The translations under genes and the position numbers were made by a program. Shown here piece by piece: positions 1 to 64,000 of a stretch of DNA of 64,000 nt (position 1 is the first letter of the stretch; each line of letters starts with the position of its first letter). The DNA comes from Bacteroidota bacterium (lineage in GTDB: Bacteria > Bacteroidota > Bacteroidia > Bacteroidales > VadinHA17), in NCBI GenBank assembly GCA_043800695.1, contig JAZDMU010000012.1, positions 13,883-77,882 of the forward strand, given 5' to 3'. The notes below the pieces were generated by a model. The model saw nothing but the letters and a program-made list of their open reading frames with translations, did no database searches and was not told where the DNA came from.

Positions 1-524
1 ATTTCTATGATGATTATGTGATCGAAAGAATTGCAGAAGTCATTAATGAAACAGGTGCTGATGCCGTTTACGGGGATGTTTTGTTCATTGATCCTCTAAT
101 TAAATCAAGGATAGCAAGATATTATTCCTCAAAACATTTTAAAACAAGCAGATTCAGATTTGGTTTTATGCCGGCTCACCCGGGATTCTATGTAAAACGT
201 GAATTTTTCGAAAAACTGGGATATTATAAGACAGATTATAAAATTGCCGCGGATTTTGAGTTAATGCTGCGTTTTTTGCTTTTAAACAATATAAGATGCA
301 GTTATATTGAAATGCCGCTGGTGGTAATGAGACCGGGGGGACTAAGCAATAAATCATTTCGCAGCAATATCATACTGAACAGGGAGATAGCAAGAGCATG
401 CAGGGAAAATGGGGTAAATACCAATTACCTGTTCATATATTCAAAATATTTTCTGAAGATCTTTGAATTATTTGGAAATAAAAGGTTACGTAAAACGAAA
501 AAGTTTACTGAAATATATGCCTGA
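1..524 (+). CDS. Glycosyltransferase family 2, C-terminal part (5' end upstream of window)
   Basis: The frame is open from nt 3 (FYDDYVIERIAEV...), so the GTG at 18 is only the ORF-caller start. The sequence has WcaA/GT2-like C-terminal character. It is the first gene of a same-strand polysaccharide cluster. Its stop overlaps the next start by 8 nt. Confidence 0.55.
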   Translation, partial: FYDDYVIERIAEVINETGADAVYGDVLFIDPLIKSRIARYYSSKHFKTSRFRFGFMPAHPGFYVKREFFEKLGYYKTDYKIAADFELMLRFLLLNNIRCSYIEMPLVVMRPGGLSNKSFRSNIILNREIARACRENGVNTNYLFIYSKYFLKIFELFGNKRLRKTKKFTEIYA

Positions 525-1407
525 GATACTCATTACCGGGGCTGATAGTTTTATAGGTAAAAGCTTCCGTAAATTTTCAAAATTCAGAAGAGTCGAAGAA
601 ATATCACTTATTGATAATAAACCTGGAGAGATTGAATATTCCGGTTATGAGGTGGTACTGCATCTCGCAGCTATAGTCCATGAGTCGAAAAGAATAAAAC
701 AGGATGATTATTTTAAAGTGAACAGGGATCTTACACTTGAAGTTGCTGAAAGGGCAAGGAAACAAGGTGTTAAGCATTTTATATTTATGAGCACCGTAAA
801 AGTGTACGGGAAATTTATCACGGGATCTGATCCATGGAATGAAGCTACCTTATGCAATCCGGATGAAGATTACGGCCGCAGCAAGTATGAAGCTGAACAG
901 GAATTATTAAAACTGCAAAGCATGGATTTTACAGTTTCAATAGTAAGAACTCCTATTGTTTACGGCGAAGGTGTACAAGCAAATATACTTAAACTCATAA
1001 GGTTGGTAGACAGAATTAAGATTCTCCCTTTTAAGGATGTCAGGAATTTAAGGTATTTTACCTATTCGGGAAACCTCATTGCCTGTATCGATCGGATAAT
1101 TGAAAAAAGGATACCGGGTATCTTTATTGCAATGGATGACATCGGATTATCAACGACTCAACTGGTTGAACTTATTTGTAATGCACTTGACAGGAAAGTG
1201 ATATTTTTCAAGCCTCCTCTGTTTCTCTTAAAAATATGGAGATGGATGACTCCTCATCTGTTCGTGAGTTTATATGGATCTTTAATACTGGATAATTCGG
1301 CAACAAGGGAGTTACTGGATTTTTCACCCCCCTATACTCCTTCAAATGGAATATCGAATACTATAGCAGCTTACAAGCAACAGGGTGAAAATGAAGAATA
1401 TCGTTGA
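517..1407 (+). CDS. NAD-dependent epimerase/dehydratase family (SDR) protein
   Basis: ATG at 517 gives MPEILITGADSFIGKS (Rossmann N-terminus). A YGRSK catalytic YxxxK motif is present. The upstream M at 463 lies inside the previous gene. Confidence 0.75.
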   Translation: MPEILITGADSFIGKSFRKFSKFRRVEEISLIDNKPGEIEYSGYEVVLHLAAIVHESKRIKQDDYFKVNRDLTLEVAERARKQGVKHFIFMSTVKVYGKFITGSDPWNEATLCNPDEDYGRSKYEAEQELLKLQSMDFTVSIVRTPIVYGEGVQANILKLIRLVDRIKILPFKDVRNLRYFTYSGNLIACIDRIIEKRIPGIFIAMDDIGLSTTQLVELICNALDRKVIFFKPPLFLLKIWRWMTPHLFVSLYGSLILDNSATRELLDFSPPYTPSNGISNTIAAYKQQGENEEYR

Positions 1408-1434
1408 ATATATTGTAATGTAAAACACAATCAA

Positions 1435-2427
1435 TTGAAATTCATTATAGTAATATTACTGCTCGGAGTCTTGTCATTCTTCATGACATTTCTGATAAGA
1501 AGGTTTGCCCTCAGAAAAGGATGGATTTCACTTCCGAATGAAAGAAGTCTGCATGATATACCGACACCGCATGGAGGGGGCGTCGCCATTGTTATTTCCT
1601 GGTATATCGGAATAACATTTTTATATTTTTCCGGCATAATCGAAAGAGAATTCTTTTTTGCCCTGTTATGCGGAATACTGCTCGCTGTTGTCAGCCTGGT
1701 GAATGATTATCTTAACATACGGCCATGGATTCGTCTTATTTTCCATTTTATTTCTGCAGTTGGAGCGTTTTATTTTCTTGGTGGGCTCCGTCCCCTTATA
1801 ATTCCCGGTATAAATATCAATTACCCCCTGTTAATATATCCTCTTGCTATTGTTGGTATGGTTTGGTTCATTAACCTGTTCAATTTTATGGATGGAGTGG
1901 ATGGTTTTGCCTCAGTACAGGCAATCATAATCTGTGCCGTTGCCTTCATTTTTACCTGGGACCTTAGTACTATACTGCTGATAGTCTGCATAACAGGATT
2001 CCTTTACTGGAACTGGCCCAAAGCAAAAATATTCATGGGAGATGTCGGAAGCACACAACTTGGTTTTATTCTTGTGGTATCGGGGATCTATTTTCATAAT
2101 ATAGTTGAATTCTCGATAATGAACTGGATAATGCTTGCCTCACCATTCTGGTTTGATGCCACCCTTACTCTTTTTCGCAGGATGATAAACAGGGAAAATC
2201 TTGGTGAAGCTCACCGGAAACATGCTTATCAGAGGATTGTCCGTGCCGGATTATCTCACGAAAAGGTCAATATTTTTCTCATAATTATCAACCTCGTAAA
2301 TATAGGCCTGATATCGGTTTACAGAGCAGAAAAACACCTTCAGATATCGCTGTTCATATTTACCCTTCTTTTCTACTATTTAATAACACTTTATGTAGAC
2401 AGGAAATTACCCTTTAATAAGGACTAA
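1435..2427 (+). CDS. Polyprenyl-phosphate sugar-1-phosphate transferase (MraY/WecA/WbpL family, initiating transferase)
   Basis: Polytopic membrane protein with the NLFNFMDGVDGFA motif typical of glycosyltransferase family 4 (MraY-like). It uses a TTG start; the next in-frame ATG would delete the first TM helix. Confidence 0.8.
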   Translation: MKFIIVILLLGVLSFFMTFLIRRFALRKGWISLPNERSLHDIPTPHGGGVAIVISWYIGITFLYFSGIIEREFFFALLCGILLAVVSLVNDYLNIRPWIRLIFHFISAVGAFYFLGGLRPLIIPGININYPLLIYPLAIVGMVWFINLFNFMDGVDGFASVQAIIICAVAFIFTWDLSTILLIVCITGFLYWNWPKAKIFMGDVGSTQLGFILVVSGIYFHNIVEFSIMNWIMLASPFWFDATLTLFRRMINRENLGEAHRKHAYQRIVRAGLSHEKVNIFLIIINLVNIGLISVYRAEKHLQISLFIFTLLFYYLITLYVDRKLPFNKD

Positions 2428-2444
2428 AGTATACGGAATCCGGG

Positions 2445-3815
2445 ATGAGCCTGATAAAAGATATCACAAAAGTATCCGCGGCAAATCTAATCAGTCTTTT
2501 TGCTGTAATAATAACAGGATTTATTGTACCTGCTTTTCTAAGCATTGAGCAGTATGCATATTTAAAGACATTTGCCCTGTTATTCTCATTTGTTGGTGTT
2601 CTGCATTTGGGATATACGGATGGGATCTATATCAAATATGGAGGTAAATATGAGGAGGAAATAGACAAGAAGATGTTCACAACTGAAAAACTGTTGTTCA
2701 TCTTCTTTCAATCATTCGTTGCAGTGATGATACTAGTTGCCGGGATCATTCTGAGAGAGCCCAGTGCAATAGCGGTCGCCGCAGCAATTCTTCCATATAA
2801 TATGCTCTCATACTACCAGTTTTTTTATCAGGCGGTCGGACAATTCAACATATATTCGGGGATCAGGCTCACGATCCCCTTTATTATTCTTGCATTTAAC
2901 ATACTTTTAATATATGTTTTCAGGGTATCAGATTATCTGTACTATATTGCCGGAGAAATACTGGCATATACTATAGTGGTGCTTTATCTTGAATTCAGGC
3001 ATTCCCCGAAAAGAGCAAGAATAAATTTTGAAGGATGTAAAGCAATGCTTTCTGATAATATAAAAGTCGGATTTTTTATCATGATCGGAAACCTCGCAAT
3101 GATACTATTCTCAACGATCGGGAGATGGGCTGTTAAGCTGTTCCTGGATGATGCTTCATTCGCTTATTTTTCATTCGCCTCGTCAATGATGCAGGTGTTA
3201 ACAATTCTTATTAGTGCGGTGGCAATGACCTTTTATCCATATTTATCAAGGCTGAACGAGGAAAAGAATAATTCACAGTTAAAGATCCGGCTTTTACTCA
3301 TGGGTGCCCTGTTAAGCTCATCCTACTTTGTTTTCAATTTTGCAGTCAGGTTGTTGATCCCTAAATACAACGCTTCACTTAATATACTTGGAATTATGTT
3401 TGCTTCTTTCCCTGCTTATGCTGTTATTAATGCATTGTACATCAATCTGTATAAAGTCAGCAAAGACGGAAAGAAATATATTCGGGTGATCCTGTTTAAT
3501 CTGGTGGTTGCTGCCTTCTTTACAACAGCCTCTTTGTTGATTGGAGGAAGCATTGTTTCAGTCTCTATTGCCATAACCCTTTCATATTATTTCTGGATGT
3601 ATTATTCATCAAAGGATTTTATGGGACTCAGGCCCTCCTTGCGGGAAATAATATTCGTTATACTCTATCTTATGATATTTTTTTCATCCATGCTGATCCA
3701 CAATGCAATCCTGGGAATATTTATTTTTCTTTCTTTGTTACTGGTATTGTCATTATTGTATAAGGAGGATATCGTTGAGCTGTTCATGAAGTTTCGCTCA
3801 TTGACAATTCGCTGA
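2445..3815 (+). CDS. Polysaccharide flippase (Wzx-like, MOP superfamily)
   Basis: 456-aa highly hydrophobic multi-TM protein inside a glycosyltransferase cluster. Its size and topology match O-unit flippases. Confidence 0.65.
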   Translation: MSLIKDITKVSAANLISLFAVIITGFIVPAFLSIEQYAYLKTFALLFSFVGVLHLGYTDGIYIKYGGKYEEEIDKKMFTTEKLLFIFFQSFVAVMILVAGIILREPSAIAVAAAILPYNMLSYYQFFYQAVGQFNIYSGIRLTIPFIILAFNILLIYVFRVSDYLYYIAGEILAYTIVVLYLEFRHSPKRARINFEGCKAMLSDNIKVGFFIMIGNLAMILFSTIGRWAVKLFLDDASFAYFSFASSMMQVLTILISAVAMTFYPYLSRLNEEKNNSQLKIRLLLMGALLSSSYFVFNFAVRLLIPKYNASLNILGIMFASFPAYAVINALYINLYKVSKDGKKYIRVILFNLVVAAFFTTASLLIGGSIVSVSIAITLSYYFWMYYSSKDFMGLRPSLREIIFVILYLMIFFSSMLIHNAILGIFIFLSLLLVLSLLYKEDIVELFMKFRSLTIR

Positions 3816-3825
3816 AAGGATATAT

Positions 3826-4725
3826 ATGGAACTGAAAAACCTGGGGCTGGTAATTCTGAACTATAATTCACATAAAATGGTACTGGAATGTATCAGAAGC
3901 ATTAACAGGTACTATGAAGGAGAATTTCAAATAGTAATCGTTGATAACAAATCATCTGATAACAGTTTTAACATTTTACATGAAGCATTTTCCGGTTTCA
4001 GAAATATCAGAGTCATCATGTCGGATCATAATGGTGGATATTCATATGGCAATAATTATGGTTTAAAGTACCTTATCAATAATTATCCGGAAATTAAATA
4101 TTTAGGTATAATTAATCCGGATGTCATGGTTCTTGATAATTTGATTTTCAAGAATCTTATTCAAAAACTTGATGAAGATGCTGATTTAGCAGGTATAGCT
4201 CCTCTAATGATTATAAATGATGCGATAAAACCAGAAAGGTGGGCGTTTAAGCTTCCGTCCTATATTGATAATTTTATCAGCTCCCTTATATGTTTGAAAT
4301 GGATCAATCCTTCTGTCTACAGGTCATTTAAGATTAACGAGGTTAATTTGGTATCTTATGTGGATACACTTCCTGGCAGTTTTATAATAATTAAGAAAGA
4401 CATATTTGAAAGGTTAAATCTGTTCGATGAAAGGACCTTCCTTTATGGAGAAGAAATTATCCTTGGAATAAAGATTAAGAAAGAAAAACTCAGATTGGGT
4501 TTATCTTTCAGGGATTATTATTTACATGCACACTCCAATTCAAAGGGGAATCTCAGAAATGACCTCCTTCATTTGAAATATAGCCTTCAATCACATATAT
4601 ACATTAATTCAAATTATTGCAGCAAATTCTGGGGGACGCTTAATATTGCGCTTTTAATTTTGTTTTTACCATATAAAATGTTAGAGTTATTAATTGTATA
4701 TTTCAATAATAAATTCAGGAGTTGA
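3826..4725 (+). CDS. Glycosyltransferase family 2
   Basis: N-terminus LVILNYNSHKMVLECIRSI...VIVDNKSSDNS is the GT2 signature. Confidence 0.75.
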   Translation: MELKNLGLVILNYNSHKMVLECIRSINRYYEGEFQIVIVDNKSSDNSFNILHEAFSGFRNIRVIMSDHNGGYSYGNNYGLKYLINNYPEIKYLGIINPDVMVLDNLIFKNLIQKLDEDADLAGIAPLMIINDAIKPERWAFKLPSYIDNFISSLICLKWINPSVYRSFKINEVNLVSYVDTLPGSFIIIKKDIFERLNLFDERTFLYGEEIILGIKIKKEKLRLGLSFRDYYLHAHSNSKGNLRNDLLHLKYSLQSHIYINSNYCSKFWGTLNIALLILFLPYKMLELLIVYFNNKFRS

Positions 4726-4929
4726 ACCTTGTAACAGGCAGGATATTAGAATAATGAATATAACCTGCAGTTGATATAATCATATTGATTTTAATGAATT
4801 GGCGGACCTGAACTCAAATGATGCCCTAAATTGTAGATTTCTGAAAAATTAATATTCTAAAAATGTAATGATCTGACAGGTTGACATTAGAAGGTATTTG
4901 ATAATACCATAATAATATCAGAAGATAAA

Positions 4930-5682
4930 ATGACTTTAGTACAATTATCTGAAACACTTAAAAAGTATATTCTGAAGGAGCAGTTCCGACCGACCATAGC
5001 TGGAATCTTCCTTAATCCGTTTTATTTTGGAAGACTCGCGATTTATAAAAACATAAAAAGGTATGCCGGAAAAATAAGAGGAGATACTATTGATATTGGT
5101 TGTGGTAGTAAACCTTATGAATCTTTGTTTGATACTACTAAGTATATTGGATTGGATATTGAAAAAACAGGACACAATCATAAAACATCAAAAATCGATA
5201 TTTTCTACAATGGTATCGATATACCTTTTAACTCAGGTTCTTTTGATTCAGCGGTCTGTTTTGAAGTATTACAGGTTATCTTTAACCCTGAACAATTCCT
5301 CAGAGAGATTGACAGAGTATTAAAACCAGGGGCTAATATAATATTTAGTGTTCCTTTTTTTTGGGATGAACATGAACAACCTAATGATTTCGCAAGGTAC
5401 ACTTCATTTGGACTGACACATCTGTTCAAAAATGCGGGTTATACAATAATAGAGGGTAGAAAATTTTTATGCGACATGAGATTACTTGCTCTATTGACAA
5501 ATAACTACATCTATAAGGTTGTGAAGAAATTAATCCCCTCACGTTTCTCTTTACTTATAATCCTTCCGCTAACATCAGTAATAAACCTTTTAGGTCACTT
5601 ACTATATTTTCTGCCAAGAAACCCGGATATGTATTTTGGAAATATTATTCTATTGCAAAAACCTGAGGTAAGAAATGGTTAA
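4930..5682 (+). CDS. Class I SAM-dependent methyltransferase
   Basis: DIGCGSKPYE (SAM motif I) and LKPGANIIFSVP (post-I/II motifs). Confidence 0.7.
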   Translation: MTLVQLSETLKKYILKEQFRPTIAGIFLNPFYFGRLAIYKNIKRYAGKIRGDTIDIGCGSKPYESLFDTTKYIGLDIEKTGHNHKTSKIDIFYNGIDIPFNSGSFDSAVCFEVLQVIFNPEQFLREIDRVLKPGANIIFSVPFFWDEHEQPNDFARYTSFGLTHLFKNAGYTIIEGRKFLCDMRLLALLTNNYIYKVVKKLIPSRFSLLIILPLTSVINLLGHLLYFLPRNPDMYFGNIILLQKPEVRNG

Positions 5683-6385
5683 TATCGCATTTTCATGGGA
5701 TGACGGGGCGCCCGAGGACCTGAAATTAATGAAATTGCTGGTGCGATATGAAATACCTGCAATGTTTTTTATTCCTGCATCAAACCCTGAACGAAAAACA
5801 ATGTCGAAAGAAGAGGTCAGAAGATTGTATAATGAAAGATTTGAAATAGGTTCGCATACCTTCTCGCACATATATCTTACAAAAGTTAGTTATGAAAAAG
5901 CTGAGGATGAAATAGTCAAAGGTAAAGAATACCTTGAACAAATAACTGGAATGCATATCCCACATTTTTGTCTTCCCGGTGGGCTGTACAACCCTGGACT
6001 TACGGAAATTTTAAGAAAATACTGTGTCTCAGCTCGCACTGCTGATACGGGGGCACTTAATTATATTAAGACTTTCCTTGTAAAACCTACATTTCATTTT
6101 TATAACAGGGGTGTCAGGTCATTGATCTATAACGGACTGAAAAATAAATCTGTAATTTTCGAGTTGTCATTAAAACATACCTTTACAATGAATTATTTTG
6201 ATGCTATCAATAAAATACTATCTGATCTCGGAAATATGGATAAGGACTTTAATGTGATTATTTGGGGACATAGCTGGGAATTGGAAAAACAAGGGTTATG
6301 GCAGCAGTTTGAACAATTGATACGCTTTCTCAAAGCAGCAGATAATATTACAGTCAAAGGGTATTCACAGATGCTGGAAATGTAA
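5675..6385 (+). CDS. Polysaccharide deacetylase (CE4-like)
   Basis: FSWDDGAPEDL and GSHTFSH motifs (the Asp and His metal ligands of the NodB fold). The start overlaps the methyltransferase stop by 8 nt. Confidence 0.7.
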   Translation: MVNIAFSWDDGAPEDLKLMKLLVRYEIPAMFFIPASNPERKTMSKEEVRRLYNERFEIGSHTFSHIYLTKVSYEKAEDEIVKGKEYLEQITGMHIPHFCLPGGLYNPGLTEILRKYCVSARTADTGALNYIKTFLVKPTFHFYNRGVRSLIYNGLKNKSVIFELSLKHTFTMNYFDAINKILSDLGNMDKDFNVIIWGHSWELEKQGLWQQFEQLIRFLKAADNITVKGYSQMLEM

Positions 6386-6424
6386 GAGTCAAATTTAAGA
6401 ATTCCAGCAGAACCGCTAAATTAT

Positions 6425-7483
6425 ATGAATAAAAAGGATCGCATATTGTTCTTTGGAGAACTGCCAGTCGATTCATTTCATGGCATATCTATTGCCAATC
6501 AAATCAACCTGAAGATGCTTGAATCAGTTTTCGATATTGACATTATCAACGAAGAAACAATACTAAAATCACATAACAAGGTATCACTTTCAAAAATCGG
6601 ATCGTTGTTAATCTGCCTCTTCATAATATCTTATAAATCGCTCATTCACCGTTATATATATTTTTACATGGTTTTTTCAACATCCTTTTTTGGTAGTATT
6701 AAGACATTGTTCGCGATTATTGCTTTTAGACTTTTTAATAGAGGGAAGGTAGTCCTGCATATTCACAGAGGTGACTTCTTTTCAAGATTTTATCTTTCAA
6801 AATATAAAAGACTACTGGCAGATGTTATATTTTATTTATCCAAAAAAAACATTGTTTTATCTGAAACCCAGAAGAATGAGTTTGAGAAACATTTTCACAA
6901 ATCCTTTTTTGTTCTCTCAAATACTATTGAGATCGAAATGGATTCTGCGCTGATACCGAGAACGAATATTAACTTCATTTTCATCTCCAACTACTTTGTT
7001 GATAAAGGAATTGTTGACCTCCTTATAGTATTTGAAAAGATAGTAAAGAAATATAAGCATGTGACCCTAAATACATATGGTGAATTTGCTGATAGAAAAT
7101 TAAGAACTACAGTTTATGGATTCAAATCAGCAAATATTGTCATCAATGGCCCGATAAAAGGGAAGGATAAGTTTGTAACTATGGCAAATTCAAGTGGCTT
7201 AATTCTGCCTTCCTGGAATGAGGGTCAGCCGCTGGTTCTGCTCGAAGCAATGTCAGTAGGCACACCCGTCATTGCATCAAAAGTAGGATTGATTCCAGAA
7301 ATCCTCGGTGAAGACTATCCATTCATGACAACACCAGCTGATCGCAATTCACTTGAAGCTGCTATACTAGAGTTTCTTAATTGTAAAAGTCTAGAATCAA
7401 TTTCAAATCAACTTAAATCAAGATACAATGCTGAATATTCTCAAAAGAGGCATTGTGAACAATTATTCAGAATATTTCTTTGA
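6425..7483 (+). CDS. Glycosyltransferase family 1 (GT4-type)
   Basis: C-terminal EGQPLVLLEAMSVGTPVIASKVG (E-x7-E type GT1 motif). Confidence 0.75.
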   Translation: MNKKDRILFFGELPVDSFHGISIANQINLKMLESVFDIDIINEETILKSHNKVSLSKIGSLLICLFIISYKSLIHRYIYFYMVFSTSFFGSIKTLFAIIAFRLFNRGKVVLHIHRGDFFSRFYLSKYKRLLADVIFYLSKKNIVLSETQKNEFEKHFHKSFFVLSNTIEIEMDSALIPRTNINFIFISNYFVDKGIVDLLIVFEKIVKKYKHVTLNTYGEFADRKLRTTVYGFKSANIVINGPIKGKDKFVTMANSSGLILPSWNEGQPLVLLEAMSVGTPVIASKVGLIPEILGEDYPFMTTPADRNSLEAAILEFLNCKSLESISNQLKSRYNAEYSQKRHCEQLFRIFL

Positions 7484-7815
7484 TTACTTATTTGAAGGTA
7501 GATAATGAAATATCTTCAGCATTTACAGTATGCCAGTACAAGTAAAACATACTGATCTGTCATCTTCGGATTGGGGAATGGGCTTAATGAACCTCTCTGG
7601 CAGATAATTCCTGGTGCTTTTCACTATTTTTATGTTATTGCAGGAAATAGTATTGTAAATGATCACTTATGTTGACGTACACTGTATCAACTTATTTTGG
7701 GGAAGCTGTGATTCGCTTTTACTCTTTCGTCATACTTGTTCAGGTTTCTGAAGTAATATTTAATCAGTATTAATAAAGGGAAAAATGTTTTAACAGGTTA
7801 ATTCATAAAGGAAGT

Positions 7816-9027
7816 ATGCGTATTGTTCTTATAAATCCCTGTTTTTCAGAGGGAATGGGTTATATCGAAAACTGTCTGCCTAAAGCACTTGCCTCATTAG
7901 GTCATGAGGTCTTTTTACTTACTTCCACAGGACAGGTTTATTTTAATCATCCTTTTTACAAGGCAACCTATAAGGAATTTCTTGGTGAATCAGTAGTTGA
8001 ACCTGTTGAGAAGCAAATTGATGGTTATGTTTTAAAACGTCTGTCATTCAGATTGATAGCAGGGAAAGTTTTACTTAAAGGGCTGATAAAAACTATCAGG
8101 CAGGTTGATCCTGATATTGTGCAAACTTTCGACCCATTTTCTTTAATCAATATCCAGGTAATATTGGCCAAACCATTCATGCATTATAAAATATTTACCG
8201 GAAATCATATAATGCAATCTGTCTTTCCATTGGCTCTGTCTCCCGGTAATAAATTAATTCTGAAACGTTTTTTATTTTATGTCACACGAACATTACCTGC
8301 AAAATTCTTTAATGTTTTTATAGAGAAATCCTTCCCCATAACTGTTGATGCGTGGACTATTTCTGAAAAGTATTATTCGATACCTGTTTCTAAAATGAGG
8401 ATCATCCCTCTGGGAATTGACACTCAGTTATTTCAGCCTCCATGGACAGAACAGCTACTGAAGAAGAAAGAGGATAAAAGGTCTGAATTCGGGATTAATA
8501 ATGACGAAATATTATGCATTTACACTGGCCGTTTCTCGGAGGGGAAGAATCCTTTATGTCTTGCACACGCAGTTGCCCTTCTCCGGAGCAAGGGGGAAAA
8601 ATATAAAGGCCTGTTTGTAGGACATGGGGTTCAGCTTGAGAAAATAAGGGAACTTGACGGATGTATTACATTACCATTCTTAAAGTTCAGCGATCTTGCT
8701 GACATCTATCTCATGGGAGATATAGGTGTTTGGCCAAGAGAAGAATCAACAAGCATGCTTGATGCTTCTGCTTCCGGACTTCCGCTTATCATCAGCAATA
8801 AAGTCCAGGCTACTGAACGTATTAACGATATAGGGTATACATATATTGAAAATGATGTCACTAGTATGAGTACCATTCTTTTAAAGCTCCGGTCTCAGGA
8901 AATCCGCAAAATATTGGGAAGAAAGGGAGTTGAAAGGATGGTCAGCCATTACAGCTGGATCAGAATGGCTGAACTCAGGATTGAAGAATATCATATCAGT
9001 GACAGGAAAAACCTGACGAACCAATAA
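7816..9027 (+). CDS. Glycosyltransferase family 1
   Basis: 403-aa GT-B-like protein with ESTSMLDASASGLPLIISN (GT1 C-terminal motif). It is preceded by a 332-nt non-coding gap. Confidence 0.7.
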   Translation: MRIVLINPCFSEGMGYIENCLPKALASLGHEVFLLTSTGQVYFNHPFYKATYKEFLGESVVEPVEKQIDGYVLKRLSFRLIAGKVLLKGLIKTIRQVDPDIVQTFDPFSLINIQVILAKPFMHYKIFTGNHIMQSVFPLALSPGNKLILKRFLFYVTRTLPAKFFNVFIEKSFPITVDAWTISEKYYSIPVSKMRIIPLGIDTQLFQPPWTEQLLKKKEDKRSEFGINNDEILCIYTGRFSEGKNPLCLAHAVALLRSKGEKYKGLFVGHGVQLEKIRELDGCITLPFLKFSDLADIYLMGDIGVWPREESTSMLDASASGLPLIISNKVQATERINDIGYTYIENDVTSMSTILLKLRSQEIRKILGRKGVERMVSHYSWIRMAELRIEEYHISDRKNLTNQ

Positions 9028-9171
9028 TCTCTGTCATCAGCAAAAAGATCCCTTCAAATATCAAACGTATTATTTCATCAATCTTCTACAGATGGCATGG
9101 TCATTGAAGCATTGAATAGCTTCAGATGGAAGTAATTCACAAAAGGAATTAAAAGTATCACTTAAAGAATA

Positions 9172-10425
9172 ATGACGTTAAAGGAAATAATTGATAAAAG
9201 ATATCTTACATTTCTGGCAGCATCCTCTGCTATCTTTATAATACCCATACATGTCTACTACCTGCCTCCTTTTATGATATTATGGGGTTTGTGCTGGGTA
9301 ATTGAGAATTATTCACGGTTTAGGCTGATGATGGATACCAGGAAAAAATACCTGCTCCTGTTCGTTTTTTTCATTTCTTACTATCTATGGCAGGCGGCAG
9401 GATTAATCTATTCTGAGGATATAAAAATGGGTTACCTTAATCTTTTCGGAAGACTGTCGCTAATTTTGTTTCCTCTGGTACTTTTTTATCCGGGTGAACG
9501 CATCAGGAAGAATACAGGGACCCTTCTCAGGTTATTTGCATCTGCTGCATTCATTTACATGGTTTATTGTTTTTTAAGGGCACTGTTCAGGTCAATCGTT
9601 ATAGATGACGGAGTATGGACTTTTGATCCTCACCCGCCTGAATTCTTCTGGCTCAGCTATTTCTATGCATCTCAGCTGACTCTGCCATTGCATCCGTCAT
9701 ATATATCCATTTATGTCCTGATGTCAGTGATGATATCCCTGGAATCCTGGTTTGATCATTCAATGAAGCATTCATTCAGGTACGTGTGGTTGATAATAGC
9801 TGTATTATTAGCCATCTCTATATTCTTCTTATCATCAAGAGCCGGGATAATCTGCAGTCTGATAATGATCCCTCTTTACCTGATGATCAAACTTAAAAAC
9901 ATGGGGAGATGGAGATTTGCATGGCTGGGTGTTACTCTCTTGTTGATCTCTTTATTGCCTCTTATCATAAAAAACCAGAGAGTAGCAAGCTTATTTAAAA
10001 AGTACTTTAATGAGAATACAAGGGAAGAACAACCAGATGAACCCCGCTTCACTGTTTGGAACCTGGCCTTAAAGATATCCCGGCAGAATCTTTTATTGGG
10101 AGTCGGAATAGGAGATGTGAGAAATGAACTGGTAAAGGAATATGAGAAGAATGACGAACAGGTAATGGCTGAAGAGAGGTATAATGTACACAATCAGTTC
10201 CTTGAGGTGCTTCTTGAGAATGGTCTCATAGGGGCAATCTTGTTCATCTCCATCTTTATTTGCATGATATATATAGCGGTGATTGATAGAAACATACTAT
10301 ATGGATCATTCATTTTTCTGATTATTTTTTATTCACTGTTTGAAACAATACTATACCGGCTTGCCGGTGTATCATTTTTCCCACTCTTTTCCTTTCTTCT
10401 TTTACATTACAAGAACGATAGGTAA
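9172..10425 (+). CDS. O-antigen polymerase/ligase family membrane protein (Wzy-like)
   Basis: Has at least 10 TM segments and a periplasmic loop carrying NVHNQFLEVLLENGLIG (Wzy_C/O-antigen ligase motif). Confidence 0.7.
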   Translation: MTLKEIIDKRYLTFLAASSAIFIIPIHVYYLPPFMILWGLCWVIENYSRFRLMMDTRKKYLLLFVFFISYYLWQAAGLIYSEDIKMGYLNLFGRLSLILFPLVLFYPGERIRKNTGTLLRLFASAAFIYMVYCFLRALFRSIVIDDGVWTFDPHPPEFFWLSYFYASQLTLPLHPSYISIYVLMSVMISLESWFDHSMKHSFRYVWLIIAVLLAISIFFLSSRAGIICSLIMIPLYLMIKLKNMGRWRFAWLGVTLLLISLLPLIIKNQRVASLFKKYFNENTREEQPDEPRFTVWNLALKISRQNLLLGVGIGDVRNELVKEYEKNDEQVMAEERYNVHNQFLEVLLENGLIGAILFISIFICMIYIAVIDRNILYGSFIFLIIFYSLFETILYRLAGVSFFPLFSFLLLHYKNDR

Positions 10426-10441
10426 TAACAGGTAATTTTTT

Positions 10442-10478
10442 AATTAAGAAAGAGAGCTCGTCGCTCTCTTTCTTAATT
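10442..10478. terminator. Bidirectional intrinsic terminator between convergent genes
   Basis: Perfect 16-bp inverted repeat AATTAAGAAAGAGAGC (10442-10457) / GCTCTCTTTCTTAATT (10463-10478) with a 5-nt loop. It is flanked by T/A runs and sits between the Wzy stop (10425) and the minus-strand stop (10479). Confidence 0.7.
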
Positions 10479-11465
10479 TCAATACTTCTCAGATATTTCT
10501 TTTATTTTCCTCTTATTCGCAATAATGATTAAAATCAATAGTGTACCACAAACTATTCCCGGAATGATCCTCAGAGCGTAGTAAAGTCCTCCATTACTCC
10601 TTACTAAAGGAATAGAAAAATCACTTAGAATTGTTACAATATCATCATTTAGTTGTAGTTCCCTGTCAATGTTTTGGCGGTTATTGAAAAGCGATAGTAT
10701 TTCCGGATAAACCAACTGTGTCTTCTGTTCCTGCAGAAAGATCATTTGTCCTCCGGTTTGTGGCTGCATATTTTTAGTCTCTTCATAATATTTTACTTTC
10801 TGTAGACTGTCCAGTTGTTCAATATCATAATCATACCTTGCAAGCAATTCCCTGTAATGCCTCAGGCGTACAATGTTTCTAAGCTGATATAATGAATCAG
10901 AAGTAATATAATTAATTATACCATTTCGTATGTCTGGAAGTTCTTCCGGAGCCCTGGTTCTGACATATATTAAAATACGATCAGACATCCTTCTTCGAGT
11001 CGTGTCTCTGACGTCAACGCTATTATCGTAATCAATATAATCCGGTATCCCGTCGGGGCCGATATCAATATAAAAGCATGCTACCATTCCTATAAGATTC
11101 TTAGCTTCATCTTGTGGTAATAATAAAGAATTTGAAACAGCTGGAATATTATCTTCAAGAAGATAATTCTGAACTTTTTTAATCTGTAAGATAATATCCG
11201 AATTGGAAATTGAATTTGGTCTCAATGTAAGCTCTGATTCATAAAAAGGTTCAGAAATGTATTTTAAAAGGTATGAGGCTCCAACACTCAGAACTAAGCT
11301 AAGCCCCAATGGAAGCCAGTGTCTGAAAAGAAACACTATTGAAATTAGAGTCCCTCTTCCAATAGCCTTGCTAAATTTCGCTATACCTCTTCCCATCCTT
11401 CGGAACAGATCCAGCAGGTCGATTTCATCATTCCTTACATTCTTTGCGTTTGTTTCTTCAGACAT
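10479..11465 (-). CDS. Chain-length-determinant-like (Wzz-type) membrane protein
   Basis: Bitopic layout: an N-terminal TM (LISIVFLFRHWLPLGLSLVLSVG), a long periplasmic region and a C-terminal TM (IIPGIVCGTLLILIIIA). It is adjacent to the polysaccharide locus. Confidence 0.5.
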   Translation of the reverse strand: MSEETNAKNVRNDEIDLLDLFRRMGRGIAKFSKAIGRGTLISIVFLFRHWLPLGLSLVLSVGASYLLKYISEPFYESELTLRPNSISNSDIILQIKKVQNYLLEDNIPAVSNSLLLPQDEAKNLIGMVACFYIDIGPDGIPDYIDYDNSVDVRDTTRRRMSDRILIYVRTRAPEELPDIRNGIINYITSDSLYQLRNIVRLRHYRELLARYDYDIEQLDSLQKVKYYEETKNMQPQTGGQMIFLQEQKTQLVYPEILSLFNNRQNIDRELQLNDDIVTILSDFSIPLVRSNGGLYYALRIIPGIVCGTLLILIIIANKRKIKEISEKY

Positions 11466-11534
11466 GTTTAAAAGTATTTCAGGTTAGCATGCAAATATAT
11501 AAAAATTGTTTCTTATATGATTAGTATCCAAAAA

Positions 11535-12398
11535 TCAAATCTGCCTGAATATCTTTTCTGCAAGATCCTTTATAATTGGCTTATAATCGTTTATGAATTC
11601 TCCCGTAACCCGGTTCCCTATCACAACACAAAAAGTTAAAGCCCTGTGCCCCAGAAGTGCTGATAATCCATAAATGGCCGAACTCTCCATCTCATAATTG
11701 CAGATCTTCCTGTCCATTAAATTGAATTCCCCAAGCTTTATATTTATTTCACTGTCAAATGTTTCCAGCCTTAATGCCCTGCCCTGCGGCGCATAAAAAC
11801 CGGGAGCGGAAATTGTTATCCCCCTGATAAATCCTTCATTCTCAAAAAGTGAAAGTAATTCCTTGTTTGCGTTAACAGCATAGGGAAAGGAGAGTGTATC
11901 AGGCCACTCCAGGTACTCGGCCAGAGCTGATGCCAGAAGAGTATCAAGGATCCAGTCATGCTCGCCATAGAAATGAATAAGCCCGTCAAAACCGACTGCG
12001 GTTTCAGTCATTACAACAGATCCTGCAGGCACATCACTCCTTAATCCCCCCGATGTTCCAAGCCTGATAAAGGTGAGCTGAGTTGTATCTTCTTTTATTA
12101 TACCTGTTTTCAGGTCTATGTTGACCAGGGCATCAAGTTCATTTATAAGGATATCAATGTTATCTGTCCCGATGCCTGATGAAATTATCGATATCTCACC
12201 TCCCTCATAACTGCCCGTAACTGTCCTGAATTCCCTGTTCTCCTTTTTGACCCTGATGTCGGTCAATAAAGCAGAAAGCATCTCCACACGGCCGGGATCA
12301 CCGACAATAACAATCTTATCGGAAATATCTTCAGGCAGCAGGTTCAAATGGAAAATACTGCCATCCTTATTCGTAATAAGTTCAGTCTTCTTTTGCAT
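11535..12398 (-). CDS. Nucleoside phosphorylase (PNP/UDP family 1)
   Basis: GDPGRV, RLGTSGGL and EMESSA motifs of the PNP_UDP_1 fold. Confidence 0.7.
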   Translation of the reverse strand: MQKKTELITNKDGSIFHLNLLPEDISDKIVIVGDPGRVEMLSALLTDIRVKKENREFRTVTGSYEGGEISIISSGIGTDNIDILINELDALVNIDLKTGIIKEDTTQLTFIRLGTSGGLRSDVPAGSVVMTETAVGFDGLIHFYGEHDWILDTLLASALAEYLEWPDTLSFPYAVNANKELLSLFENEGFIRGITISAPGFYAPQGRALRLETFDSEINIKLGEFNLMDRKICNYEMESSAIYGLSALLGHRALTFCVVIGNRVTGEFINDYKPIIKDLAEKIFRQI

Positions 12399-12511
12399 GA
12401 AGAAAAATTGAGGAACAAATTTAATATTTTAGTTCAAGATTCCTCACCCGAACCAACAAATCAGTTCATTATCATTTCCAGGAAAAAATTGATCTGGAAG
12501 TCAGCCACACT

Positions 12512-12583
12512 CTTCAACCCTTCAACCATTACACCTTTGCACCTTTTTACCGTTGCGCCCTTGAGCCTTTATGCCTTTGCGCC
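12512..12583. repeat. Nine consecutive 8-nt units, each ending in CC (degenerate tandem array)
   Basis: Read directly: cttcaacc|cttcaacc|attacacc|tttgcacc|tttttacc|gttgcgcc|cttgagcc|tttatgcc|tttgcgcc. It is intergenic, between the tolC stop and the phosphorylase start. Confidence 0.6.
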
Positions 12584-12585
12584 TT

Positions 12586-13908
12586 CTACTGGTAGTATTC
12601 CATTATTCTTCCCGAGATGAGGAGAAGCGATATCTCGGCAAGCTTTGCCTGGTACTTGACCGAAAGGAGGCTCTCCCTGGCTTCAAGGAGGCTCATCTGA
12701 ACCTCACGAAGGTCAAGTCCTGAAAGATTCCCCAGACGGTACCTCTCCATAGCTATCGCCAGGTTTTCGGTAGCAGTGCTGAGATTTTGCTCCTCAAGAG
12801 CCACAAGCCTGAGATAATTGCTGTAAGCACTGTAAATGGTCAGCAGATCTGCTTTTACTCCCTGCTCAACTTCCTGAAATCTGAGCTCTTTATTCATTAA
12901 CTCAAGTTCTGAGTTCTGGAGATTTCGTCGCTGATTAAACCCGTCGAATATATTCAGACCCATGGTAAGTCCGTAATTCATACCATCGGTAAGCTGATTC
13001 CTGGTTGAGCTTGATGAATAAGTGTTGTAGCTGTAACTATATCCTGATGAGAGGTTCAGATATGGATACGAACGTGAAGCTATTAACTTCCGGTCAAATT
13101 CAGAAATGGTTTTATTCGCGCCTGCTACTAAAAGGCTGGTATTCCTCAGCAGAGTCTCTTCTATAAGCTTCTCATAAAGAAGGGAATTGCTTATTTCTAT
13201 TGATGTGTCCTGGGAAACAAATGTCCGGCCAAGATCCTCCAGCGCCATGAGTTCATTCAACTGAATCTGTGTAGCCTTTACTGTTTCCGCCTGGCGAGAT
13301 AGACGGGTGCTGTCAGAATTAACATATACCATTGACTGCAAAACATTGAGCTTCGAGCTTGAACCCAGAAGATATCGCTCTTCATCTATCCTCAATCTCT
13401 CCTTCGACAGTGTAAGGGCATATTTCAGGTTGTTGAGAAGCTGAACCTGGTTAATGTAATTGTTATAAGCCGATACTATACCTGATACAAGGTTTTCAAC
13501 AGCCATCTGAGTATTGAGCTCACCCAACTGCTTTAGCTCATTAAGCTTTTTGTAAGTTGTCTGAACATTAAATCCGTTGAAGATGGTTAAACCCAGGGAA
13601 ACACCTGCTGATGAAGCAGTATTGAATACTCCTGAGGTTGAACCCTGTGTGCCGTCACTATAATTGGTTGTACTGCTGTTAAGAGTCCCGGAATGTCTGC
13701 CGTTGAGATCAATTGAGGGTAGGAAGCCTGCATTACCCGGTGCGAAATTATTCCTTGAAATCTCTTCACTGTTACGTGTGATCAGAAGTGAAAAGTTATT
13801 TTCCAGGCTGGTTTTAATACATTCATTCAGGGTATATACGACCTGCCCCTGAACTGTCAGACTAAAAATAAAAGCAGAAAGATTAAGCAACAACAACTTG
13901 ATTCTCAT
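12586..13908 (-). CDS. TolC-family outer membrane efflux protein
   Basis: Likely start MRIKLLLLNLSAFIFSLTVQGQ (signal peptide) at 13908. OEP repeat character. Third gene of the MFP-RND-OMP operon. Overlaps the RND stop by 26 nt. Confidence 0.8.
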   Translation of the reverse strand: MRIKLLLLNLSAFIFSLTVQGQVVYTLNECIKTSLENNFSLLITRNSEEISRNNFAPGNAGFLPSIDLNGRHSGTLNSSTTNYSDGTQGSTSGVFNTASSAGVSLGLTIFNGFNVQTTYKKLNELKQLGELNTQMAVENLVSGIVSAYNNYINQVQLLNNLKYALTLSKERLRIDEERYLLGSSSKLNVLQSMVYVNSDSTRLSRQAETVKATQIQLNELMALEDLGRTFVSQDTSIEISNSLLYEKLIEETLLRNTSLLVAGANKTISEFDRKLIASRSYPYLNLSSGYSYSYNTYSSSSTRNQLTDGMNYGLTMGLNIFDGFNQRRNLQNSELELMNKELRFQEVEQGVKADLLTIYSAYSNYLRLVALEEQNLSTATENLAIAMERYRLGNLSGLDLREVQMSLLEARESLLSVKYQAKLAEISLLLISGRIMEYYQ

Positions 13909-16900
13909 CAGTTTTCTTTTTGGATTCACTTGAAATGTAAGTATATATAGCGGGTACAACATAGAGGGTCAGCAATGTTGAGAAAAGCATTCCGCCAACA
14001 ACGGCAATACCCATTGCAACACGACTTTGTGCACCTTCACCAAACCCAAGTGCAAGAGGGGAGATGCCCAGTATTGTTGCAAGGCTTGTCATGAGAATGG
14101 GACGAAACCTTGCTGCTGCTGAGTATTTTATAGCTTCAAGTTTCGTCATTCCGGCACTCTTTCTCTGGTTAGCAAATTCAACAATCAGTATCCCGTTTTT
14201 CGAAACCAGTCCGATCAGCATTATAATTCCTATCTGGCTGAAAATGTTCATTGTGATATCGAAATACCACATAAAAAAGAGAGCACCTGTGATCGCCAGC
14301 GGAACGGTCATCATTACCACGAACGGATCCTTGAAGCTTTCAAACTGGGCTGCAAGTACCAGGAAGATAAGGATCAGTGCAAGTATAAATGCGAACATAA
14401 GGCTTGAAGAACTCTCCTGGAAATCTTTTGAATCACCGGCAAGTGCAGTACGGAATGAATCATCGAGGACTTCCTTTGCGATTTTGTCCATCTCCTCAAT
14501 GCCTTCGCTTATGGTATAACCCGGGGCAAGACCCGATGAGATGGTTGCGGCAACAAACCTGTTATATCTGTATAGCTGGGGTGGAGCAGTCTCCTCGGTA
14601 AGAGTTACAAGGTTGTCAAACTGAATCATTTCTCCGCGGTCATTCCTTACATACAGCGACTTAAGGTCAAGCGGCTTATTTCTGTCTCCCCTGGCAAGCT
14701 CACCAAGTATCTGATACTGCTTGCCGTTCATGAAGAAGTATCCGAAACGCTGGCCGCTGAGCGCAAGCTGAAGCGTTGTTCCTATGTTCTGTGTAGAGAC
14801 TCCAAGAGATATCGCTTTCTCACGGTTAATATGTATCCTGAGTTCCGGCTTCGTGAATTTAAGATTCACATCAGCCATCTGAAGTATCTCGCTGTCGTTG
14901 ACCTTGTTCATGAATTCAGGAAGCACTTCTCTCAGTTTGTCAATTGAGGTCGCCTGCAGAACATACTGAACCGGCATGCCCATCCTGCGGCTGCCGAATG
15001 TGGACTGTTGCATAACAAATGCTCTTGCTTTTGTCTTGCTCCTTAGATCCAGGGAGAGTCTATCCGCAATCTCCTGCTGGGTCCGGCTTCTTTCATCCGG
15101 TTTAGTCAACACTATCCTTATATTTGCAAATGTTCCTCCCCTGATCATGGTTGTATACCTTACTCGCTCAGGAACCCGTTGCTCCACCAGCGAGGAAAGG
15201 TCATCACCATAGGCCAGCATATATTCATATGTAGCACCTTCCGTGGCTGACATATTGATCGTGACCTGCGATCTGTCCTCAAGCGGAGCCATTTCAGCCG
15301 GAATGGAGGTCCAGAGGAGAAAAATAAGCCCAAAAGCAATTACAAGGATGATCAGTGCATATCTTCGGTGATTCAGGAATGAATCCAGTGTTCTTTTGTA
15401 GAATGCATTCAGCTTCTCAAAAAATCGTTCTGTTTTCCGGTAGAACCAGGTATGGCTTTTTTCGTGTCTGAGGAGTTTTGTTGACACCATAGGGGTAAGC
15501 GTCAGGGCCAGAAAAGCAGAAATAGCTACGGTGCCTGCCATTACGATACTAAATTCCCTGAAGAGCCTTCCTGTAATTCCTTCCAGAAAGACGATGGGGA
15601 AAAATACCGAAATCAGGGTAATGGTCGTGGAAATGATAGCGAAGTATATCTCCTTTGATCCCTTCATCCCTGCTTCAAACGGACTCATGCCTGATTCAAC
15701 CTTCACATATATATTCTCCATCACAACAATGGCATCATCTACAACTATTCCTATTGCAAGAACCATTGCAAGCAGAGTCAGTACATTTATCGAGAAGCCT
15801 GCAATATACATTATGAAAAATGAGCCTACCAGTGATACCGGGATGACAAGTATGGGTATGATGGTTGCCCTCCAGCTTCGCAGGAAGAAATAAATAATTA
15901 CCACTACGAGTGCAAATGCTATGAAAATAGTATCCTCAACCTCCCTGATAGATGATCTTATATACTCGGTGTTATCATAATTAACATTGACCTTCACATC
16001 CTCCGGGAGATCTTTCTGGATATATGCAAGGCGCCGGTATATCTCATCTACTATTTCTATGTGATTTGATCCTGGTTGTGGAACTACCGCGATCATGACC
16101 ATTGGAATTCCGTTATTTTTCAGAATGCCTCTGATATCCTCCGGACCCAGCTCTGCACGGCCCACATCCTTGAATCGTACAATCTGATCCCCTGATTGTT
16201 TGATAATCAAATCATTAAACTCTTTTGGGGTTGTCATCAATCCAAGTGTCCTGATCGTCAGCTGTGTAGTGGTTCCTTCAATAGCCCCGGAGGGTAATTC
16301 TACATTCTCACGGTTGATGGCGTTCCTGACATCCATAGGAGTAAGTGCATAACCTGCCAGTTTTACAGGATCGATCCAGAGCCGCATGGCATACCTTTTT
16401 TGCCCGAAAATATTTATTGCACTTACTCCTGAAACGGTCTGCAGCTGTTCTTTAAGGGTAAGTTCGGCAATTTCGGAAAGCTCAAGCAGGGACCTTTTCT
16501 GGCTTTCGACAGTCAGGAAAAGTATGGGATTGGCATCAGCATCAGCCTTGGTAACGGTAGGAGGGTCGCAGTCGCGGGGCAGCATTCGCTGAGCCTGAGA
16601 TACTTTATCCCTTACGTCATTAGCTGCTGTCTCCAGGTCAACTGAGAGCTCAAATTCAACAGTGATGTTGCTCCCTCCCTGACGGCTGACACTGGTTAGC
16701 GTTCTTACACCAGGGATACCGTTGATTGACTGTTCAAGAGGTTCTGTTATCTGGGTTTCAATAACATCCGAATTGGCTCCGGGGTACGATGTGCTGACAG
16801 TTATAATTGCCGGATCGACGCTTGGGAATTCACGGATTCCCAGAAAAGTGAATCCTACCACCCCGAAAAGAAGAATTACAATGGCCATTACTGTCGCCAG

Positions 16901-16936
16901 AACGGGCCTGTTTATGCTAACTGATGAAAGACTCAT
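13883..16936 (-). CDS. RND efflux transporter permease (AcrB/HAE1 family)
   Basis: 1017 aa. N-terminus SINRPVLATVMAIVILLFG and 12-TM/2-loop architecture typical of AcrB. Confidence 0.9.
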   Translation of the reverse strand: MSLSSVSINRPVLATVMAIVILLFGVVGFTFLGIREFPSVDPAIITVSTSYPGANSDVIETQITEPLEQSINGIPGVRTLTSVSRQGGSNITVEFELSVDLETAANDVRDKVSQAQRMLPRDCDPPTVTKADADANPILFLTVESQKRSLLELSEIAELTLKEQLQTVSGVSAINIFGQKRYAMRLWIDPVKLAGYALTPMDVRNAINRENVELPSGAIEGTTTQLTIRTLGLMTTPKEFNDLIIKQSGDQIVRFKDVGRAELGPEDIRGILKNNGIPMVMIAVVPQPGSNHIEIVDEIYRRLAYIQKDLPEDVKVNVNYDNTEYIRSSIREVEDTIFIAFALVVVIIYFFLRSWRATIIPILVIPVSLVGSFFIMYIAGFSINVLTLLAMVLAIGIVVDDAIVVMENIYVKVESGMSPFEAGMKGSKEIYFAIISTTITLISVFFPIVFLEGITGRLFREFSIVMAGTVAISAFLALTLTPMVSTKLLRHEKSHTWFYRKTERFFEKLNAFYKRTLDSFLNHRRYALIILVIAFGLIFLLWTSIPAEMAPLEDRSQVTINMSATEGATYEYMLAYGDDLSSLVEQRVPERVRYTTMIRGGTFANIRIVLTKPDERSRTQQEIADRLSLDLRSKTKARAFVMQQSTFGSRRMGMPVQYVLQATSIDKLREVLPEFMNKVNDSEILQMADVNLKFTKPELRIHINREKAISLGVSTQNIGTTLQLALSGQRFGYFFMNGKQYQILGELARGDRNKPLDLKSLYVRNDRGEMIQFDNLVTLTEETAPPQLYRYNRFVAATISSGLAPGYTISEGIEEMDKIAKEVLDDSFRTALAGDSKDFQESSSSLMFAFILALILIFLVLAAQFESFKDPFVVMMTVPLAITGALFFMWYFDITMNIFSQIGIIMLIGLVSKNGILIVEFANQRKSAGMTKLEAIKYSAAARFRPILMTSLATILGISPLALGFGEGAQSRVAMGIAVVGGMLFSTLLTLYVVPAIYTYISSESKKKTDENQVVVA

Positions 16937-16966
16937 TTAAAGTGGATTTGTCTGGGTTTAACCTTT

Positions 16967-18067
16967 TTAATTAACTACAACCGTATCCAGACTTACCGGC
17001 AGGCTTTCACGCAGTTGTAAAATACCAGAGGTAAGAAGCGTGTCACCGAAATTAAGTCCTGATGTTATCTGGATAAGCGACTCTGTGCGAAGACCTGTAT
17101 TTACCCTGACAACAGATGCGCGTCCTTTACGATACAGATATACAAGCTCTCCCTCCATTTCAGGGACCAATGCTTCTGTCGGTATTGCAATAGCATTGTC
17201 AATCTTTGAAAGCTGAAGGGTTACCGCGGCATAGCGGCCTGATTTCAGCTCTTCGTTTTTGTTAGGATAGAGTGCTCTTATTACAATCGACCTTGTAGCC
17301 AGCTCGATTTTTGGATCAACCGCATATACTTTCGCCTCATAAATAGTGTTACTGCCGTCCATTTTAAATGTAACAGGATAACCAATGTTAACCTCATCCA
17401 TGTACCGTTCGGGAATTGAGAACTCCAGCTTGATCGGACTCATTTTGATCAACCGTGCTATTTTGGTATTGGGATTTGCATAGGCTCCTTCGCTTAAATA
17501 TCGCAATCCGATGATACCGTTAAAAGGTGCACGCAACTCAGTCTCTGAGATACGTGCCTTCACCAGGTTTATATCAGCTTCAATTGTCTGCAGTTCGGTC
17601 ACGATCTGATCATAGCTTTCCTGGCTGATGGCATCCTTTTCAAGAAGGCTCCGCTGACGGAATTCCTTCTCCTCAACGAGCTTTTTCTGGGCCTGCAGCT
17701 TCTGCAGTTGGGCCTGAAGCGGCCTGTCATTGATCTTGGCAAGCAAGTTTCCTTTTTTAACCCTTGTACCCTCAGTGAAATTGATGCCAACTATCTTTCC
17801 TGATGTCTCAAATGAAAGTTCAACTTCCTCATCGGGCCTCAGGGTTCCTGTGCTGTTGATCAGTTCGCTCATCTGAGCGGGTCTGATTATGAATCCGCTG
17901 ACATTAAGGAGCTGACGACCCTGCATTCCTCCCGGACCTCTTCCGGATGCCTGAGCCGATCCCGTTGATTTTGATGCAAAAAGCGGTTTTAATTTCGGGT
18001 AAAAAATTATTACTGCCAGAACAACAGCCAGCAGTACTATTATTGCAACCTTTAATTTTTTATTCAT
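16967..18067 (-). CDS. RND efflux periplasmic adaptor (membrane fusion protein)
   Basis: N-terminal anchor, a coiled-coil segment (LQAQLQKLQAQKKLVEEKE) and beta-barrel domains. It lies upstream of the RND pump. Confidence 0.85.
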   Translation of the reverse strand: MNKKLKVAIIVLLAVVLAVIIFYPKLKPLFASKSTGSAQASGRGPGGMQGRQLLNVSGFIIRPAQMSELINSTGTLRPDEEVELSFETSGKIVGINFTEGTRVKKGNLLAKINDRPLQAQLQKLQAQKKLVEEKEFRQRSLLEKDAISQESYDQIVTELQTIEADINLVKARISETELRAPFNGIIGLRYLSEGAYANPNTKIARLIKMSPIKLEFSIPERYMDEVNIGYPVTFKMDGSNTIYEAKVYAVDPKIELATRSIVIRALYPNKNEELKSGRYAAVTLQLSKIDNAIAIPTEALVPEMEGELVYLYRKGRASVVRVNTGLRTESLIQITSGLNFGDTLLTSGILQLRESLPVSLDTVVVN

Positions 18068-18283
18068 ATAATGACTTATGATGAATGAGTTATGAACAAT
18101 CAGAATTCAGTTATTAAAATTACTTTATTAGCGTGCAAATGTAGATAATTTGAGGCTTTCTGATCCATTTAAGTTTTGTAAAAAATGTTAAATATTTATA
18201 AAACAGTTGACCTTCAGTTTTGTTCTTAAAACCAAAGTCTGAAAAAAGTAACTATTTTTACGTTACACATCATGTGTAGAGCT

Positions 18284-18751
18284 ATGATACAGCGCATTCA
18301 ATCCGTATATCTCTTTCTGACAACCTTCCTTTCATTTTTATTCCCTGGAGGGAAGATGTTAAAGTTCACTGATGCATCAGGCAACTTGTTGGGTGTTACA
18401 TTCAGGGGTATTTACAGATACGGAGCCGGATCTCCTCCCGAACTGCTGGGAGGCATCCTGCCGCTTTTATCGCTGATCCTGCTGATAGCGGTCTTCTCAC
18501 TGATCTCGATCTTTTTTTTCAGGAACAGAAAGCTTCAGATGAAACTGACAGCAATACTACTGGGGCTTTCAGCCGTCGTCATTATTGTAACGGTTGTATA
18601 TGCAGTATTAATTATGAGGAAATATGATTCAGATATTATATGGAGCTTCAGGATGTTCCTGCCTCTTCTTATTCCGGTTTGTTTGTTCTTCGCTTACAGG
18701 GGAATCAAAAAGGACGACGATCTGGTAGAATCGTATGACCGGCTAAGATGA
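18284..18751 (+). CDS. DUF4293-like small membrane protein
   Basis: The MIQRIQSVYLFL... N-terminus is characteristic of the Bacteroidota DUF4293 family. Four TM segments. An alternative ATG lies at 18272. Confidence 0.5.
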   Translation: MIQRIQSVYLFLTTFLSFLFPGGKMLKFTDASGNLLGVTFRGIYRYGAGSPPELLGGILPLLSLILLIAVFSLISIFFFRNRKLQMKLTAILLGLSAVVIIVTVVYAVLIMRKYDSDIIWSFRMFLPLLIPVCLFFAYRGIKKDDDLVESYDRLR

Positions 18752-18763
18752 TCTCAATTAAAT

Positions 18764-18801
18764 CCTTTGTGCTCTTAGTGCGAACTTTGTGCTCTTTGTG
18801 G
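18764..18801. repeat. Direct repeat CTTTGTGCTCTT(A/T)GTG x2 (four CTTWGTG heptamers)
   Basis: cCTTTGTGCTCTTAGTG (18764-18780) and CTTTGTGCTCTTTGTGg (18785-18801). It sits between convergent stops at 18751 and 18810. Confidence 0.55.
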
Positions 18802-18809
18802 TTAAAGAA

Positions 18810-19268
18810 CTAAATGATCTGCAGATTCTCCTGGTTCGTGATTTTCTCACAGTAGTGGCACTTAAGAGCCACATTCTTCTTTGACACAACCCTGAACTTT
18901 GTAATAACATGCTCATAGTTGGTGATGCATTTCGGATTCATGCACCTGGCTATACCGACAATTGTATCAGGAACCTCTACAACTCTTTTCTCAACTACTT
19001 CATAATCCCTGATGATATTAAGCTTCGCATCAGGAGCAACCAATGCTATCCTGTTGATGTCGTCATCCTTGAAGAATTTCTCTGAGATTTTGATAATGGC
19101 TTTTCTTCCCAGTTTTTTGCTTTCAAGGTTTGTCCCGAAGGTTATCTGGTTATCTATATGGTCCAGTCCAAGGATCTGGATTACTTTGAATAACTGCTTT
19201 GCCGGAACATGATCGATAACTGTCCCGTTCTGAATAGCGCTTACAACCAGCTGTTTTGGTTCTTTCAT
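18810..19268 (-). CDS. pyrI: Aspartate carbamoyltransferase regulatory subunit
   Basis: 152 aa with a C-terminal zinc-binding Cys cluster (CMNPKCITN...CHYCEK). It lies directly downstream of pyrB. Confidence 0.9.
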   Translation of the reverse strand: MKEPKQLVVSAIQNGTVIDHVPAKQLFKVIQILGLDHIDNQITFGTNLESKKLGRKAIIKISEKFFKDDDINRIALVAPDAKLNIIRDYEVVEKRVVEVPDTIVGIARCMNPKCITNYEHVITKFRVVSKKNVALKCHYCEKITNQENLQII

Positions 19269-19279
19269 GACTCAATGCA

Positions 19280-20188
19280 TTATTTTATTCCTAATAAAGT
19301 ACAAAGTATCGCCTGCCGTGTATATACGCCGTTCTGAGCCTGGTTAAAATAATATGCCTTGGGATTGGCATCCACATCAGTATGAATTTCATTTACCCTG
19401 GGAAGGGGATGAAGAATGCGCATATTAGGTTTTGTTTTTTTCAACATTTCATTCCTGAGAACATACACATTTTTAACCTTCTCATATTCAATGGGATCCG
19501 AAAATCTTTCCTTCTGAACCCTGGTCATATATATGATGTCGGCTTTTGAAATAATATCTGAAAAGTCCATATGTTCATAGTATTTCAGACCCATGTTGTC
19601 GAGGTACAGCTTGTATTCATCAGGCATTTTGAGCTCCTCAGGTGAAATGAAGTTAAAGGTGGCATTCCAGTTCGACATTGCCATCATCAGCGAATGCACC
19701 GTGCGACCGTATTTCAGGTCGCCCACCATGAAGATGTTCAGACTATTCAGTGTCCCCTGTGTTTTGCGAATTGAATAAAGATCAAGCATCGTTTGTGTCG
19801 GATGCTGATTCGCTCCGTCACCGGCATTTATAACCGGAACTGAAGCTACCTCGCTGGCAAACCTCGCACTTCCCTCAACAGGGTGGCGCATCACTATAAG
19901 ATCGCTGTAACTGCTGACCATCTTTATTGTGTCATGCAGAGTCTCGCCTTTCGTGACACTGGAACTTGAAGAATCTGAAAAACCGACGATCTTTCCGCCC
20001 AGCCTGTTTATTGCACTTTCAAAGCTTAACCTTGTGCGTGTTGAGGGTTCAAAGAAAAGAGTGGCAATAACTTTGCCTTCAAGCAGCTTTCTTACCGGTT
20101 GCTTCTCAAATTCTTCCGCACGGTCAAGAATACCAATGATCTCTTTCTTTGAGAAATCATCTATTGATACTAAACTCCTGTTTTTCAT
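19280..20188 (-). CDS. pyrB: Aspartate carbamoyltransferase catalytic subunit
   Basis: STRTR carbamoyl-phosphate motif ([13 protein letters not shown]), plus HPTQ and HPLPR motifs. Confidence 0.92.
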
Positions 20189-20299
20189 CAGATTGGCACT
20201 ATGTTAGAAGCAAAAACCTGTCTGATCCCAAAGTTACTTAAGATAAACCACAGGGGAAGAGAGTGTTGATAATTAATTAAAAACTTTAGCAGTACAATT

Positions 20300-20923
20300 T
20301 TAAGCGGATGAGAGTAACCTGTATGTCAATCCTTCAATCCTTGAGATGCGGTTGATTATCCTTTCCCTGGCCAATGCCCTGAAGCTTATGATGATCCTGC
20401 ACTCCAGGTCAAAAGAGTGCTCTGACTGTTTTATATCCTCTTCCCTGATGATCTTCATTACACTCTTCATTGCGGCATAGGGATAATTGATCTCATAGAA
20501 TTCATGGATTACATGATCGATAATTTCAGCTTTTTCAAGCGCTGACGCCGCAGCTTTCTTATATGCATTGATCAATCCGCTCACGCCGAGAAGTGTACCT
20601 CCGAAATAACGCGTAACAACTATCAGCACATTAGTGACGCCAAATGACCTTATCTGTCCAAGAATAGGACGGCCTGCGGTGCCAGAAGGCTCTCCGTCAT
20701 CATTTGCTCTCCAGATAAGGCCTTCCATGCCCAGCAGATATGCATAGCTATGATGTTTCGCATCATGATAAGTCTTCCTTGTTTCTTCAAGAATTGAATC
20801 GATCTGATCCTGATCCCTGACTGGCCATGCTTCCGCAATGAACCTGCTTCCCTTGTCTTTGAAGGATCCTGAAGAGAGCGACTTAATGGTTTTAAATGAA
20901 TCACCGGGAGGCATTTCCATCAT
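20300..20923 (-). CDS. yigZ: IMPACT/YigZ family protein (UPF0029)
   Basis: GSRFIA...HHSYAY...DDGEPSGTAGRPIL motifs. The ORF-caller start at 20932 is GTG; the first ATG is at 20923. Confidence 0.75.
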   Translation of the reverse strand: MMEMPPGDSFKTIKSLSSGSFKDKGSRFIAEAWPVRDQDQIDSILEETRKTYHDAKHHSYAYLLGMEGLIWRANDDGEPSGTAGRPILGQIRSFGVTNVLIVVTRYFGGTLLGVSGLINAYKKAAASALEKAEIIDHVIHEFYEINYPYAAMKSVMKIIREEDIKQSEHSFDLECRIIISFRALARERIINRISRIEGLTYRLLSSA

Positions 20924-21024
20924 TTTTAACACAGGATAAATAACAACGCAATTTAATTAAAACTGCACCTTGTCCTGACTCTTTCTGTAAAAAATGATAT
21001 TTTTGTCATCAAGCGAGGCTCGAT

Positions 21025-21408
21025 ATGAATGTACTATTGAATGAAAAGGATCTCCAGAAGCTGATAGTGATCGGCGACAGGATCCTTATTAAACCAAAAA
21101 CACCGCAATCAAAAACAAAAAGCGGACTTTACCTGCCTCCCGGGGTCAATGAGAATGAAAAAGTGCAGATCGGATTTGTGTTGAAGGTGGGGCCGGGATA
21201 TCCAATTCCTTCAGTAAATGACACTGATGAACCATGGAAGAACAGGACTGATGAACCGAAGTATGTTCCTCTGCAGCCTAAAGAGGGCGATCAGGCAGTA
21301 TACCTTCAGAACAGCGCTATTGAGATCGAATTCAACAATGAAAAACTGTTTGTGGTGCCTCACTCTGCTATTTTACTGCTACTAAGAGATGACGGACTTT
21401 TTGAATAA
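21025..21408 (+). CDS. GroES/Cpn10-family co-chaperone-like protein (long form)
   Basis: GDRILIKPK...SGLYLP and GDQAVY motifs of the Cpn10 fold. At 127 aa it carries an insertion relative to canonical ~95-aa GroES. No groEL is adjacent. Confidence 0.55.
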   Translation: MNVLLNEKDLQKLIVIGDRILIKPKTPQSKTKSGLYLPPGVNENEKVQIGFVLKVGPGYPIPSVNDTDEPWKNRTDEPKYVPLQPKEGDQAVYLQNSAIEIEFNNEKLFVVPHSAILLLLRDDGLFE

Positions 21409-21417
21409 CATGGGAAA

Positions 21418-21792
21418 ATGAATAATCTGGCTCTTAAAGGGAAGAAGGTGCTCGTGGTGGAAGATGATCTTTCAAGCATGCTCTACCTGAACAAGATACT
21501 TGAACGGGCAGGTGCAGTGGTACTGAATGCTGGCGACGGGGTGGAAGCCATCAGAGTTACAGAGGAGAACATCGATATTGAAATGATACTGATGGATATA
21601 CAGCTCCCGGTCATGGATGGCTATACTTCGGCAAGAAAAATCAGGGAGCTTGGCCGGCCGATAAAAATAATTGCACAGACTGCATATGGAGTTTCAGGGG
21701 ATATGGAGGACATAATGACCTCAGGTTTTGATGATTATATCCTTAAACCAATTTATGCTGACCAGCTCATAGAGAAACTTGCTGCTCTCTGA
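21418..21792 (+). CDS. Stand-alone response-regulator receiver domain protein
   Basis: VLVVEDD, phospho-acceptor MDIQLPVMDG, and T/K (AQTAYG...KP) motifs. No output domain. Confidence 0.85.
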   Translation: MNNLALKGKKVLVVEDDLSSMLYLNKILERAGAVVLNAGDGVEAIRVTEENIDIEMILMDIQLPVMDGYTSARKIRELGRPIKIIAQTAYGVSGDMEDIMTSGFDDYILKPIYADQLIEKLAAL

Positions 21793-21809
21793 GCCCTGCT
21801 CCCTGAGCA

Positions 21810-22982
21810 TTATTCCTTATACACCGCCATCCTGTTGAATTCCTTTCTGAACTCATCTATTTCCACCTCCCAACGCTGTTTTTCGAGCCTGACCGGTTTG
21901 CGGTTTATCAGTAATTCCCTCATCGATGAATCTCCTGAAAGTATGTCAAACGGCATAAGTTCATACTCGTATTCGTAGGGAGGATTATTGAACCTGAGCT
22001 CTCCCGGAGATGTCTCAATGATGGCATCAAATATTTCAAGCGCGGCGGCAACAGGACGATATGCTGCAGGATCGGTTACATGGATCTGCATCCCGCTGCA
22101 GAGCTCCCCCTGGTACTTGCTAAATGTTGGAATGAAGTTGTGAACCCTGAAAACAGAGCCCGCGATTCTGCGTTTATCAAGATTTTCCTTAAGCTTTTCA
22201 GAATTGATGAATGGTGCGCCAAAAAGTTCGAAAGGAATGGTTGTACCTCTTCCTTCTGAAATGTTCAGTGCCTCAATAAGAACAGTACCTGGATAGACAA
22301 TTGCTGAATTCAGTGCCGGCATGTTTGGTGAAGGAAGAACCCATGGAAGCCCTGTTTCGGAAAACAATGAGTTCCTCTTCCATCCTTTCATCCACACAAT
22401 GTTCAGGTCGCACTTCGGGAAATACTTATCCCTTAGCCATAATGCCATTTCACCGATTGTCATCCTGTGGCACAGCGGTATTGATGCACCTCCAACGAAT
22501 GTAAAAAAGTTCTCCTTAAGCACAGGCCCGTCAAACGGCAATCTTCCTACCGGGTTCGGTCTGTCAAGTATCCAGACAGGGATTCCTGCTTCAGCACATG
22601 CTTCCATGCAAAGTTTTACTGTCCAGATATATGTATACAGCCTTGCCCCGACATCCTGCAGGTCAATCATCAGCACATCGATCTCCTTAAGCATCGCCGG
22701 TGACGGCTTTCGGTTCTTTCCATACAGGCTGAAAACCGGAATTTTATAGAGAGGACTCAGGTTCCCTTCCCACTCGATCATGTTATCCTGTGTCTGCCCG
22801 AACATCCCGTGCTGGGGACCGAAAAGAGCACTCAGCGTACAATCAGGCCTGCTGAAGATCAGATCAGTAATGTGAATAAAATCCTTAGTTATACTCGGCG
22901 CATGGCATAAAATGCCGATTCTTTTACCTTTAAGCTGCACCGGGAACCTTTTACGGATAATTTCCAGCCCTGTTTCAACCAT
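21810..22982 (-). CDS. DUF1343 family protein (NamZ-like exo-beta-N-acetylmuramidase)
   Basis: 390 aa. Family-typical N-terminus (GKRIGILCHAPSI) and overall length. The call rests on recognition of DUF1343 sequence character. Confidence 0.65.
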   Translation of the reverse strand: MVETGLEIIRKRFPVQLKGKRIGILCHAPSITKDFIHITDLIFSRPDCTLSALFGPQHGMFGQTQDNMIEWEGNLSPLYKIPVFSLYGKNRKPSPAMLKEIDVLMIDLQDVGARLYTYIWTVKLCMEACAEAGIPVWILDRPNPVGRLPFDGPVLKENFFTFVGGASIPLCHRMTIGEMALWLRDKYFPKCDLNIVWMKGWKRNSLFSETGLPWVLPSPNMPALNSAIVYPGTVLIEALNISEGRGTTIPFELFGAPFINSEKLKENLDKRRIAGSVFRVHNFIPTFSKYQGELCSGMQIHVTDPAAYRPVAAALEIFDAIIETSPGELRFNNPPYEYEYELMPFDILSGDSSMRELLINRKPVRLEKQRWEVEIDEFRKEFNRMAVYKE

Positions 22983-23134
22983 GATATATTTTTATTAAGC
23001 AAATTTAACAGCCACAAGTTAATTAATCGTGTTTCACATTTGCACAAAATGAATATTCTTTTCTATGTTTATGACGTGAAAATATAGCATATTGCAGGCT
23101 GAAAAGGGCAAAGATAAAGGATACAATCTCGTAA

Positions 23135-24925
23135 ATGATTAAATATATGCTGTTTATGAAAAGGATAAGTCTTTGGAGAATCTCATGTGGAATTCTTACC
23201 GCTGCATTGTTTACGTCATGTGCGGAGAATGAAACAGTGAATATCAGCATCGTTGAAACAACCGACATTCATGGTGTAATACTGCCCTGGGATTATACTG
23301 AAGGCAAACAGCTTGATGCTTCGCTTGCTTCCACGGCAGGATATGTAAAGGAATTAAAAGAAGAAAAAGATGCCGTGTTTTTGCTCGATAACGGTGATAA
23401 CCTCCAGGGGCAGCCTTGTGTTTACTATTATAATTTCATTGACACAACATCACCTCATCTTATGGCTGAAGCATTCAACCGGATGGAATTTGATGCTTCA
23501 ACTGTTGGTAACCACGATATAGAAGCCGGGCATGCGGTTTACGACAGACTGGCGAGAATGTACAGTTTTCCCCTTCTTGCTGCAAACGCTATCGATCTGA
23601 AAACAGGGGAGCCATATTTCAAGCCTTATGTCATTATTGAAAAAGCAAAAATTAAAATCGCAGTTCTGGGACTGATAACACCTGTTGTCCCGACATGGCT
23701 GCCGGAAGAGCTTTACTCGGGAATGGAATTCAGTGACATGGTTAAAACGGCTGAGAAATGGATGCCGGAGATACTGAAACATAAACCCGACGTTGTAGTG
23801 GGTCTTTTTCATTCAGGGTGGAATACACAGGACGATGCTTATAAGTCTGAATCATACATGAACGAGAACGGAACTGCTGCAGTAGCATGGAAAGTGCCCG
23901 GTTTTGACATTATCTTATGCGGCCATGATCACAGGCCGGCAAATGAAATATTTGTTAATTCGCAGGGTGATACAGTGCTAATTCTGAACGGGGGAAGCAG
24001 GTCTGAACTGCTTGCCAGAGCTGACATTGAAATAAGCACGGCAAAACTTAAGGGGAAAAGGATAATATCGATCACCGGAGAACTTATTGAACTAAAGGAT
24101 GTGCCTCCGGATGCTTCCTTCATTTCAGAATTCAGCTCGAAGGACAAACAAGTCAGGGATTATGTCGATAGGGTAATAGGCACCTCTACATTCTCAATAT
24201 CCTCGCGCGACTCATATTTCGGACCCTGCGCGTTTACAGACATGATACATTCAATTCAGCTGCAGATAACAGGTGCTGATATTTCATTCGCGGCGCCACT
24301 CTCATTCGACGTTGAAATTTCGAAAGGCCCGGTCAGGGTGGGTGACATGTTCAAACTATACAGGTATGAGAATATGTTATATACAATGACATTTACGGGA
24401 ATTGAGGTTCAGAAATACCTTGAGTACTCATATTCAGAATGGATAAATACTATGAAGGGCCCGGGTGATTACCTGCTGCAATACCGGGTCGACAGGGAAG
24501 GTAAACCGGTTATCATCAATGGCAGGGCATGGCTCGCAAATGCTTACTACAACTTCGATTCAGGCGCCGGCTTGAATTATACCGTTGACGTCAGCAAGCC
24601 TGAAGGCAGCCGGGTTAAGATCACTTCTCTTTCAAACGGAGAGCCTTTTAAAAAGGAGACATTTTACACGGTTGCACTTAACTCATACAGGGGAAATGGA
24701 GGGGGCGGGCACCTCACAAGAGGGGCAGGCATCAAACAGGAGGAACTCCTTTCAAGAGTACTCTCTTCGACAGACAGGGATTTAAGGTATTACATTCTGA
24801 AATACATTGAAGAAAAAGGAGTCCTTGATCCACAACCAATGAACAACTGGAAGTTAATTCCTGAGAATTGGGTAAGTGGCAGGGTTCCTGTGGAGTATTC
24901 AATGCTATTTGGAACAACAAAATAA
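23135..24925 (+). CDS. Bifunctional metallophosphatase/5'-nucleotidase (UshA-like) lipoprotein
   Basis: TTDIHG, DNGDNLQG, GNHD and GHDH metallophosphoesterase motifs. A probable lipoprotein start lies at 23156 (MKRISLWRISCGILTAALFTSC). Confidence 0.8.
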   Translation: MIKYMLFMKRISLWRISCGILTAALFTSCAENETVNISIVETTDIHGVILPWDYTEGKQLDASLASTAGYVKELKEEKDAVFLLDNGDNLQGQPCVYYYNFIDTTSPHLMAEAFNRMEFDASTVGNHDIEAGHAVYDRLARMYSFPLLAANAIDLKTGEPYFKPYVIIEKAKIKIAVLGLITPVVPTWLPEELYSGMEFSDMVKTAEKWMPEILKHKPDVVVGLFHSGWNTQDDAYKSESYMNENGTAAVAWKVPGFDIILCGHDHRPANEIFVNSQGDTVLILNGGSRSELLARADIEISTAKLKGKRIISITGELIELKDVPPDASFISEFSSKDKQVRDYVDRVIGTSTFSISSRDSYFGPCAFTDMIHSIQLQITGADISFAAPLSFDVEISKGPVRVGDMFKLYRYENMLYTMTFTGIEVQKYLEYSYSEWINTMKGPGDYLLQYRVDREGKPVIINGRAWLANAYYNFDSGAGLNYTVDVSKPEGSRVKITSLSNGEPFKKETFYTVALNSYRGNGGGGHLTRGAGIKQEELLSRVLSSTDRDLRYYILKYIEEKGVLDPQPMNNWKLIPENWVSGRVPVEYSMLFGTTK

Positions 24926-24940
24926 TATGCATTTTTGTTA

Positions 24941-24948
24941 TACATTTG
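24941..24948 (+). promoter_or_regulatory. Bacteroidota -7 promoter box (TAnnTTTG)
   Basis: TACATTTG lies 30 nt upstream of the ATG at 24978. Confidence 0.35.
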
Positions 24949-24977
24949 CAGTCTTATTATTTAATAATTTTTAGCTT

Positions 24978-26072
24978 ATGAAATCAAGATATTTAAATCT
25001 GATAGTGATTTTAGCACTGATCCTTGCAGGGACTCTTTTCCCGGTTACTGATGCTTCTGCAAAGCAGCCCAAAAAGCCCAAAAACATCATTCTGTTCATT
25101 GGCGACGGCATGGGTGTGGCACAGGTCCATGCTGCAATGGCAGTAAGTGACCAGACACTTTATATGAGCCAGTTTCCCTATTCCGGATTGTGTATGACCC
25201 AATCAGCCGATAATTATACTACTGACTCAGCTGCCGCAGGAACTGCGATTGCCTGTGGTGTGAAGACAAATAACGGCATGATTGGTGTAACACCCGACGG
25301 GACAGTTGTGCCGTCGATAACTGAGATTGTCCGCCAGAAGGGGATGGCAACGGGAGTTCTCAGCACAAGTGCGGTTACACATGCGACTCCGGCATCTTTT
25401 GTTGCTCATAATTCAGGAAGGGGTAACTATGAGGATATAGCTCTTGATTTTCTGAGCGGAACTGCAGATGTGTTTATAGGCGGAGGTGAAAATCATTTCA
25501 GAAACAGGAAAGACGGAAAGGACCTTGCATCTGACCTTGAAGCCAGGGGTTATGATGTTGTTTATTCCATGGATGAGCTTAAGGCTTCAGCAGAACCAAA
25601 AATTGCAGGACTGCTCTCAAAAGAGCACATGCCTACAGTTCTTGAAGGCAGGAAAGGAATGCTTGAGGCAATGGTTGAGAAGGCAATTGAGACATTGAGC
25701 AGAGACAAAGAAGGTTTTTTCCTGATGGTCGAAGGATCAATGATCGACTGGGGATGCCATGAAAACAATATTGAATACACCCTCGCTGAAACAATAGACA
25801 TGGATAAGGCTGTAGGGGTCGCATTGGATTTTGCAAAGATAAACAAGGAGACTCTGATAGTTATAACCGCCGACCATGAAACTGGAGGACTGACAGTTCC
25901 CGGAAAAGACACGAAAACAAATGAGCTCATCACGCATTTTTCCACAAAAGGGCACTCATCAATAATGGTCCCAATATTTTCGTTTGGGCCGGGCGCAGAG
26001 GAATTCTCGGGAATAAATGACAACACTTTCTTTTTTGACATGTTCCTGAAATTGCTGAAAATCACGAAATAA
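24978..26072 (+). CDS. Alkaline phosphatase (PhoA family), secreted
   Basis: Signal peptide, FIGDGMG, nucleophile motif TDSAAAGTA, and C-terminal metal ligands (DWGCHEN, ADHETGG). Confidence 0.85.
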   Translation: MKSRYLNLIVILALILAGTLFPVTDASAKQPKKPKNIILFIGDGMGVAQVHAAMAVSDQTLYMSQFPYSGLCMTQSADNYTTDSAAAGTAIACGVKTNNGMIGVTPDGTVVPSITEIVRQKGMATGVLSTSAVTHATPASFVAHNSGRGNYEDIALDFLSGTADVFIGGGENHFRNRKDGKDLASDLEARGYDVVYSMDELKASAEPKIAGLLSKEHMPTVLEGRKGMLEAMVEKAIETLSRDKEGFFLMVEGSMIDWGCHENNIEYTLAETIDMDKAVGVALDFAKINKETLIVITADHETGGLTVPGKDTKTNELITHFSTKGHSSIMVPIFSFGPGAEEFSGINDNTFFFDMFLKLLKITK

Positions 26073-26127
26073 AATATTAGAGGATTTATCCCGTTATATT
26101 CTCAGAGGTTTCAGCCTCACCATCAAA

Positions 26128-26757
26128 ATGGTTAAGAGACCGGACAAAACATTTGGAGACAGACTATTGCCTCTGGTTGAAGATTTTTATTCAATACAGG
26201 GAGAGGGTTTTCATTCAGGCAAAGCTGCATACTTCTTAAGGCTTGGCGGCTGCGATATCGGCTGCAGGTGGTGCGATACACCTCTCTCATGGGACCCGTG
26301 TAATCACCCGTTAGTTGAGGTTACTGAAATTGTCAGCAAAGTAATCCGTTCCGGCACGGATTCTGTTGTTGTTACCGGAGGAGAGCCGCTAATGTGGAAC
26401 CTTGATTATCTGTGCTCCAAGTTGAAAAAAAACAAAATAATAACATACCTTGAGACTTCCGGGGCATACCCCCTCACCGGGAAATGGGACTGGATATGCC
26501 TTTCACCAAAAAGGAACCTGCCACCGCGCGAAGAAATATGTCCTCTTGCAGATGAGCTGAAGATTATTGTGGAAGATAAAGACGATCTGGAGTGGGCAGA
26601 GAAATTCAGAAATAAAGTTGGTTCAGGCTGCAGGTTGTATCTTCAGCCGGAATGGAGCAGATTTGAATCAGTGATACCGGTGATCGTTGACTATGTGAAA
26701 GCTCATAAGGAATGGCGTGTTTCACTGCAGGTCCATAAATACATGCACATACCCTGA
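26128..26757 (+). CDS. queE: 7-carboxy-7-deazaguanine synthase (radical SAM)
   Basis: CDIGCRWCDT cluster motif. Size (209 aa) and C-terminal LQVHKYMHIP are typical of QueE. Confidence 0.8.
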   Translation: MVKRPDKTFGDRLLPLVEDFYSIQGEGFHSGKAAYFLRLGGCDIGCRWCDTPLSWDPCNHPLVEVTEIVSKVIRSGTDSVVVTGGEPLMWNLDYLCSKLKKNKIITYLETSGAYPLTGKWDWICLSPKRNLPPREEICPLADELKIIVEDKDDLEWAEKFRNKVGSGCRLYLQPEWSRFESVIPVIVDYVKAHKEWRVSLQVHKYMHIP

Positions 26758-26761
26758 GAGA

Positions 26762-28705
26762 ATGACCAGACCTTTGATCATACTATTCCTGATTCTGACA
26801 TCATGTTCTGCTTCCAGAACAGGCCTGGCACAGAGCCTGCATACAACCTCAACAAAAGCAGTTAAGCTGTACAATCATGGTGTTGAAGCTTATAATTATC
26901 TTGATTATGATGCAGCAACAACCGCATTTACATTGGCTCTTGAGATCGATTCAAGATTTTACGAGGTATACATGATGCTTGGAGAGTTATATTCAAAACA
27001 GGGCAATTATTCTCTGGCAGCGCAGAATTACAAAGAGGCCCTGACACTTGACTCGCTGATTTATAAACCTGGTTTTTTTGCTCTGGCAGATGCTGAAATG
27101 AAATCCGGTGACTATGAAAATGCCCTTGAACATTACAGAACCTATCTGAACTATAAGGACGGTTCGGAAAAGAACAGAGCTATTGCGCTGAAAAACACCA
27201 GGAATTGCGAATTTGCAATAGAAGCGATCAAGAAACCTGTCATCTTTGATCCTCAAAGCGCGGGTTCCGGGGTAAATACCTCCGACGATGAATACTGGCC
27301 CTCAATTACAGCAGATGGCAGTATTCTGATGTTCACTCGTCAGTCTTATTCCAGGTCGCAGGTTCCTCTCGCAAGAAATACTTCGCAGGAGGATTTCTAC
27401 ATAAGCTTCCTTGATGGGAACAAATGGGGGCTGGCAGTGAATGCCGGTTCTCCTCTTAATACTAGTTCCAATGAAGGGGCCCAGACACTATCATCAAATG
27501 GTAACTATATGTATTTCAGTGCCTGTGAAAGAAGGGGCGGCATGGGAAGCTGTGATATCTATTTCTCAGCTTTAAACGGAGGAAACTGGACGGTCCCGTA
27601 CAATCTCGGTTCTCCGGTAAACACGGCAGCCTGGGAATCAACCCCGTCGATCAGCGCTAACGGCAATCTTCTGATATTCTCAAGCAACAGGCAGGGAGGA
27701 TCGGGAGGCAAAGATCTCTGGTATTCTTTAATGCAAGAAACCGGAACATGGTCGGTGCCTTTAAATCTGGGTCCTAAGATAAATACCAATGGAGAAGAGA
27801 TGTCACCCTTCATACATTTTGACGGTAAATCTCTCTATTTTGCGTCTGACGGACACCCGGGGATGGGAGATTTTGACATCTATATGACAACAATGAATGA
27901 TGACAGCACCTGGTCTGAGCCCCGTAATCTCGGATATCCAATAAATACTTATAACGATGACATGGGACTGGTAATTGAAACCAGCGGGCAGAAAGCCTGG
28001 TTCTCGTCAAAGAGGGGATCAGGTTCAGGAAAGGATATTTATTATTTCAGCCTTGATGAATCGCTTAGGCCTACTCCTGTTTCATACCTTAAGGGCAAAG
28101 TGTCGGACAGGGAGACAGGCAGGTTCCTTAAGGCAGATTATGAACTGATAAATCTTTCAGACAATATCATCTCTGCTAAAAGCACCACGGATGAGTCAGG
28201 CAATTTTCTTGTCTGCCTTCCATCCGGCAAAAACTACGGGATAAATATTTCAAAACCCGGGTATCTCTTCCATTCAGAGAACTTCATGTTTGAAGGAGAG
28301 CATACTGCAATAGAGCCTTTTATTAAAAGGATATCCCTGAGCCCGGCGAAGTTAGGAGAGAAGATGACCCTTTCAAATGTATTCTATGAGATTGATTCAT
28401 GGGAGCTTAAGAAGGAATCAGTATCTGAGCTCAATAACATGGCTGAGCTTCTGTCGGAGAACATGGATCTCATTGTTGAGATAGGCGGATATACCGATTC
28501 AACCGGCACCGATCAGCATAACATGGTGCTCTCTGAAAAGCGAGCTATATCAGTAGTCAATTACCTCATAACAAAAGGGATATCGCAGGACAGGCTTAAA
28601 TACAGGGGATATGGCAACACTTCGCCAGTCGGCGATAATGTGACTGTCGAAGGAAGAAGGTTGAACCGCAGGACCGAGGCCAGAGTGGTGGGGTTAATAA
28701 AATAA
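26762..28705 (+). CDS. TPR + PD40 (TolB-like) repeat + OmpA-domain outer-membrane-associated lipoprotein
   Basis: Likely start MTRPLIILFLILTSCSA (lipobox) at 26762. N-terminal TPRs, repeated xxDEYWPSISxDG / WESTPSISANG PD40 motifs, and a C-terminal OmpA_C motif (GYTDSTG...NRRTE). Confidence 0.8.
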   Translation: MTRPLIILFLILTSCSASRTGLAQSLHTTSTKAVKLYNHGVEAYNYLDYDAATTAFTLALEIDSRFYEVYMMLGELYSKQGNYSLAAQNYKEALTLDSLIYKPGFFALADAEMKSGDYENALEHYRTYLNYKDGSEKNRAIALKNTRNCEFAIEAIKKPVIFDPQSAGSGVNTSDDEYWPSITADGSILMFTRQSYSRSQVPLARNTSQEDFYISFLDGNKWGLAVNAGSPLNTSSNEGAQTLSSNGNYMYFSACERRGGMGSCDIYFSALNGGNWTVPYNLGSPVNTAAWESTPSISANGNLLIFSSNRQGGSGGKDLWYSLMQETGTWSVPLNLGPKINTNGEEMSPFIHFDGKSLYFASDGHPGMGDFDIYMTTMNDDSTWSEPRNLGYPINTYNDDMGLVIETSGQKAWFSSKRGSGSGKDIYYFSLDESLRPTPVSYLKGKVSDRETGRFLKADYELINLSDNIISAKSTTDESGNFLVCLPSGKNYGINISKPGYLFHSENFMFEGEHTAIEPFIKRISLSPAKLGEKMTLSNVFYEIDSWELKKESVSELNNMAELLSENMDLIVEIGGYTDSTGTDQHNMVLSEKRAISVVNYLITKGISQDRLKYRGYGNTSPVGDNVTVEGRRLNRRTEARVVGLIK

Positions 28706-28706
28706 A

Positions 28707-28725
28707 TGGCCGTTTACCCCGGCCA
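28707..28725 (+). terminator. Possible weak terminator hairpin
   Basis: TGGCCG-tttaccc-CGGCCA sits immediately after the stop at 28705. The trailing T-run is poor. Confidence 0.25.
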
Positions 28726-28782
28726 CTTATTCTCTGCATCCCATTCTGCAGGATAGTCAGACATTGCTGCATTGTTTGCTAA

Positions 28783-29604
28783 TCAGATCGCAATCATGGT
28801 ATTGATGTATCTGTTTATATCAATATCCGAGCTTTCAACAATTTTGGCGGGAATTGAAAAATAAATCCCCGTGCCTGTAAGGCCGTTGCATTCAACCCAT
28901 AATGTTCCGCCCAGCATACGGATAAGCTTCTTGGCCAGGGTGAGGTTGATCGCTGAAATAGTATCGTTATAGGTGGTCAGCGAGTTGTTCAGATCCTCTG
29001 TATGAAGAAATTCTTTGCATTTGAAATATCCCTGGCCTGAATCTAATACATAGAACGTAATTTTTTCGTTCCTGAAGTAGTAACCGATTTTAATATAACC
29101 CGACCTTGTATTCCTGAGTGAGTTCTGAAACAGGTTGCGAATTACCCTGAACACCCTGTTTATGTCAATCAGCACCTCAGTTGTTTCAGCCGAGCCATTC
29201 TCTGTTACCAGTGTTATTTCCCTGTAAGCCTCTTTCTTTAAAACTTCCCTGAATTCCGAAAGCAGGTCATCGAGAATATTGTTGAATTTGCAGATTTTAA
29301 AATCAGATTTTGAAATGCCGGCATCAAGAATAGCCGAATCAAGAAAATTATCGAAAAGGCCGATAAGCTGTTCACAGGAGTCAAGAATCTGATCGCTGAA
29401 CTCTTCCCTTTCCTTCTTGTCGCACCCTGTCTTTGTCATCAGGTATGAAAATGCCACTATCGCATTCATATGCGTCCTAACCTCATGTGACATGCCCTGA
29501 AGTATTGTCGGACAATTGATCATACTGGCATTCTCCGGAGAAATATTTGTTGCAACCGGATTCCCTTCAGCCATATGGTCTATATTTATTTTAAGGTTTC
29601 GCAT
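28783..29604 (-). CDS. Cytoplasmic histidine kinase with DHp+CA core only (no TM or sensor domain)
   Basis: H-box SHEVRTHMNAI, N-box NLFQNSLRNT, G1 DSGQG and G2 GLTGTGIY. Only ~35 aa precede the H-box. The first ATG is at 29604 (the ORF-caller TTG is at 29610). It begins 22-28 nt downstream of the preceding gene. Confidence 0.75.
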   Translation of the reverse strand: MRNLKINIDHMAEGNPVATNISPENASMINCPTILQGMSHEVRTHMNAIVAFSYLMTKTGCDKKEREEFSDQILDSCEQLIGLFDNFLDSAILDAGISKSDFKICKFNNILDDLLSEFREVLKKEAYREITLVTENGSAETTEVLIDINRVFRVIRNLFQNSLRNTRSGYIKIGYYFRNEKITFYVLDSGQGYFKCKEFLHTEDLNNSLTTYNDTISAINLTLAKKLIRMLGGTLWVECNGLTGTGIYFSIPAKIVESSDIDINRYINTMIAI

Positions 29605-29632
29605 AAACAAACTGTGTTCAGAGAAGAAAGAG

Positions 29633-30382
29633 CTAATTCATCTTTCTGAGAATACTCTTTGCATCTTTTTTATGAATACTTTCTGAGTTTTTTATGAGAG
29701 TCAGTTGTCCGGCGGCATTTTCCAGCTCACCTGTTCTCATGTAGCAGAGTGAGAGGTACCACTGCGCATCCTCAATGAAGAGGTTATCATTATTTACGAT
29801 TACCGTGGTGAATGATGTTCGGGCATCAGGGTAGTTCCTGACCTCAAAATTTGAAATGCCGTTCAGGAATGTTGATTCCATGTACTTATCATCTGACTGC
29901 AGGACTTTGCTGAAGTAAAGGGCAGCATTCCTGTAATCATGAATATTGAAGTACTCGATCGCCGTTGAATAATCAGAATTTAAAATGGCTTGCTGAGACC
30001 TTGAAGGTGTGGTTACTTCATACGATTTATAGAACCGGTCGAGTATCTCATCAGTGGTAAGGCTCCTGCCGTTATAATATAGAGCCATGCAGCCAACCAG
30101 GATGAAACCTGCAATGACCGCAGCATACCGGAGAGATATGCGTCTGGCCTGGTTTTTAACAGGTTTTTCTGCTGCCCTTATTCTTTCAATTTCAATAAGT
30201 TTATTACGCAATTTGATGGCTTCATGATCGCTGAGAACCATGTCCGTCATTTTTCTCATTTCAACTTCATTTCGAAGCTTTTCATTGTTTTCAAGTTCCT
30301 TCCGGAACCATATCTTTTCAGATTCATTCATTTCACCGGCATTAAACCTTTCGATGAAATACGAAAAGTCAATTGTTTTCAT
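29633..30382 (-). CDS. Single-pass membrane protein: anti-sigma-like N-terminus plus extracytoplasmic TPR domain
   Basis: N-terminus FIERFNAGEMNESEKIWFRKELENNEKLRNEV matches the common Bacteroidota anti-sigma N-domain pattern. One TM (LRYAAVIAGFILVGCMALYY). C-terminal TPR-like repeats (YRNAALYFSKVL..., AQWYLSLCYMRTGELENA). Confidence 0.5.
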   Translation of the reverse strand: MKTIDFSYFIERFNAGEMNESEKIWFRKELENNEKLRNEVEMRKMTDMVLSDHEAIKLRNKLIEIERIRAAEKPVKNQARRISLRYAAVIAGFILVGCMALYYNGRSLTTDEILDRFYKSYEVTTPSRSQQAILNSDYSTAIEYFNIHDYRNAALYFSKVLQSDDKYMESTFLNGISNFEVRNYPDARTSFTTVIVNNDNLFIEDAQWYLSLCYMRTGELENAAGQLTLIKNSESIHKKDAKSILRKMN

Positions 30383-30497
30383 GCTTCTGTATATTTAATT
30401 TATATTTTCATAACAAATTGTATCTCAAATACATGCGATTAACTGCATGATCTGTTTAAGCTGTACCCATACTACCCGGACCCATATAATGGACCGT

Positions 30498-30532
30498 AAC
30501 AAAATGCCATCAGCCGCACGGCCTGCATGGCA
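30498..30532 (-). terminator. Intrinsic terminator ~40 nt downstream of the peptide gene
   Basis: Minus strand: TGCCAT(G)CAG(G)CCG-tg-CGGCTGATGGCA (12 bp, two G bulges), followed directly by TTTTGTT. Confidence 0.5.
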
Positions 30533-30570
30533 GAGTCCCTGCAGAATCCTGCAGGAAATATTTCAGAATG

Positions 30571-30702
30571 TCAAATTTTTACTGGAGGAGGAGGAACCAT
30601 ATCACCGGGACCGTCACCGCCGCGTACATTAATCATTTCTTCATTTGAGAGAGCAAATTCAGCAAAAATGTCAACTGTTTTTTCAAAATCCAGGGTTTTC
30701 AT
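30571..30702 (-). CDS. Double-glycine-leader precursor peptide (43 aa; predicted 14-aa core DGPGDMVPPPPVKI)
   Basis: MKTLDFEKTVDIFAEFALSNEEMINVRGG|DGPGDMVPPPPVKI. The leader matches the consensus L(-12)..E(-8)-hydrophobic(-7)..V(-4).G(-2)G(-1). The ATG at 30702-30700 was verified in the sequence. A C39-peptidase ABC exporter lies 4 kb away. Confidence 0.75.
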   Translation of the reverse strand: MKTLDFEKTVDIFAEFALSNEEMINVRGGDGPGDMVPPPPVKI

Positions 30703-30760
30703 AATTCTCGTTTTAACAATTAATAATTCAGGGTAATTCAGAAGTACATGTCGGATGACA

Positions 30761-30768
30761 TACATTTG
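30761..30768 (+). promoter_or_regulatory. Bacteroidota -7 promoter box upstream of the CHAT gene
   Basis: TACATTTG (TAnnTTTG) lies 125 nt upstream of the ATG at 30893. Confidence 0.3.
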
Positions 30769-30892
30769 TGACACAAAAAATGCAAATATTTTTTCTGAAA
30801 TGCATGATACATTGATTATCAACCATATATATAAATATAAACTTCGAAAAAAAATAGTAGTTTTGATTACTGAATCAGATTTAAGTGTTGAC

Positions 30893-33800
30893 ATGATGCC
30901 GAAACGCATATATAAATTCTGGCTGTTGTTTTTATTTCTGGTATTATTCTGTCCTTCAGCGGTAGATGCATCGTTATTCTGGTCCCGGGCTCAGAATGGT
31001 CCAATTGACAGCGTTACCTCCAGGATTGGTTCCCTCTTTCTGGCGAAGGATTTCAATGCCTTAAAAAACCTTTCCGACAGTTTGAAAAACTCGCTGGCAA
31101 CTACTCGGCCTGGCAGTGCATCATTGTCAGAGATCTATTATAATATAGGTGTATCGCTATTGCTATGCGATAAATATAATGAAGCCCTTGACTGGCTGAC
31201 CCTATGCGTTGAGGTAAAGGAGAAGCTGGGGATCACCGATAATCATTATGCAAATGCTGTTTTTAATATAGGAGTTGCATACAATTACCTGGGCGACCTC
31301 TCAAGAGTCACTGATTACATGTTCCATTACATAAAAGTGGCTGAAAGGATGTATGGCGAATTCAGCCCTGAGGTTGCTGGAGCCTATTCAACGCTTGCAG
31401 GCGCCTCACTGGAACAATCTGATTATAACAGCCACAGGGAATACAACGCCAAAACACTGGAAATACTGAATGATAACAAGGAAGCGCTGAAAGGATCGGA
31501 ACTGTCCAGGTTTTACATCAACATGGGTGTGGGGTATTCCAGGCTCGCTGATTACGCAAAAGCCCGGATATATTTAGAGAAGGCTGAAGCAATTTACAAT
31601 AAGGAAAATCTGGAAAGGGATAACAATTATATCAATTTGATCAACAGCCTGGCATTGGCCTATGGAAACCTTGGTTTGACGTCAAGGGAGGAAGACTACT
31701 ATGAAAGGGGGATGGAGCTTGCTGTCCGGAGCAATTCATTCCTCGCGTTTAACCTGATATATAATTTTGCAAATGAGATGGGCCGGTCGGGTCAAATAGC
31801 CAGGGGAGAGGAGATGATCAGTGATCTCGTTGAAAGATCAGGCAGGGTGTACGGACAAGATTCCCGCTTTTGTATAGAAGCCCTTCATATTTATGCGGAA
31901 TACATGGCAGAGTATAAACATGATTATAAAAATTCGGTTCGTTTGTTCCTTCCATGTCTTGATTACATTGAAAGACATGCAGAAGAAACCGCTCTTCGCG
32001 AGCCGGTGCTGTCAGGTTACGCTTTCAGTCTGTCCAAAGACGGACAACATGAGGAAGCTTTAAAGGTGATACAGAACCTTATTTTTTATGGTTATGATAC
32101 GAAAGAACCCCGGGGTAAATACGAGAACCCGGAACCGGAAGAGTTGAGAACCGACCGGCGAATGGTTCGCGTGCTAAGAATTAAACGCGAAATACTGAAA
32201 CAGATCTATTCAGAATCAGGAAGTCAGGAAGTACTTGAAAATGCTGCAATTACATCTGAATTGATAATATCCCTGATCGACAAAATAAGAATAAGCATCA
32301 GCGAAGATGAAAGCAGGATAGTGCTCGGTAGCAGCTACAGGGATTCATATTTGCTGGCTATCAGTGATTTTGAGCTCTGCTACAGGAACACAGGGGAAAC
32401 ACGGTTCCTTGAAAAGGTATTCGAATTTGCCGAGAAAAGCAAGGTGGCGGGATTGCTCTCTGCAACCCGCGAACTGAATGCCGTGAATTTCCACATACCT
32501 GCCGGTATAGCCGAACTTGAAAAATCACTTCAGCGCGATATTGCTTTCTATAATTCAAGGATATCAGGTGAGAATGAAAAGACTGATCCTGACAGAAACC
32601 TTATTGCAGAATGGAATAACCGGCTTTTCGAAAGGATCAGGGCCAGAGACTCACTGGTAATGACTTTTGAGAGGGATTATCCCGGATATTATACTTTAAA
32701 GTATGCTGCTGATGTATTATCCATAAAAGATGTTCCTCACATAGCGGGACGAAATGCAAACTACCTGAATTATGTTGTGTCCGACTCCCTGCTTTATATA
32801 ATGCTGGTTAACAGGAAATATGAGCATCTGGAAACCGTGAGGGTTGATTCGACACTCTCAGGAAAGCTACGTGAATTCAGATCGCTCCTCTCAGGTACCG
32901 AAATGTCAGTAAACGCCAGGAGTAAGTTTGAGGCTTTCAGCACAACGGGATACGAACTTTACAGGATTCTCATAGAACCGGTTCAGGAATACTTCATTTC
33001 CGATGAGCTTCTAATATCGCCCGACAATATCCTGTCTTACCTTCCCTTTGAGACTTTCCTCTCCTCCCCATATCAGGGAGAGAGGATCGTTTACCGCATG
33101 TTGCCGTACCTGATGAATGATTTCAGTATCTCATATACTTATTCCGCTTCGTTTATGAATGAGATTGTGGCCAGGGAGTTTAAAAAAACGCGGAAGCTAA
33201 CAGCATTTGCCCCTATGTATACAACGGCTATTGATCTGGATTCGCTGTCGGCAGTACGTGACGCGAATAGACAGATACTTTTTGACCTTCCTTATGCGCG
33301 CATCGAAGCAGAATATGTTTCCGGAATCTCGAACGGAACATTATTCCTTAATGAGGCCGCAAAGGAATCAGTATTTAAGGCTGAAGCAGAAAAGTACGAT
33401 ATCATACATCTGGCAATGCATACATGGCTGAATGACCAGAACCCGATGGCATCTGCCATGATCTTTGCGCAGGGACATGATCAGCCGGAGGATGGATTTC
33501 TGAATACATATGAGGTATACGGAATACCGCTTAAAGCCAGAATGGTTGTCCTGAGCTCCTGCAATACCGGATCAGGCATTTTATCATCAGGAGAAGGCAT
33601 TTTAAGCCTTGCCAGGGGCTTCATGTACTCCGGAAGCCAGTCAGTGGTGATGTCAATGTGGGAAATAGAGGACAAGTCGGGTACCGAAATAGTGAAGATG
33701 TTTTACGATGAGCTTCAGAAAGGAATGTCAAAAAGCAGGGCATTGAAAAAAGCAAGGACAGAATATCTAAGGGATGCGAGCCAGCTCAAGTCGCACCCCT

Positions 33801-33934
33801 ATTTCTGGGCCTCGCTGGTTGTATATGGCGACAATTCGCCGGTTTATCCCGGTATACTGATGACCATAATTATATTGAGCTTAGCCGGGATTTTCCTCAT
33901 AGTTACCTACTTCATGTATCGCAGGTACTCCTGA
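30893..33934 (+). CDS. Exported, membrane-anchored TPR-CHAT domain protein (caspase-like peptidase)
   Basis: Probable start MMPKRIYKFWLLFLFLVLFCPSAVDA (signal peptide). N-terminal TPR_12-like repeats (YYNIGVSLLLCDKYNEAL, FNIGVAYNYLGDL, YINMGVGYSRLADYAKA). C-terminal CHAT domain with His (IIHLAMHTW) and Cys (VVLSSCNTGSG). C-terminal TM helix LMTIIILSLAGIFLIVTYF. Confidence 0.85.
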   Translation: MMPKRIYKFWLLFLFLVLFCPSAVDASLFWSRAQNGPIDSVTSRIGSLFLAKDFNALKNLSDSLKNSLATTRPGSASLSEIYYNIGVSLLLCDKYNEALDWLTLCVEVKEKLGITDNHYANAVFNIGVAYNYLGDLSRVTDYMFHYIKVAERMYGEFSPEVAGAYSTLAGASLEQSDYNSHREYNAKTLEILNDNKEALKGSELSRFYINMGVGYSRLADYAKARIYLEKAEAIYNKENLERDNNYINLINSLALAYGNLGLTSREEDYYERGMELAVRSNSFLAFNLIYNFANEMGRSGQIARGEEMISDLVERSGRVYGQDSRFCIEALHIYAEYMAEYKHDYKNSVRLFLPCLDYIERHAEETALREPVLSGYAFSLSKDGQHEEALKVIQNLIFYGYDTKEPRGKYENPEPEELRTDRRMVRVLRIKREILKQIYSESGSQEVLENAAITSELIISLIDKIRISISEDESRIVLGSSYRDSYLLAISDFELCYRNTGETRFLEKVFEFAEKSKVAGLLSATRELNAVNFHIPAGIAELEKSLQRDIAFYNSRISGENEKTDPDRNLIAEWNNRLFERIRARDSLVMTFERDYPGYYTLKYAADVLSIKDVPHIAGRNANYLNYVVSDSLLYIMLVNRKYEHLETVRVDSTLSGKLREFRSLLSGTEMSVNARSKFEAFSTTGYELYRILIEPVQEYFISDELLISPDNILSYLPFETFLSSPYQGERIVYRMLPYLMNDFSISYTYSASFMNEIVAREFKKTRKLTAFAPMYTTAIDLDSLSAVRDANRQILFDLPYARIEAEYVSGISNGTLFLNEAAKESVFKAEAEKYDIIHLAMHTWLNDQNPMASAMIFAQGHDQPEDGFLNTYEVYGIPLKARMVVLSSCNTGSGILSSGEGILSLARGFMYSGSQSVVMSMWEIEDKSGTEIVKMFYDELQKGMSKSRALKKARTEYLRDASQLKSHPYFWASLVVYGDNSPVYPGILMTIIILSLAGIFLIVTYFMYRRYS

Positions 33935-34476
33935 TATTCCTGATCTTTTTTTACCAGTACGATTAGAGCTTCCTTGCTCAGATACTTCTTCCTGCGTGCA
34001 TATATCTCACTTTTCAGGTTCATTTTCCGGGCTATCTCCTCGTATGTGCACCCCTCGGCAAACAGCGTCAGTACAAGCTGATTGTCAGGATTCAACTTCT
34101 GGAAAGCCCTGCTCACTATTCTTTCAAACATAAGTAGTGCATCCGACTCTTCATATTCAATCTCATCAGGAAGATCATTATCAAGTCCCGTGGTCTTCCT
34201 TTTCTTCCTGAGATAGGCATTCCAGACATTCTTTGCTATTCCGAAAAAGTATCCCTTAAGATCTGATGTGAGTTCAAGTTTCTGGTCACTTATTTGTTTG
34301 AAAAGGATGATTATCGTGTCCTGGAAAACATCAGAAACATCCTCACCTATTCCGCTGTTCTTCATAACATAGTTCCGGACCATCTGAAAATAATTATCAT
34401 ACAGCCAGTTAAGGGTTTTATCGTCCTGCTTCCTTATACCCTCAATTATATTTTTATCCGAAACCCTTTTAAACAA
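33907..34476 (-). CDS. ECF-type RNA polymerase sigma-70 family factor
   Basis: Region 2 (DVSDVFQDTIIILFKQI...YFFGIAKNVWNAYLRK) and a region 4 HTH (LTLFAEGCTYEEIARKMNL). TTG start; no ATG is placed to preserve region 2. The 3' end overlaps the CHAT gene's 3' end by 28 nt in convergent orientation. Confidence 0.85.
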   Translation of the reverse strand: MFKRVSDKNIIEGIRKQDDKTLNWLYDNYFQMVRNYVMKNSGIGEDVSDVFQDTIIILFKQISDQKLELTSDLKGYFFGIAKNVWNAYLRKKRKTTGLDNDLPDEIEYEESDALLMFERIVSRAFQKLNPDNQLVLTLFAEGCTYEEIARKMNLKSEIYARRKKYLSKEALIVLVKKDQEYQEYLRYMK

Positions 34477-34524
34477 TCCCCGTTTATAGAATGTAGTGGC
34501 AAATATAGTATTTCCGGTTAAGGA

Positions 34525-34532
34525 TACATTTG
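34525..34532 (+). promoter_or_regulatory. Bacteroidota -7 promoter box upstream of the PCAT gene
   Basis: TACATTTG lies 96 nt upstream of the ATG at 34628. Confidence 0.3.
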
Positions 34533-34627
34533 GTGCATTGCCGTCTTTTGAATTTATGGCAGGCGCAGTTATCTTCTTGTTAAAATATAAATATCTTTAC
34601 TCAGCATAATAAACATCAGTAGAAGAA

Positions 34628-36814
34628 ATGCCTTTCCCCTTCGTAAAACAGCCTGATGCCATGGATTGCGGTCCGGCATGCCTGAAAATGGTGTCGGCTT
34701 TTTACGGTAAGAACTTTTCGCTCGAAACGATACGCAGGAAATGCTATATTACCCGGGAGGGAGTATCATTTCTCGGACTCTCTGAGGCAGCCGACTCCCT
34801 GGGCTTTAAAACGCTTGGTGTTAAAATTCCCCTTGAAATGCTCGAGGAAAACGTTCCGCTTCCCTGCATTGTGCACTGGCGCCAGCGTCATTTTATAGTT
34901 GTATATAAGATCAGGAAGGGCATTGTCTGGGCAGCTGATCCTGCATTCGGCCTCGTCAGATACGACAGAGAAGAATTCATAAAGAACTGGGCATCAACAG
35001 TCTCTGACGGCAAACCGGCAGGGCTTGTACTGATTATGGAACCTTCGCCTGCGCTATATGAAAAGGAAAGCGAACATGAAAGATCGCAGGGTTTCAGGTT
35101 CCTTTTCAGGTATTTCCGCCTGTACGACAGGTATTTCTTCCAACTCATCCTGGGCCTGCTAATAGGCAGCGGCATTCAGCTTGTAATACCTTTCCTTACA
35201 CAGTCCATAATCGATATCGGCATCAATAACAGCGACCTGGGATTCATTTACCTGATTCTCTTTGCCCAGCTTTCACTGGTTATTGGCAGGATGTCGGTCG
35301 AATTCATCAGAGGCTGGCTGCTGTTGCATATTGGTACCCGGGTCAATGTGGCGATAATATCCGGTTTTCTTCAGAAACTGATGTCACTTCCAATAGCATT
35401 TTTTGACACCAAGCTTACGGGAGATATCCTCCAGAGAGTTGAAGACAACTCCAGGATCGAGGAGTTCCTTACTTCAACCAGCCTCTCAATACTCTTCTCA
35501 TTCTTTAACCTTGTTATCTTCGGCATAGTTCTGGCTATCTTCAATATCAGGATACTTGCGATCTTCCTTGCCGGATCGGCTTTGTATATGCTCTGGGTTT
35601 CCCTGTTCATGAAGCAAAGAGCTAAACTCGACCAGCAGAGATTTAAGCAAATGTCAGTCTCGGGGAACAAACTAATAAGCATGGTCAATGGAATGCAGGA
35701 GATCAAGCTTACCCAAAGCGAGATAAGTCAGCGCTGGGACTGGGAGAGGCTTCAGGCGGCGTTGTTTGGACTTAAAATCAAGTCACTTGGTATAATTCAG
35801 TATCAGTCGGCAGGCGCTACATTTCTGAACGAGGTAACCAACCTGCTTATCACCGTCGTTGCTGCTACAGCTGTCCTGAAAGGCGATATGACGCTTGGAG
35901 CAATGCTGGCGGTCCAGTTCATTATCGGACAGATGAATGCCCCGGTCAGCCAGGTGATATCATTTTTCAGGATGTCGCAGGATGCCCGAATGAGCCTGGA
36001 CAGGCTTTCGGAGGTTCACGAAATGAAGGACGAAGAGCCTGAACCGGAATACAAGGTCAGGAAACTGCCCGACAAAAAAGACATTTTTGTGAATAACGTC
36101 TCATTCCAGTATGAGGGGCCTCATTCGCCCTACGCTCTCAAGGATATAGATCTATTCATTGAGGAAGGACAGACAACAGCCATTGTCGGAACCAGCGGCA
36201 GCGGAAAGACTACACTGCTCAAATTGCTGCTTGGGTTTTACCAGCCGGTATCAGGAGATATCCTAATAGGTGACACCCGCCTGGCCAACCTCAGCCTGAA
36301 AGTGTGGAGGCATAAAACAGGCGCCGTGATGCAGGACGGATTCCTCTTCCCGGAGACAATTGCAGCCAACATCGCCCCGGGGATCGACGATGTTAATGAG
36401 GATAAAATGGTAAGAGCAGCAGAAGTCGCCAACATCCGTGGATTCATTGAATCACTGCCCCTGGGATATAATACAAAGGTAGGAGCGAACGGGCATGGAC
36501 TGAGCGAAGGACAGATGCAGCGCATGCTTATTGCAAGGGTCGTATATAAGGATCCCGACATTATTATCTTTGATGAAGCAACCAATTCACTCGATGCAAA
36601 CAACGAGAAAGCCATCGTGGAGAATCTTGCAGGATTTTTCAGCGGCAAGACAGTGATCATTGTAGCTCACAGGCTAAGCACTGTAAGAAACGCCGATAAG
36701 ATCGTGGTAATGGATAATGGCCGGATAGCAGAAACAGGAACTCATGACACGCTTATCGATAACCGGGGACCCTATTTTAACCTGGTGAAAAACCAGCTTG
36801 AGCTTGGAAAATAA
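34628..36814 (+). CDS. Peptidase-containing ABC transporter (PCAT): C39 peptidase + TMD + NBD
   Basis: C39 catalytic Cys in QPDAMDCGPACLKMV, His in HWRQRHFIVVY and a following ADP. Six-TM ABC_membrane domain. Walker A GTSGSGKTT, signature LSEGQMQR, Walker B IIIFDEATNSLD, H-loop VAHRLS. Confidence 0.92.
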   Translation: MPFPFVKQPDAMDCGPACLKMVSAFYGKNFSLETIRRKCYITREGVSFLGLSEAADSLGFKTLGVKIPLEMLEENVPLPCIVHWRQRHFIVVYKIRKGIVWAADPAFGLVRYDREEFIKNWASTVSDGKPAGLVLIMEPSPALYEKESEHERSQGFRFLFRYFRLYDRYFFQLILGLLIGSGIQLVIPFLTQSIIDIGINNSDLGFIYLILFAQLSLVIGRMSVEFIRGWLLLHIGTRVNVAIISGFLQKLMSLPIAFFDTKLTGDILQRVEDNSRIEEFLTSTSLSILFSFFNLVIFGIVLAIFNIRILAIFLAGSALYMLWVSLFMKQRAKLDQQRFKQMSVSGNKLISMVNGMQEIKLTQSEISQRWDWERLQAALFGLKIKSLGIIQYQSAGATFLNEVTNLLITVVAATAVLKGDMTLGAMLAVQFIIGQMNAPVSQVISFFRMSQDARMSLDRLSEVHEMKDEEPEPEYKVRKLPDKKDIFVNNVSFQYEGPHSPYALKDIDLFIEEGQTTAIVGTSGSGKTTLLKLLLGFYQPVSGDILIGDTRLANLSLKVWRHKTGAVMQDGFLFPETIAANIAPGIDDVNEDKMVRAAEVANIRGFIESLPLGYNTKVGANGHGLSEGQMQRMLIARVVYKDPDIIIFDEATNSLDANNEKAIVENLAGFFSGKTVIIVAHRLSTVRNADKIVVMDNGRIAETGTHDTLIDNRGPYFNLVKNQLELGK

Positions 36815-36821
36815 ACTCAGG

Positions 36822-38114
36822 ATGAAGAACAGAAAACCTGAAATATTGTACTCTGACCCCGTGAGGGAGATCATTTCAGATCCCCCGAACAGGATAGTCA
36901 GGTGGGGGACAACGCTGATATTCTCCGTTCTGGTACTGTTGGCTCTCCTTTCCTGGCTAATCAAATATCCTGATGTTGTGCCTGCCCCGGTGGAAATAAC
37001 AACTGTAAATCCGCCTGTAACGCTGGTTAGCAAAATAACAGGCCGTATTAATAGATTATACGTAAAAGACGGCGAAAATGTTTCACCCGGCGAGCTGATT
37101 GCCGTGATGGAGACTGCCGCATCAATTGGCGAAATAGAGAGGCTCAAGGCTGTAATGGATACGGTTCAGCGGCCTGAAAAACTTAATAATGAGCAGTTTC
37201 CGGCGCTATTTGAGCTTGGCGAACTCCAGGAGCAATATGCATCCTTCATGAAAGCCCTTGCCGATTACAATACATATGTTAAAAACGATTTTTATGGCAG
37301 TAAAATTAACTCTGTTTCTGATGAGATCGCAGGAATCGATGAATATATCCGGAGGATTGAGGTGAAGGAAAGGCTTGTTTCCCAAAACCTCCGGATTGAG
37401 GAAAGCAAATACAGTCGCGACTCAACGCTTCAATCCACGAGCGTATATTCCCAGAGCGATCTGGAAAAATCGAGGCAGGCATTCATAAGGACAAAGCTCG
37501 AACTTCAGGAGGTGAGGCTTGATTATGCTGCAAGGGTGATAGCGCTTGCAGAAAAAAGACAGCTTCTTCAGGACTACAGGATAAAGCGTCAGGAAGAGAA
37601 GGAGAAGCTCTCTTCTGCACTTGATGAAACATTTTTTAATCTTAAGGCTCAGATTAAAATATGGGAAAATGCTTATCTGCTGGTTTCTCCTGTCAGAGGG
37701 AAAGTTGCTTTTACTGAATACTGGAGTGAAAACCAGTCTGTAGCTGCTGACCAGGCAGTTCTATCAGTAGTGCCTGAAACAGCGGGGGATTTTATCGGCA
37801 GGATAAACCTGAAAATGCAAAGATCGGGAAAGGTGAAGGAAGGTCAGATGGTAAATATAAAATTGAGCGGGTATCCTTATCTTGAATATGGCATGGTACG
37901 TGGGATCGTCAGATCAAAATCACTGGTTCCTTCAGGCGATGCGTATGTAATTGAGGTAATACTTCCTGATGGCCTTACCACTCTGTACGGAAAGGGACTG
38001 GATTTCACCCAGAAGATGCAGGGTACTGCCGAAATCATAACTGAGGATCTCCGGCTGATTCAGAAAATAATAAATCCGTTCAGGCATCTTGCATCGAAAA
38101 GCAAAAACAGCTGA
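36822..38114 (+). CDS. HlyD-family secretion adaptor (membrane fusion protein)
   Basis: ATG at 36822, 8 nt after the PCAT stop (the ORF-caller TTG is at 36798). N-terminal TM (WGTTLIFSVLVLLALLSWLI), a lipoyl-like GEnVspGElI motif and a long coiled coil. Confidence 0.85.
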   Translation: MKNRKPEILYSDPVREIISDPPNRIVRWGTTLIFSVLVLLALLSWLIKYPDVVPAPVEITTVNPPVTLVSKITGRINRLYVKDGENVSPGELIAVMETAASIGEIERLKAVMDTVQRPEKLNNEQFPALFELGELQEQYASFMKALADYNTYVKNDFYGSKINSVSDEIAGIDEYIRRIEVKERLVSQNLRIEESKYSRDSTLQSTSVYSQSDLEKSRQAFIRTKLELQEVRLDYAARVIALAEKRQLLQDYRIKRQEEKEKLSSALDETFFNLKAQIKIWENAYLLVSPVRGKVAFTEYWSENQSVAADQAVLSVVPETAGDFIGRINLKMQRSGKVKEGQMVNIKLSGYPYLEYGMVRGIVRSKSLVPSGDAYVIEVILPDGLTTLYGKGLDFTQKMQGTAEIITEDLRLIQKIINPFRHLASKSKNS

Positions 38115-38121
38115 TCACTTC

Positions 38122-38139
38122 TTTTGGTAACTACCAAAA
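38122..38139 (+). terminator. Possible AT-rich terminator hairpin after the exporter operon
   Basis: TTTTGGTA-ac-TACCAAAA is a perfect 8-nt inverted repeat 8 nt after the stop at 38114. The stem is AT-rich, hence the low confidence. Confidence 0.3.
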
Positions 38140-38334
38140 CTTCTGTTGTACTCATAGAGTCTGATGATTTATAATTTTACCTGCAGTCATGACTATTGGC
38201 CTGCAATTTTTTTCAAAGATATTATTAAAGTTTTTAGAGTATTATTAAATATTTCAATATTTTCGTAGTCTGAAAAATCCATGGAGCGCCATGGTGAAGA
38301 ATGGATAGGAGGCTGAAACAAGAAAGGATTGAAT

Positions 38335-40326
38335 ATGATTGAGAAAAATCCGGATGACTCTGTTCGTGAAGAACAATCCGGGGCTGATGAAAAGGCTGCC
38401 GGAACTGAGGAGACCACACACGCTGAAAAAGCAGAAGAAAAAGAAGACACAGAAAAAGAAGCAGGTAAAGAAGAGGAAAGTGCGGAGGGTGTCGTTAAAA
38501 AAGTCAGGCGAAGATCACGAAAAGCTAATGCAGCAGAGTCGGAAGCTGAAGATGTGAAGGGAGAGAACGTCCATAAGATGGACGATATTATTCTTCCTCT
38601 GGTTGACTATTCGGGATATTCAAAGAATGAACTGGTAGATACACTTGCCCTGATTATTGAAAACAGGCCCCCGGCTGAGATACGCGGCGATATTGACCGC
38701 ATCAAGGCATTCTTCTACAAGAAGCTTAAGCTGGAGTCTGATGAGAGGAAGGACAAATTCCTGTCAGAAGGCGGCAAGATAGAAGAATACCGCGCATGGG
38801 TAGATCCGTCTGAAGCAAGAGTTAAACACCTGCTGGAGAAATACCGGGAAAGGAAATCAGACTATAACCGGGTCCAGGAAACCGAGAAATTCGAGAATCT
38901 CAGGAAGAAATACGAGATAATTGACAAGATAAAAGAACTTGTCAACCGTGAGGAATCAATAAACAAAACATTTCACGAATTCCGTTTCCTTCAGAATGAG
39001 TGGCATACAATAGGCATAGTGCCTCAGAATTCGCTGAAAGACCTGTGGGAAAACTATCACCATCATGTTGAGATTTTCTATGATTATATAAAAATCAACA
39101 AGGAGCTAAGGGACCTTGATCTGAAAAAGAACCTTGAATCCAAGATCGTGCTGTGCGAAAAAGCCGAAGAGCTTCTTCTTGAACCCAATCCCGTAAATGC
39201 TTTCAGGGCTCTCCAGGATTACCATAACCAGTGGCGTGAAATAGGTCCTGTTCCCCCGGAATCGAAAAACGAGATATGGGAAAGGTTCAGGGAAGCAACT
39301 TCACAGATAAATAAAAGGCATCACGAATATTTTGAGAATCAAAAGGATGAACAGCGAAAGAACCTGGAAGCCAAGATTGCAATATGTGAGGAGGTTGAAG
39401 CGCTGAATGCACTTGAGATAAAGAACTTCAGGGATTTTGATCTGAAGGCTGAAAAAGTCGTTGCTCTTCAGAAGATGTGGAGAACAATAGGGTTTGCTCC
39501 AAAAAAACAGAATAACAGGGTTTATCAGAGATTCCGCGATGCCTGCGATAATTTTTTTGAAAAGAAAAGAACCTTCTATGCTGATAATAAGGAGGTTCAG
39601 CAGAATAACCTTCAGATGAAGATCGAACTTTGCGTCCAGGCTGAAGCGCTCCAGGAAAGCACCGACTGGAAAGCAGCATCAGATGCCCTTATCAGGCTTC
39701 AGAAAGAATGGAAGGAAGTAGGGCCTGTTCCGAGAAAACAATCGGAAAAATGCTGGAAACGATTCAGGAAAGCATGCGACCATTTCTTCAACAGGAAAAC
39801 CCAGTTCTTTGCCGAGCTTGATACTTCATATGAAGATAATCTTAAAGCCAAAACAGCAGTTATTGAGGAACTTGAGGGCTTTGAACCCGGTACCGATGTG
39901 CAGGCAGCCTTCGATCGTCTTAAAGAGCTTCAGAAGAAATGGACGGATATAGGATTCGTTCCTTTCAACATGAAGGATGAAATAACCAACCGCTACAGGA
40001 GCGCGCTAAACAATGAGTTTGATAAACTCAAGATAGGAGACGAGGATAAAAGCATCCTTAAATACAAAACAAAGCTCGATAGCCTGAAGACTAATCCAAA
40101 AGCCTCCAGAAAAGTCAGAAATGAACGCGACAAATTTGTCACCAAGATAAAACAGCTTGAAGGCGACATCGTATTGTGGGAAAATAATATTGGCTTTTTC
40201 GCAAAATCAAAGAACGCAGATACGATGATCCGTGAAGTGGAAGATAAGATCGATCAGGCAAAGAAGATGATAAAGACTCTTGAGGAAAAGGTCAAAATGA
40301 TCGATCAGTCGGGCCTCGATGAATGA
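38335..40326 (+). CDS. DUF349 domain-containing protein
   Basis: Repeated ~75-aa units containing W(R/K)E(I/V)GPVP / WRTIGFAP / WTDIGFVP, typical of DUF349. Acidic/Lys-rich low-complexity N-terminus. The first ATG is at 38335. Confidence 0.7.
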   Translation: MIEKNPDDSVREEQSGADEKAAGTEETTHAEKAEEKEDTEKEAGKEEESAEGVVKKVRRRSRKANAAESEAEDVKGENVHKMDDIILPLVDYSGYSKNELVDTLALIIENRPPAEIRGDIDRIKAFFYKKLKLESDERKDKFLSEGGKIEEYRAWVDPSEARVKHLLEKYRERKSDYNRVQETEKFENLRKKYEIIDKIKELVNREESINKTFHEFRFLQNEWHTIGIVPQNSLKDLWENYHHHVEIFYDYIKINKELRDLDLKKNLESKIVLCEKAEELLLEPNPVNAFRALQDYHNQWREIGPVPPESKNEIWERFREATSQINKRHHEYFENQKDEQRKNLEAKIAICEEVEALNALEIKNFRDFDLKAEKVVALQKMWRTIGFAPKKQNNRVYQRFRDACDNFFEKKRTFYADNKEVQQNNLQMKIELCVQAEALQESTDWKAASDALIRLQKEWKEVGPVPRKQSEKCWKRFRKACDHFFNRKTQFFAELDTSYEDNLKAKTAVIEELEGFEPGTDVQAAFDRLKELQKKWTDIGFVPFNMKDEITNRYRSALNNEFDKLKIGDEDKSILKYKTKLDSLKTNPKASRKVRNERDKFVTKIKQLEGDIVLWENNIGFFAKSKNADTMIREVEDKIDQAKKMIKTLEEKVKMIDQSGLDE

Positions 40327-40359
40327 TTTATATTCACTTTATATTAACCTCTTTTTAAA

Positions 40360-41961
40360 TTGAAAGACGTTAAATATGTTTTTATTACTGGCGGAGTAAC
40401 CTCTTCACTCGGTAAAGGGACTCTTTCTGCCTCGCTTGCAAAACTGCTGCAGGCAAGGGGATATTCAGTGACTATTCAAAAGCTTGATCCCTACATCAAT
40501 GTAGATCCCGGCACCCTGAACCCCTATGAACACGGCGAATGCTATGTTACTCTCGATGGAGCTGAGACAGACCTTGACCTCGGCCATTATGAGAGGTTCC
40601 TGAATGTGCCCACAGGAAAAGCAAATAACGTAACCACCGGACAGATTTATCAGACTGTTATTGAAAAAGAGCGCAAAGGCGATTACCTGGGGAAAACGGT
40701 TCAGATAATCCCCCATATTACCGACGAGATAAAACGAAGGATAAAACTGGTAAGTGCCGGAAAGAAATTTGAGATCGTGCTTACCGAGATCGGCGGCACT
40801 GTCGGCGATATAGAATCACTGCCTTATATTGAATCTGTCCGCCAGCTTAAATGGGAACTCGGAGCACAGAACTGCATTGTCATCCACCTTACTCTTGTGC
40901 CTTACCTCTCAACAACCGGAGAACTAAAAACCAAGCCTACACAGCATTCGGTAAAAATGCTCCTGGAGGAGGGTATCCAGCCCGATATCCTGGTGCTCAG
41001 GACCGACAGGAGCCTGAATGAGGGACTGAAACGCAAGGTTGCACTCTTCTGCAACGTGGAGGAGAAGGCTGTGGTCGAATCGGTCGATGTTTCAACGATT
41101 TATGAAGTGCCCCTTAAAATGCAGGAGGAAAAGCTCGATGAGATAGTTCTGTCCAAACTTGGCCTCTCCCTGCAGAAAGAACCGGATCTGGACGACTGGA
41201 AGGAATTTCTCCTGCATCTCAAAAATCCGAAGCACTCCGTCAGGATAGGCCTTGTTGGAAAATATGTTGAGCTGGCTGATGCATACAAATCAATTTGCGA
41301 AGCTTTCATACATGCCGGATCAACCAACGAATGCAAGGTCAATATTGACTTTATACAGTCGGAGGATATAAATGAAAATAACGCAGCCGATAGGTTCAGC
41401 AAGCTTGACGGAATACTTGTTGCCCCGGGTTTTGGAATAAGGGGTGTTGAAGGCAAGATAACTGCTGCGCGATATGCCCGTGAAAATAATGTACCTTACC
41501 TGGGTATCTGCCTCGGAATGCAATGTGCTGTAATTGAATTTGCAAGGCACGTGCTGAAACTCGAAGGTGCACATTCAACCGAGATGAACCATAAAACCAT
41601 CCACCCGGTGATTGACCTCATGGAGGAGCAGAAAAGCGTGGTCAATAAGGGCGGGACAATGAGGCTTGGCGGCTATAAGTGCTTAATCAGCAAAGACTCA
41701 AAAAGCTATGAGGCATACGGAAAAACCGAAATTGTGGAGAGACACCGCCACCGATATGAATTCAACGACAGATATGTGGATCTGTACAGGGAGCACGGGA
41801 TGGTGGCTGCAGGAACCAACCCTGAATCTGGCCTGGTGGAGATAATGGAACTAGCCGGACATAAATGGTTCGTGGGCGTTCAGTTCCACCCTGAATACAG
41901 TAGTACTGTTATCAACCCGCATCCTCTTTTTGTACAATTCATTAAAGCATGTATAAAATAA
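40360..41961 (+). CDS. pyrG: CTP synthase
   Basis: KYVFITGGVTSSLGKG N-terminus and the glutamine amidotransferase motif GICLGMQ. 533 aa. TTG start; no in-frame ATG is available. Confidence 0.95.
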   Translation: MKDVKYVFITGGVTSSLGKGTLSASLAKLLQARGYSVTIQKLDPYINVDPGTLNPYEHGECYVTLDGAETDLDLGHYERFLNVPTGKANNVTTGQIYQTVIEKERKGDYLGKTVQIIPHITDEIKRRIKLVSAGKKFEIVLTEIGGTVGDIESLPYIESVRQLKWELGAQNCIVIHLTLVPYLSTTGELKTKPTQHSVKMLLEEGIQPDILVLRTDRSLNEGLKRKVALFCNVEEKAVVESVDVSTIYEVPLKMQEEKLDEIVLSKLGLSLQKEPDLDDWKEFLLHLKNPKHSVRIGLVGKYVELADAYKSICEAFIHAGSTNECKVNIDFIQSEDINENNAADRFSKLDGILVAPGFGIRGVEGKITAARYARENNVPYLGICLGMQCAVIEFARHVLKLEGAHSTEMNHKTIHPVIDLMEEQKSVVNKGGTMRLGGYKCLISKDSKSYEAYGKTEIVERHRHRYEFNDRYVDLYREHGMVAAGTNPESGLVEIMELAGHKWFVGVQFHPEYSSTVINPHPLFVQFIKACIK

Positions 41962-41976
41962 GCATAGTTAACGAGA

Positions 41977-43954
41977 ATGATGGATAAAAATACCATAATA
42001 GGCATTATACTGATCATTGCGATCTTCATCGGATCAAGCATGATAAATAGTGCCCGTCTGAAAAAGGGATATGAGAAAGCAGTCGCTGCAGCTGAAGCTG
42101 AAGTGGAAGATGGCAACCTTGAAAGGGCTAGGACCCAATATGTCAATGCCCTCAGGTTCAAGCCAAATCACCCGGATGTGCTGAAAAAACTGAATGAACT
42201 AAATTTAGAGCTCGGTATTACAACTGCAGAGACCCCAGAGGATACATCAGCTGTAAGCGAGGAAACAAAACAGGCAGTTCCTGCCGTTCCTGTTCCTTCA
42301 GCTACTCTTACTGACGGACTTGAATACGGTCCTTTTTAGTGAGGCTGCAGCAGGAGAAGAAGGCTTCATAACACTCGAGAACGATAAAGTTGAGCTGAAG
42401 ATCTCTTTCAGGGGCGGCAGGGTATTTTCTGCCCGCCTGAAGGAATATTCTACTCACGATTCATTACCGCTGATACTATTCTCAGGCGACTCAACAAATT
42501 TCGGATTTAACTTTTTCACATCTGACAATAAGGCAATTACAACAAATAATCTTTATTTCAAGTCAGCTTCGGATGCGCGTTACTTTAATGCTGAGTCAGA
42601 GCAGCAAAGCGTGGTACTGAGGCTTCCGGCCGGCGACGACAGGTATATCGAATATAAGTATACCCTGGCACCTGAAAAGTACAGCGTTGACTTTGATGTC
42701 AAATTCAGAAACCTGACCGGGATTTTGCCGGCAAATCAGAACAGCATCACGCTCGACTGGAGAATGTTTATTCCTCAGCAGGAAAAGGGAAGGCAGAATG
42801 AAGAGAATTACACTACTATCAGATATAAATATTACCAGGATGAGGTTGATGGTATGAGGCTTCGCTCAAATAAGGAGGTTGAGGAGATTGATCTTACCAC
42901 AAAGCTCAGCTGGGTTGCTTTTGTCGATCAGTTCTTCTCTTCTGTCCTTATCACAGATGACTTCTTCCTGAACGGCTATGTGACTTCAACCAAGACGCCA
43001 ACGTCAGAAAAGTATATCCGTTATTATACTGCCGAGGTGGGTGTTCCTTTTACCCCCGGACCGGAAACGGATATCGGAATGAAATTGTATTTTGGTCCCA
43101 ACCATATTTCCACTCTCAGGAAAGAAGGGATGGAACTCGATCAGATAATTTCCCTTGGTAAGAACATAATAGGATGGATTAACCGCTTTGTGATCATTCC
43201 GGTCTTCAACTGGCTTGAAAGATTTATCGGAAACTATGGGATTATAATTCTTATTCTGACCATTCTTATTAAGGTCGTTCTGTTCCCGCTTACGTTCAAA
43301 TCATATCAGTCGCAGGCTAAAATGTCGGTATTAAAGCCGCTAGTTGATGAACTGGGTAAAAAGTACCCCAGGAAGGACGATGCAATGAAAAAACAGCAGG
43401 CGACCATGGACCTGTACAAAAGAGCAGGGATAAACCCCATGGGAGGATGCCTTCCTACACTTCTGCAGTTCCCGATCCTGTTCGCAATGTTCAGGTTCTT
43501 CCCCGTATCAATCGAACTCCGGCAGGAACATTTCCTCTGGGCAACCGACCTGTCCGCCTATGATTCGATACTTCAGCTGCCCTTTACGATACCAATGTAT
43601 GGCGATCACGTCAGCCTCTTTACTCTCCTGATGACAGCCTCATCGCTTTTAACAATGAAGATGTCGGGTTCAACGGCCGGATCTGATCAGCCCGGGATGA
43701 AGATCATGATGTGGATGATGCCGATAATGTTCATGTTCATGCTGAATCAGTGGTCGTCAGGCCTTACATATTATTATTTCCTGGCTAACATGATAACCTG
43801 GCTGCAGAACATAATATCAAAGAGGTTCATAAACCATGAAAAAGTACTGGCCACTCTTGAGGAAAACCGGAAAAAGCCGGTGAAGAAGTCTAAATGGCAG
43901 CAGCGACTCGAGGAAGCTGCTAAAGCCAGGGGTGTTAATCCTCCGAGGAGATAG
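41977..43954 (+). pseudogene. yidC: Membrane protein insertase YidC, interrupted by a one-base frameshift in a T5 run
   Basis: ORF 41977-42339 (MMDKNTIIGIILIIAIFIG..., the YidC N-terminal anchor) and ORF 42320-43954 (periplasmic domain plus the 60-kDa insertase core) are consecutive parts of one protein. Removing one T from 42333-42337 reads ...LEYGPFSEAAAGEEGFITLEN. pyrG-yidC adjacency supports the call. Confidence 0.8.
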
Positions 43955-44051
43955 TATCGGTATTCAGGATATTCCTTTTTGTTAAAAAATATTAATTTCA
44001 GGAGCGCAAATAGAAAATAATATATATTGCGCTTCTCTATATTAAGGGGAA

Positions 44052-45086
44052 ATGGGAAAAAAATTTAAGAACAAGGATTTAGCTGCTAAATTAGGAGTAT
44101 CCGGTACTCTTGTGTCGCTCGTTTTGAATAACAAGGCTGATCAGCACGGAATAAGAAAAGACACCCAGGAAAAGGTTCTTGCTCTGGCGAAACAGATGGG
44201 CTATTTTGCTTCTCTTGAAGAGAGCAGCGCTGTTTCACCGGTTGAAGAGAAGCCGGGGGTTATCGGAATGATAGTGCCGTCATTGAGCGACCCTTTCGTT
44301 GCAGGCATCACTCCTTACCTGCAGAAAGCTTTTGCAAGCATAGGCGTAGGTTTCTCAATAATCACCAGGGACCCCGATGATCAGCGGTTTGACAGGCTTG
44401 CAGCTGCTTTCAGAAAATTTTTCAGCGGGATGATTCTTGTTGGTGACGCAGCCGACGATGTGACGGTACGCAACCTCCGTTCAACAGATTATCCATTTAT
44501 CCTGCTCGAGAAGATATCAAAAACATTAAGGTTAAACACTATATGCACTGATTATGATGCCGGAGCCAGGATGGTTGTTAACCATATTTCTAAACTGGAC
44601 TACCAGAATGTAATTCTTGTTGCTGATAAAAAATCATTGAGAGCCGACAGGAGCAGCTTTGAAGCCATGGAAGATGCCCTGGCTCAGGTTCAGAATATAA
44701 ATAAACCGGCCTTACTGGAGATCGATATTGCATATAATGGCAGTGATACTGATCTTACTCAACTTGAAAAATTCCTCAGACCGCCCTACAGGGCTGATGT
44801 GATCATTTCAATGCACTCTTCACTTGTTTATCCGCTTATGGCTCATATTAACAGGAGAAAACTGCGGGTTCCGCAGGATATTGCCATTATCTCCATGGAG
44901 GACGGGATAGGATTTGACCTCATGCTTTCGCCGGTTACGAGCCTCAGAAAACCACTGCCGGGGATGGCAATAAAAGTGGCTAACATGATCTGGTCGGAAG
45001 TGAAGAACTCCGGGAAGGGTAAGTTCAAACGCCAGGTCAATATCACTCCGGAACTCGTGGTAAGGAGTTCATGTGGAACGATATAG
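44052..45086 (+). CDS. LacI-family transcriptional regulator
   Basis: N-terminal HTH DLAAKLGVSGTLVSLVLNNK and a periplasmic-binding-protein-like effector domain. Confidence 0.8.
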   Translation: MGKKFKNKDLAAKLGVSGTLVSLVLNNKADQHGIRKDTQEKVLALAKQMGYFASLEESSAVSPVEEKPGVIGMIVPSLSDPFVAGITPYLQKAFASIGVGFSIITRDPDDQRFDRLAAAFRKFFSGMILVGDAADDVTVRNLRSTDYPFILLEKISKTLRLNTICTDYDAGARMVVNHISKLDYQNVILVADKKSLRADRSSFEAMEDALAQVQNINKPALLEIDIAYNGSDTDLTQLEKFLRPPYRADVIISMHSSLVYPLMAHINRRKLRVPQDIAIISMEDGIGFDLMLSPVTSLRKPLPGMAIKVANMIWSEVKNSGKGKFKRQVNITPELVVRSSCGTI

Positions 45087-45214
45087 GAATCGGAGAACAA
45101 TACTGAAAACAAATCCCATTCAAAAAGGGAAATAAACACGCAACCCGCAACTTGTTAATATCTCTTCCACTTATCGACCTCTGTTTATTCGATAATTACT
45201 CTATCTTTGAACTG

Positions 45215-45412
45215 TTATGGTGTTGCACTGAATTAAAATCAGTGTGATGAAAAGGGAATGCGGTGTGAATCCGCAACAGTACCCGCTGCTGTGATGCCCG
45301 ATCGTTCTAACGATGATGGTCTTGTGATAACCTGCCACTGTTCCGGGCACCCGGGATGGGAAGGCTTCACAGGGCCGGGACAAGTCAGAAGACCTGCCAG
45401 ACAAACCATATT
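45215..45412 (+). promoter_or_regulatory. Cobalamin (AdoCbl) riboswitch
   Basis: AAAGGGAAtgcGGTGtGAAtCCgcaaCAGtaCCCGCTGCTGT (45250-45292), GCCACTG (45333-45339) and the B12 box AGTCAGAAGACCTGCC (45383-45398). It lies upstream of a TonB-dependent receptor. Confidence 0.88.
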
Positions 45413-45507
45413 CAAGGCTTTCGGGAAGTAAGGCTCAGTGTCACAGTTGATTCAATTCCTGTCCTGCTGAAATCCCTGAATACGGCTGAAAGTTAAGACA
45501 GAGTTGA

Positions 45508-47457
45508 ATGATCAGGCTTAAAGACTACAGCTGCTTAATGAAAAACCTGCTGATCGCAGGTCTCCTGTTATTGACATTTCCTTCTCTTTGTCAGCCTCTG
45601 ATCATTAATGATACCATCAGGATAAAGGAGGTGGTGATCAGCAGCAGACCAGTCACTTCCGACCTTCCCGGTTTCACAAGTGCAGACCTTGATGCAATTT
45701 TGCTGGAAAAGATTGGGGCCGCCTCTCTTTCTGATCTTCTGACAATAAGCTCCCGGCTCTTTATTAAGAGCTATGGATCAGGAGGAGCTGCCACCTCTTC
45801 CATACGGGGTACGGGAGCCTCACACACCACGGTATCATGGAACGGGATCAATATCAGCAATCCGATGCTTGGACAAACCGACTTCTCCCTGATCAATGCG
45901 GGCATGATCGATAATGTAAGGATAAGCATGGGGGGATCTTCGGCCGCAACCGGGAACGGAGCCATTGGCGGAATGATAAACCTTGAAAACAGGCCTGATT
46001 GGCAAAATGGAACCATACTGACTATTAATCCCGGAGCAGGAAGCTTTGGAAGGTTCTTCACCATTGCCGGCCTGCAGACCGGTAACAGCCGAATGCAAGC
46101 TGTAACCAGGGCAAGCTATGATATTGCTGAAAATAACTACCCTTACCTGAATGCCGTAACATCCGCAGAGCCTGTGATGGAAAGCAGGATTAACAGCCAG
46201 TTTACACGGAAGAACTTTCTGCAGGAGATATATATGAAAGATGACAGGGATATGTTTTCTGCCCGCATCTGGTATCAGTCAGCTGACAGGAATCTTCCCG
46301 GCTCAATACTTATCCAGTCAGGCACTGAAGGTGAAAAACAGTATGACGAATCATTGCGGAGCATGTTCAGCTATGACTCTGACAAGGGAGTGACCGGATA
46401 TTTTATTAAAGGCGCCTGGATATTCAACAGGCTTGATTACTCAAACCCGCAGGCTTCAATCGAATCGGTGAACTGTTCAAATTCATTTGTGCTTAAGGGA
46501 GGATTTGAACGGAAAATACTTAAAGGCACAACGCTCAGGGCATTTATAAATGAAGAGCTGAATCTTGTCAGATCAAATAATTACGGTCAGAATGCCTCAG
46601 CCAGTAACACTTCTCTTACCGTTGTCGCAGAACGCAAGGCAGGCAACAGGCTGGGTGCATCATTGCTTATCAGGGAAACGCTGGATAACGCGAAGCTACT
46701 AATCCCTGATTTTTCACTAGGTATTGAGTTCAGAGCATTTCCGGGAGAAGATCATTTCCTCCGTTCGGGCATTTCCAGGACTTCCAGGATCCCTTCGATG
46801 AATGACCGCTGGTGGTACCCTGGCGGGAACGATGAGCTTAGGAATGAATATGAATATACTATCGATCTTGGATACAAAATTTTTCAGGAATTTTCATCCT
46901 CATTAAAGTTTAAGGCTGAAACAGGATTCTTCAGAAACATAATAAAAGATATGATACAATGGCATCCGGGAGAATATTCATACTGGACCGCAGATAACCT
47001 GAGCAAAATAAACACATCCGGGTTTGAGTCTTCGCTTTCACTGGCATACAGCTTTCATACTTTAAAGATTGTTGCTAATGCAGGCTATACGTATTCCCGG
47101 GCTGTGTCAGCAGGAGAAGATACAGGACCTTCAGCCGGGAACCAGCTTATGTATATTCCTGAACACCAGGCTGAAGGAACGGTATATGCAGAATCCGGAA
47201 ACTTTTACTCCCTGTGGATCAGTTCTTTCACCGGGCGCAGGTATATTACAACAGATAATTCCGGCTACCTGCCCGGATACAGCATCAGCAGCATAGTATG
47301 CGGCGCAAGGCTGCCGTTTAAGGATAATCAGTTTGACCTTAATTTCAGAATCGATAACATTTTTAATGAGAGATACGAGTCAATAGCCTACTATCCCCAG
47401 CCGGGACGCTCATTTCATGTTTCACTAATATACAAACTAAACAAAATCAAAAAATGA
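45508..47457 (+). CDS. btuB: TonB-dependent outer membrane receptor, cobalamin-type
   Basis: Signal peptide (an alternative start MKNLLIAGLLLLTFPSLCQ lies at 45538), a plug domain (IRGTGASHTTVSWNGINISNP) and a beta-barrel. The riboswitch lies directly upstream. Confidence 0.75.
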   Translation: MIRLKDYSCLMKNLLIAGLLLLTFPSLCQPLIINDTIRIKEVVISSRPVTSDLPGFTSADLDAILLEKIGAASLSDLLTISSRLFIKSYGSGGAATSSIRGTGASHTTVSWNGINISNPMLGQTDFSLINAGMIDNVRISMGGSSAATGNGAIGGMINLENRPDWQNGTILTINPGAGSFGRFFTIAGLQTGNSRMQAVTRASYDIAENNYPYLNAVTSAEPVMESRINSQFTRKNFLQEIYMKDDRDMFSARIWYQSADRNLPGSILIQSGTEGEKQYDESLRSMFSYDSDKGVTGYFIKGAWIFNRLDYSNPQASIESVNCSNSFVLKGGFERKILKGTTLRAFINEELNLVRSNNYGQNASASNTSLTVVAERKAGNRLGASLLIRETLDNAKLLIPDFSLGIEFRAFPGEDHFLRSGISRTSRIPSMNDRWWYPGGNDELRNEYEYTIDLGYKIFQEFSSSLKFKAETGFFRNIIKDMIQWHPGEYSYWTADNLSKINTSGFESSLSLAYSFHTLKIVANAGYTYSRAVSAGEDTGPSAGNQLMYIPEHQAEGTVYAESGNFYSLWISSFTGRRYITTDNSGYLPGYSISSIVCGARLPFKDNQFDLNFRIDNIFNERYESIAYYPQPGRSFHVSLIYKLNKIKK

Positions 47458-48518
47458 AACGAATATTTTTCCTGCTGATACTTGTTTTGCCGGCAGTTTC
47501 ATGTGAAAGGATAACAAATGATCCCCGGACCGAAGACCCTGAAGAATCATTAATTGCGGGTGACGGAGTGTTTATAGTGAACGAAGGGAATTTTACCTGG
47601 GGAAACGGAACAATATCCTATTTCTCGTACGATTCAGTAAAAATCTATAATGACATTTTTTCTATAGTCAACGAACGGCCTCTGGGCGATGTCCCAAACT
47701 CGATGTCAATCTATAACGAATATGCTTACATTGTAGTTAACAATTCAGGGAAAGTTGAAGTGGTGAAAAGAAACTCCCTTGAATCGGTAACCACGATTAC
47801 CGGCCTCAAATCGCCAAGGAATATGGTTGTCATTAACAACCTGAAAGCCTATGTTTCAAGTCTGTACTCCGATTCGCTCACAATTATCGACCTTAAAACA
47901 AATTCTGTCTCCGGTTATATCAATATCCGCAGAACCTCTGAAGCCATTGCTGTGACAGGCAATAAGGCCTTTGTGTCAAACTGGTACGGAGGCGATGAGA
48001 TAATGGTGATTAATACAGAAACTGACGAAGTTATCGATTCCGTGAAAGTGGGCAGGGAACCTGAAAGCATGGTTATAGACAAGAAATATATACTATGGGT
48101 ATTGTGTAACGGCGGATGGTCAAGGGAGAATTATGCTGAACTGGTCGGCATCAGCACACAGACTCACGGGATCACGAAAAGACATATCTTCAGCTCAATA
48201 CTGGATTCTCCTTCCGGACTGAATATTAACGGCCGCGGCGACACGCTTTTCTTTCTTGAGGAGGGCATAAGGAGAATGGACATTGAAGCAGTGGACATTC
48301 CTTCAGAACCATTTATTGAAGAAAAAGAGCATTTGTTTTACAAGCTCGGTGTAAATCCGGTCAATGGCGACATTTTTGTGACCGATGCCGTCGATTACCA
48401 GCAGAGAGGTAAAATTAATATCTATAACAACAAGGGCGACTCCTTAATATCTTACCAGGCGGGAATAATTCCCGGTTCAATGTGCTTTAAGGTCCAGCCA
48501 GATACTGTAATAGAGTGA
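47454..48518 (+). CDS. Surface lipoprotein with YVTN/YncE-like beta-propeller repeats (BtuG-like by position)
   Basis: Lipobox LPAVSC. Repeated ~40-aa units (YIVVNNSGKVEVV, AYVSSLYSDSLTIIDL, AFVSNWYGGDEIMVIN). The 4-nt ATGA overlap with btuB indicates coupling. Confidence 0.5.
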   Translation: MKRIFFLLILVLPAVSCERITNDPRTEDPEESLIAGDGVFIVNEGNFTWGNGTISYFSYDSVKIYNDIFSIVNERPLGDVPNSMSIYNEYAYIVVNNSGKVEVVKRNSLESVTTITGLKSPRNMVVINNLKAYVSSLYSDSLTIIDLKTNSVSGYINIRRTSEAIAVTGNKAFVSNWYGGDEIMVINTETDEVIDSVKVGREPESMVIDKKYILWVLCNGGWSRENYAELVGISTQTHGITKRHIFSSILDSPSGLNINGRGDTLFFLEEGIRRMDIEAVDIPSEPFIEEKEHLFYKLGVNPVNGDIFVTDAVDYQQRGKINIYNNKGDSLISYQAGIIPGSMCFKVQPDTVIE

Positions 48519-48541
48519 AAGAGATTAACGACACCATTCTT

Positions 48542-49687
48542 ATGAAACTTTTCCGGCTTTCACTGATTGCCACCGCACTCGCCATATCCTGCTCGAACAA
48601 TGAAAACAAACACCTGCAGGAAGCCAGGTTTGACAATAATTCAATAGTAAGCCGGGCCGGAAGGTTCTCACTGGAGAAAACAGATTCATGTACACTACTT
48701 ACAATTACCGACCCATGGCAGGGGGCAAAAGACATAAAGAAGGTTTACTTTCTGGTTGACAGGAATGAGAAACTGTCTGAAACGGCAGACAAGAATTCAG
48801 TTATTTACGTACCGGTTGAAAAAATGATCTGCATGTCGACCACACATGTGGCAATGGTTTCTGCGCTCGGACACGGTGATGCTATTGTTGGAGTATCCGG
48901 CGCTGGTTTTATGTTTAGTCAGGAGATTTCGGAAAAAATCAAAAGAGGCAATGTTTATGATGTCGGATATGAGGCCGGGATGAACAATGAACTGATATTA
49001 AGCCTCTCCCCGGATCTTATAATGATGTATGGCATTGGAAGCGAATCGGCAGGATACCTGTCGAAGGTGCAGGAACTGGGGATAAAGGTGATGTTTAATG
49101 CCGATTACCTCGAAAATGATCCTCTTGCAAAAACCGAATGGATCAAATTGTTCGGCGCATTGTTCTGCGAGGAAGAGAAGGCAGACTCACTTTTCAGGAC
49201 AATCTGCTTGTCCTATGACCAGATAAAAAGCTATATTGAGCAGAACGCTGCTGAGAAACCGGATGTGCTCCTTGGATTGCCATTCCGTGACACATGGTTC
49301 ATATCTCCCGGCGACTCCTATGCAGCCCGTTTTATTGCTGATGCCGGTGGAAATTATCTCTGGCACGAAACAAGATCATCAGTGTCGATGCCTTACAGCC
49401 TTGAAGTTGTTTACATCAGGTCGCTGAAGGCTGATTTCTGGATCAATACGGGAAGTGCCGGTTCAAAAAAAGAAATAATATCGCTTGATCCGCGGCTTGA
49501 AAAAATCCCCCCGTTCCGGAACGGGAATCTTTATAACAACAATAAAAGAGTATCGCTGTCGGGAGGCAATGATTACTGGGAAAGCGGGATCCTTCAGCCG
49601 CATATCATCTTAAAGGATATTGCTGCGATCCTGCATCCCGATCTTTTTCCCGGATATGAGCTTTATTATTACAGTAAATTGGAATAG
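48542..49687 (+). CDS. btuF: ABC transporter periplasmic binding lipoprotein (BtuF/FecB-like, cluster A)
   Basis: Lipoprotein start MKLFRLSLIATALAISCSN at 48542 (the ORF-caller GTG is at 48515). The fold has the character of vitamin B12/siderophore binding proteins. Locus context supports the call. Confidence 0.65.
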   Translation: MKLFRLSLIATALAISCSNNENKHLQEARFDNNSIVSRAGRFSLEKTDSCTLLTITDPWQGAKDIKKVYFLVDRNEKLSETADKNSVIYVPVEKMICMSTTHVAMVSALGHGDAIVGVSGAGFMFSQEISEKIKRGNVYDVGYEAGMNNELILSLSPDLIMMYGIGSESAGYLSKVQELGIKVMFNADYLENDPLAKTEWIKLFGALFCEEEKADSLFRTICLSYDQIKSYIEQNAAEKPDVLLGLPFRDTWFISPGDSYAARFIADAGGNYLWHETRSSVSMPYSLEVVYIRSLKADFWINTGSAGSKKEIISLDPRLEKIPPFRNGNLYNNNKRVSLSGGNDYWESGILQPHIILKDIAAILHPDLFPGYELYYYSKLE

Positions 49688-49705
49688 ATATCTTAAAAAA
49701 AAGCA

Positions 49706-50764
49706 GTGAAGCATAGCCCGCGATCAGAAGGATTCTTCCGTTGGAAACGTAAAACATTGATATTTACTGTTTTATCAATACTTGTTCTGGCTGCATTTTG
49801 TCTTGATATACTGCTGGGTTCCGTTAATATCAGATTACACGATATAGTATCTGCCCTGTTTGGAGACGGAGATCCTGGCATTGAAACAATAATCCTCAAA
49901 TTCCGGCTTCCCAAGGCGGTTACTGCGTTATGTGCCGGCATTGCGCTTTCGGTGAGCGGCCTTCAGATGCAGACACTGTTCAGGAATCCCATGGCCGGGC
50001 CGTATGTCCTGGGAGTAAGTTCGGGTGCCAGCCTTGGAGTCGCACTTGTCATATTAGGTTTCTCGGCAAGGTTCGTTCCCGGTAATATTCAGAGCCTTGG
50101 AAACTGGGCACTGGTTATTTCAGCCTGGATAGGAGCAGGGGGGGTGATGCTGCTGATAATGTTCATATCGTCACGGATAAGGGAAATAATGACAATCCTG
50201 ATAATCGGAATTATGCTGGCAAGCGGCATATCGGCTATAGTAAGCATCCTGCAGTATTTCAGCAATGAGACAATGCTCAAGGCTTATGTGATCTGGACCA
50301 TGGGCAGCCTTGGAAACCTGTCAGGGGGCCAGCTGAATGTGCTGGTTTTAACATCACTTGCCGGAGTGATCCTGAGCCTGGCATCTGTAAAGATGCTTAA
50401 CGCCCTGCTGCTTGGCGAGAATTATGCCACAAGCATAGGATTGAACCTGAAACTTACCCGATTTTTAATTTTCGCGGGAACAAGCATCCTCGCAGGAAGC
50501 GTCACGGCATTCTGCGGGCCGATAGGTTTTATCGGCATAGCAGTCCCTCATATAGCGCGTAACCTGTTCAGAAGCGCTGACCATTCAGTGCTTGTTCCCG
50601 GAACCATCCTTGCGGGCGGCATAGTGATGCTCGCCAGCGATATAATTTCTCAGCTTCCGGGATCAGCAAGCGTGCTTCCGGTAAACTCGGTAACATCGCT
50701 TATCGGAATACCGGTTGTGATCTGGATCATTTTACGCAACAGGAAGGAGACCATTACAATATGA
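49706..50764 (+). CDS. btuC: FecCD-family ABC permease
   Basis: About 9-10 TM segments with conserved FecCD motifs (RNPMAGPYVLGVSSGASLG, GPIGFIGIAVPHIAR). GTG start. Confidence 0.8.
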   Translation: MKHSPRSEGFFRWKRKTLIFTVLSILVLAAFCLDILLGSVNIRLHDIVSALFGDGDPGIETIILKFRLPKAVTALCAGIALSVSGLQMQTLFRNPMAGPYVLGVSSGASLGVALVILGFSARFVPGNIQSLGNWALVISAWIGAGGVMLLIMFISSRIREIMTILIIGIMLASGISAIVSILQYFSNETMLKAYVIWTMGSLGNLSGGQLNVLVLTSLAGVILSLASVKMLNALLLGENYATSIGLNLKLTRFLIFAGTSILAGSVTAFCGPIGFIGIAVPHIARNLFRSADHSVLVPGTILAGGIVMLASDIISQLPGSASVLPVNSVTSLIGIPVVIWIILRNRKETITI

Positions 50765-51765
50765 CTGGCAGGGATGAACATAATATATTGCTGCTTGATT
50801 CGCTTGAAATCGGATATTCATCAGGTAAAAAATCTTATTCGTTGCTTCCCCCGCTTTCCGCATCTTCAAAGGGAGGAGAGCTTATTGCCGTCATCGGCAG
50901 AAACGGGATCGGAAAAAGCACGATGCTCCGGACACTGGCAGGGCTGCAGCCTTCCCTTGGAGGAGACGTTATAATCAACGGGAAAAGTATCCGGGAATAT
51001 TCCAGGCTTGAGCTGGCAAAGAGAACAGGATATATTTCCACTGAAGTAGTCAGGGTAAGCAATATGAGCGTATTCGACCTGGTATCGCTGGGGCGGTTCC
51101 CTCATACTAACTGGCTGGGAACCGCCGGTCATGGGGACCATATGTCTGTTGAAAATTCAATTGCAAGGACAGGGCTTTCTGATCTCCGGAACAGAAATAT
51201 CTCTGAAATATCCGACGGTGAGCGTCAGAAGGCGATGATCGCCAGGGTACTGGCTCAGAACACTGATTTCATGATTATGGATGAGCCGACAGCCTTCCTC
51301 GATATTGCAGGTAAATACGGGATCGTAAGCCTTCTGATGAAGCTTGCCGCAGACGGGAAAACAATAATATTCTCAACTCATGATTTCACCATTGCCCTGA
51401 ACCACGCTGATAAAATATGGCTTTTGCTCGACGACAGGCTCGTTGAGGGTGCTCCTGAAGACCTGGTTTCGGAAGGAGCATTTGAGAACCTGTTCGAATC
51501 GTCGGTAGTGAAATTCAATTCCGGGGACGGGGCCTTCTCATTTATGACTGAAAAACGGGGGGTGATATACCTGGAGGGCCAGGGGTTAGTAAGAAAATGG
51601 ACCGAAAAGGCATTATTGCGTGCAGGCTTTGTCCTGACAGATTCACGAACAGATCCCTATATAAAAATAACCGGCAATCCGGAAGCAAAATGGATACTGG
51701 TGTCTGGCGGAAGAACAGAGGGTTTCAGATCGCTTTATGATCTTGCACGAAAGCTCAGGAAATGA
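50761..51765 (+). CDS. btuD: ABC transporter ATP-binding protein (iron/B12 type) with C-terminal extension
   Basis: Walker A GRNGIGKST, signature-like ISDGERQ and Walker B MIMDEPTAFLD. A 4-nt overlap with the permease. Confidence 0.8.
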   Translation: MTGRDEHNILLLDSLEIGYSSGKKSYSLLPPLSASSKGGELIAVIGRNGIGKSTMLRTLAGLQPSLGGDVIINGKSIREYSRLELAKRTGYISTEVVRVSNMSVFDLVSLGRFPHTNWLGTAGHGDHMSVENSIARTGLSDLRNRNISEISDGERQKAMIARVLAQNTDFMIMDEPTAFLDIAGKYGIVSLLMKLAADGKTIIFSTHDFTIALNHADKIWLLLDDRLVEGAPEDLVSEGAFENLFESSVVKFNSGDGAFSFMTEKRGVIYLEGQGLVRKWTEKALLRAGFVLTDSRTDPYIKITGNPEAKWILVSGGRTEGFRSLYDLARKLRK

Positions 51766-51766
51766 T

Positions 51767-53185
51767 TTACATACCGTATTTTCGGTAGTTCTCAATAAAT
51801 GCCGGTATGTCATCAATAGCCAGTTTCTTGGCAATGATCTTCTTGTTCCGGTCAAGTATATAGATCATCGGTGTGGACTGGACATTATAGTAGAAGTCGA
51901 AATATGATTTCCGGTCAGGATCCCAGCCGTTTATCCATTTGAGCCCGTTATCTTCAATATATTTTGCCCATTCTTCCTTATTGTCGGTTGTACATACTGC
52001 GAAAACTTCAACCCCCTGGCTGGCTGCTTTTTCGTAATATTCCTTAAGCCTGGGGGTAGCCTCCTTACAGTGACCGCAGTTAGGCTCCCAGAAATAGAGT
52101 ATCGTGAAATCCTTTTCTACATCATGAAGCGAAACATATTTACCGCTGTAGGAATTCATGACAAGGTCTTTAGCGGTCATCCCGATCAGGTTGTTCCTTA
52201 GAAGCTCGACTTGCTTTGCCAGGTCATCCCTGAACTCTTTGGTGGTCCAGTCAGCCTTTTCTGAAAGGTAAATATCATCTGCCAGCTTTACCATTACCGC
52301 ATCGTGACCCATTATTTCGCTTTCCCGGAAATGGTTGAAGAGAAAGACCGAAACGAACTGGAAGACCTTCGGAGCTGACTCACATTTTCTGATGATCTTG
52401 TCTATTTCCCTGTTAATGGAGTCGGGGTACTGGATAACGACGTTTGAGAAAAAAGTCTCAAGCCGGGCATAAAGAATGGGAGTACGAAGGATCCTCTCAT
52501 CCGTAAGTTCAATATTTTCGAAAAAATGATCCTTGTTGTAGTTGTACTTTCGTACCCAGATGACGGAATCAGGATTATGGGTGCCGGCAGGCAACTTAAA
52601 ATCGGGAATATCTACCGGCAGCATCGATCTGACAAGCATTGCGAGGAGATTGTCGCCATTTTCATCAACAACGGTTCTCAGATATGATTTCATTGACTCT
52701 TCCTGTGATTTTTGCTTCTCAGAAAGTATCCTGACTGAATCACTGTTCTGTTTGTTTGCCTGCATCCTCCTTCCTAATCCCTGTGCCTGCTTCTGAAGCG
52801 ATGTCCATTTCTTCTGATATTCAACGAATCCTGTATTTTCTTCAGACCCGCTGAAGCGGAGTGTGTTGTAATAATCTGAATAATTGCAGGTTACGTAGAA
52901 TATCTGGTCGTCAGATGCGAGAAACTCGAAGTATTGTTTCCCGGGAAGAACTATCATGTAAATTCCCTGTGGAAGTGTTTCGGGTCCTGAAAAAACACCA
53001 TAGCCCCGGTTGTCCAGTTTTACGGTGTCTTTAATATACTGTTTGTCGCCGAAATGGTATGCAAGATAAACGGAGGAATCTCTAAGTCCGTTGACAGTTA
53101 CAGATATCTCATGATTATACTTCAGCTGGCATTTTGCGATTGCAGGAATAAGAAAAAGGATTATCAGGGGAATAGCTCTTTTCAT
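51767..53185 (-). CDS. Thioredoxin-fold (TlpA/ResA-like) thiol-disulfide oxidoreductase with N-terminal DUF5106-like domain
   Basis: FWEPNCGHCKE CxxC motif. Signal peptide MKRAIPLIILFLIPAIAKCQ at the ATG at 53185 (verified). Confidence 0.7.
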   Translation of the reverse strand: MKRAIPLIILFLIPAIAKCQLKYNHEISVTVNGLRDSSVYLAYHFGDKQYIKDTVKLDNRGYGVFSGPETLPQGIYMIVLPGKQYFEFLASDDQIFYVTCNYSDYYNTLRFSGSEENTGFVEYQKKWTSLQKQAQGLGRRMQANKQNSDSVRILSEKQKSQEESMKSYLRTVVDENGDNLLAMLVRSMLPVDIPDFKLPAGTHNPDSVIWVRKYNYNKDHFFENIELTDERILRTPILYARLETFFSNVVIQYPDSINREIDKIIRKCESAPKVFQFVSVFLFNHFRESEIMGHDAVMVKLADDIYLSEKADWTTKEFRDDLAKQVELLRNNLIGMTAKDLVMNSYSGKYVSLHDVEKDFTILYFWEPNCGHCKEATPRLKEYYEKAASQGVEVFAVCTTDNKEEWAKYIEDNGLKWINGWDPDRKSYFDFYYNVQSTPMIYILDRNKKIIAKKLAIDDIPAFIENYRKYGM

Positions 53186-53304
53186 TGAATTGTCTGATAG
53201 TAAAGTGATGACAAAAATAGTCATTACAATTTCTTTGCCAAATTCATAACATTTCATTATTAATAATTATTGTATTTTTGATCTGTTAATTCTGAGGGTA
53301 GATA

Positions 53305-54258
53305 ATGACAATTTCATTGCTCATTCCGGTTTGTGATTATGATATTGTGGCATTGGTATACAGCATGAAGAGCTGTCTGGGGAAGATACCTGAACTGCTT
53401 GAGATCATCATCGGCGATGACGGATCTACTGCCGAGAACCGGGTAAAGTACAAATCGCTGGAAAGCGAAGGAGTGCGATTAATTGTCTCAGAAAAGAACA
53501 TTGGCAGGGCGGCAATACGCAACAGGCTGGCACTTGAAGCCAAAGGAGATTATCTTCTTTTTATTGATTCAGATGCCATGATACCTGCCACTGCTGAGAC
53601 ATATCTTCAGAACTGGCTCAGCGCCATGTCATCAGCGCGGGTGATGTCAGGAGGCATCCTTTACCATGAGAGCCCTCCGGGCGATCCTGAGAGGATACTC
53701 AGGTGGAGATACGGAATCAAAAGGGAACAATGGAAAGCCTCCGAGAGGAACAAGCATGCCTATTCCTCTTTTACGACATTCAACGTACTGATCGACAGGA
53801 ACATATTCTCGAAGCTGCGTTTCAACGAAGAGCTTCGCCAGTACGGGCATGAGGATACCCTGTTAAGCTACCAGCTTAAAAAAGCAGGTATCGGCATTCT
53901 TCATATTGACAACGGACTCATACATGAAGGTCTTGAAACAAACCATGAATTCCTTGAAAAAACGAAGCTGGGACTCGAGAACCTGAGCAGGCTCTATGAC
54001 CGTGTTACCGATAAGAAGACTTTCTCGTCGTCAGTTTCGATGCTTCGTATATATAACAGGATAAGGTTATTCCGGGTACGGCTGATACTGGTGGCCATCT
54101 TCATCCGCTTCAGGGAGAGAATGGAGCTCAGGATAGATTCTTCTGATCCTCCGCTCTGGCTTTTCAGCTTCTATAAGGTATGTATGTTCTGCACCTTCAG
54201 GGAAATTCACAGCAGGCGAAAGCTCGTACCTGTGCTTCTCCCGGATATAGACATCTGA
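53305..54258 (+). CDS. Glycosyltransferase family 2
   Basis: SLLIPVCDYD...GDDGS...FIDSD motifs (DxD). Confidence 0.65.
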   Translation: MTISLLIPVCDYDIVALVYSMKSCLGKIPELLEIIIGDDGSTAENRVKYKSLESEGVRLIVSEKNIGRAAIRNRLALEAKGDYLLFIDSDAMIPATAETYLQNWLSAMSSARVMSGGILYHESPPGDPERILRWRYGIKREQWKASERNKHAYSSFTTFNVLIDRNIFSKLRFNEELRQYGHEDTLLSYQLKKAGIGILHIDNGLIHEGLETNHEFLEKTKLGLENLSRLYDRVTDKKTFSSSVSMLRIYNRIRLFRVRLILVAIFIRFRERMELRIDSSDPPLWLFSFYKVCMFCTFREIHSRRKLVPVLLPDIDI

Positions 54259-54951
54259 TCAGGTATCCAACTTCATCAGATCGATATTCCCATCAGGTCT
54301 TCTCTCGCCTTTCAGCACAAAGCTGAACCTGTTAACCATAGTGCATAGGAAGAAATCAGTGGGCGGAGAGTAGCTCAGGTTGGCAGGATCAAAGAACCTG
54401 CTTCCTGATCCGTATCTGAGTTCAGCGATCTGCTTGTCAAAGCTGATATTTTTACCAGTAAGCCCTGCCCTGATCATTTCAGCACATATCAGGTCCTCCT
54501 CAGCCGGAATGGATGCTCTGTAACCCATTGCCACCAGAGATACCTGTTCAGGATCAAGGGATTTTATATATCTTACCACGGCGCCCCCGTTAACAAGGCT
54601 CCCGGTAAGAAGAACGCCGGCATTCATGGCATTAACCAGGCCGTTTGTTCCGGCAGTGGTTGTTTGTATCACTGTTTTCCCTGTGAGGTCCGCCTTAAGC
54701 ATTTCAGTTGGGCTGTTCCCGTAATCAAAGCCTTCAATTTTACGCTCACCCCTTTCACCTGTCAGTATGGAGGTCCGGTAGCTCTTCTTCAGGTCAAATG
54801 CCTTTTGAACCTCCGAAGTGGCTATCACCCTCACGGCTCCTGAATCGAAAGCATAGCAGGCAACGGAGAATGCCCTGAAGACATCAATGATGACTGTGAC
54901 TCCCTTTGCTCTTTTTGCACCTTCAACAAACTCAAGGATTTCTATATGCAT
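54259..54951 (-). CDS. 2-phosphosulfolactate phosphatase family protein (ComB-like)
   Basis: VTVIIDVFRAFS and TTTAGTNG motifs characteristic of the ComB family. 230 aa. Confidence 0.65.
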   Translation of the reverse strand: MHIEILEFVEGAKRAKGVTVIIDVFRAFSVACYAFDSGAVRVIATSEVQKAFDLKKSYRTSILTGERGERKIEGFDYGNSPTEMLKADLTGKTVIQTTTAGTNGLVNAMNAGVLLTGSLVNGGAVVRYIKSLDPEQVSLVAMGYRASIPAEEDLICAEMIRAGLTGKNISFDKQIAELRYGSGSRFFDPANLSYSPPTDFFLCTMVNRFSFVLKGERRPDGNIDLMKLDT

Positions 54952-55033
54952 ATCCGGAATACCTGATCTGAAAAATAATAATAATTTTCATTAATCGCCC
55001 CGTCAATTTTGTATATTTGAAAAAATACCTGTG

Positions 55034-56377
55034 ATGGCAAATCCTGTATCGTGGGCAATAGAACAGGTTAAAAACCTGAACGATGCTATCTGGCATACAC
55101 CTCTTTCAGAGTTATCACGCAGGAAAACATTCCTTATAAAACAGGCGAGGATACTCTTTATAGCCGGCCGCAGCTCGCTGAAAGACAGAGTGGAACTCAG
55201 GGCTTCAGCCCTTACATTTTACACCATGCTTTCGATCATCCCCGTTATCGCAATAGCGTTTGCAATAGCCAAGGGATTCGGCCTCGATCAGAATCTTGAT
55301 TCAGTCATTACCAATTCAAAGGATTTCCAGTCATACAGCCAGATCCTTACTCCGCTTCTTGACAGAGCAAGGGATACAATCCAGGAGACAAGGGGAGGAT
55401 ATATAGCAGGTGTTGGCATGATAATACTCTTCTGGTCGGTTATATCGCTTCTGGGACAGATTGAAAGTTCATTCAATCATATCTGGCAGATAGCATCCGC
55501 AAGGCCCTGGTACAGAAAATTCACGGATTACCTTACCATAATGCTGTTCGCGCCTGTGCTTCTGATCCTGTCAAGCAGCATTACCGTTTTTATCAGCACT
55601 GCGCTTACGGAATTCATGTTGAAAGCGCCGATCCTGGCTTTTTTTAAGCCGGTTATCAGCCTCCTGATCAAGTTTGCCCCCTTTCTGCTTACCTGGACAA
55701 GCCTGACCCTTTTGTTCATGGTCATGCCGAATGCAAAGGTCAAATTTATGCCGGCGATGATCTCGGGCATAATTGCAGGTTCGCTCCTTAAGATTCTTCA
55801 ATGGCTCTATCTTGACCTTCAGTTTGGCATTACAAAGTTGAGCGCGATCTACGGAGGACTTGCAGCGATTCCCCTGTTCATCATCTTCCTTCAGACAACA
55901 TGGATAATTATTCTGATAGGGGCTGAACTCTCGTTTGCCAACCAGAATATTTCAAGATACGAATTTGAATCCGAGGCGCTTAATGTGAGCCATTTCCATA
56001 AAAGAGCCCTTGTGATCCTGATAATGAATATGATAATCAGGAACTTTGCTGTGGGAGAGAAGCCTGTAGGCGCCGAGAGCATCGGAAAATCCCTCAGGAT
56101 ACCCGTGCGACTCGCGCGTGACATTCTGGCGGACCTTACCAAAGCAAATCTTGTTTCTGTCATATATGAAAAAGACCAGATCGAGAGGCTTTATCAGCCG
56201 GCACTTGATATTAATAAGCTAACAGTGAGTTATGTGCTTTCAAAGCTCGACAAAAAGGGTATTGAACATCAGATCGTGATCAACAACAAAGACTTTGAGA
56301 GGATTGTCGCCATGCTTGAAAAATTTGACAGGATCACTGCCAAATCAGATTCTAATATCCTGATCAGGGATCTTTAA
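55034..56377 (+). CDS. YihY/BrkB family membrane protein
   Basis: N-terminal pattern (ASALTFYTMLSIIPVIAIAFAI), six TM segments and a cytoplasmic C-terminal extension. Confidence 0.7.
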   Translation: MANPVSWAIEQVKNLNDAIWHTPLSELSRRKTFLIKQARILFIAGRSSLKDRVELRASALTFYTMLSIIPVIAIAFAIAKGFGLDQNLDSVITNSKDFQSYSQILTPLLDRARDTIQETRGGYIAGVGMIILFWSVISLLGQIESSFNHIWQIASARPWYRKFTDYLTIMLFAPVLLILSSSITVFISTALTEFMLKAPILAFFKPVISLLIKFAPFLLTWTSLTLLFMVMPNAKVKFMPAMISGIIAGSLLKILQWLYLDLQFGITKLSAIYGGLAAIPLFIIFLQTTWIIILIGAELSFANQNISRYEFESEALNVSHFHKRALVILIMNMIIRNFAVGEKPVGAESIGKSLRIPVRLARDILADLTKANLVSVIYEKDQIERLYQPALDINKLTVSYVLSKLDKKGIEHQIVINNKDFERIVAMLEKFDRITAKSDSNILIRDL

Positions 56378-57095
56378 GAACACCTTCCGCATTTTTGCTT
56401 TTTACCGCTCTCTTTTTCCTGAACTGCTCCACAAAATTTATGAATTCAGAAAATGAATTCCATCTGTTGAAAAGATAATGGGGGAGAGGAAGAATAATAT
56501 GGCGTGTAAGCTTTTGTCTTTTCCAGTAACTGTTTACATTTTCGGAAGGAAAAACCCTGTCTATTTCGCTTGATACCGCATAATCCCAATTGAAACCCGG
56601 TTCCGGCTGCTCCATTATCCTGTTATAGAGCCATCTGAGCTCGTCATGCAGTGATTTGACAGTTCGATGAGGTATCCTGTCAGCATTCAGCCTGAAAGTT
56701 CTCCTGTCGCCAAACATTCGCAGGTAGAATTTCTCAATGTTGGCCTCTGAGATGTTGTTAAGGGTGCCCTCAAATACCTTGAGAGGAATTCCGTACTGGT
56801 CATCTGCCGGCACCGGAGTGCCGTTAACTGCGATTGTAACATCAGGTACAATTCCGGTTTTTAATGATAAATATTCTGCTGCCCATACGCCAAGCGACCA
56901 GCCAATGAGAGTAATCTTCTTGTACACTTTCATCTCCGGCAGGACAAGAGCCTCGTCGGCCGAGTAGTTGTAGAAAAGGATGAAATCGAACTCATCGTTG
57001 CACAGAGGGGTAAAGACATTCTCGTCAGTGCCCCAGCCGCCGAAAAATACAACAAGCTGGTCATTCTTCTCCCGTCGCCTGATATATGTCCTCAT
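56364..57095 (-). CDS. DUF452/BioG-like alpha/beta hydrolase (possible pimeloyl-ACP methyl ester esterase)
   Basis: LVVFFGGWGTDENVF N-terminus and the nucleophile elbow GWSLGVW. Size is typical of BioG. Confidence 0.5.
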   Translation of the reverse strand: MRTYIRRREKNDQLVVFFGGWGTDENVFTPLCNDEFDFILFYNYSADEALVLPEMKVYKKITLIGWSLGVWAAEYLSLKTGIVPDVTIAVNGTPVPADDQYGIPLKVFEGTLNNISEANIEKFYLRMFGDRRTFRLNADRIPHRTVKSLHDELRWLYNRIMEQPEPGFNWDYAVSSEIDRVFPSENVNSYWKRQKLTRHIILPLPHYLFNRWNSFSEFINFVEQFRKKRAVKSKNAEGVLKDP

Positions 57096-57197
57096 GAACC
57101 CTTAAGATGGAATTAACCAATTTACCCTATCTACCGGGGGCAAAGATAATATAAATTTCATTCATTATTCCGGCAGGCTGAAGGGGAGGAGCGTGTT

Positions 57198-57420
57198 AAA
57201 AAGCATAAAAAAATAAGAGGAGAAAGGGTAGTCATGAAAATCAGGGAGCGGGCTTTATTAATGAGATAATTCCCGTGTCTACTGTCTGATAAAAGGACAG
57301 AACCATGGAAAGCTGGCGCTTTTCCTCAGGTTCCAGATGTGAAAGTCAATGTCTGCAATACAATCCTGTTGATTTTCACTCCCTACCCTTGCTCATCTCC
57401 TCTTATACCAATAGCATGAG
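57198..57420 (-). ncRNA. Candidate structured RNA (~220 nt) closed by a 28-bp long-range helix
   Basis: Minus-strand promoter: TTTG (57457-57454), a 19-nt spacer, then TATATTTG (57434-57427). Helix segments: 57396-57406 pairs with 57213-57223 (11 bp), 57383-57390 with 57224-57231 (8 bp), and 57370-57378 with 57235-57243 (9 bp). Apical hairpin at 57307-57325. On the minus strand the helix is followed by T7-ATGC-T5 (57213-57198). Confidence 0.35.
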
Positions 57421-57438
57421 CTTTAACAAATATATATA

Positions 57439-57446
57439 TAAATTTG
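57439..57446 (+). promoter_or_regulatory. Bacteroidota -7 promoter box upstream of the aconitase-family genes
   Basis: TAAATTTG lies 66 nt upstream of the ATG at 57512. Confidence 0.35.
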
Positions 57447-57511
57447 CAAATATCAAAATAATTTAAAAAATATTTTATACCTCTTATTAACTAAATTTGG
57501 ATCATTAAATA

Positions 57512-59323
57512 ATGGAAGATGTCATGACGCTGGTCGAGAAAATACTTGCTGTTCACTCCGGGAAAGAATCAGTTCATCCGGGAGAAATAATTGATGTAGA
57601 AATTGATATCCGTGTTGCCCGTGATTTCGGCGGTGCTAACGTGGTAAAAAACATCAGGGATAACGGTTTGGATGTGAAAGACCCCGGGAAAACCCTCTTT
57701 ACCTTCGATTGCAACCCTACGGGATCAGATCAGAAATATGCAGTAAATCAGCATATCTGCAGACTGTTTGCCCGTGAGAACGGGATTCGAGTTTATGATA
57801 TCGATTCAGGCATCGGAACTCATCTGCTTATAGATCAGGGCTATGTGGTTCCGGGATCAACAGCTGTTTCAACCGACTCGCATGCCAATATACTGGGAGC
57901 TGTCGGCGCATTCGGACAAGGAATGGGCGATATGGACATTGCCGCTTCATGGCATAGCGGAAAGATATGGTTCAAGGTGCCTCCTTCTGTCAAGCTGAGG
58001 CTTAACGGTAGTTTGCCGGCTGACATAACCGCCAAGGATGTCGTACTTAACCTGTTGGGAATATTTGGAGCAAATTCACTTCTTGGCTATTCGGTGGAGA
58101 TCTGCGGCGAGTCAGTCGACAGGATGAGTCTCGATTCGAGGATAACCATATCATCAATGGCAACCGAAATGGGTGCGATAACAATATTATTTCCGGCCTC
58201 AACAGAGATAATTGATTATTGCAGCCGCCGGTCATCATATAAATTCACGCCACTTTATACCGACCCGGATGCACTCTACGAAAAAACATTTGATATAGAT
58301 GTCTCCGGATTCGTTTCCTTGGTGTCACGTCCCGGAGAACCTCATGATATTGTTGCAGCTTCAGCACTTGAAGGGACAAAAATTGATTCTGCCTTTATCG
58401 GAAGCTGCACTAATGGGAGAATGGAGGATATGAGGATTGCTGCGGAGATACTTAAGGGAAGAACTGTCGCACCAGGAGTTGTGCTTAAGATAGTTCCTGC
58501 AACGGATGAGATATGGAAAGAGTGCCTGTCAGAAGGCCTGGTTGATATATTTAAAAGAGCCGGAGCTCTTTTCTCAAATGCAGGTTGCGCCGGATGCGCT
58601 GCCGGACAGGTCGGTCAGAATGGACCGGAGGAAGTTACAGTAAGTACCGGAAACAGAAACTTCCCCGGAAAACAGGGAAAGGGGAGCGTATACCTTGCAT
58701 CGCCTGCCATTGCAGCTGCCTCGGCAGTTGCAGGATATATAACAACTCCTGGCAGAATACCTTTACAACCCGCTGTTTTTAAGACCATGGAAAGAAAATC
58801 GGACGTAACTAAAAAAGAGGCAGGGGAGAGGAAAGCAAAACCTGATTTTATCGAAGGCAGGATATGGCTGATACGGAAAGACAATATTGACACCGATATG
58901 ATCTTTCATAACAGGTACCTGTCAATCACTGAGCTTAAGGAGATGGGGCAATATACATTTGATAACCTGAAGGGATTTGAGGATTTTGCCAAAAAAGCAA
59001 AACCGGGAGATATTGTGTATGCAGGCAGGAATTTCGGAAGCGGAAGCTCCAGACAGCAGGCTGTAGACTGCTTCTTATCGCTTGGCATACAGGGCATCAT
59101 TGCCGGATCATTCGGTGCGATATATGAAAGGAATTCAATTAATGCGGCTTTTCCGGTTATCATATGCAAATCGGCCGAAGAGCTTGAACTTAAAGAAGGA
59201 GACACTGTCATGGTAGACCTCAGAACAGGAATTATCACGAACCTGAATAACAAAAAAACAACTTCGGCTGAGCCTTTCTCTGATGTGCAGTTTGAAATTT
59301 ACCAGAAAGGCGGACTATTATAA
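57512..59323 (+). CDS. Aconitase-superfamily dehydratase: fused LeuC/HacA-like large and LeuD/HacB-like small domains (paralog 1)
   Basis: Large domain: STDSHA, GSCTNGR and AGCAGCAAG (three Fe-S Cys), and STGNRNFPGKQG. A linker follows, then a swivel domain with DNIDTDMI and GRNFGSGSSRQQA. Confidence 0.8.
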   Translation: MEDVMTLVEKILAVHSGKESVHPGEIIDVEIDIRVARDFGGANVVKNIRDNGLDVKDPGKTLFTFDCNPTGSDQKYAVNQHICRLFARENGIRVYDIDSGIGTHLLIDQGYVVPGSTAVSTDSHANILGAVGAFGQGMGDMDIAASWHSGKIWFKVPPSVKLRLNGSLPADITAKDVVLNLLGIFGANSLLGYSVEICGESVDRMSLDSRITISSMATEMGAITILFPASTEIIDYCSRRSSYKFTPLYTDPDALYEKTFDIDVSGFVSLVSRPGEPHDIVAASALEGTKIDSAFIGSCTNGRMEDMRIAAEILKGRTVAPGVVLKIVPATDEIWKECLSEGLVDIFKRAGALFSNAGCAGCAAGQVGQNGPEEVTVSTGNRNFPGKQGKGSVYLASPAIAAASAVAGYITTPGRIPLQPAVFKTMERKSDVTKKEAGERKAKPDFIEGRIWLIRKDNIDTDMIFHNRYLSITELKEMGQYTFDNLKGFEDFAKKAKPGDIVYAGRNFGSGSSRQQAVDCFLSLGIQGIIAGSFGAIYERNSINAAFPVIICKSAEELELKEGDTVMVDLRTGIITNLNNKKTTSAEPFSDVQFEIYQKGGLL

Positions 59324-59331
59324 AACAAAGT

Positions 59332-61107
59332 ATGAAATCAATGACTTTTGCTGAAAAAATATTTGACGCTAAAGCCGGAACCATCGTATTTGCGCGTCCT
59401 GATTTAATACTGACGCACGACAATACGGCCAGCATATATAAGACTTTCAAAAATATGGGAGGCCTCAGAGTGACTGACCCTGATCAGATGCTTATTGTGC
59501 TTGACCATAACGCTCCTCCTGCCGATTCAAAGCTGGCAACACAATACCAGGAAATAAGGGATATCGTCAGGCAGCAGGGAATAAAGAAATTCTATGACTC
59601 AGGCAGCGGAATCTGCCATCAGATAATGTCGTACCATGCGAGGCCGGGAATGCTGATAGTCGGCAGCGACAGCCACACATCAACCGCTGGAGCTTTCAAT
59701 GCTTTTGCTGCAGGAATCGACAGGACTGAATCTGCCGGAATATGGAAAAAGGGAGAGACCTGGTTCAGGGTGCCTGAGTCAATAAAGATAACGATGAAAG
59801 GCAGACTGAAAGCCGGTGTATATGCTAAGGACCTGGCACTGTGGATAATAGGAATGATAGGATCTGATGGTGCTAACTATATGTCAATTGAATACCATGG
59901 TGAGGGTGTAAAAAATCTCAATATCTCTGACAGGATGACAATAGCTAACCTTACCTCTGAAATGGGAGCCAAGAATGCTGTATTTCCGCCCGACGAAGTA
60001 CTTTTTGATTTTCTCGGGAAGACGGTCGGCGGCGTATGGGCCGATAATGGGGCAAAATACTTCAGAGAGATAAAAATTAATCTGTCAGCCATCGTACCTG
60101 TGGTTGCAGCACCTCATAATGTAGACAATGTAAAATCGGTTCCCGAAACTGCCGGCATCCCTGTACACGAGGGACTCATCGGCACCTGCACCAACGGTCG
60201 GATCGAAGACCTTCGCATTTCCGTCGGTATCCTGAAAGGAAAAAAGATCGCCGATGGATTCCAACTGAATATTATCCCTGCATCAAGGGATATATACCTG
60301 CAGGCAATTGAAGAGGGATTGATAACAGCCCTGCTGCGATCAGGAGCAAACATACTGACTCCCTCATGCGGCCCTTGCCTGGGGACAGGACAGGGAATAC
60401 CGGCAAACGGACATACTGTTATCTCAACGGCCAACCGGAATTTCCCGGGCCGCATGGGCAATAAAGAAGCATCAATTTACCTTGCCTCACCGGCAACAGT
60501 CGCCGCATCTGCACTTAAGGGCGTAATAACCGACCCGAGGAAGAAACCCGGGACTGAAAAATTTCCTTTCAATCCTGTGCAGAGCCGTACATCTGAGATA
60601 AAGGGAGGGGAGATGCGGAAGCAGCGAAATGTCTGGAATTATTCTGATGTTGATAACTTCAACACCGACCAGATGTTTGCAGGCAAGCATACATATAATA
60701 TATTGAGTACAGACCCGGCGGCAATACTTCCCCTGCTCTTTGCAGATTTTGATCCCTCATTTGCAAAAAATGTCGCAAAAGGGGATATAATATTGGCGGG
60801 CGATAACTTTGGCTGCGGCAGCTCACGTGAGCATCCTTCTGTGGGATTGGCATATGCGGGCGTGAAAACCGTGATTGTAAAATCAGTGAACCGCATATTC
60901 TACAGGTCCTCAATTAACCAGGGGCTTGCACTCATCGTTCACAGAGAGGCTGTGGAAGCCTACAGGCCGGGTGACAGGGTAGATATTGATTTTGCCAGGG
61001 GGGAGATATCCGTTGGCTCTGAAAAACTAAGTTTTGAACCTCTTCCTCAGGAGCTGAAGCAGATCATCGACAAGAAGGGGCTTGTTAATTACATGAAATC
61101 ACTTTAA
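59332..61107 (+). CDS. Aconitase-superfamily dehydratase: fused LeuC/HacA-like large and LeuD/HacB-like small domains (paralog 2)
   Basis: GSDSHT, GTCTNGR, PSCGPCLGTGQG and STANRNFPGRMG, followed by a small domain with FNTDQMF and GDNFGCGSSREHP. Confidence 0.8.
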   Translation: MKSMTFAEKIFDAKAGTIVFARPDLILTHDNTASIYKTFKNMGGLRVTDPDQMLIVLDHNAPPADSKLATQYQEIRDIVRQQGIKKFYDSGSGICHQIMSYHARPGMLIVGSDSHTSTAGAFNAFAAGIDRTESAGIWKKGETWFRVPESIKITMKGRLKAGVYAKDLALWIIGMIGSDGANYMSIEYHGEGVKNLNISDRMTIANLTSEMGAKNAVFPPDEVLFDFLGKTVGGVWADNGAKYFREIKINLSAIVPVVAAPHNVDNVKSVPETAGIPVHEGLIGTCTNGRIEDLRISVGILKGKKIADGFQLNIIPASRDIYLQAIEEGLITALLRSGANILTPSCGPCLGTGQGIPANGHTVISTANRNFPGRMGNKEASIYLASPATVAASALKGVITDPRKKPGTEKFPFNPVQSRTSEIKGGEMRKQRNVWNYSDVDNFNTDQMFAGKHTYNILSTDPAAILPLLFADFDPSFAKNVAKGDIILAGDNFGCGSSREHPSVGLAYAGVKTVIVKSVNRIFYRSSINQGLALIVHREAVEAYRPGDRVDIDFARGEISVGSEKLSFEPLPQELKQIIDKKGLVNYMKSL

Positions 61108-61138
61108 ATGAATCCTCAGCAGACATTCATTAGAAACA

Positions 61139-61170
61139 GGTTGCTGGTTGCTTGTTCCTGGTTGCTTGTT
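61139..61170. repeat. Tandem 7-nt/14-nt repeat GGTTGCT GGTTGCT TGTTCCT GGTTGCT TGTT
   Basis: Read directly. CTGGTTGCTTGTT occurs at 61144-61156 and again at 61158-61170. It lies between the stop at 61107 and the tRNA. Confidence 0.55.
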
Positions 61171-61203
61171 AAGTAAAAAGATGTATTTTTGCATCCTGAA
61201 TTT

Positions 61204-61277
61204 GGTTCCGTAGCTCAGTTGGATAGAGCAACAGCCTTCTAAGCTGTGGGTCGGGCGTTCGAGTCGCCCCGGAATCA
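61204..61277 (+). tRNA. tRNA-Arg (anticodon TCT)
   Basis: Hand-folded cloverleaf: acceptor GGTTCCG/CGGAATC, D arm GCTC-AGTTGGATA-GAGC, anticodon arm ACAGC-CTTCTAA-GCTGT, variable loop GGGTC, T arm GGGCG-TTCGAGT-CGCCC, discriminator A. 74 nt; no encoded CCA. Confidence 0.95.
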
Positions 61278-61931
61278 CAACCTCCTGAACGGCACAAACC
61301 TTACAAATGACAATCGTCTTGTTTCGGTCTTACCGTTACTTTTTGTCACCAGCACAAGATCCTGCACAGCCCCTGCAGTGCCAACGGGTATTATTAGCCT
61401 TCCTCCTTCGGCAAGCTGATCAATAAGTGGCTTTGGTATTTTCTCAGGAGCAGCCGTTACAACGATAATATCAAATGGTGCATACTCCTCCCATCCCTTG
61501 TATCCATCACCATATTTGCAGATAATATTGTCATATCCCAGACTTTTAAGCCTTTCAGCAGATTCCTTTGCCAGTTCAGGAACAATCTCAATGGTATATA
61601 CACTGTCGACAATCTCAGCCATTACGGCAGCCTGATACCCCGAACCTGTGCCTATCTCCAATGCTTTCTTTCTTCCTGTGGGCCGCACTGCTTCAGTCAT
61701 ATATGCAACAATGAAAGGTTGAGAAATGGTTTGTCCGTACCCGATCGGCAGTGGGTAATCATTGTAAGCTTCATCAAGGTATTCATCCGGGATAAAAAGG
61801 TGCCTTGGTACTTCTTTCATTGCATTCAGTACCTCTGGATTAGTCACCCCCCTGTTACGGATCTGGGTCTCAACCATCTTTATCCTGCGGATCTCGTATT
61901 TATCTGCCTGGGGAATGATACAGCCTGCCAT
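61275..61931 (-). CDS. pcm: Protein-L-isoaspartate O-methyltransferase
   Basis: PRHLFIP, ISQPFIVAYM and EIGTGSGYQAAV (SAM motif I). The ATG at 61931 is preferred over the upstream GTG at 61964. The stop overlaps the tRNA 3' end by 3 nt on the opposite strand. Confidence 0.85.
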   Translation of the reverse strand: MAGCIIPQADKYEIRRIKMVETQIRNRGVTNPEVLNAMKEVPRHLFIPDEYLDEAYNDYPLPIGYGQTISQPFIVAYMTEAVRPTGRKKALEIGTGSGYQAAVMAEIVDSVYTIEIVPELAKESAERLKSLGYDNIICKYGDGYKGWEEYAPFDIIVVTAAPEKIPKPLIDQLAEGGRLIIPVGTAGAVQDLVLVTKSNGKTETRRLSFVRFVPFRRL

Positions 61932-62045
61932 AATGATCACCTGTAAAAGAAGTAGGTTTTTCACAACAAGCGTATTTTATACAAGATACAAAAAATCCCT
62001 GATATTTCAAAGCCCCGGCATCTGAACCTGCAGTAACTACCTGAT

Positions 62046-62732
62046 TTACATAGTATATCCCATCAGCGACAGGCATCCTTCGCTCAGGAACCGGATAGCG
62101 GGCCAGATCGGCAGAAGATTGTATTTTGAAACAGCCGAAACAACAATCAGCCCCAGTAAAATAAAAGTACCATACCGGTAGAGCGCTCTGTAAAGGTCCG
62201 GATACTTCTTAAAATACGTCAGGAGCAGGTGCGATCCGTCAAGCGGGGGGATAGGGATAAGGTTGAATATAAAAAGCCCCCAGTTTATATAAATGGTATA
62301 TATGAATAACTCATTTATCAGGAACTTTCCGTTGTAAAAGTCAGGTGTCTCCAGGTCTTTGAAGATAACGTAAACGGCTGACAGCACAATTGCTAGCAAG
62401 GCATTTGAGACAGGGCCTGCGGCTGCGATCTTTAGGACATCCGTTTTGGGATTTTTCAGGTTTTTTTCCTCAAACTCGACAGGCTTTGCCCAGCCGAAAC
62501 CTGCAACAAGAAGCATTACAAATCCAAGAGGGTCTATATGTTTAAGCGGATTAAGAGAAACACGTCCCTGGTCCCTGGAAGTTGAATCGCCACACCTGTT
62601 AGCAATAAAAGCATGACTGAACTCATGAATAGTCAATCCCATGATTATGCCCGGAAGGAACTTCAGTGTCCTGAAAATATCCAGGTTATCCATCCCTGTG
62701 TTTCTTTGCCGGGAGGAAGAAATCGGATTCAT
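62046..62732 (-). CDS. Site-2 protease family (peptidase M50) membrane protein
   Basis: HEFSHAF (HExxH) and NLIPIPPLDGSH motifs. An alternative start MDNLDIF at 62693 would reduce the overlap with the upstream gene to 8 nt. Confidence 0.8.
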   Translation of the reverse strand: MNPISSSRQRNTGMDNLDIFRTLKFLPGIIMGLTIHEFSHAFIANRCGDSTSRDQGRVSLNPLKHIDPLGFVMLLVAGFGWAKPVEFEEKNLKNPKTDVLKIAAAGPVSNALLAIVLSAVYVIFKDLETPDFYNGKFLINELFIYTIYINWGLFIFNLIPIPPLDGSHLLLTYFKKYPDLYRALYRYGTFILLGLIVVSAVSKYNLLPIWPAIRFLSEGCLSLMGYTM

Positions 62733-63480
62733 TAAGTCCGCACTCTTCGATCATTTCACGTGCATATTCTGCTCCTGAGAAATTCTCATCTGCATTATTA
62801 GTCCCGACGGTGAATTTAACCCTGGCGGCTTTTGCCCTTTTGATAAAGTCAGCGGATGGTATCCTGTACCTGTTGTTAATTTCAATTGCGATATTATTTT
62901 GCCTGGCTGCCTGAATCACCTTATCCATCCTTTCAGCACTCCAGAAGCTGTCATAACGCAATGCCATCTGTTCCGGAAGAAATGTTGGATTTACATATAT
63001 ATCTATAGGTTCCTCAGACATTATCTTAACGATCGTGCTGACCAGGTTATCCATGAAGATCTCCTCGTCATCGATCCAGGTTTCATCCTTCATCCAGATT
63101 CTATTGCGTCTTCCCATGTCATCAGTAAATGTCATGGCATCCGTGAAGACATAATCGAATTTGTCAATTGATTCCTTTGAGAAAATATTCACCCATTCCC
63201 TGCCTTCAGCCTGCATCCCCACATAAAACTGCGGGTAATCCTTCATGATCTGAAGTACTGAATCGATCTGGCTCTCCTTGTGCACCGGGAACTTGTAACC
63301 GCAGTTGAAGGCAATTCCGTAATCAATGTTTTCAGTCTTCGATTTTGCCACGGCATCTTCAATGGTAAGATTTCCTTTCAGATGTATATGCAGATCAGTG
63401 ATTTTAAATTCTTCCTTCTCCCTGCAATTCATCAGCAGGAAGGAGAATGAAACAATAAGAATGATAGCTTTGGTTTTCAT
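62686..63480 (-). CDS. Exported hypothetical protein, possible PHP/amidohydrolase-like metal-dependent hydrolase
   Basis: Lipoprotein-like signal (LLMNC). The early DLHIHLKG (HxH) motif suggests a metal-dependent hydrolase. No firm family recognition. Confidence 0.3.
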   Translation of the reverse strand: MKTKAIILIVSFSFLLMNCREKEEFKITDLHIHLKGNLTIEDAVAKSKTENIDYGIAFNCGYKFPVHKESQIDSVLQIMKDYPQFYVGMQAEGREWVNIFSKESIDKFDYVFTDAMTFTDDMGRRNRIWMKDETWIDDEEIFMDNLVSTIVKIMSEEPIDIYVNPTFLPEQMALRYDSFWSAERMDKVIQAARQNNIAIEINNRYRIPSADFIKRAKAARVKFTVGTNNADENFSGAEYAREMIEECGLNESDFFLPAKKHRDG

Positions 63481-63495
63481 ATAATGATTTATTGG

Positions 63496-64000
63496 TTATC
63501 CTAATGCAACATCGAGCAGCATCATTGTTGCGAATCCGAACATTGCGCCTACCGTCGAAAGATCTGTTTCATTACCAGTCTGAGATTCAGGTATAAGTTC
63601 TTCAACAACAACAAATATCATTGCCCCTGCTGCGAACGAAAGTGCATATGGGAGCATAGGCTTTATCATCAGTACGGCGAATGCGCCCAGTAGTCCTGCT
63701 ATCGGCTCGACGATTCCGGACATCTGCCCGTAAAAAAATGATTTCAGTCTTGAAAATCCCTCCCTTCTCAACGGGATTGATACTGCAGCTCCTTCGGGAA
63801 AATTCTGCAATCCTATTCCTATTGCCAGAACAACAGCCCCTGCAAGAATGCCGGGATCAGCATTGGATGCCAGTGCTCCGAAAGCAACCCCAACTGCCAA
63901 TCCTTCCGGAATATTGTGTAAAGTAATTGCCAGTACAAGAAGAATGCTTCTCTGCCATGAGGTTTTTATGCCCTCTGCCTTGTCAATAGCCAGCCCCTGG
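63496..64000 (-). CDS. zupT: ZIP-family divalent metal transporter (ZupT-like), 5' end beyond window
   Basis: [12 protein letters not shown] and, when translated upstream of the ORF-caller TTG, ...[13 protein letters not shown] (checked by hand to nt 63999 with no stop). These are the two ZIP signature HNxPEG/NxPEG motifs. Confidence 0.85.

Follow-up and report, generated by a model that had tools for sequence, protein, structure and literature searches.

In Escherichia coli the 6S RNA gene, ssrS, lies directly upstream of ygfA and is partly co-transcribed with it by read-through. The 6S RNA of Bacteroidales is described as Bacteroidales-1 (RF01693), validated in Bacteroides thetaiotaomicron. 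GibS and other intergenic small RNAs (sRNAs) have been mapped in that species (PMC7366714). A different precedent is the nadA motif (NAD+-I riboswitch, Acidobacteria), reported to occur exclusively before a single gene family within a single phylum, which proved to be a riboswitch. Biotin, by the account in PMC9971707, is explicitly listed among the cofactors without a known riboswitch.

Here we describe an RNA encoded upstream of bioG in uncultured Bacteroidales. As the nadA motif once was, it is an orphan candidate linked to a single gene family within a single lineage, with a multi-helix covarying fold, invariant junctions, a co-oriented position before one cofactor gene and a U-tract after it. 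It differs from that precedent in having no similarity to any Rfam riboswitch and no known ligand, in that its terminator stem would be the aptamer-closing helix itself, and in that a second predicted promoter usually lies downstream of it, before bioG. Its size, end-to-end closing helix, strong predicted promoter of its own and place directly upstream of a metabolic gene, with which it would be partly co-transcribed as ssrS is with ygfA, recall the 6S RNAs (including RF01693 and RF01685); unlike them, it ends in a U-tract rather than being processed. In common with intrinsic terminators and 5'-UTR-derived sRNAs, it has a G+C-containing helix followed by 5-9 U, where conservation stops, although this helix closes a domain of ~190 nt whereas theirs closes a 3-8-nt loop. 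Like the Bacteroides intergenic sRNAs such as GibS, it appears to be an intergenic RNA gene driven by a Bacteroidota promoter and ended by a terminator; however, it is much larger, its fold is far more intricate, ~45% of its nucleotides never vary within a family-level clade, and seed-target pairing was not found in the region examined, the bioG start region.

A conserved RNA gene upstream of bioG

The RNA lies in a divergent intergenic region of 416 nt (57096-57511), which a sequence-only reading had singled out as the site of a structured RNA. Coordinates refer to the window, the whole 64-kb stretch of DNA analysed.

57207-57423, minus strand: bioG-upstream RNA, predicted length ~215 nt, from predicted start to U-tract
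57211-57405, minus strand: covariance-model match for the RNA (235.9 bits), the sole copy in the window
56364-57095, minus strand: bioG, pimeloyl-ACP methyl esterase family (Pfam PF04301, E = 2.5e-36)
57141-57148, minus strand: -7-type box TATCTTTG before bioG, its end 45 nt from the bioG ATG

The minus-strand transcript 57207-57423 was predicted to fold at -68.9 kcal/mol (z = -4.10), and none of 200 shuffled sequences was equally stable. The long inverted repeat noted in the sequence-only reading is present as described, with ATAAGAGGAGA/AAGGGTAG/TGAAAATCA (57213-57243) complementing TGATTTTCA/CTACCCTT/TCTCCTCTTAT (57370-57406) and a 3x4 loop and a 5-nt bulge interrupting the closing helix, as is the hairpin GGAAAGC-tggc-GCTTTTCC with GAACC/GGTTC on both sides (57299-57334). 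Since no shuffle matched its stability, and since it is conserved and covaries across ~190 loci, the inverted-repeat fold exceeds chance. The claim of a structured RNA is thus borne out by covarying helices, conservation and the shuffle-tested fold, and we consider minus-strand 57207-57423 to be, almost certainly, a real and structured single-copy non-coding RNA gene.

The family was previously uncatalogued and is absent from Rfam. Rfam 15 yielded no family match to the RNA, whether in 56500-58100 at E<=10 or across the 64-kb window at the gathering score, and none was found on the RNA in 15 homologous loci at E<=5. Literature searches returned neither a bioG-associated RNA nor a 'biotin riboswitch'.

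Homologues were found at ~190 or more related loci of uncultured Bacteroidales, one RNA copy each, and all belong to a single family-level clade without cultured members. When the BioG of the window and the most divergent BioG (locus L172) were used as protein queries, no other clade was recovered, and an exact-protein look-up of the window BioG gave no match. A pattern scan recovered at least 120 stretches from wetland, lake-sediment and digester metagenomes, in which the RNA is abundant and whose habitats include the Stordalen Mire fen and Lac Pavin; 12 of 122 pattern-scan loci (11 of 120 metagenome stretches and the viral L201) lacked a covariance-model match and represent chance matches. 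One locus from the BioG scan, L036, also lacked such a match.

Across these loci the RNA is more conserved than its protein-coding neighbour. The 195-nt core has a median identity to the window of 91.2%, whereas the coding DNA of neighbouring bioG reaches 72.6%; in every locus compared (149/149) the RNA scores higher than bioG. Conservation is bounded by the promoter boxes on the 5' side and the U-tract on the 3' side; beyond the U-tract only 3 of 187 loci have a spacer that can be aligned. The invariant nucleotides (~45% of the RNA) fall in loops and junctions, so that the interior is more conserved than the helix arms; these ~90 positions include a pair of similar CAGACA(N)UnGAC motifs, both located where the RNA is unpaired.

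Could the element instead encode a small protein? The window does contain a 53-aa plus-strand ORF (57305-57466) and a 21-aa sense ORF. No ORF is conserved on either strand among the homologues, however, the longest ranging from <10 to >60 aa; ~40% of them have another codon where the 53-aa ORF starts, the element carries indels of 1, 4, 8, 10 and 13 nt, and there is no Pfam match. We give a coding function virtually no chance.

Promoter, 3' end and sense strand

The elements that bound the RNA, read from the minus strand, are as follows.

57454-57457, minus strand: -33 promoter box TTTG of the RNA gene, also present in homologues
57427-57434, minus strand: -7 promoter box TATATTTG (TAnnTTTG), with the predicted transcription start at ~57422
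57207-57213, minus strand: U7 tract directly 3' of helix P1, a terminator-like end
57198-57202, minus strand: second U5 run

The window motif (TTTG, N19, TATATTTG) has the form expected of a Bacteroidota sigma-A promoter (-33 TTTG / -7 TAnnTTTG, spacing ~19-20 nt), and a promoter of this type directed into the element, as first proposed from the single sequence, is predicted throughout the family. Of 156 unique homologues, 150 have TTTG-N17-21-TAnnTTTG before the RNA, with a spacing of N19 in 91 and N20 in 52, while the sequence between the boxes varies. Conservation of the RNA itself starts a few nucleotides past the -7 box, at AAGCTCATGC.

At the other end, T7-ATGC-T5 (57213-57198) comes after the closing helix, and helix plus U-run mark the RNA 3' end, as had been suggested. 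At least five U directly follow CCYCUU in 136 of 156 homologues, and conservation stops there. P1a (9 bp) and P1b (8 bp) followed by U7 would fit an intrinsic terminator. A terminator hairpin scanner made no call at P1/U7 because the 'loop' is ~190 nt long. A terminator with a stem around ~190 nt is unconventional, which counts against reading the RNA as a leader.

Promoter, U-tract orientation and the excess of G·U pairs all agree with the earlier assignment of the minus strand as sense. Alignment cells with G·U outnumber those with A·C by 144 to 52, and the minus strand is therefore the sense strand. The opposite view, in which the plus strand acts as an RNA or as leader of the divergent aconitase-family gene at 57512, draws on the folding of both strands that the sequence-only reading had proposed: both fold, and taken alone the plus strand does so somewhat more stably (-72.5 kcal/mol, z -5.54, versus -68 kcal/mol, z -4.08, for the minus strand). 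Against it stand not only the G·U count and the conserved promoter and U-tract, which are oriented for the minus strand, but also the position of that gene's promoter-like TAAATTTG boxes, downstream of the RNA element, and the retention of the RNA where the aconitase-like genes are missing. A functional plus strand is extremely unlikely.

A four-way junction on a bipartite closing helix

Covariation supports a fold in which the hairpins P2, P3 and P4 form a four-way junction on a long bipartite closing helix, P1. Its parts, in 5' to 3' order along the transcript, are listed below.

57413-57422, minus strand: P0, small 5' hairpin AGC-UCAU-GCU
57397-57405, minus strand: P1a 5' strand UAAGAGGAG, partner 57214-57222
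57383-57390, minus strand: P1b 5' strand AAGGGUAG, partner 57224-57231
57369-57379, minus strand: segment 1 GUGAAAAUCAA, whose GUGA pairs long-range with UCAY to form P1c
57350-57368, minus strand: L2, 19-nt loop CAGGAUUGUAUUGCAGACA, invariant or almost so
57339-57349, minus strand: segment 2 UUGACUUUCAC, 3' arm of P2, the local hairpin selected by RNAalifold
57299-57334, minus strand: P3 hairpin, GGAACC/GGUUCY and GG-AAAGC/GCUUU-CC around invariant GCGCCAGC
57276-57298, minus strand: J3/4, near-invariant 23-nt junction strand (G/A)UCCUUUUAUCAGACAGUAGACA
57249-57275, minus strand: P4 hairpin CGGG...CCCG, loop length variable
57234-57243, minus strand: segment 3 UGAUUUUCAU, which pairs as the 3' strand with segment 1 when the closed form is adopted
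57224-57231, minus strand: P1b 3' strand CUACCCUU
57214-57222, minus strand: P1a 3' strand CUCCUCUUA, with the U-tract directly after

The covariation check proposed in the sequence-only reading was clearly positive. In a model-based alignment compensatory changes occur in 25 of 44 pairs, against 8.8 +/- 1.7 in shuffles, and 92% of cells are paired compared with 36-52% when the partners are slid; in a MAFFT alignment 22 pairs have compensatory changes against 12.0 +/- 2.1 in shuffles. The signal is carried by P1a (8 of 9 pairs compensatory; 95.5% of cells paired), P1b (7 of 8), P3a (4 of 6) and P3b (4 of 7). In divergent members the P1b sequence is wholly replaced, for example by AGAGCAGG/CCTGCTCT or GGGATAA/TTATCCC. 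P1c and P4 are paired in 97.7% and 97.4% of cells, respectively, and the P4 loop differs in length by 1-13 nt among homologues. Putative contacts between L2 and J3/4 involve nucleotides that do not vary in this set. The P0 position carries a detectable hairpin in 123 of 156 homologues and is without one in four members; divergent homologues have other hairpins at this site (GGGC/GCCC, ATAGCA/TGCTAT, TTAGC/GCTAA, CATGTA/TACATG). We also considered a pairing of the 5' GCUCAU with the AUGAGC internal loop of P1, which are complementary in the main clade; it is unsupported, because the 5' partner stays constant when the loop changes.

Segment 1 has two conserved partners that are mutually exclusive. 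Beyond P1c, its remainder can pair either with segment 2, as the local P2 hairpin, or with segment 3, as in the helix of the sequence-only reading. Segment 2 is invariant in 73 BioG-sampled sequences and pairs with segment 1 in 96-99% of cells (99.1% in the local-hairpin test), whereas segment 3 has shrunk to (U)CAC in divergent members. The 28-bp closing helix originally proposed therefore holds in its outer parts only: its innermost third (TGAAAATCA/TGATTTTCA) is pairable in 89.6% of cells, its covariation is not above that of shuffles, and it is lost in divergent members.

These data also bear on whether the inverted repeat acts as DNA, be it a mobile element such as a MITE or a palindrome bound by protein between the divergent promoters. 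Its terminal inverted repeats of ~28 bp would suit such a feature. Yet the arms covary to keep pairing and tolerate G·U, an RNA signature, and are less conserved than the interior; moreover, no target-site duplication flanks them. The MITE, named at the outset as the alternative that could overturn an RNA, is excluded because there is one copy per locus (and one in the 64-kb window), always in the same syntenic place. A DNA-level role of any kind is hardly credible.

The layout had also been likened to that of 6S RNA, which mimics an open promoter and so binds RNA polymerase holoenzyme. A length of ~200 nt, a long irregular closing stem, a conserved unpaired centre and an apical hairpin are in keeping with this, and the strong predicted promoter suggests abundance. 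The likeness does not extend to the family models or the fold: the window had no match to RF00013, RF01685 or RF01693 at E<=10, 15 homologues had none at E<=5, and a four-way junction with two extra hairpins takes the place of the single-bubble rod of stem, open bubble and apical stem. Bacteroidales, in addition, have Bacteroidales-1 as their 6S RNA. A 6S-type function is very unlikely.

Linkage to bioG and possible modes of action

The RNA and bioG occur together with great constancy. In a search with an RNA-core pattern blind to bioG, which found at least 110 RNA-bearing loci, a co-oriented bioG follows the RNA in all but one locus with enough downstream DNA; the sole exception (L124) has ~855 nt of contig downstream and no BioG match. 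Conversely, 78 of 80 BioG-sampled loci have the RNA, or at least its 3' part, before bioG, the two others being L018, which has no upstream DNA, and L036, with 728 nt of upstream contig. The adjacency holds even where BioG is only 57-60% identical, and among the matches listed no locus of ~166 informative ones has the RNA clearly apart from bioG. The block brkB-bioG-RNA-(two aconitase-like genes)-tRNA is, however, syntenic across the clade, and the constant adjacency could therefore be inherited rather than functional.

How bioG is transcribed differs between lineages. Of 147 unique spacers at least 60 nt long, 123 carry a TAnnTTTG motif 15-80 nt before the bioG ATG, where shuffles predict 9.3, and bioG has a predicted promoter of its own in 84% of loci; with its own -7 box, much bioG transcription would therefore bypass the RNA in most genomes. 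In ~5% of loci, by contrast, the bioG ATG lies 19-28 nt past the U-tract, and intact bioG ORFs start 19-39 nt after P1 in L096/L077, L135, L147, L180, L006 and L169. Such short spacers have no room for a promoter, so bioG there should be expressible only by read-through from the RNA promoter, and in seven short-spacer lineages the RNA is necessarily within the bioG transcript.

From these observations we tentatively favour, with a probability of about 0.4, a leader-type role in which the RNA would act as a conditional terminator of bioG; with modest confidence, the same RNA would also yield a stable sRNA. Its conserved fold, covarying helices and invariant loops and junctions are aptamer-like features of a cis-regulatory leader, and the two alternative partners of segment 1 would suit a switch. 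We propose that P1 and the U-tract form an intrinsic terminator right before bioG. Transcripts ending at the U-tract would build up as a stable RNA, its ends shielded by P1, and read-through transcripts would become bioG mRNA, supplementing the output of bioG's own promoter in most genomes and providing the sole route in one sub-clade. A metabolite or factor, perhaps linked to biotin or pimelate, might set the state of the conserved junction, which in turn would decide whether the P1 5' strand closes with its 3' strand before polymerase leaves the U-tract.

One candidate for the alternative state was a pairing of the P1a 5' strand with invariant J3/4, to which it is complementary and whose transcription precedes that of the genuine 3' strand by ~75 nt. 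Such an antiterminator fold is predicted in the minimum-energy structure of truncated transcripts in 70 of 86 sequences, but the 130-nt 5' domain is not significantly more stable than shuffles (z = -1.31). Covariation cannot probe the P1a-J3/4 fold, as all of its nucleotides are invariant.

A more specific form of the leader would be a metabolite riboswitch for biotin or pimelate, with a ~190-nt four-way-junction aptamer whose closing helix serves as the terminator gating read-through into bioG. We consider this version unlikely; if true, it would be the first natural RNA sensor for biotin metabolism.

A novel sRNA and a leader of the BioG-like gene were the options offered by the sequence-only reading besides 6S RNA, and both persist. 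A purely trans-acting sRNA is nearly as likely as the leader. It would be an autonomous stable RNA, working as a protein scaffold or sponge or as a base-pairing regulator, with its place beside bioG reflecting inherited synteny and any read-through being incidental. Several features point this way: a near-consensus promoter of its own and a U-tract end in nearly all members, the separate predicted bioG promoter in most loci, the syntenic neighbourhood as a whole, and the lack of significance of the antiterminator fold. The long helix joining the 5' and 3' ends and the 5' hairpin are typical of stable RNAs, and the ~90 invariant nucleotides with their two CAGACA(N)UnGAC motifs would suit protein binding. 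A trans-acting sRNA nevertheless leaves unexplained the several species-level lineages in which an intact bioG has the RNA's promoter only, as well as the want of any RNA apart from bioG among the listed matches, and no gene for a partner protein is linked to it. Base-pairing with the bioG start region is not consistent across loci, duplex energies being no better than those of shuffles (median z 0.07), which speaks against antisense control of that region. We retain the conditional terminator as the leading reading.

Significance

Large, intricately folded and strongly conserved bacterial RNAs are rare, and most have proved to be riboswitches, ribozymes or the cores of ribonucleoproteins. The bioG-upstream RNA outdoes its protein-coding neighbour in conservation and is abundant in metagenomes, yet it was missing from Rfam; a sequence, a fold and a covariance model have now been established for it. 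We see it either as a novel regulatory leader serving a cofactor that lacks a known RNA sensor or as a novel stable sRNA. In the first case, an RNA placed before a biotin-pathway gene makes the lack of a known RNA sensor for biotin directly testable. In the second, a trans-acting RNA would represent a new stable RNA class for Bacteroidales, whose phylum is reported to be without Hfq, ProQ and CsrA homologues and has been little charted in its RNA biology.

A conserved element in the bioG upstream region

A 416-nt intergenic region separates the BioG-family gene (56364-57095, minus strand) from a gene for an aconitase-family fusion (57512-59323, plus strand). It contains two arms of ~30 nt (57213-57243 and 57370-57406) that form 28 bp, broken by a 3x4 internal loop and a bulge of 5 nt, around a central hairpin (57299-57334). 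On the minus strand the element is preceded by TTTG (57457-57454), 19 nt and TATATTTG (57434-57427), and followed by T7-ATGC-T5 (57213-57198). The sequence-only reading had described the arms, hairpin, promoter and T-runs exactly as we read them. Folding yielded -68 kcal/mol for the minus strand of the element (z -4.1 against shuffles), -72.5 kcal/mol for the plus strand (z -5.5) and -68.9 kcal/mol (z -4.10) for the predicted transcript (57207-57423, minus strand). As both strands fold better than shuffles, thermodynamics alone indicates that structure is present and leaves the choice of strand undecided.

A BioG protein scan, taking one genome per species, returned 80 loci, all from uncultured Bacteroidales MAGs, and the homologue set represents one uncultured clade throughout. 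Blastn with the intergenic region detected a ~270-nt block at 79-94% identity in 78 of these loci, in most of which BioG protein identity is merely 73-80%. The two loci lacking the block are L018, where upstream DNA is absent, and L036, where the contig begins 728 nt upstream of bioG (L036:1-728) and holds no copy of the RNA and no convincing gene; here the RNA may lie beyond the contig end, or the lineage may carry an unusually long insertion. The block has sharp edges, with conservation on the 5' side limited to the two promoter boxes and on the 3' side ending within the U-run. The 19-nt stretch CAGACATTGACTTTCACAT and GCGCCAGCT are invariant across the BioG-sampled set, hence this invariance is no artefact of the later RNA-pattern search. 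That search, a metagenome scan with the core pattern CATTGACTTTCAC-N10-40-GCGCCAGC that was blind to bioG, gave at least 120 stretches; together with two from a viral collection, the RNA was present in 110 of 122 among the matches listed. The other 12, about the number expected by chance, had no covariance-model match and were rejected as chance matches.

Median identity to the window is 91.2% for the 195-nt core versus 72.6% for bioG coding DNA, the RNA being the more conserved in 149/149 loci, and the spacer past the U-tract is alignable in 3/187. Two homologues deserve separate mention. In one (L179:147-326, still 175 bits) the L2 loop, invariant elsewhere, is shorter by 15 nt (GTGAAAA---TGCAGACA); either a natural deletion or a fault in the assembly may account for this. 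The other, a viral-collection contig (L202, IMGVR_UViG_3300019216_000347, 1073 nt), carries a partial RNA at 95% identity over 111 nt and is probably a misclassified bacterial fragment, not a phage copy.

Covariation and choice of strand

When 40 diverse members were aligned with MAFFT and a hand-drawn structure was applied, 88% of cells were paired, compared to 39-53% when partners were slid, and 22 pairs changed on both sides versus 12.0 +/- 2.1 in column shuffles (0/500). The covariance model R1 found exactly one match per locus at 160-236 bits, including 57211-57405 (minus strand, 235.9 bits) in the window. Its 86-sequence alignment had 92.2% of cells paired and 25/44 compensatory pairs versus 8.8 +/- 1.7; this alignment is biased towards the model, and the MAFFT result serves as the independent control. 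In the most divergent members (BioG identity 57-67%) entire helix strands are swapped with complementarity kept, in P1b as AGAGCAGG/CCTGCTCT, GGGATAA/TTATCCC and TGGTTGTG/CACAACCA, and in P1a as GAGGTTA/TAACCTC.

The minus-strand preference of the sequence-only reading was borne out by three observations. First, G·U/U·G cells, in the RNA sense, outnumber A·C/C·A cells (144 vs 52). Second, the promoter TTTG-N17-21-TAnnTTTG lies 5' of the RNA in 150/156 unique sequences. Lastly, at least five U directly follow the P1 3' strand in 136/156. No conserved ORF was found on either strand among the homologues, whose indels have lengths that are not multiples of three. The element is thus, as predicted by comparative analysis, an RNA encoded on the minus strand. 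An RNA from the plus strand, whose fold also beats shuffles, a repeat acting as DNA and a small protein are each exceedingly improbable, and the MITE that the earlier reading had named as a refuting outcome is excluded by the single copy in the 64-kb window.

Anatomy of the RNA

Predicted features of the RNA (window coordinates)
57413-57422, minus strand: P0, small 5' hairpin; in divergent members other hairpins take its place, and four members lack it
57397-57405 / 57214-57222, minus strand: P1a, UAAGAGGAG with CUCCUCUUA
57383-57390 / 57224-57231, minus strand: P1b, AAGGGUAG with CUACCCUU
Minus strand: P1c, GUGA with UCAY
57369-57379 / 57339-57349, minus strand: P2, segment 1 with invariant segment 2, a local hairpin around the invariant 19-nt loop L2
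57299-57334, minus strand: P3, encloses invariant GCGCCAGC
57276-57298, minus strand: J3/4, 23-nt junction strand, nearly invariant
57249-57275, minus strand: P4, variable loop length
57207-57213, minus strand: U7 at the 3' end

The innermost part of the long helix originally proposed (segment 1 with segment 3, 57234-57243) is pairable in 89.6% of cells, although it lacks covariation above shuffles and is reduced to GUG/CAC in divergent members. Segment 1 is fully pairable with segment 2 in 99% of cells, and RNAalifold favours this hairpin; segment 1 therefore has two conserved partners that exclude each other. Because P2, P4 and the junctions are invariant, covariation is uninformative there. 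The unpaired invariant regions L2 (57350-57368, minus strand) and J3/4 share a similar motif (CAGACAUUGAC in L2/P2, CAGACAGUAGAC in J3/4), and AGGAU (L2) and AUCCU (J3/4) are complementary; these motifs could serve in protein binding, as a repeat, or in a tertiary contact.

Rfam 15 gave no family match at E<=10 for the region, at the gathering score for the window or at E<=5 for 15 homologous loci. The 6S likeness suggested earlier is not supported: in Bacteroidales, 6S RNA corresponds to the Bacteroidales-1 family (RF01693, validated in B. thetaiotaomicron), which was not matched, and 6S RNA folds as a rod whereas the conserved core here is a four-way junction, leaving a 6S-type RNA very unlikely.

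Linkage to bioG and the gene neighbourhood

Among the loci listed, bioG lies 3' of the RNA and co-oriented wherever enough downstream DNA is available, in loci from the BioG scan and the RNA-pattern scan alike, with 19-546 nt (median 132) from the P1 end to the bioG ATG. The sole listed locus where bioG is not seen after the RNA (L124:1363-2413, 224.5 bits) is preceded by a gene for an AraC-type regulator, and the contig ends after ~855 nt of ORF-poor DNA on the downstream side. In 149/149 loci the gene after bioG is a convergent BrkB/YihY gene (55031-56377, plus strand, in the window, the 3' ends overlapping by 14 nt at 56364-56377). Because the entire neighbourhood is syntenic, the RNA-bioG adjacency is weaker evidence than it appears.

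The upstream neighbour varies, as two aconitase-like genes are present or absent between the RNA and a tRNA gene (61204-61277, plus strand, RF00005, 67 bits) at the far edge of this polymorphism, just past the second gene. These tandem LeuC-like/LeuD-like fusions (57512-59323 and 59332-61107, plus strand; homoaconitase/isopropylmalate-dehydratase family; ~32% identity to each other) are kept in most relatives and missing in L085, L188, L117, L142 and L168, where the tRNA gene is directly upstream of the RNA. We speculate that they could supply 2-oxoacid-elongation intermediates towards pimelate, in which case the cluster would be biotin-related. Elsewhere in the window are a 2-phosphosulfolactate phosphatase (ComB) family gene two genes from bioG (54259-54951, minus strand), in a bacterium where coenzyme M synthesis is not expected, and a cobalamin riboswitch (45200-45415, plus strand, RF00174, 96.2 bits, E = 1e-22) upstream of a plus-strand ORF run from 45508.

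Leader or trans-acting RNA

A TAnnTTTG box occurs 15-80 nt 5' of the bioG ATG in 123/147 unique spacers of at least 60 nt, versus 9.3 expected (TATCTTTG, 57148-57141, minus strand, in the window), so that in most genomes bioG is predicted to have its own promoter 3' of the U-tract, which argues against pure cis-regulation. In eight loci (L096/L077, L135, L147, L180, L169, L006 and L122; seven unique spacers), bioG starts 19-50 nt after P1, as seen by eye in L096 (...CCTCCTCTTTTTTTTTGAATATACCGGA|ATGAAAACC) and L147 (...CCTCTTATTTTTTAGAGGTGGTCAATA|ATGAAAACC). Several species-level lineages keep these bioG ORFs intact, as the outcome of no fewer than two or three independent events, and by their arrangement the ORFs would have to be transcribed from the RNA promoter, through P1 and the U-tract. 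Read-through would then be physiologically sufficient, and the RNA a 5' leader, at least there.

The comparisons show a predicted autonomous promoter, a four-way junction with covariation, a closing helix that runs directly into a U-tract and, in a sub-clade, apparently obligatory co-transcription with bioG. We postulate that P1 and the U-tract would terminate part of the transcripts to release a stable RNA, while the remainder would proceed into bioG. Weighing the intervening bioG promoter against the short-spacer lineages, we tentatively favour a leader-type conditional terminator (a riboswitch-like attenuator) of bioG, at a probability of about 0.4. A stable RNA acting purely in trans, with which the separate bioG promoter agrees and the short spacers do not, is nearly as likely; no consistent complementarity of the RNA to the bioG start region was found.

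For the leader-type terminator, a switch in which the P1 5' strand has internal look-alike partners is plausible: the internal strand UUGACUUUCACAUC-[P3]-AUCCUUUUAUC resembles the P1 3' strand CUGAUUUUCACAAC-CACCCUUC-CUCCUCUUAUU, and in transcripts ending before the latter UAAGAGGA pairs with invariant UCCUUUUA in the minimum-energy fold of 70/86 sequences. This competing fold shows no stability gain over shuffles (z -1.31) and all its positions are invariant, hence it is put forward as a hypothesis.

Neither an RNA associated with bioG nor a biotin riboswitch was described in the literature examined. The RNA is a new family of a known general kind. In function it may be closest to an orphan riboswitch candidate linked to a single cofactor gene, the status of the nadA motif until NAD+ was shown to bind it; a stable RNA that shares a transcript with a metabolic gene, in the 6S/ygfA style, is an alternative parallel, and the criteria applied place the RNA in neither group. 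Biotin is explicitly named among the cofactors without a known riboswitch (PMC9971707). The reading as a biotin-pathway riboswitch, though unlikely, is therefore the most novel one and, if true, would be important.
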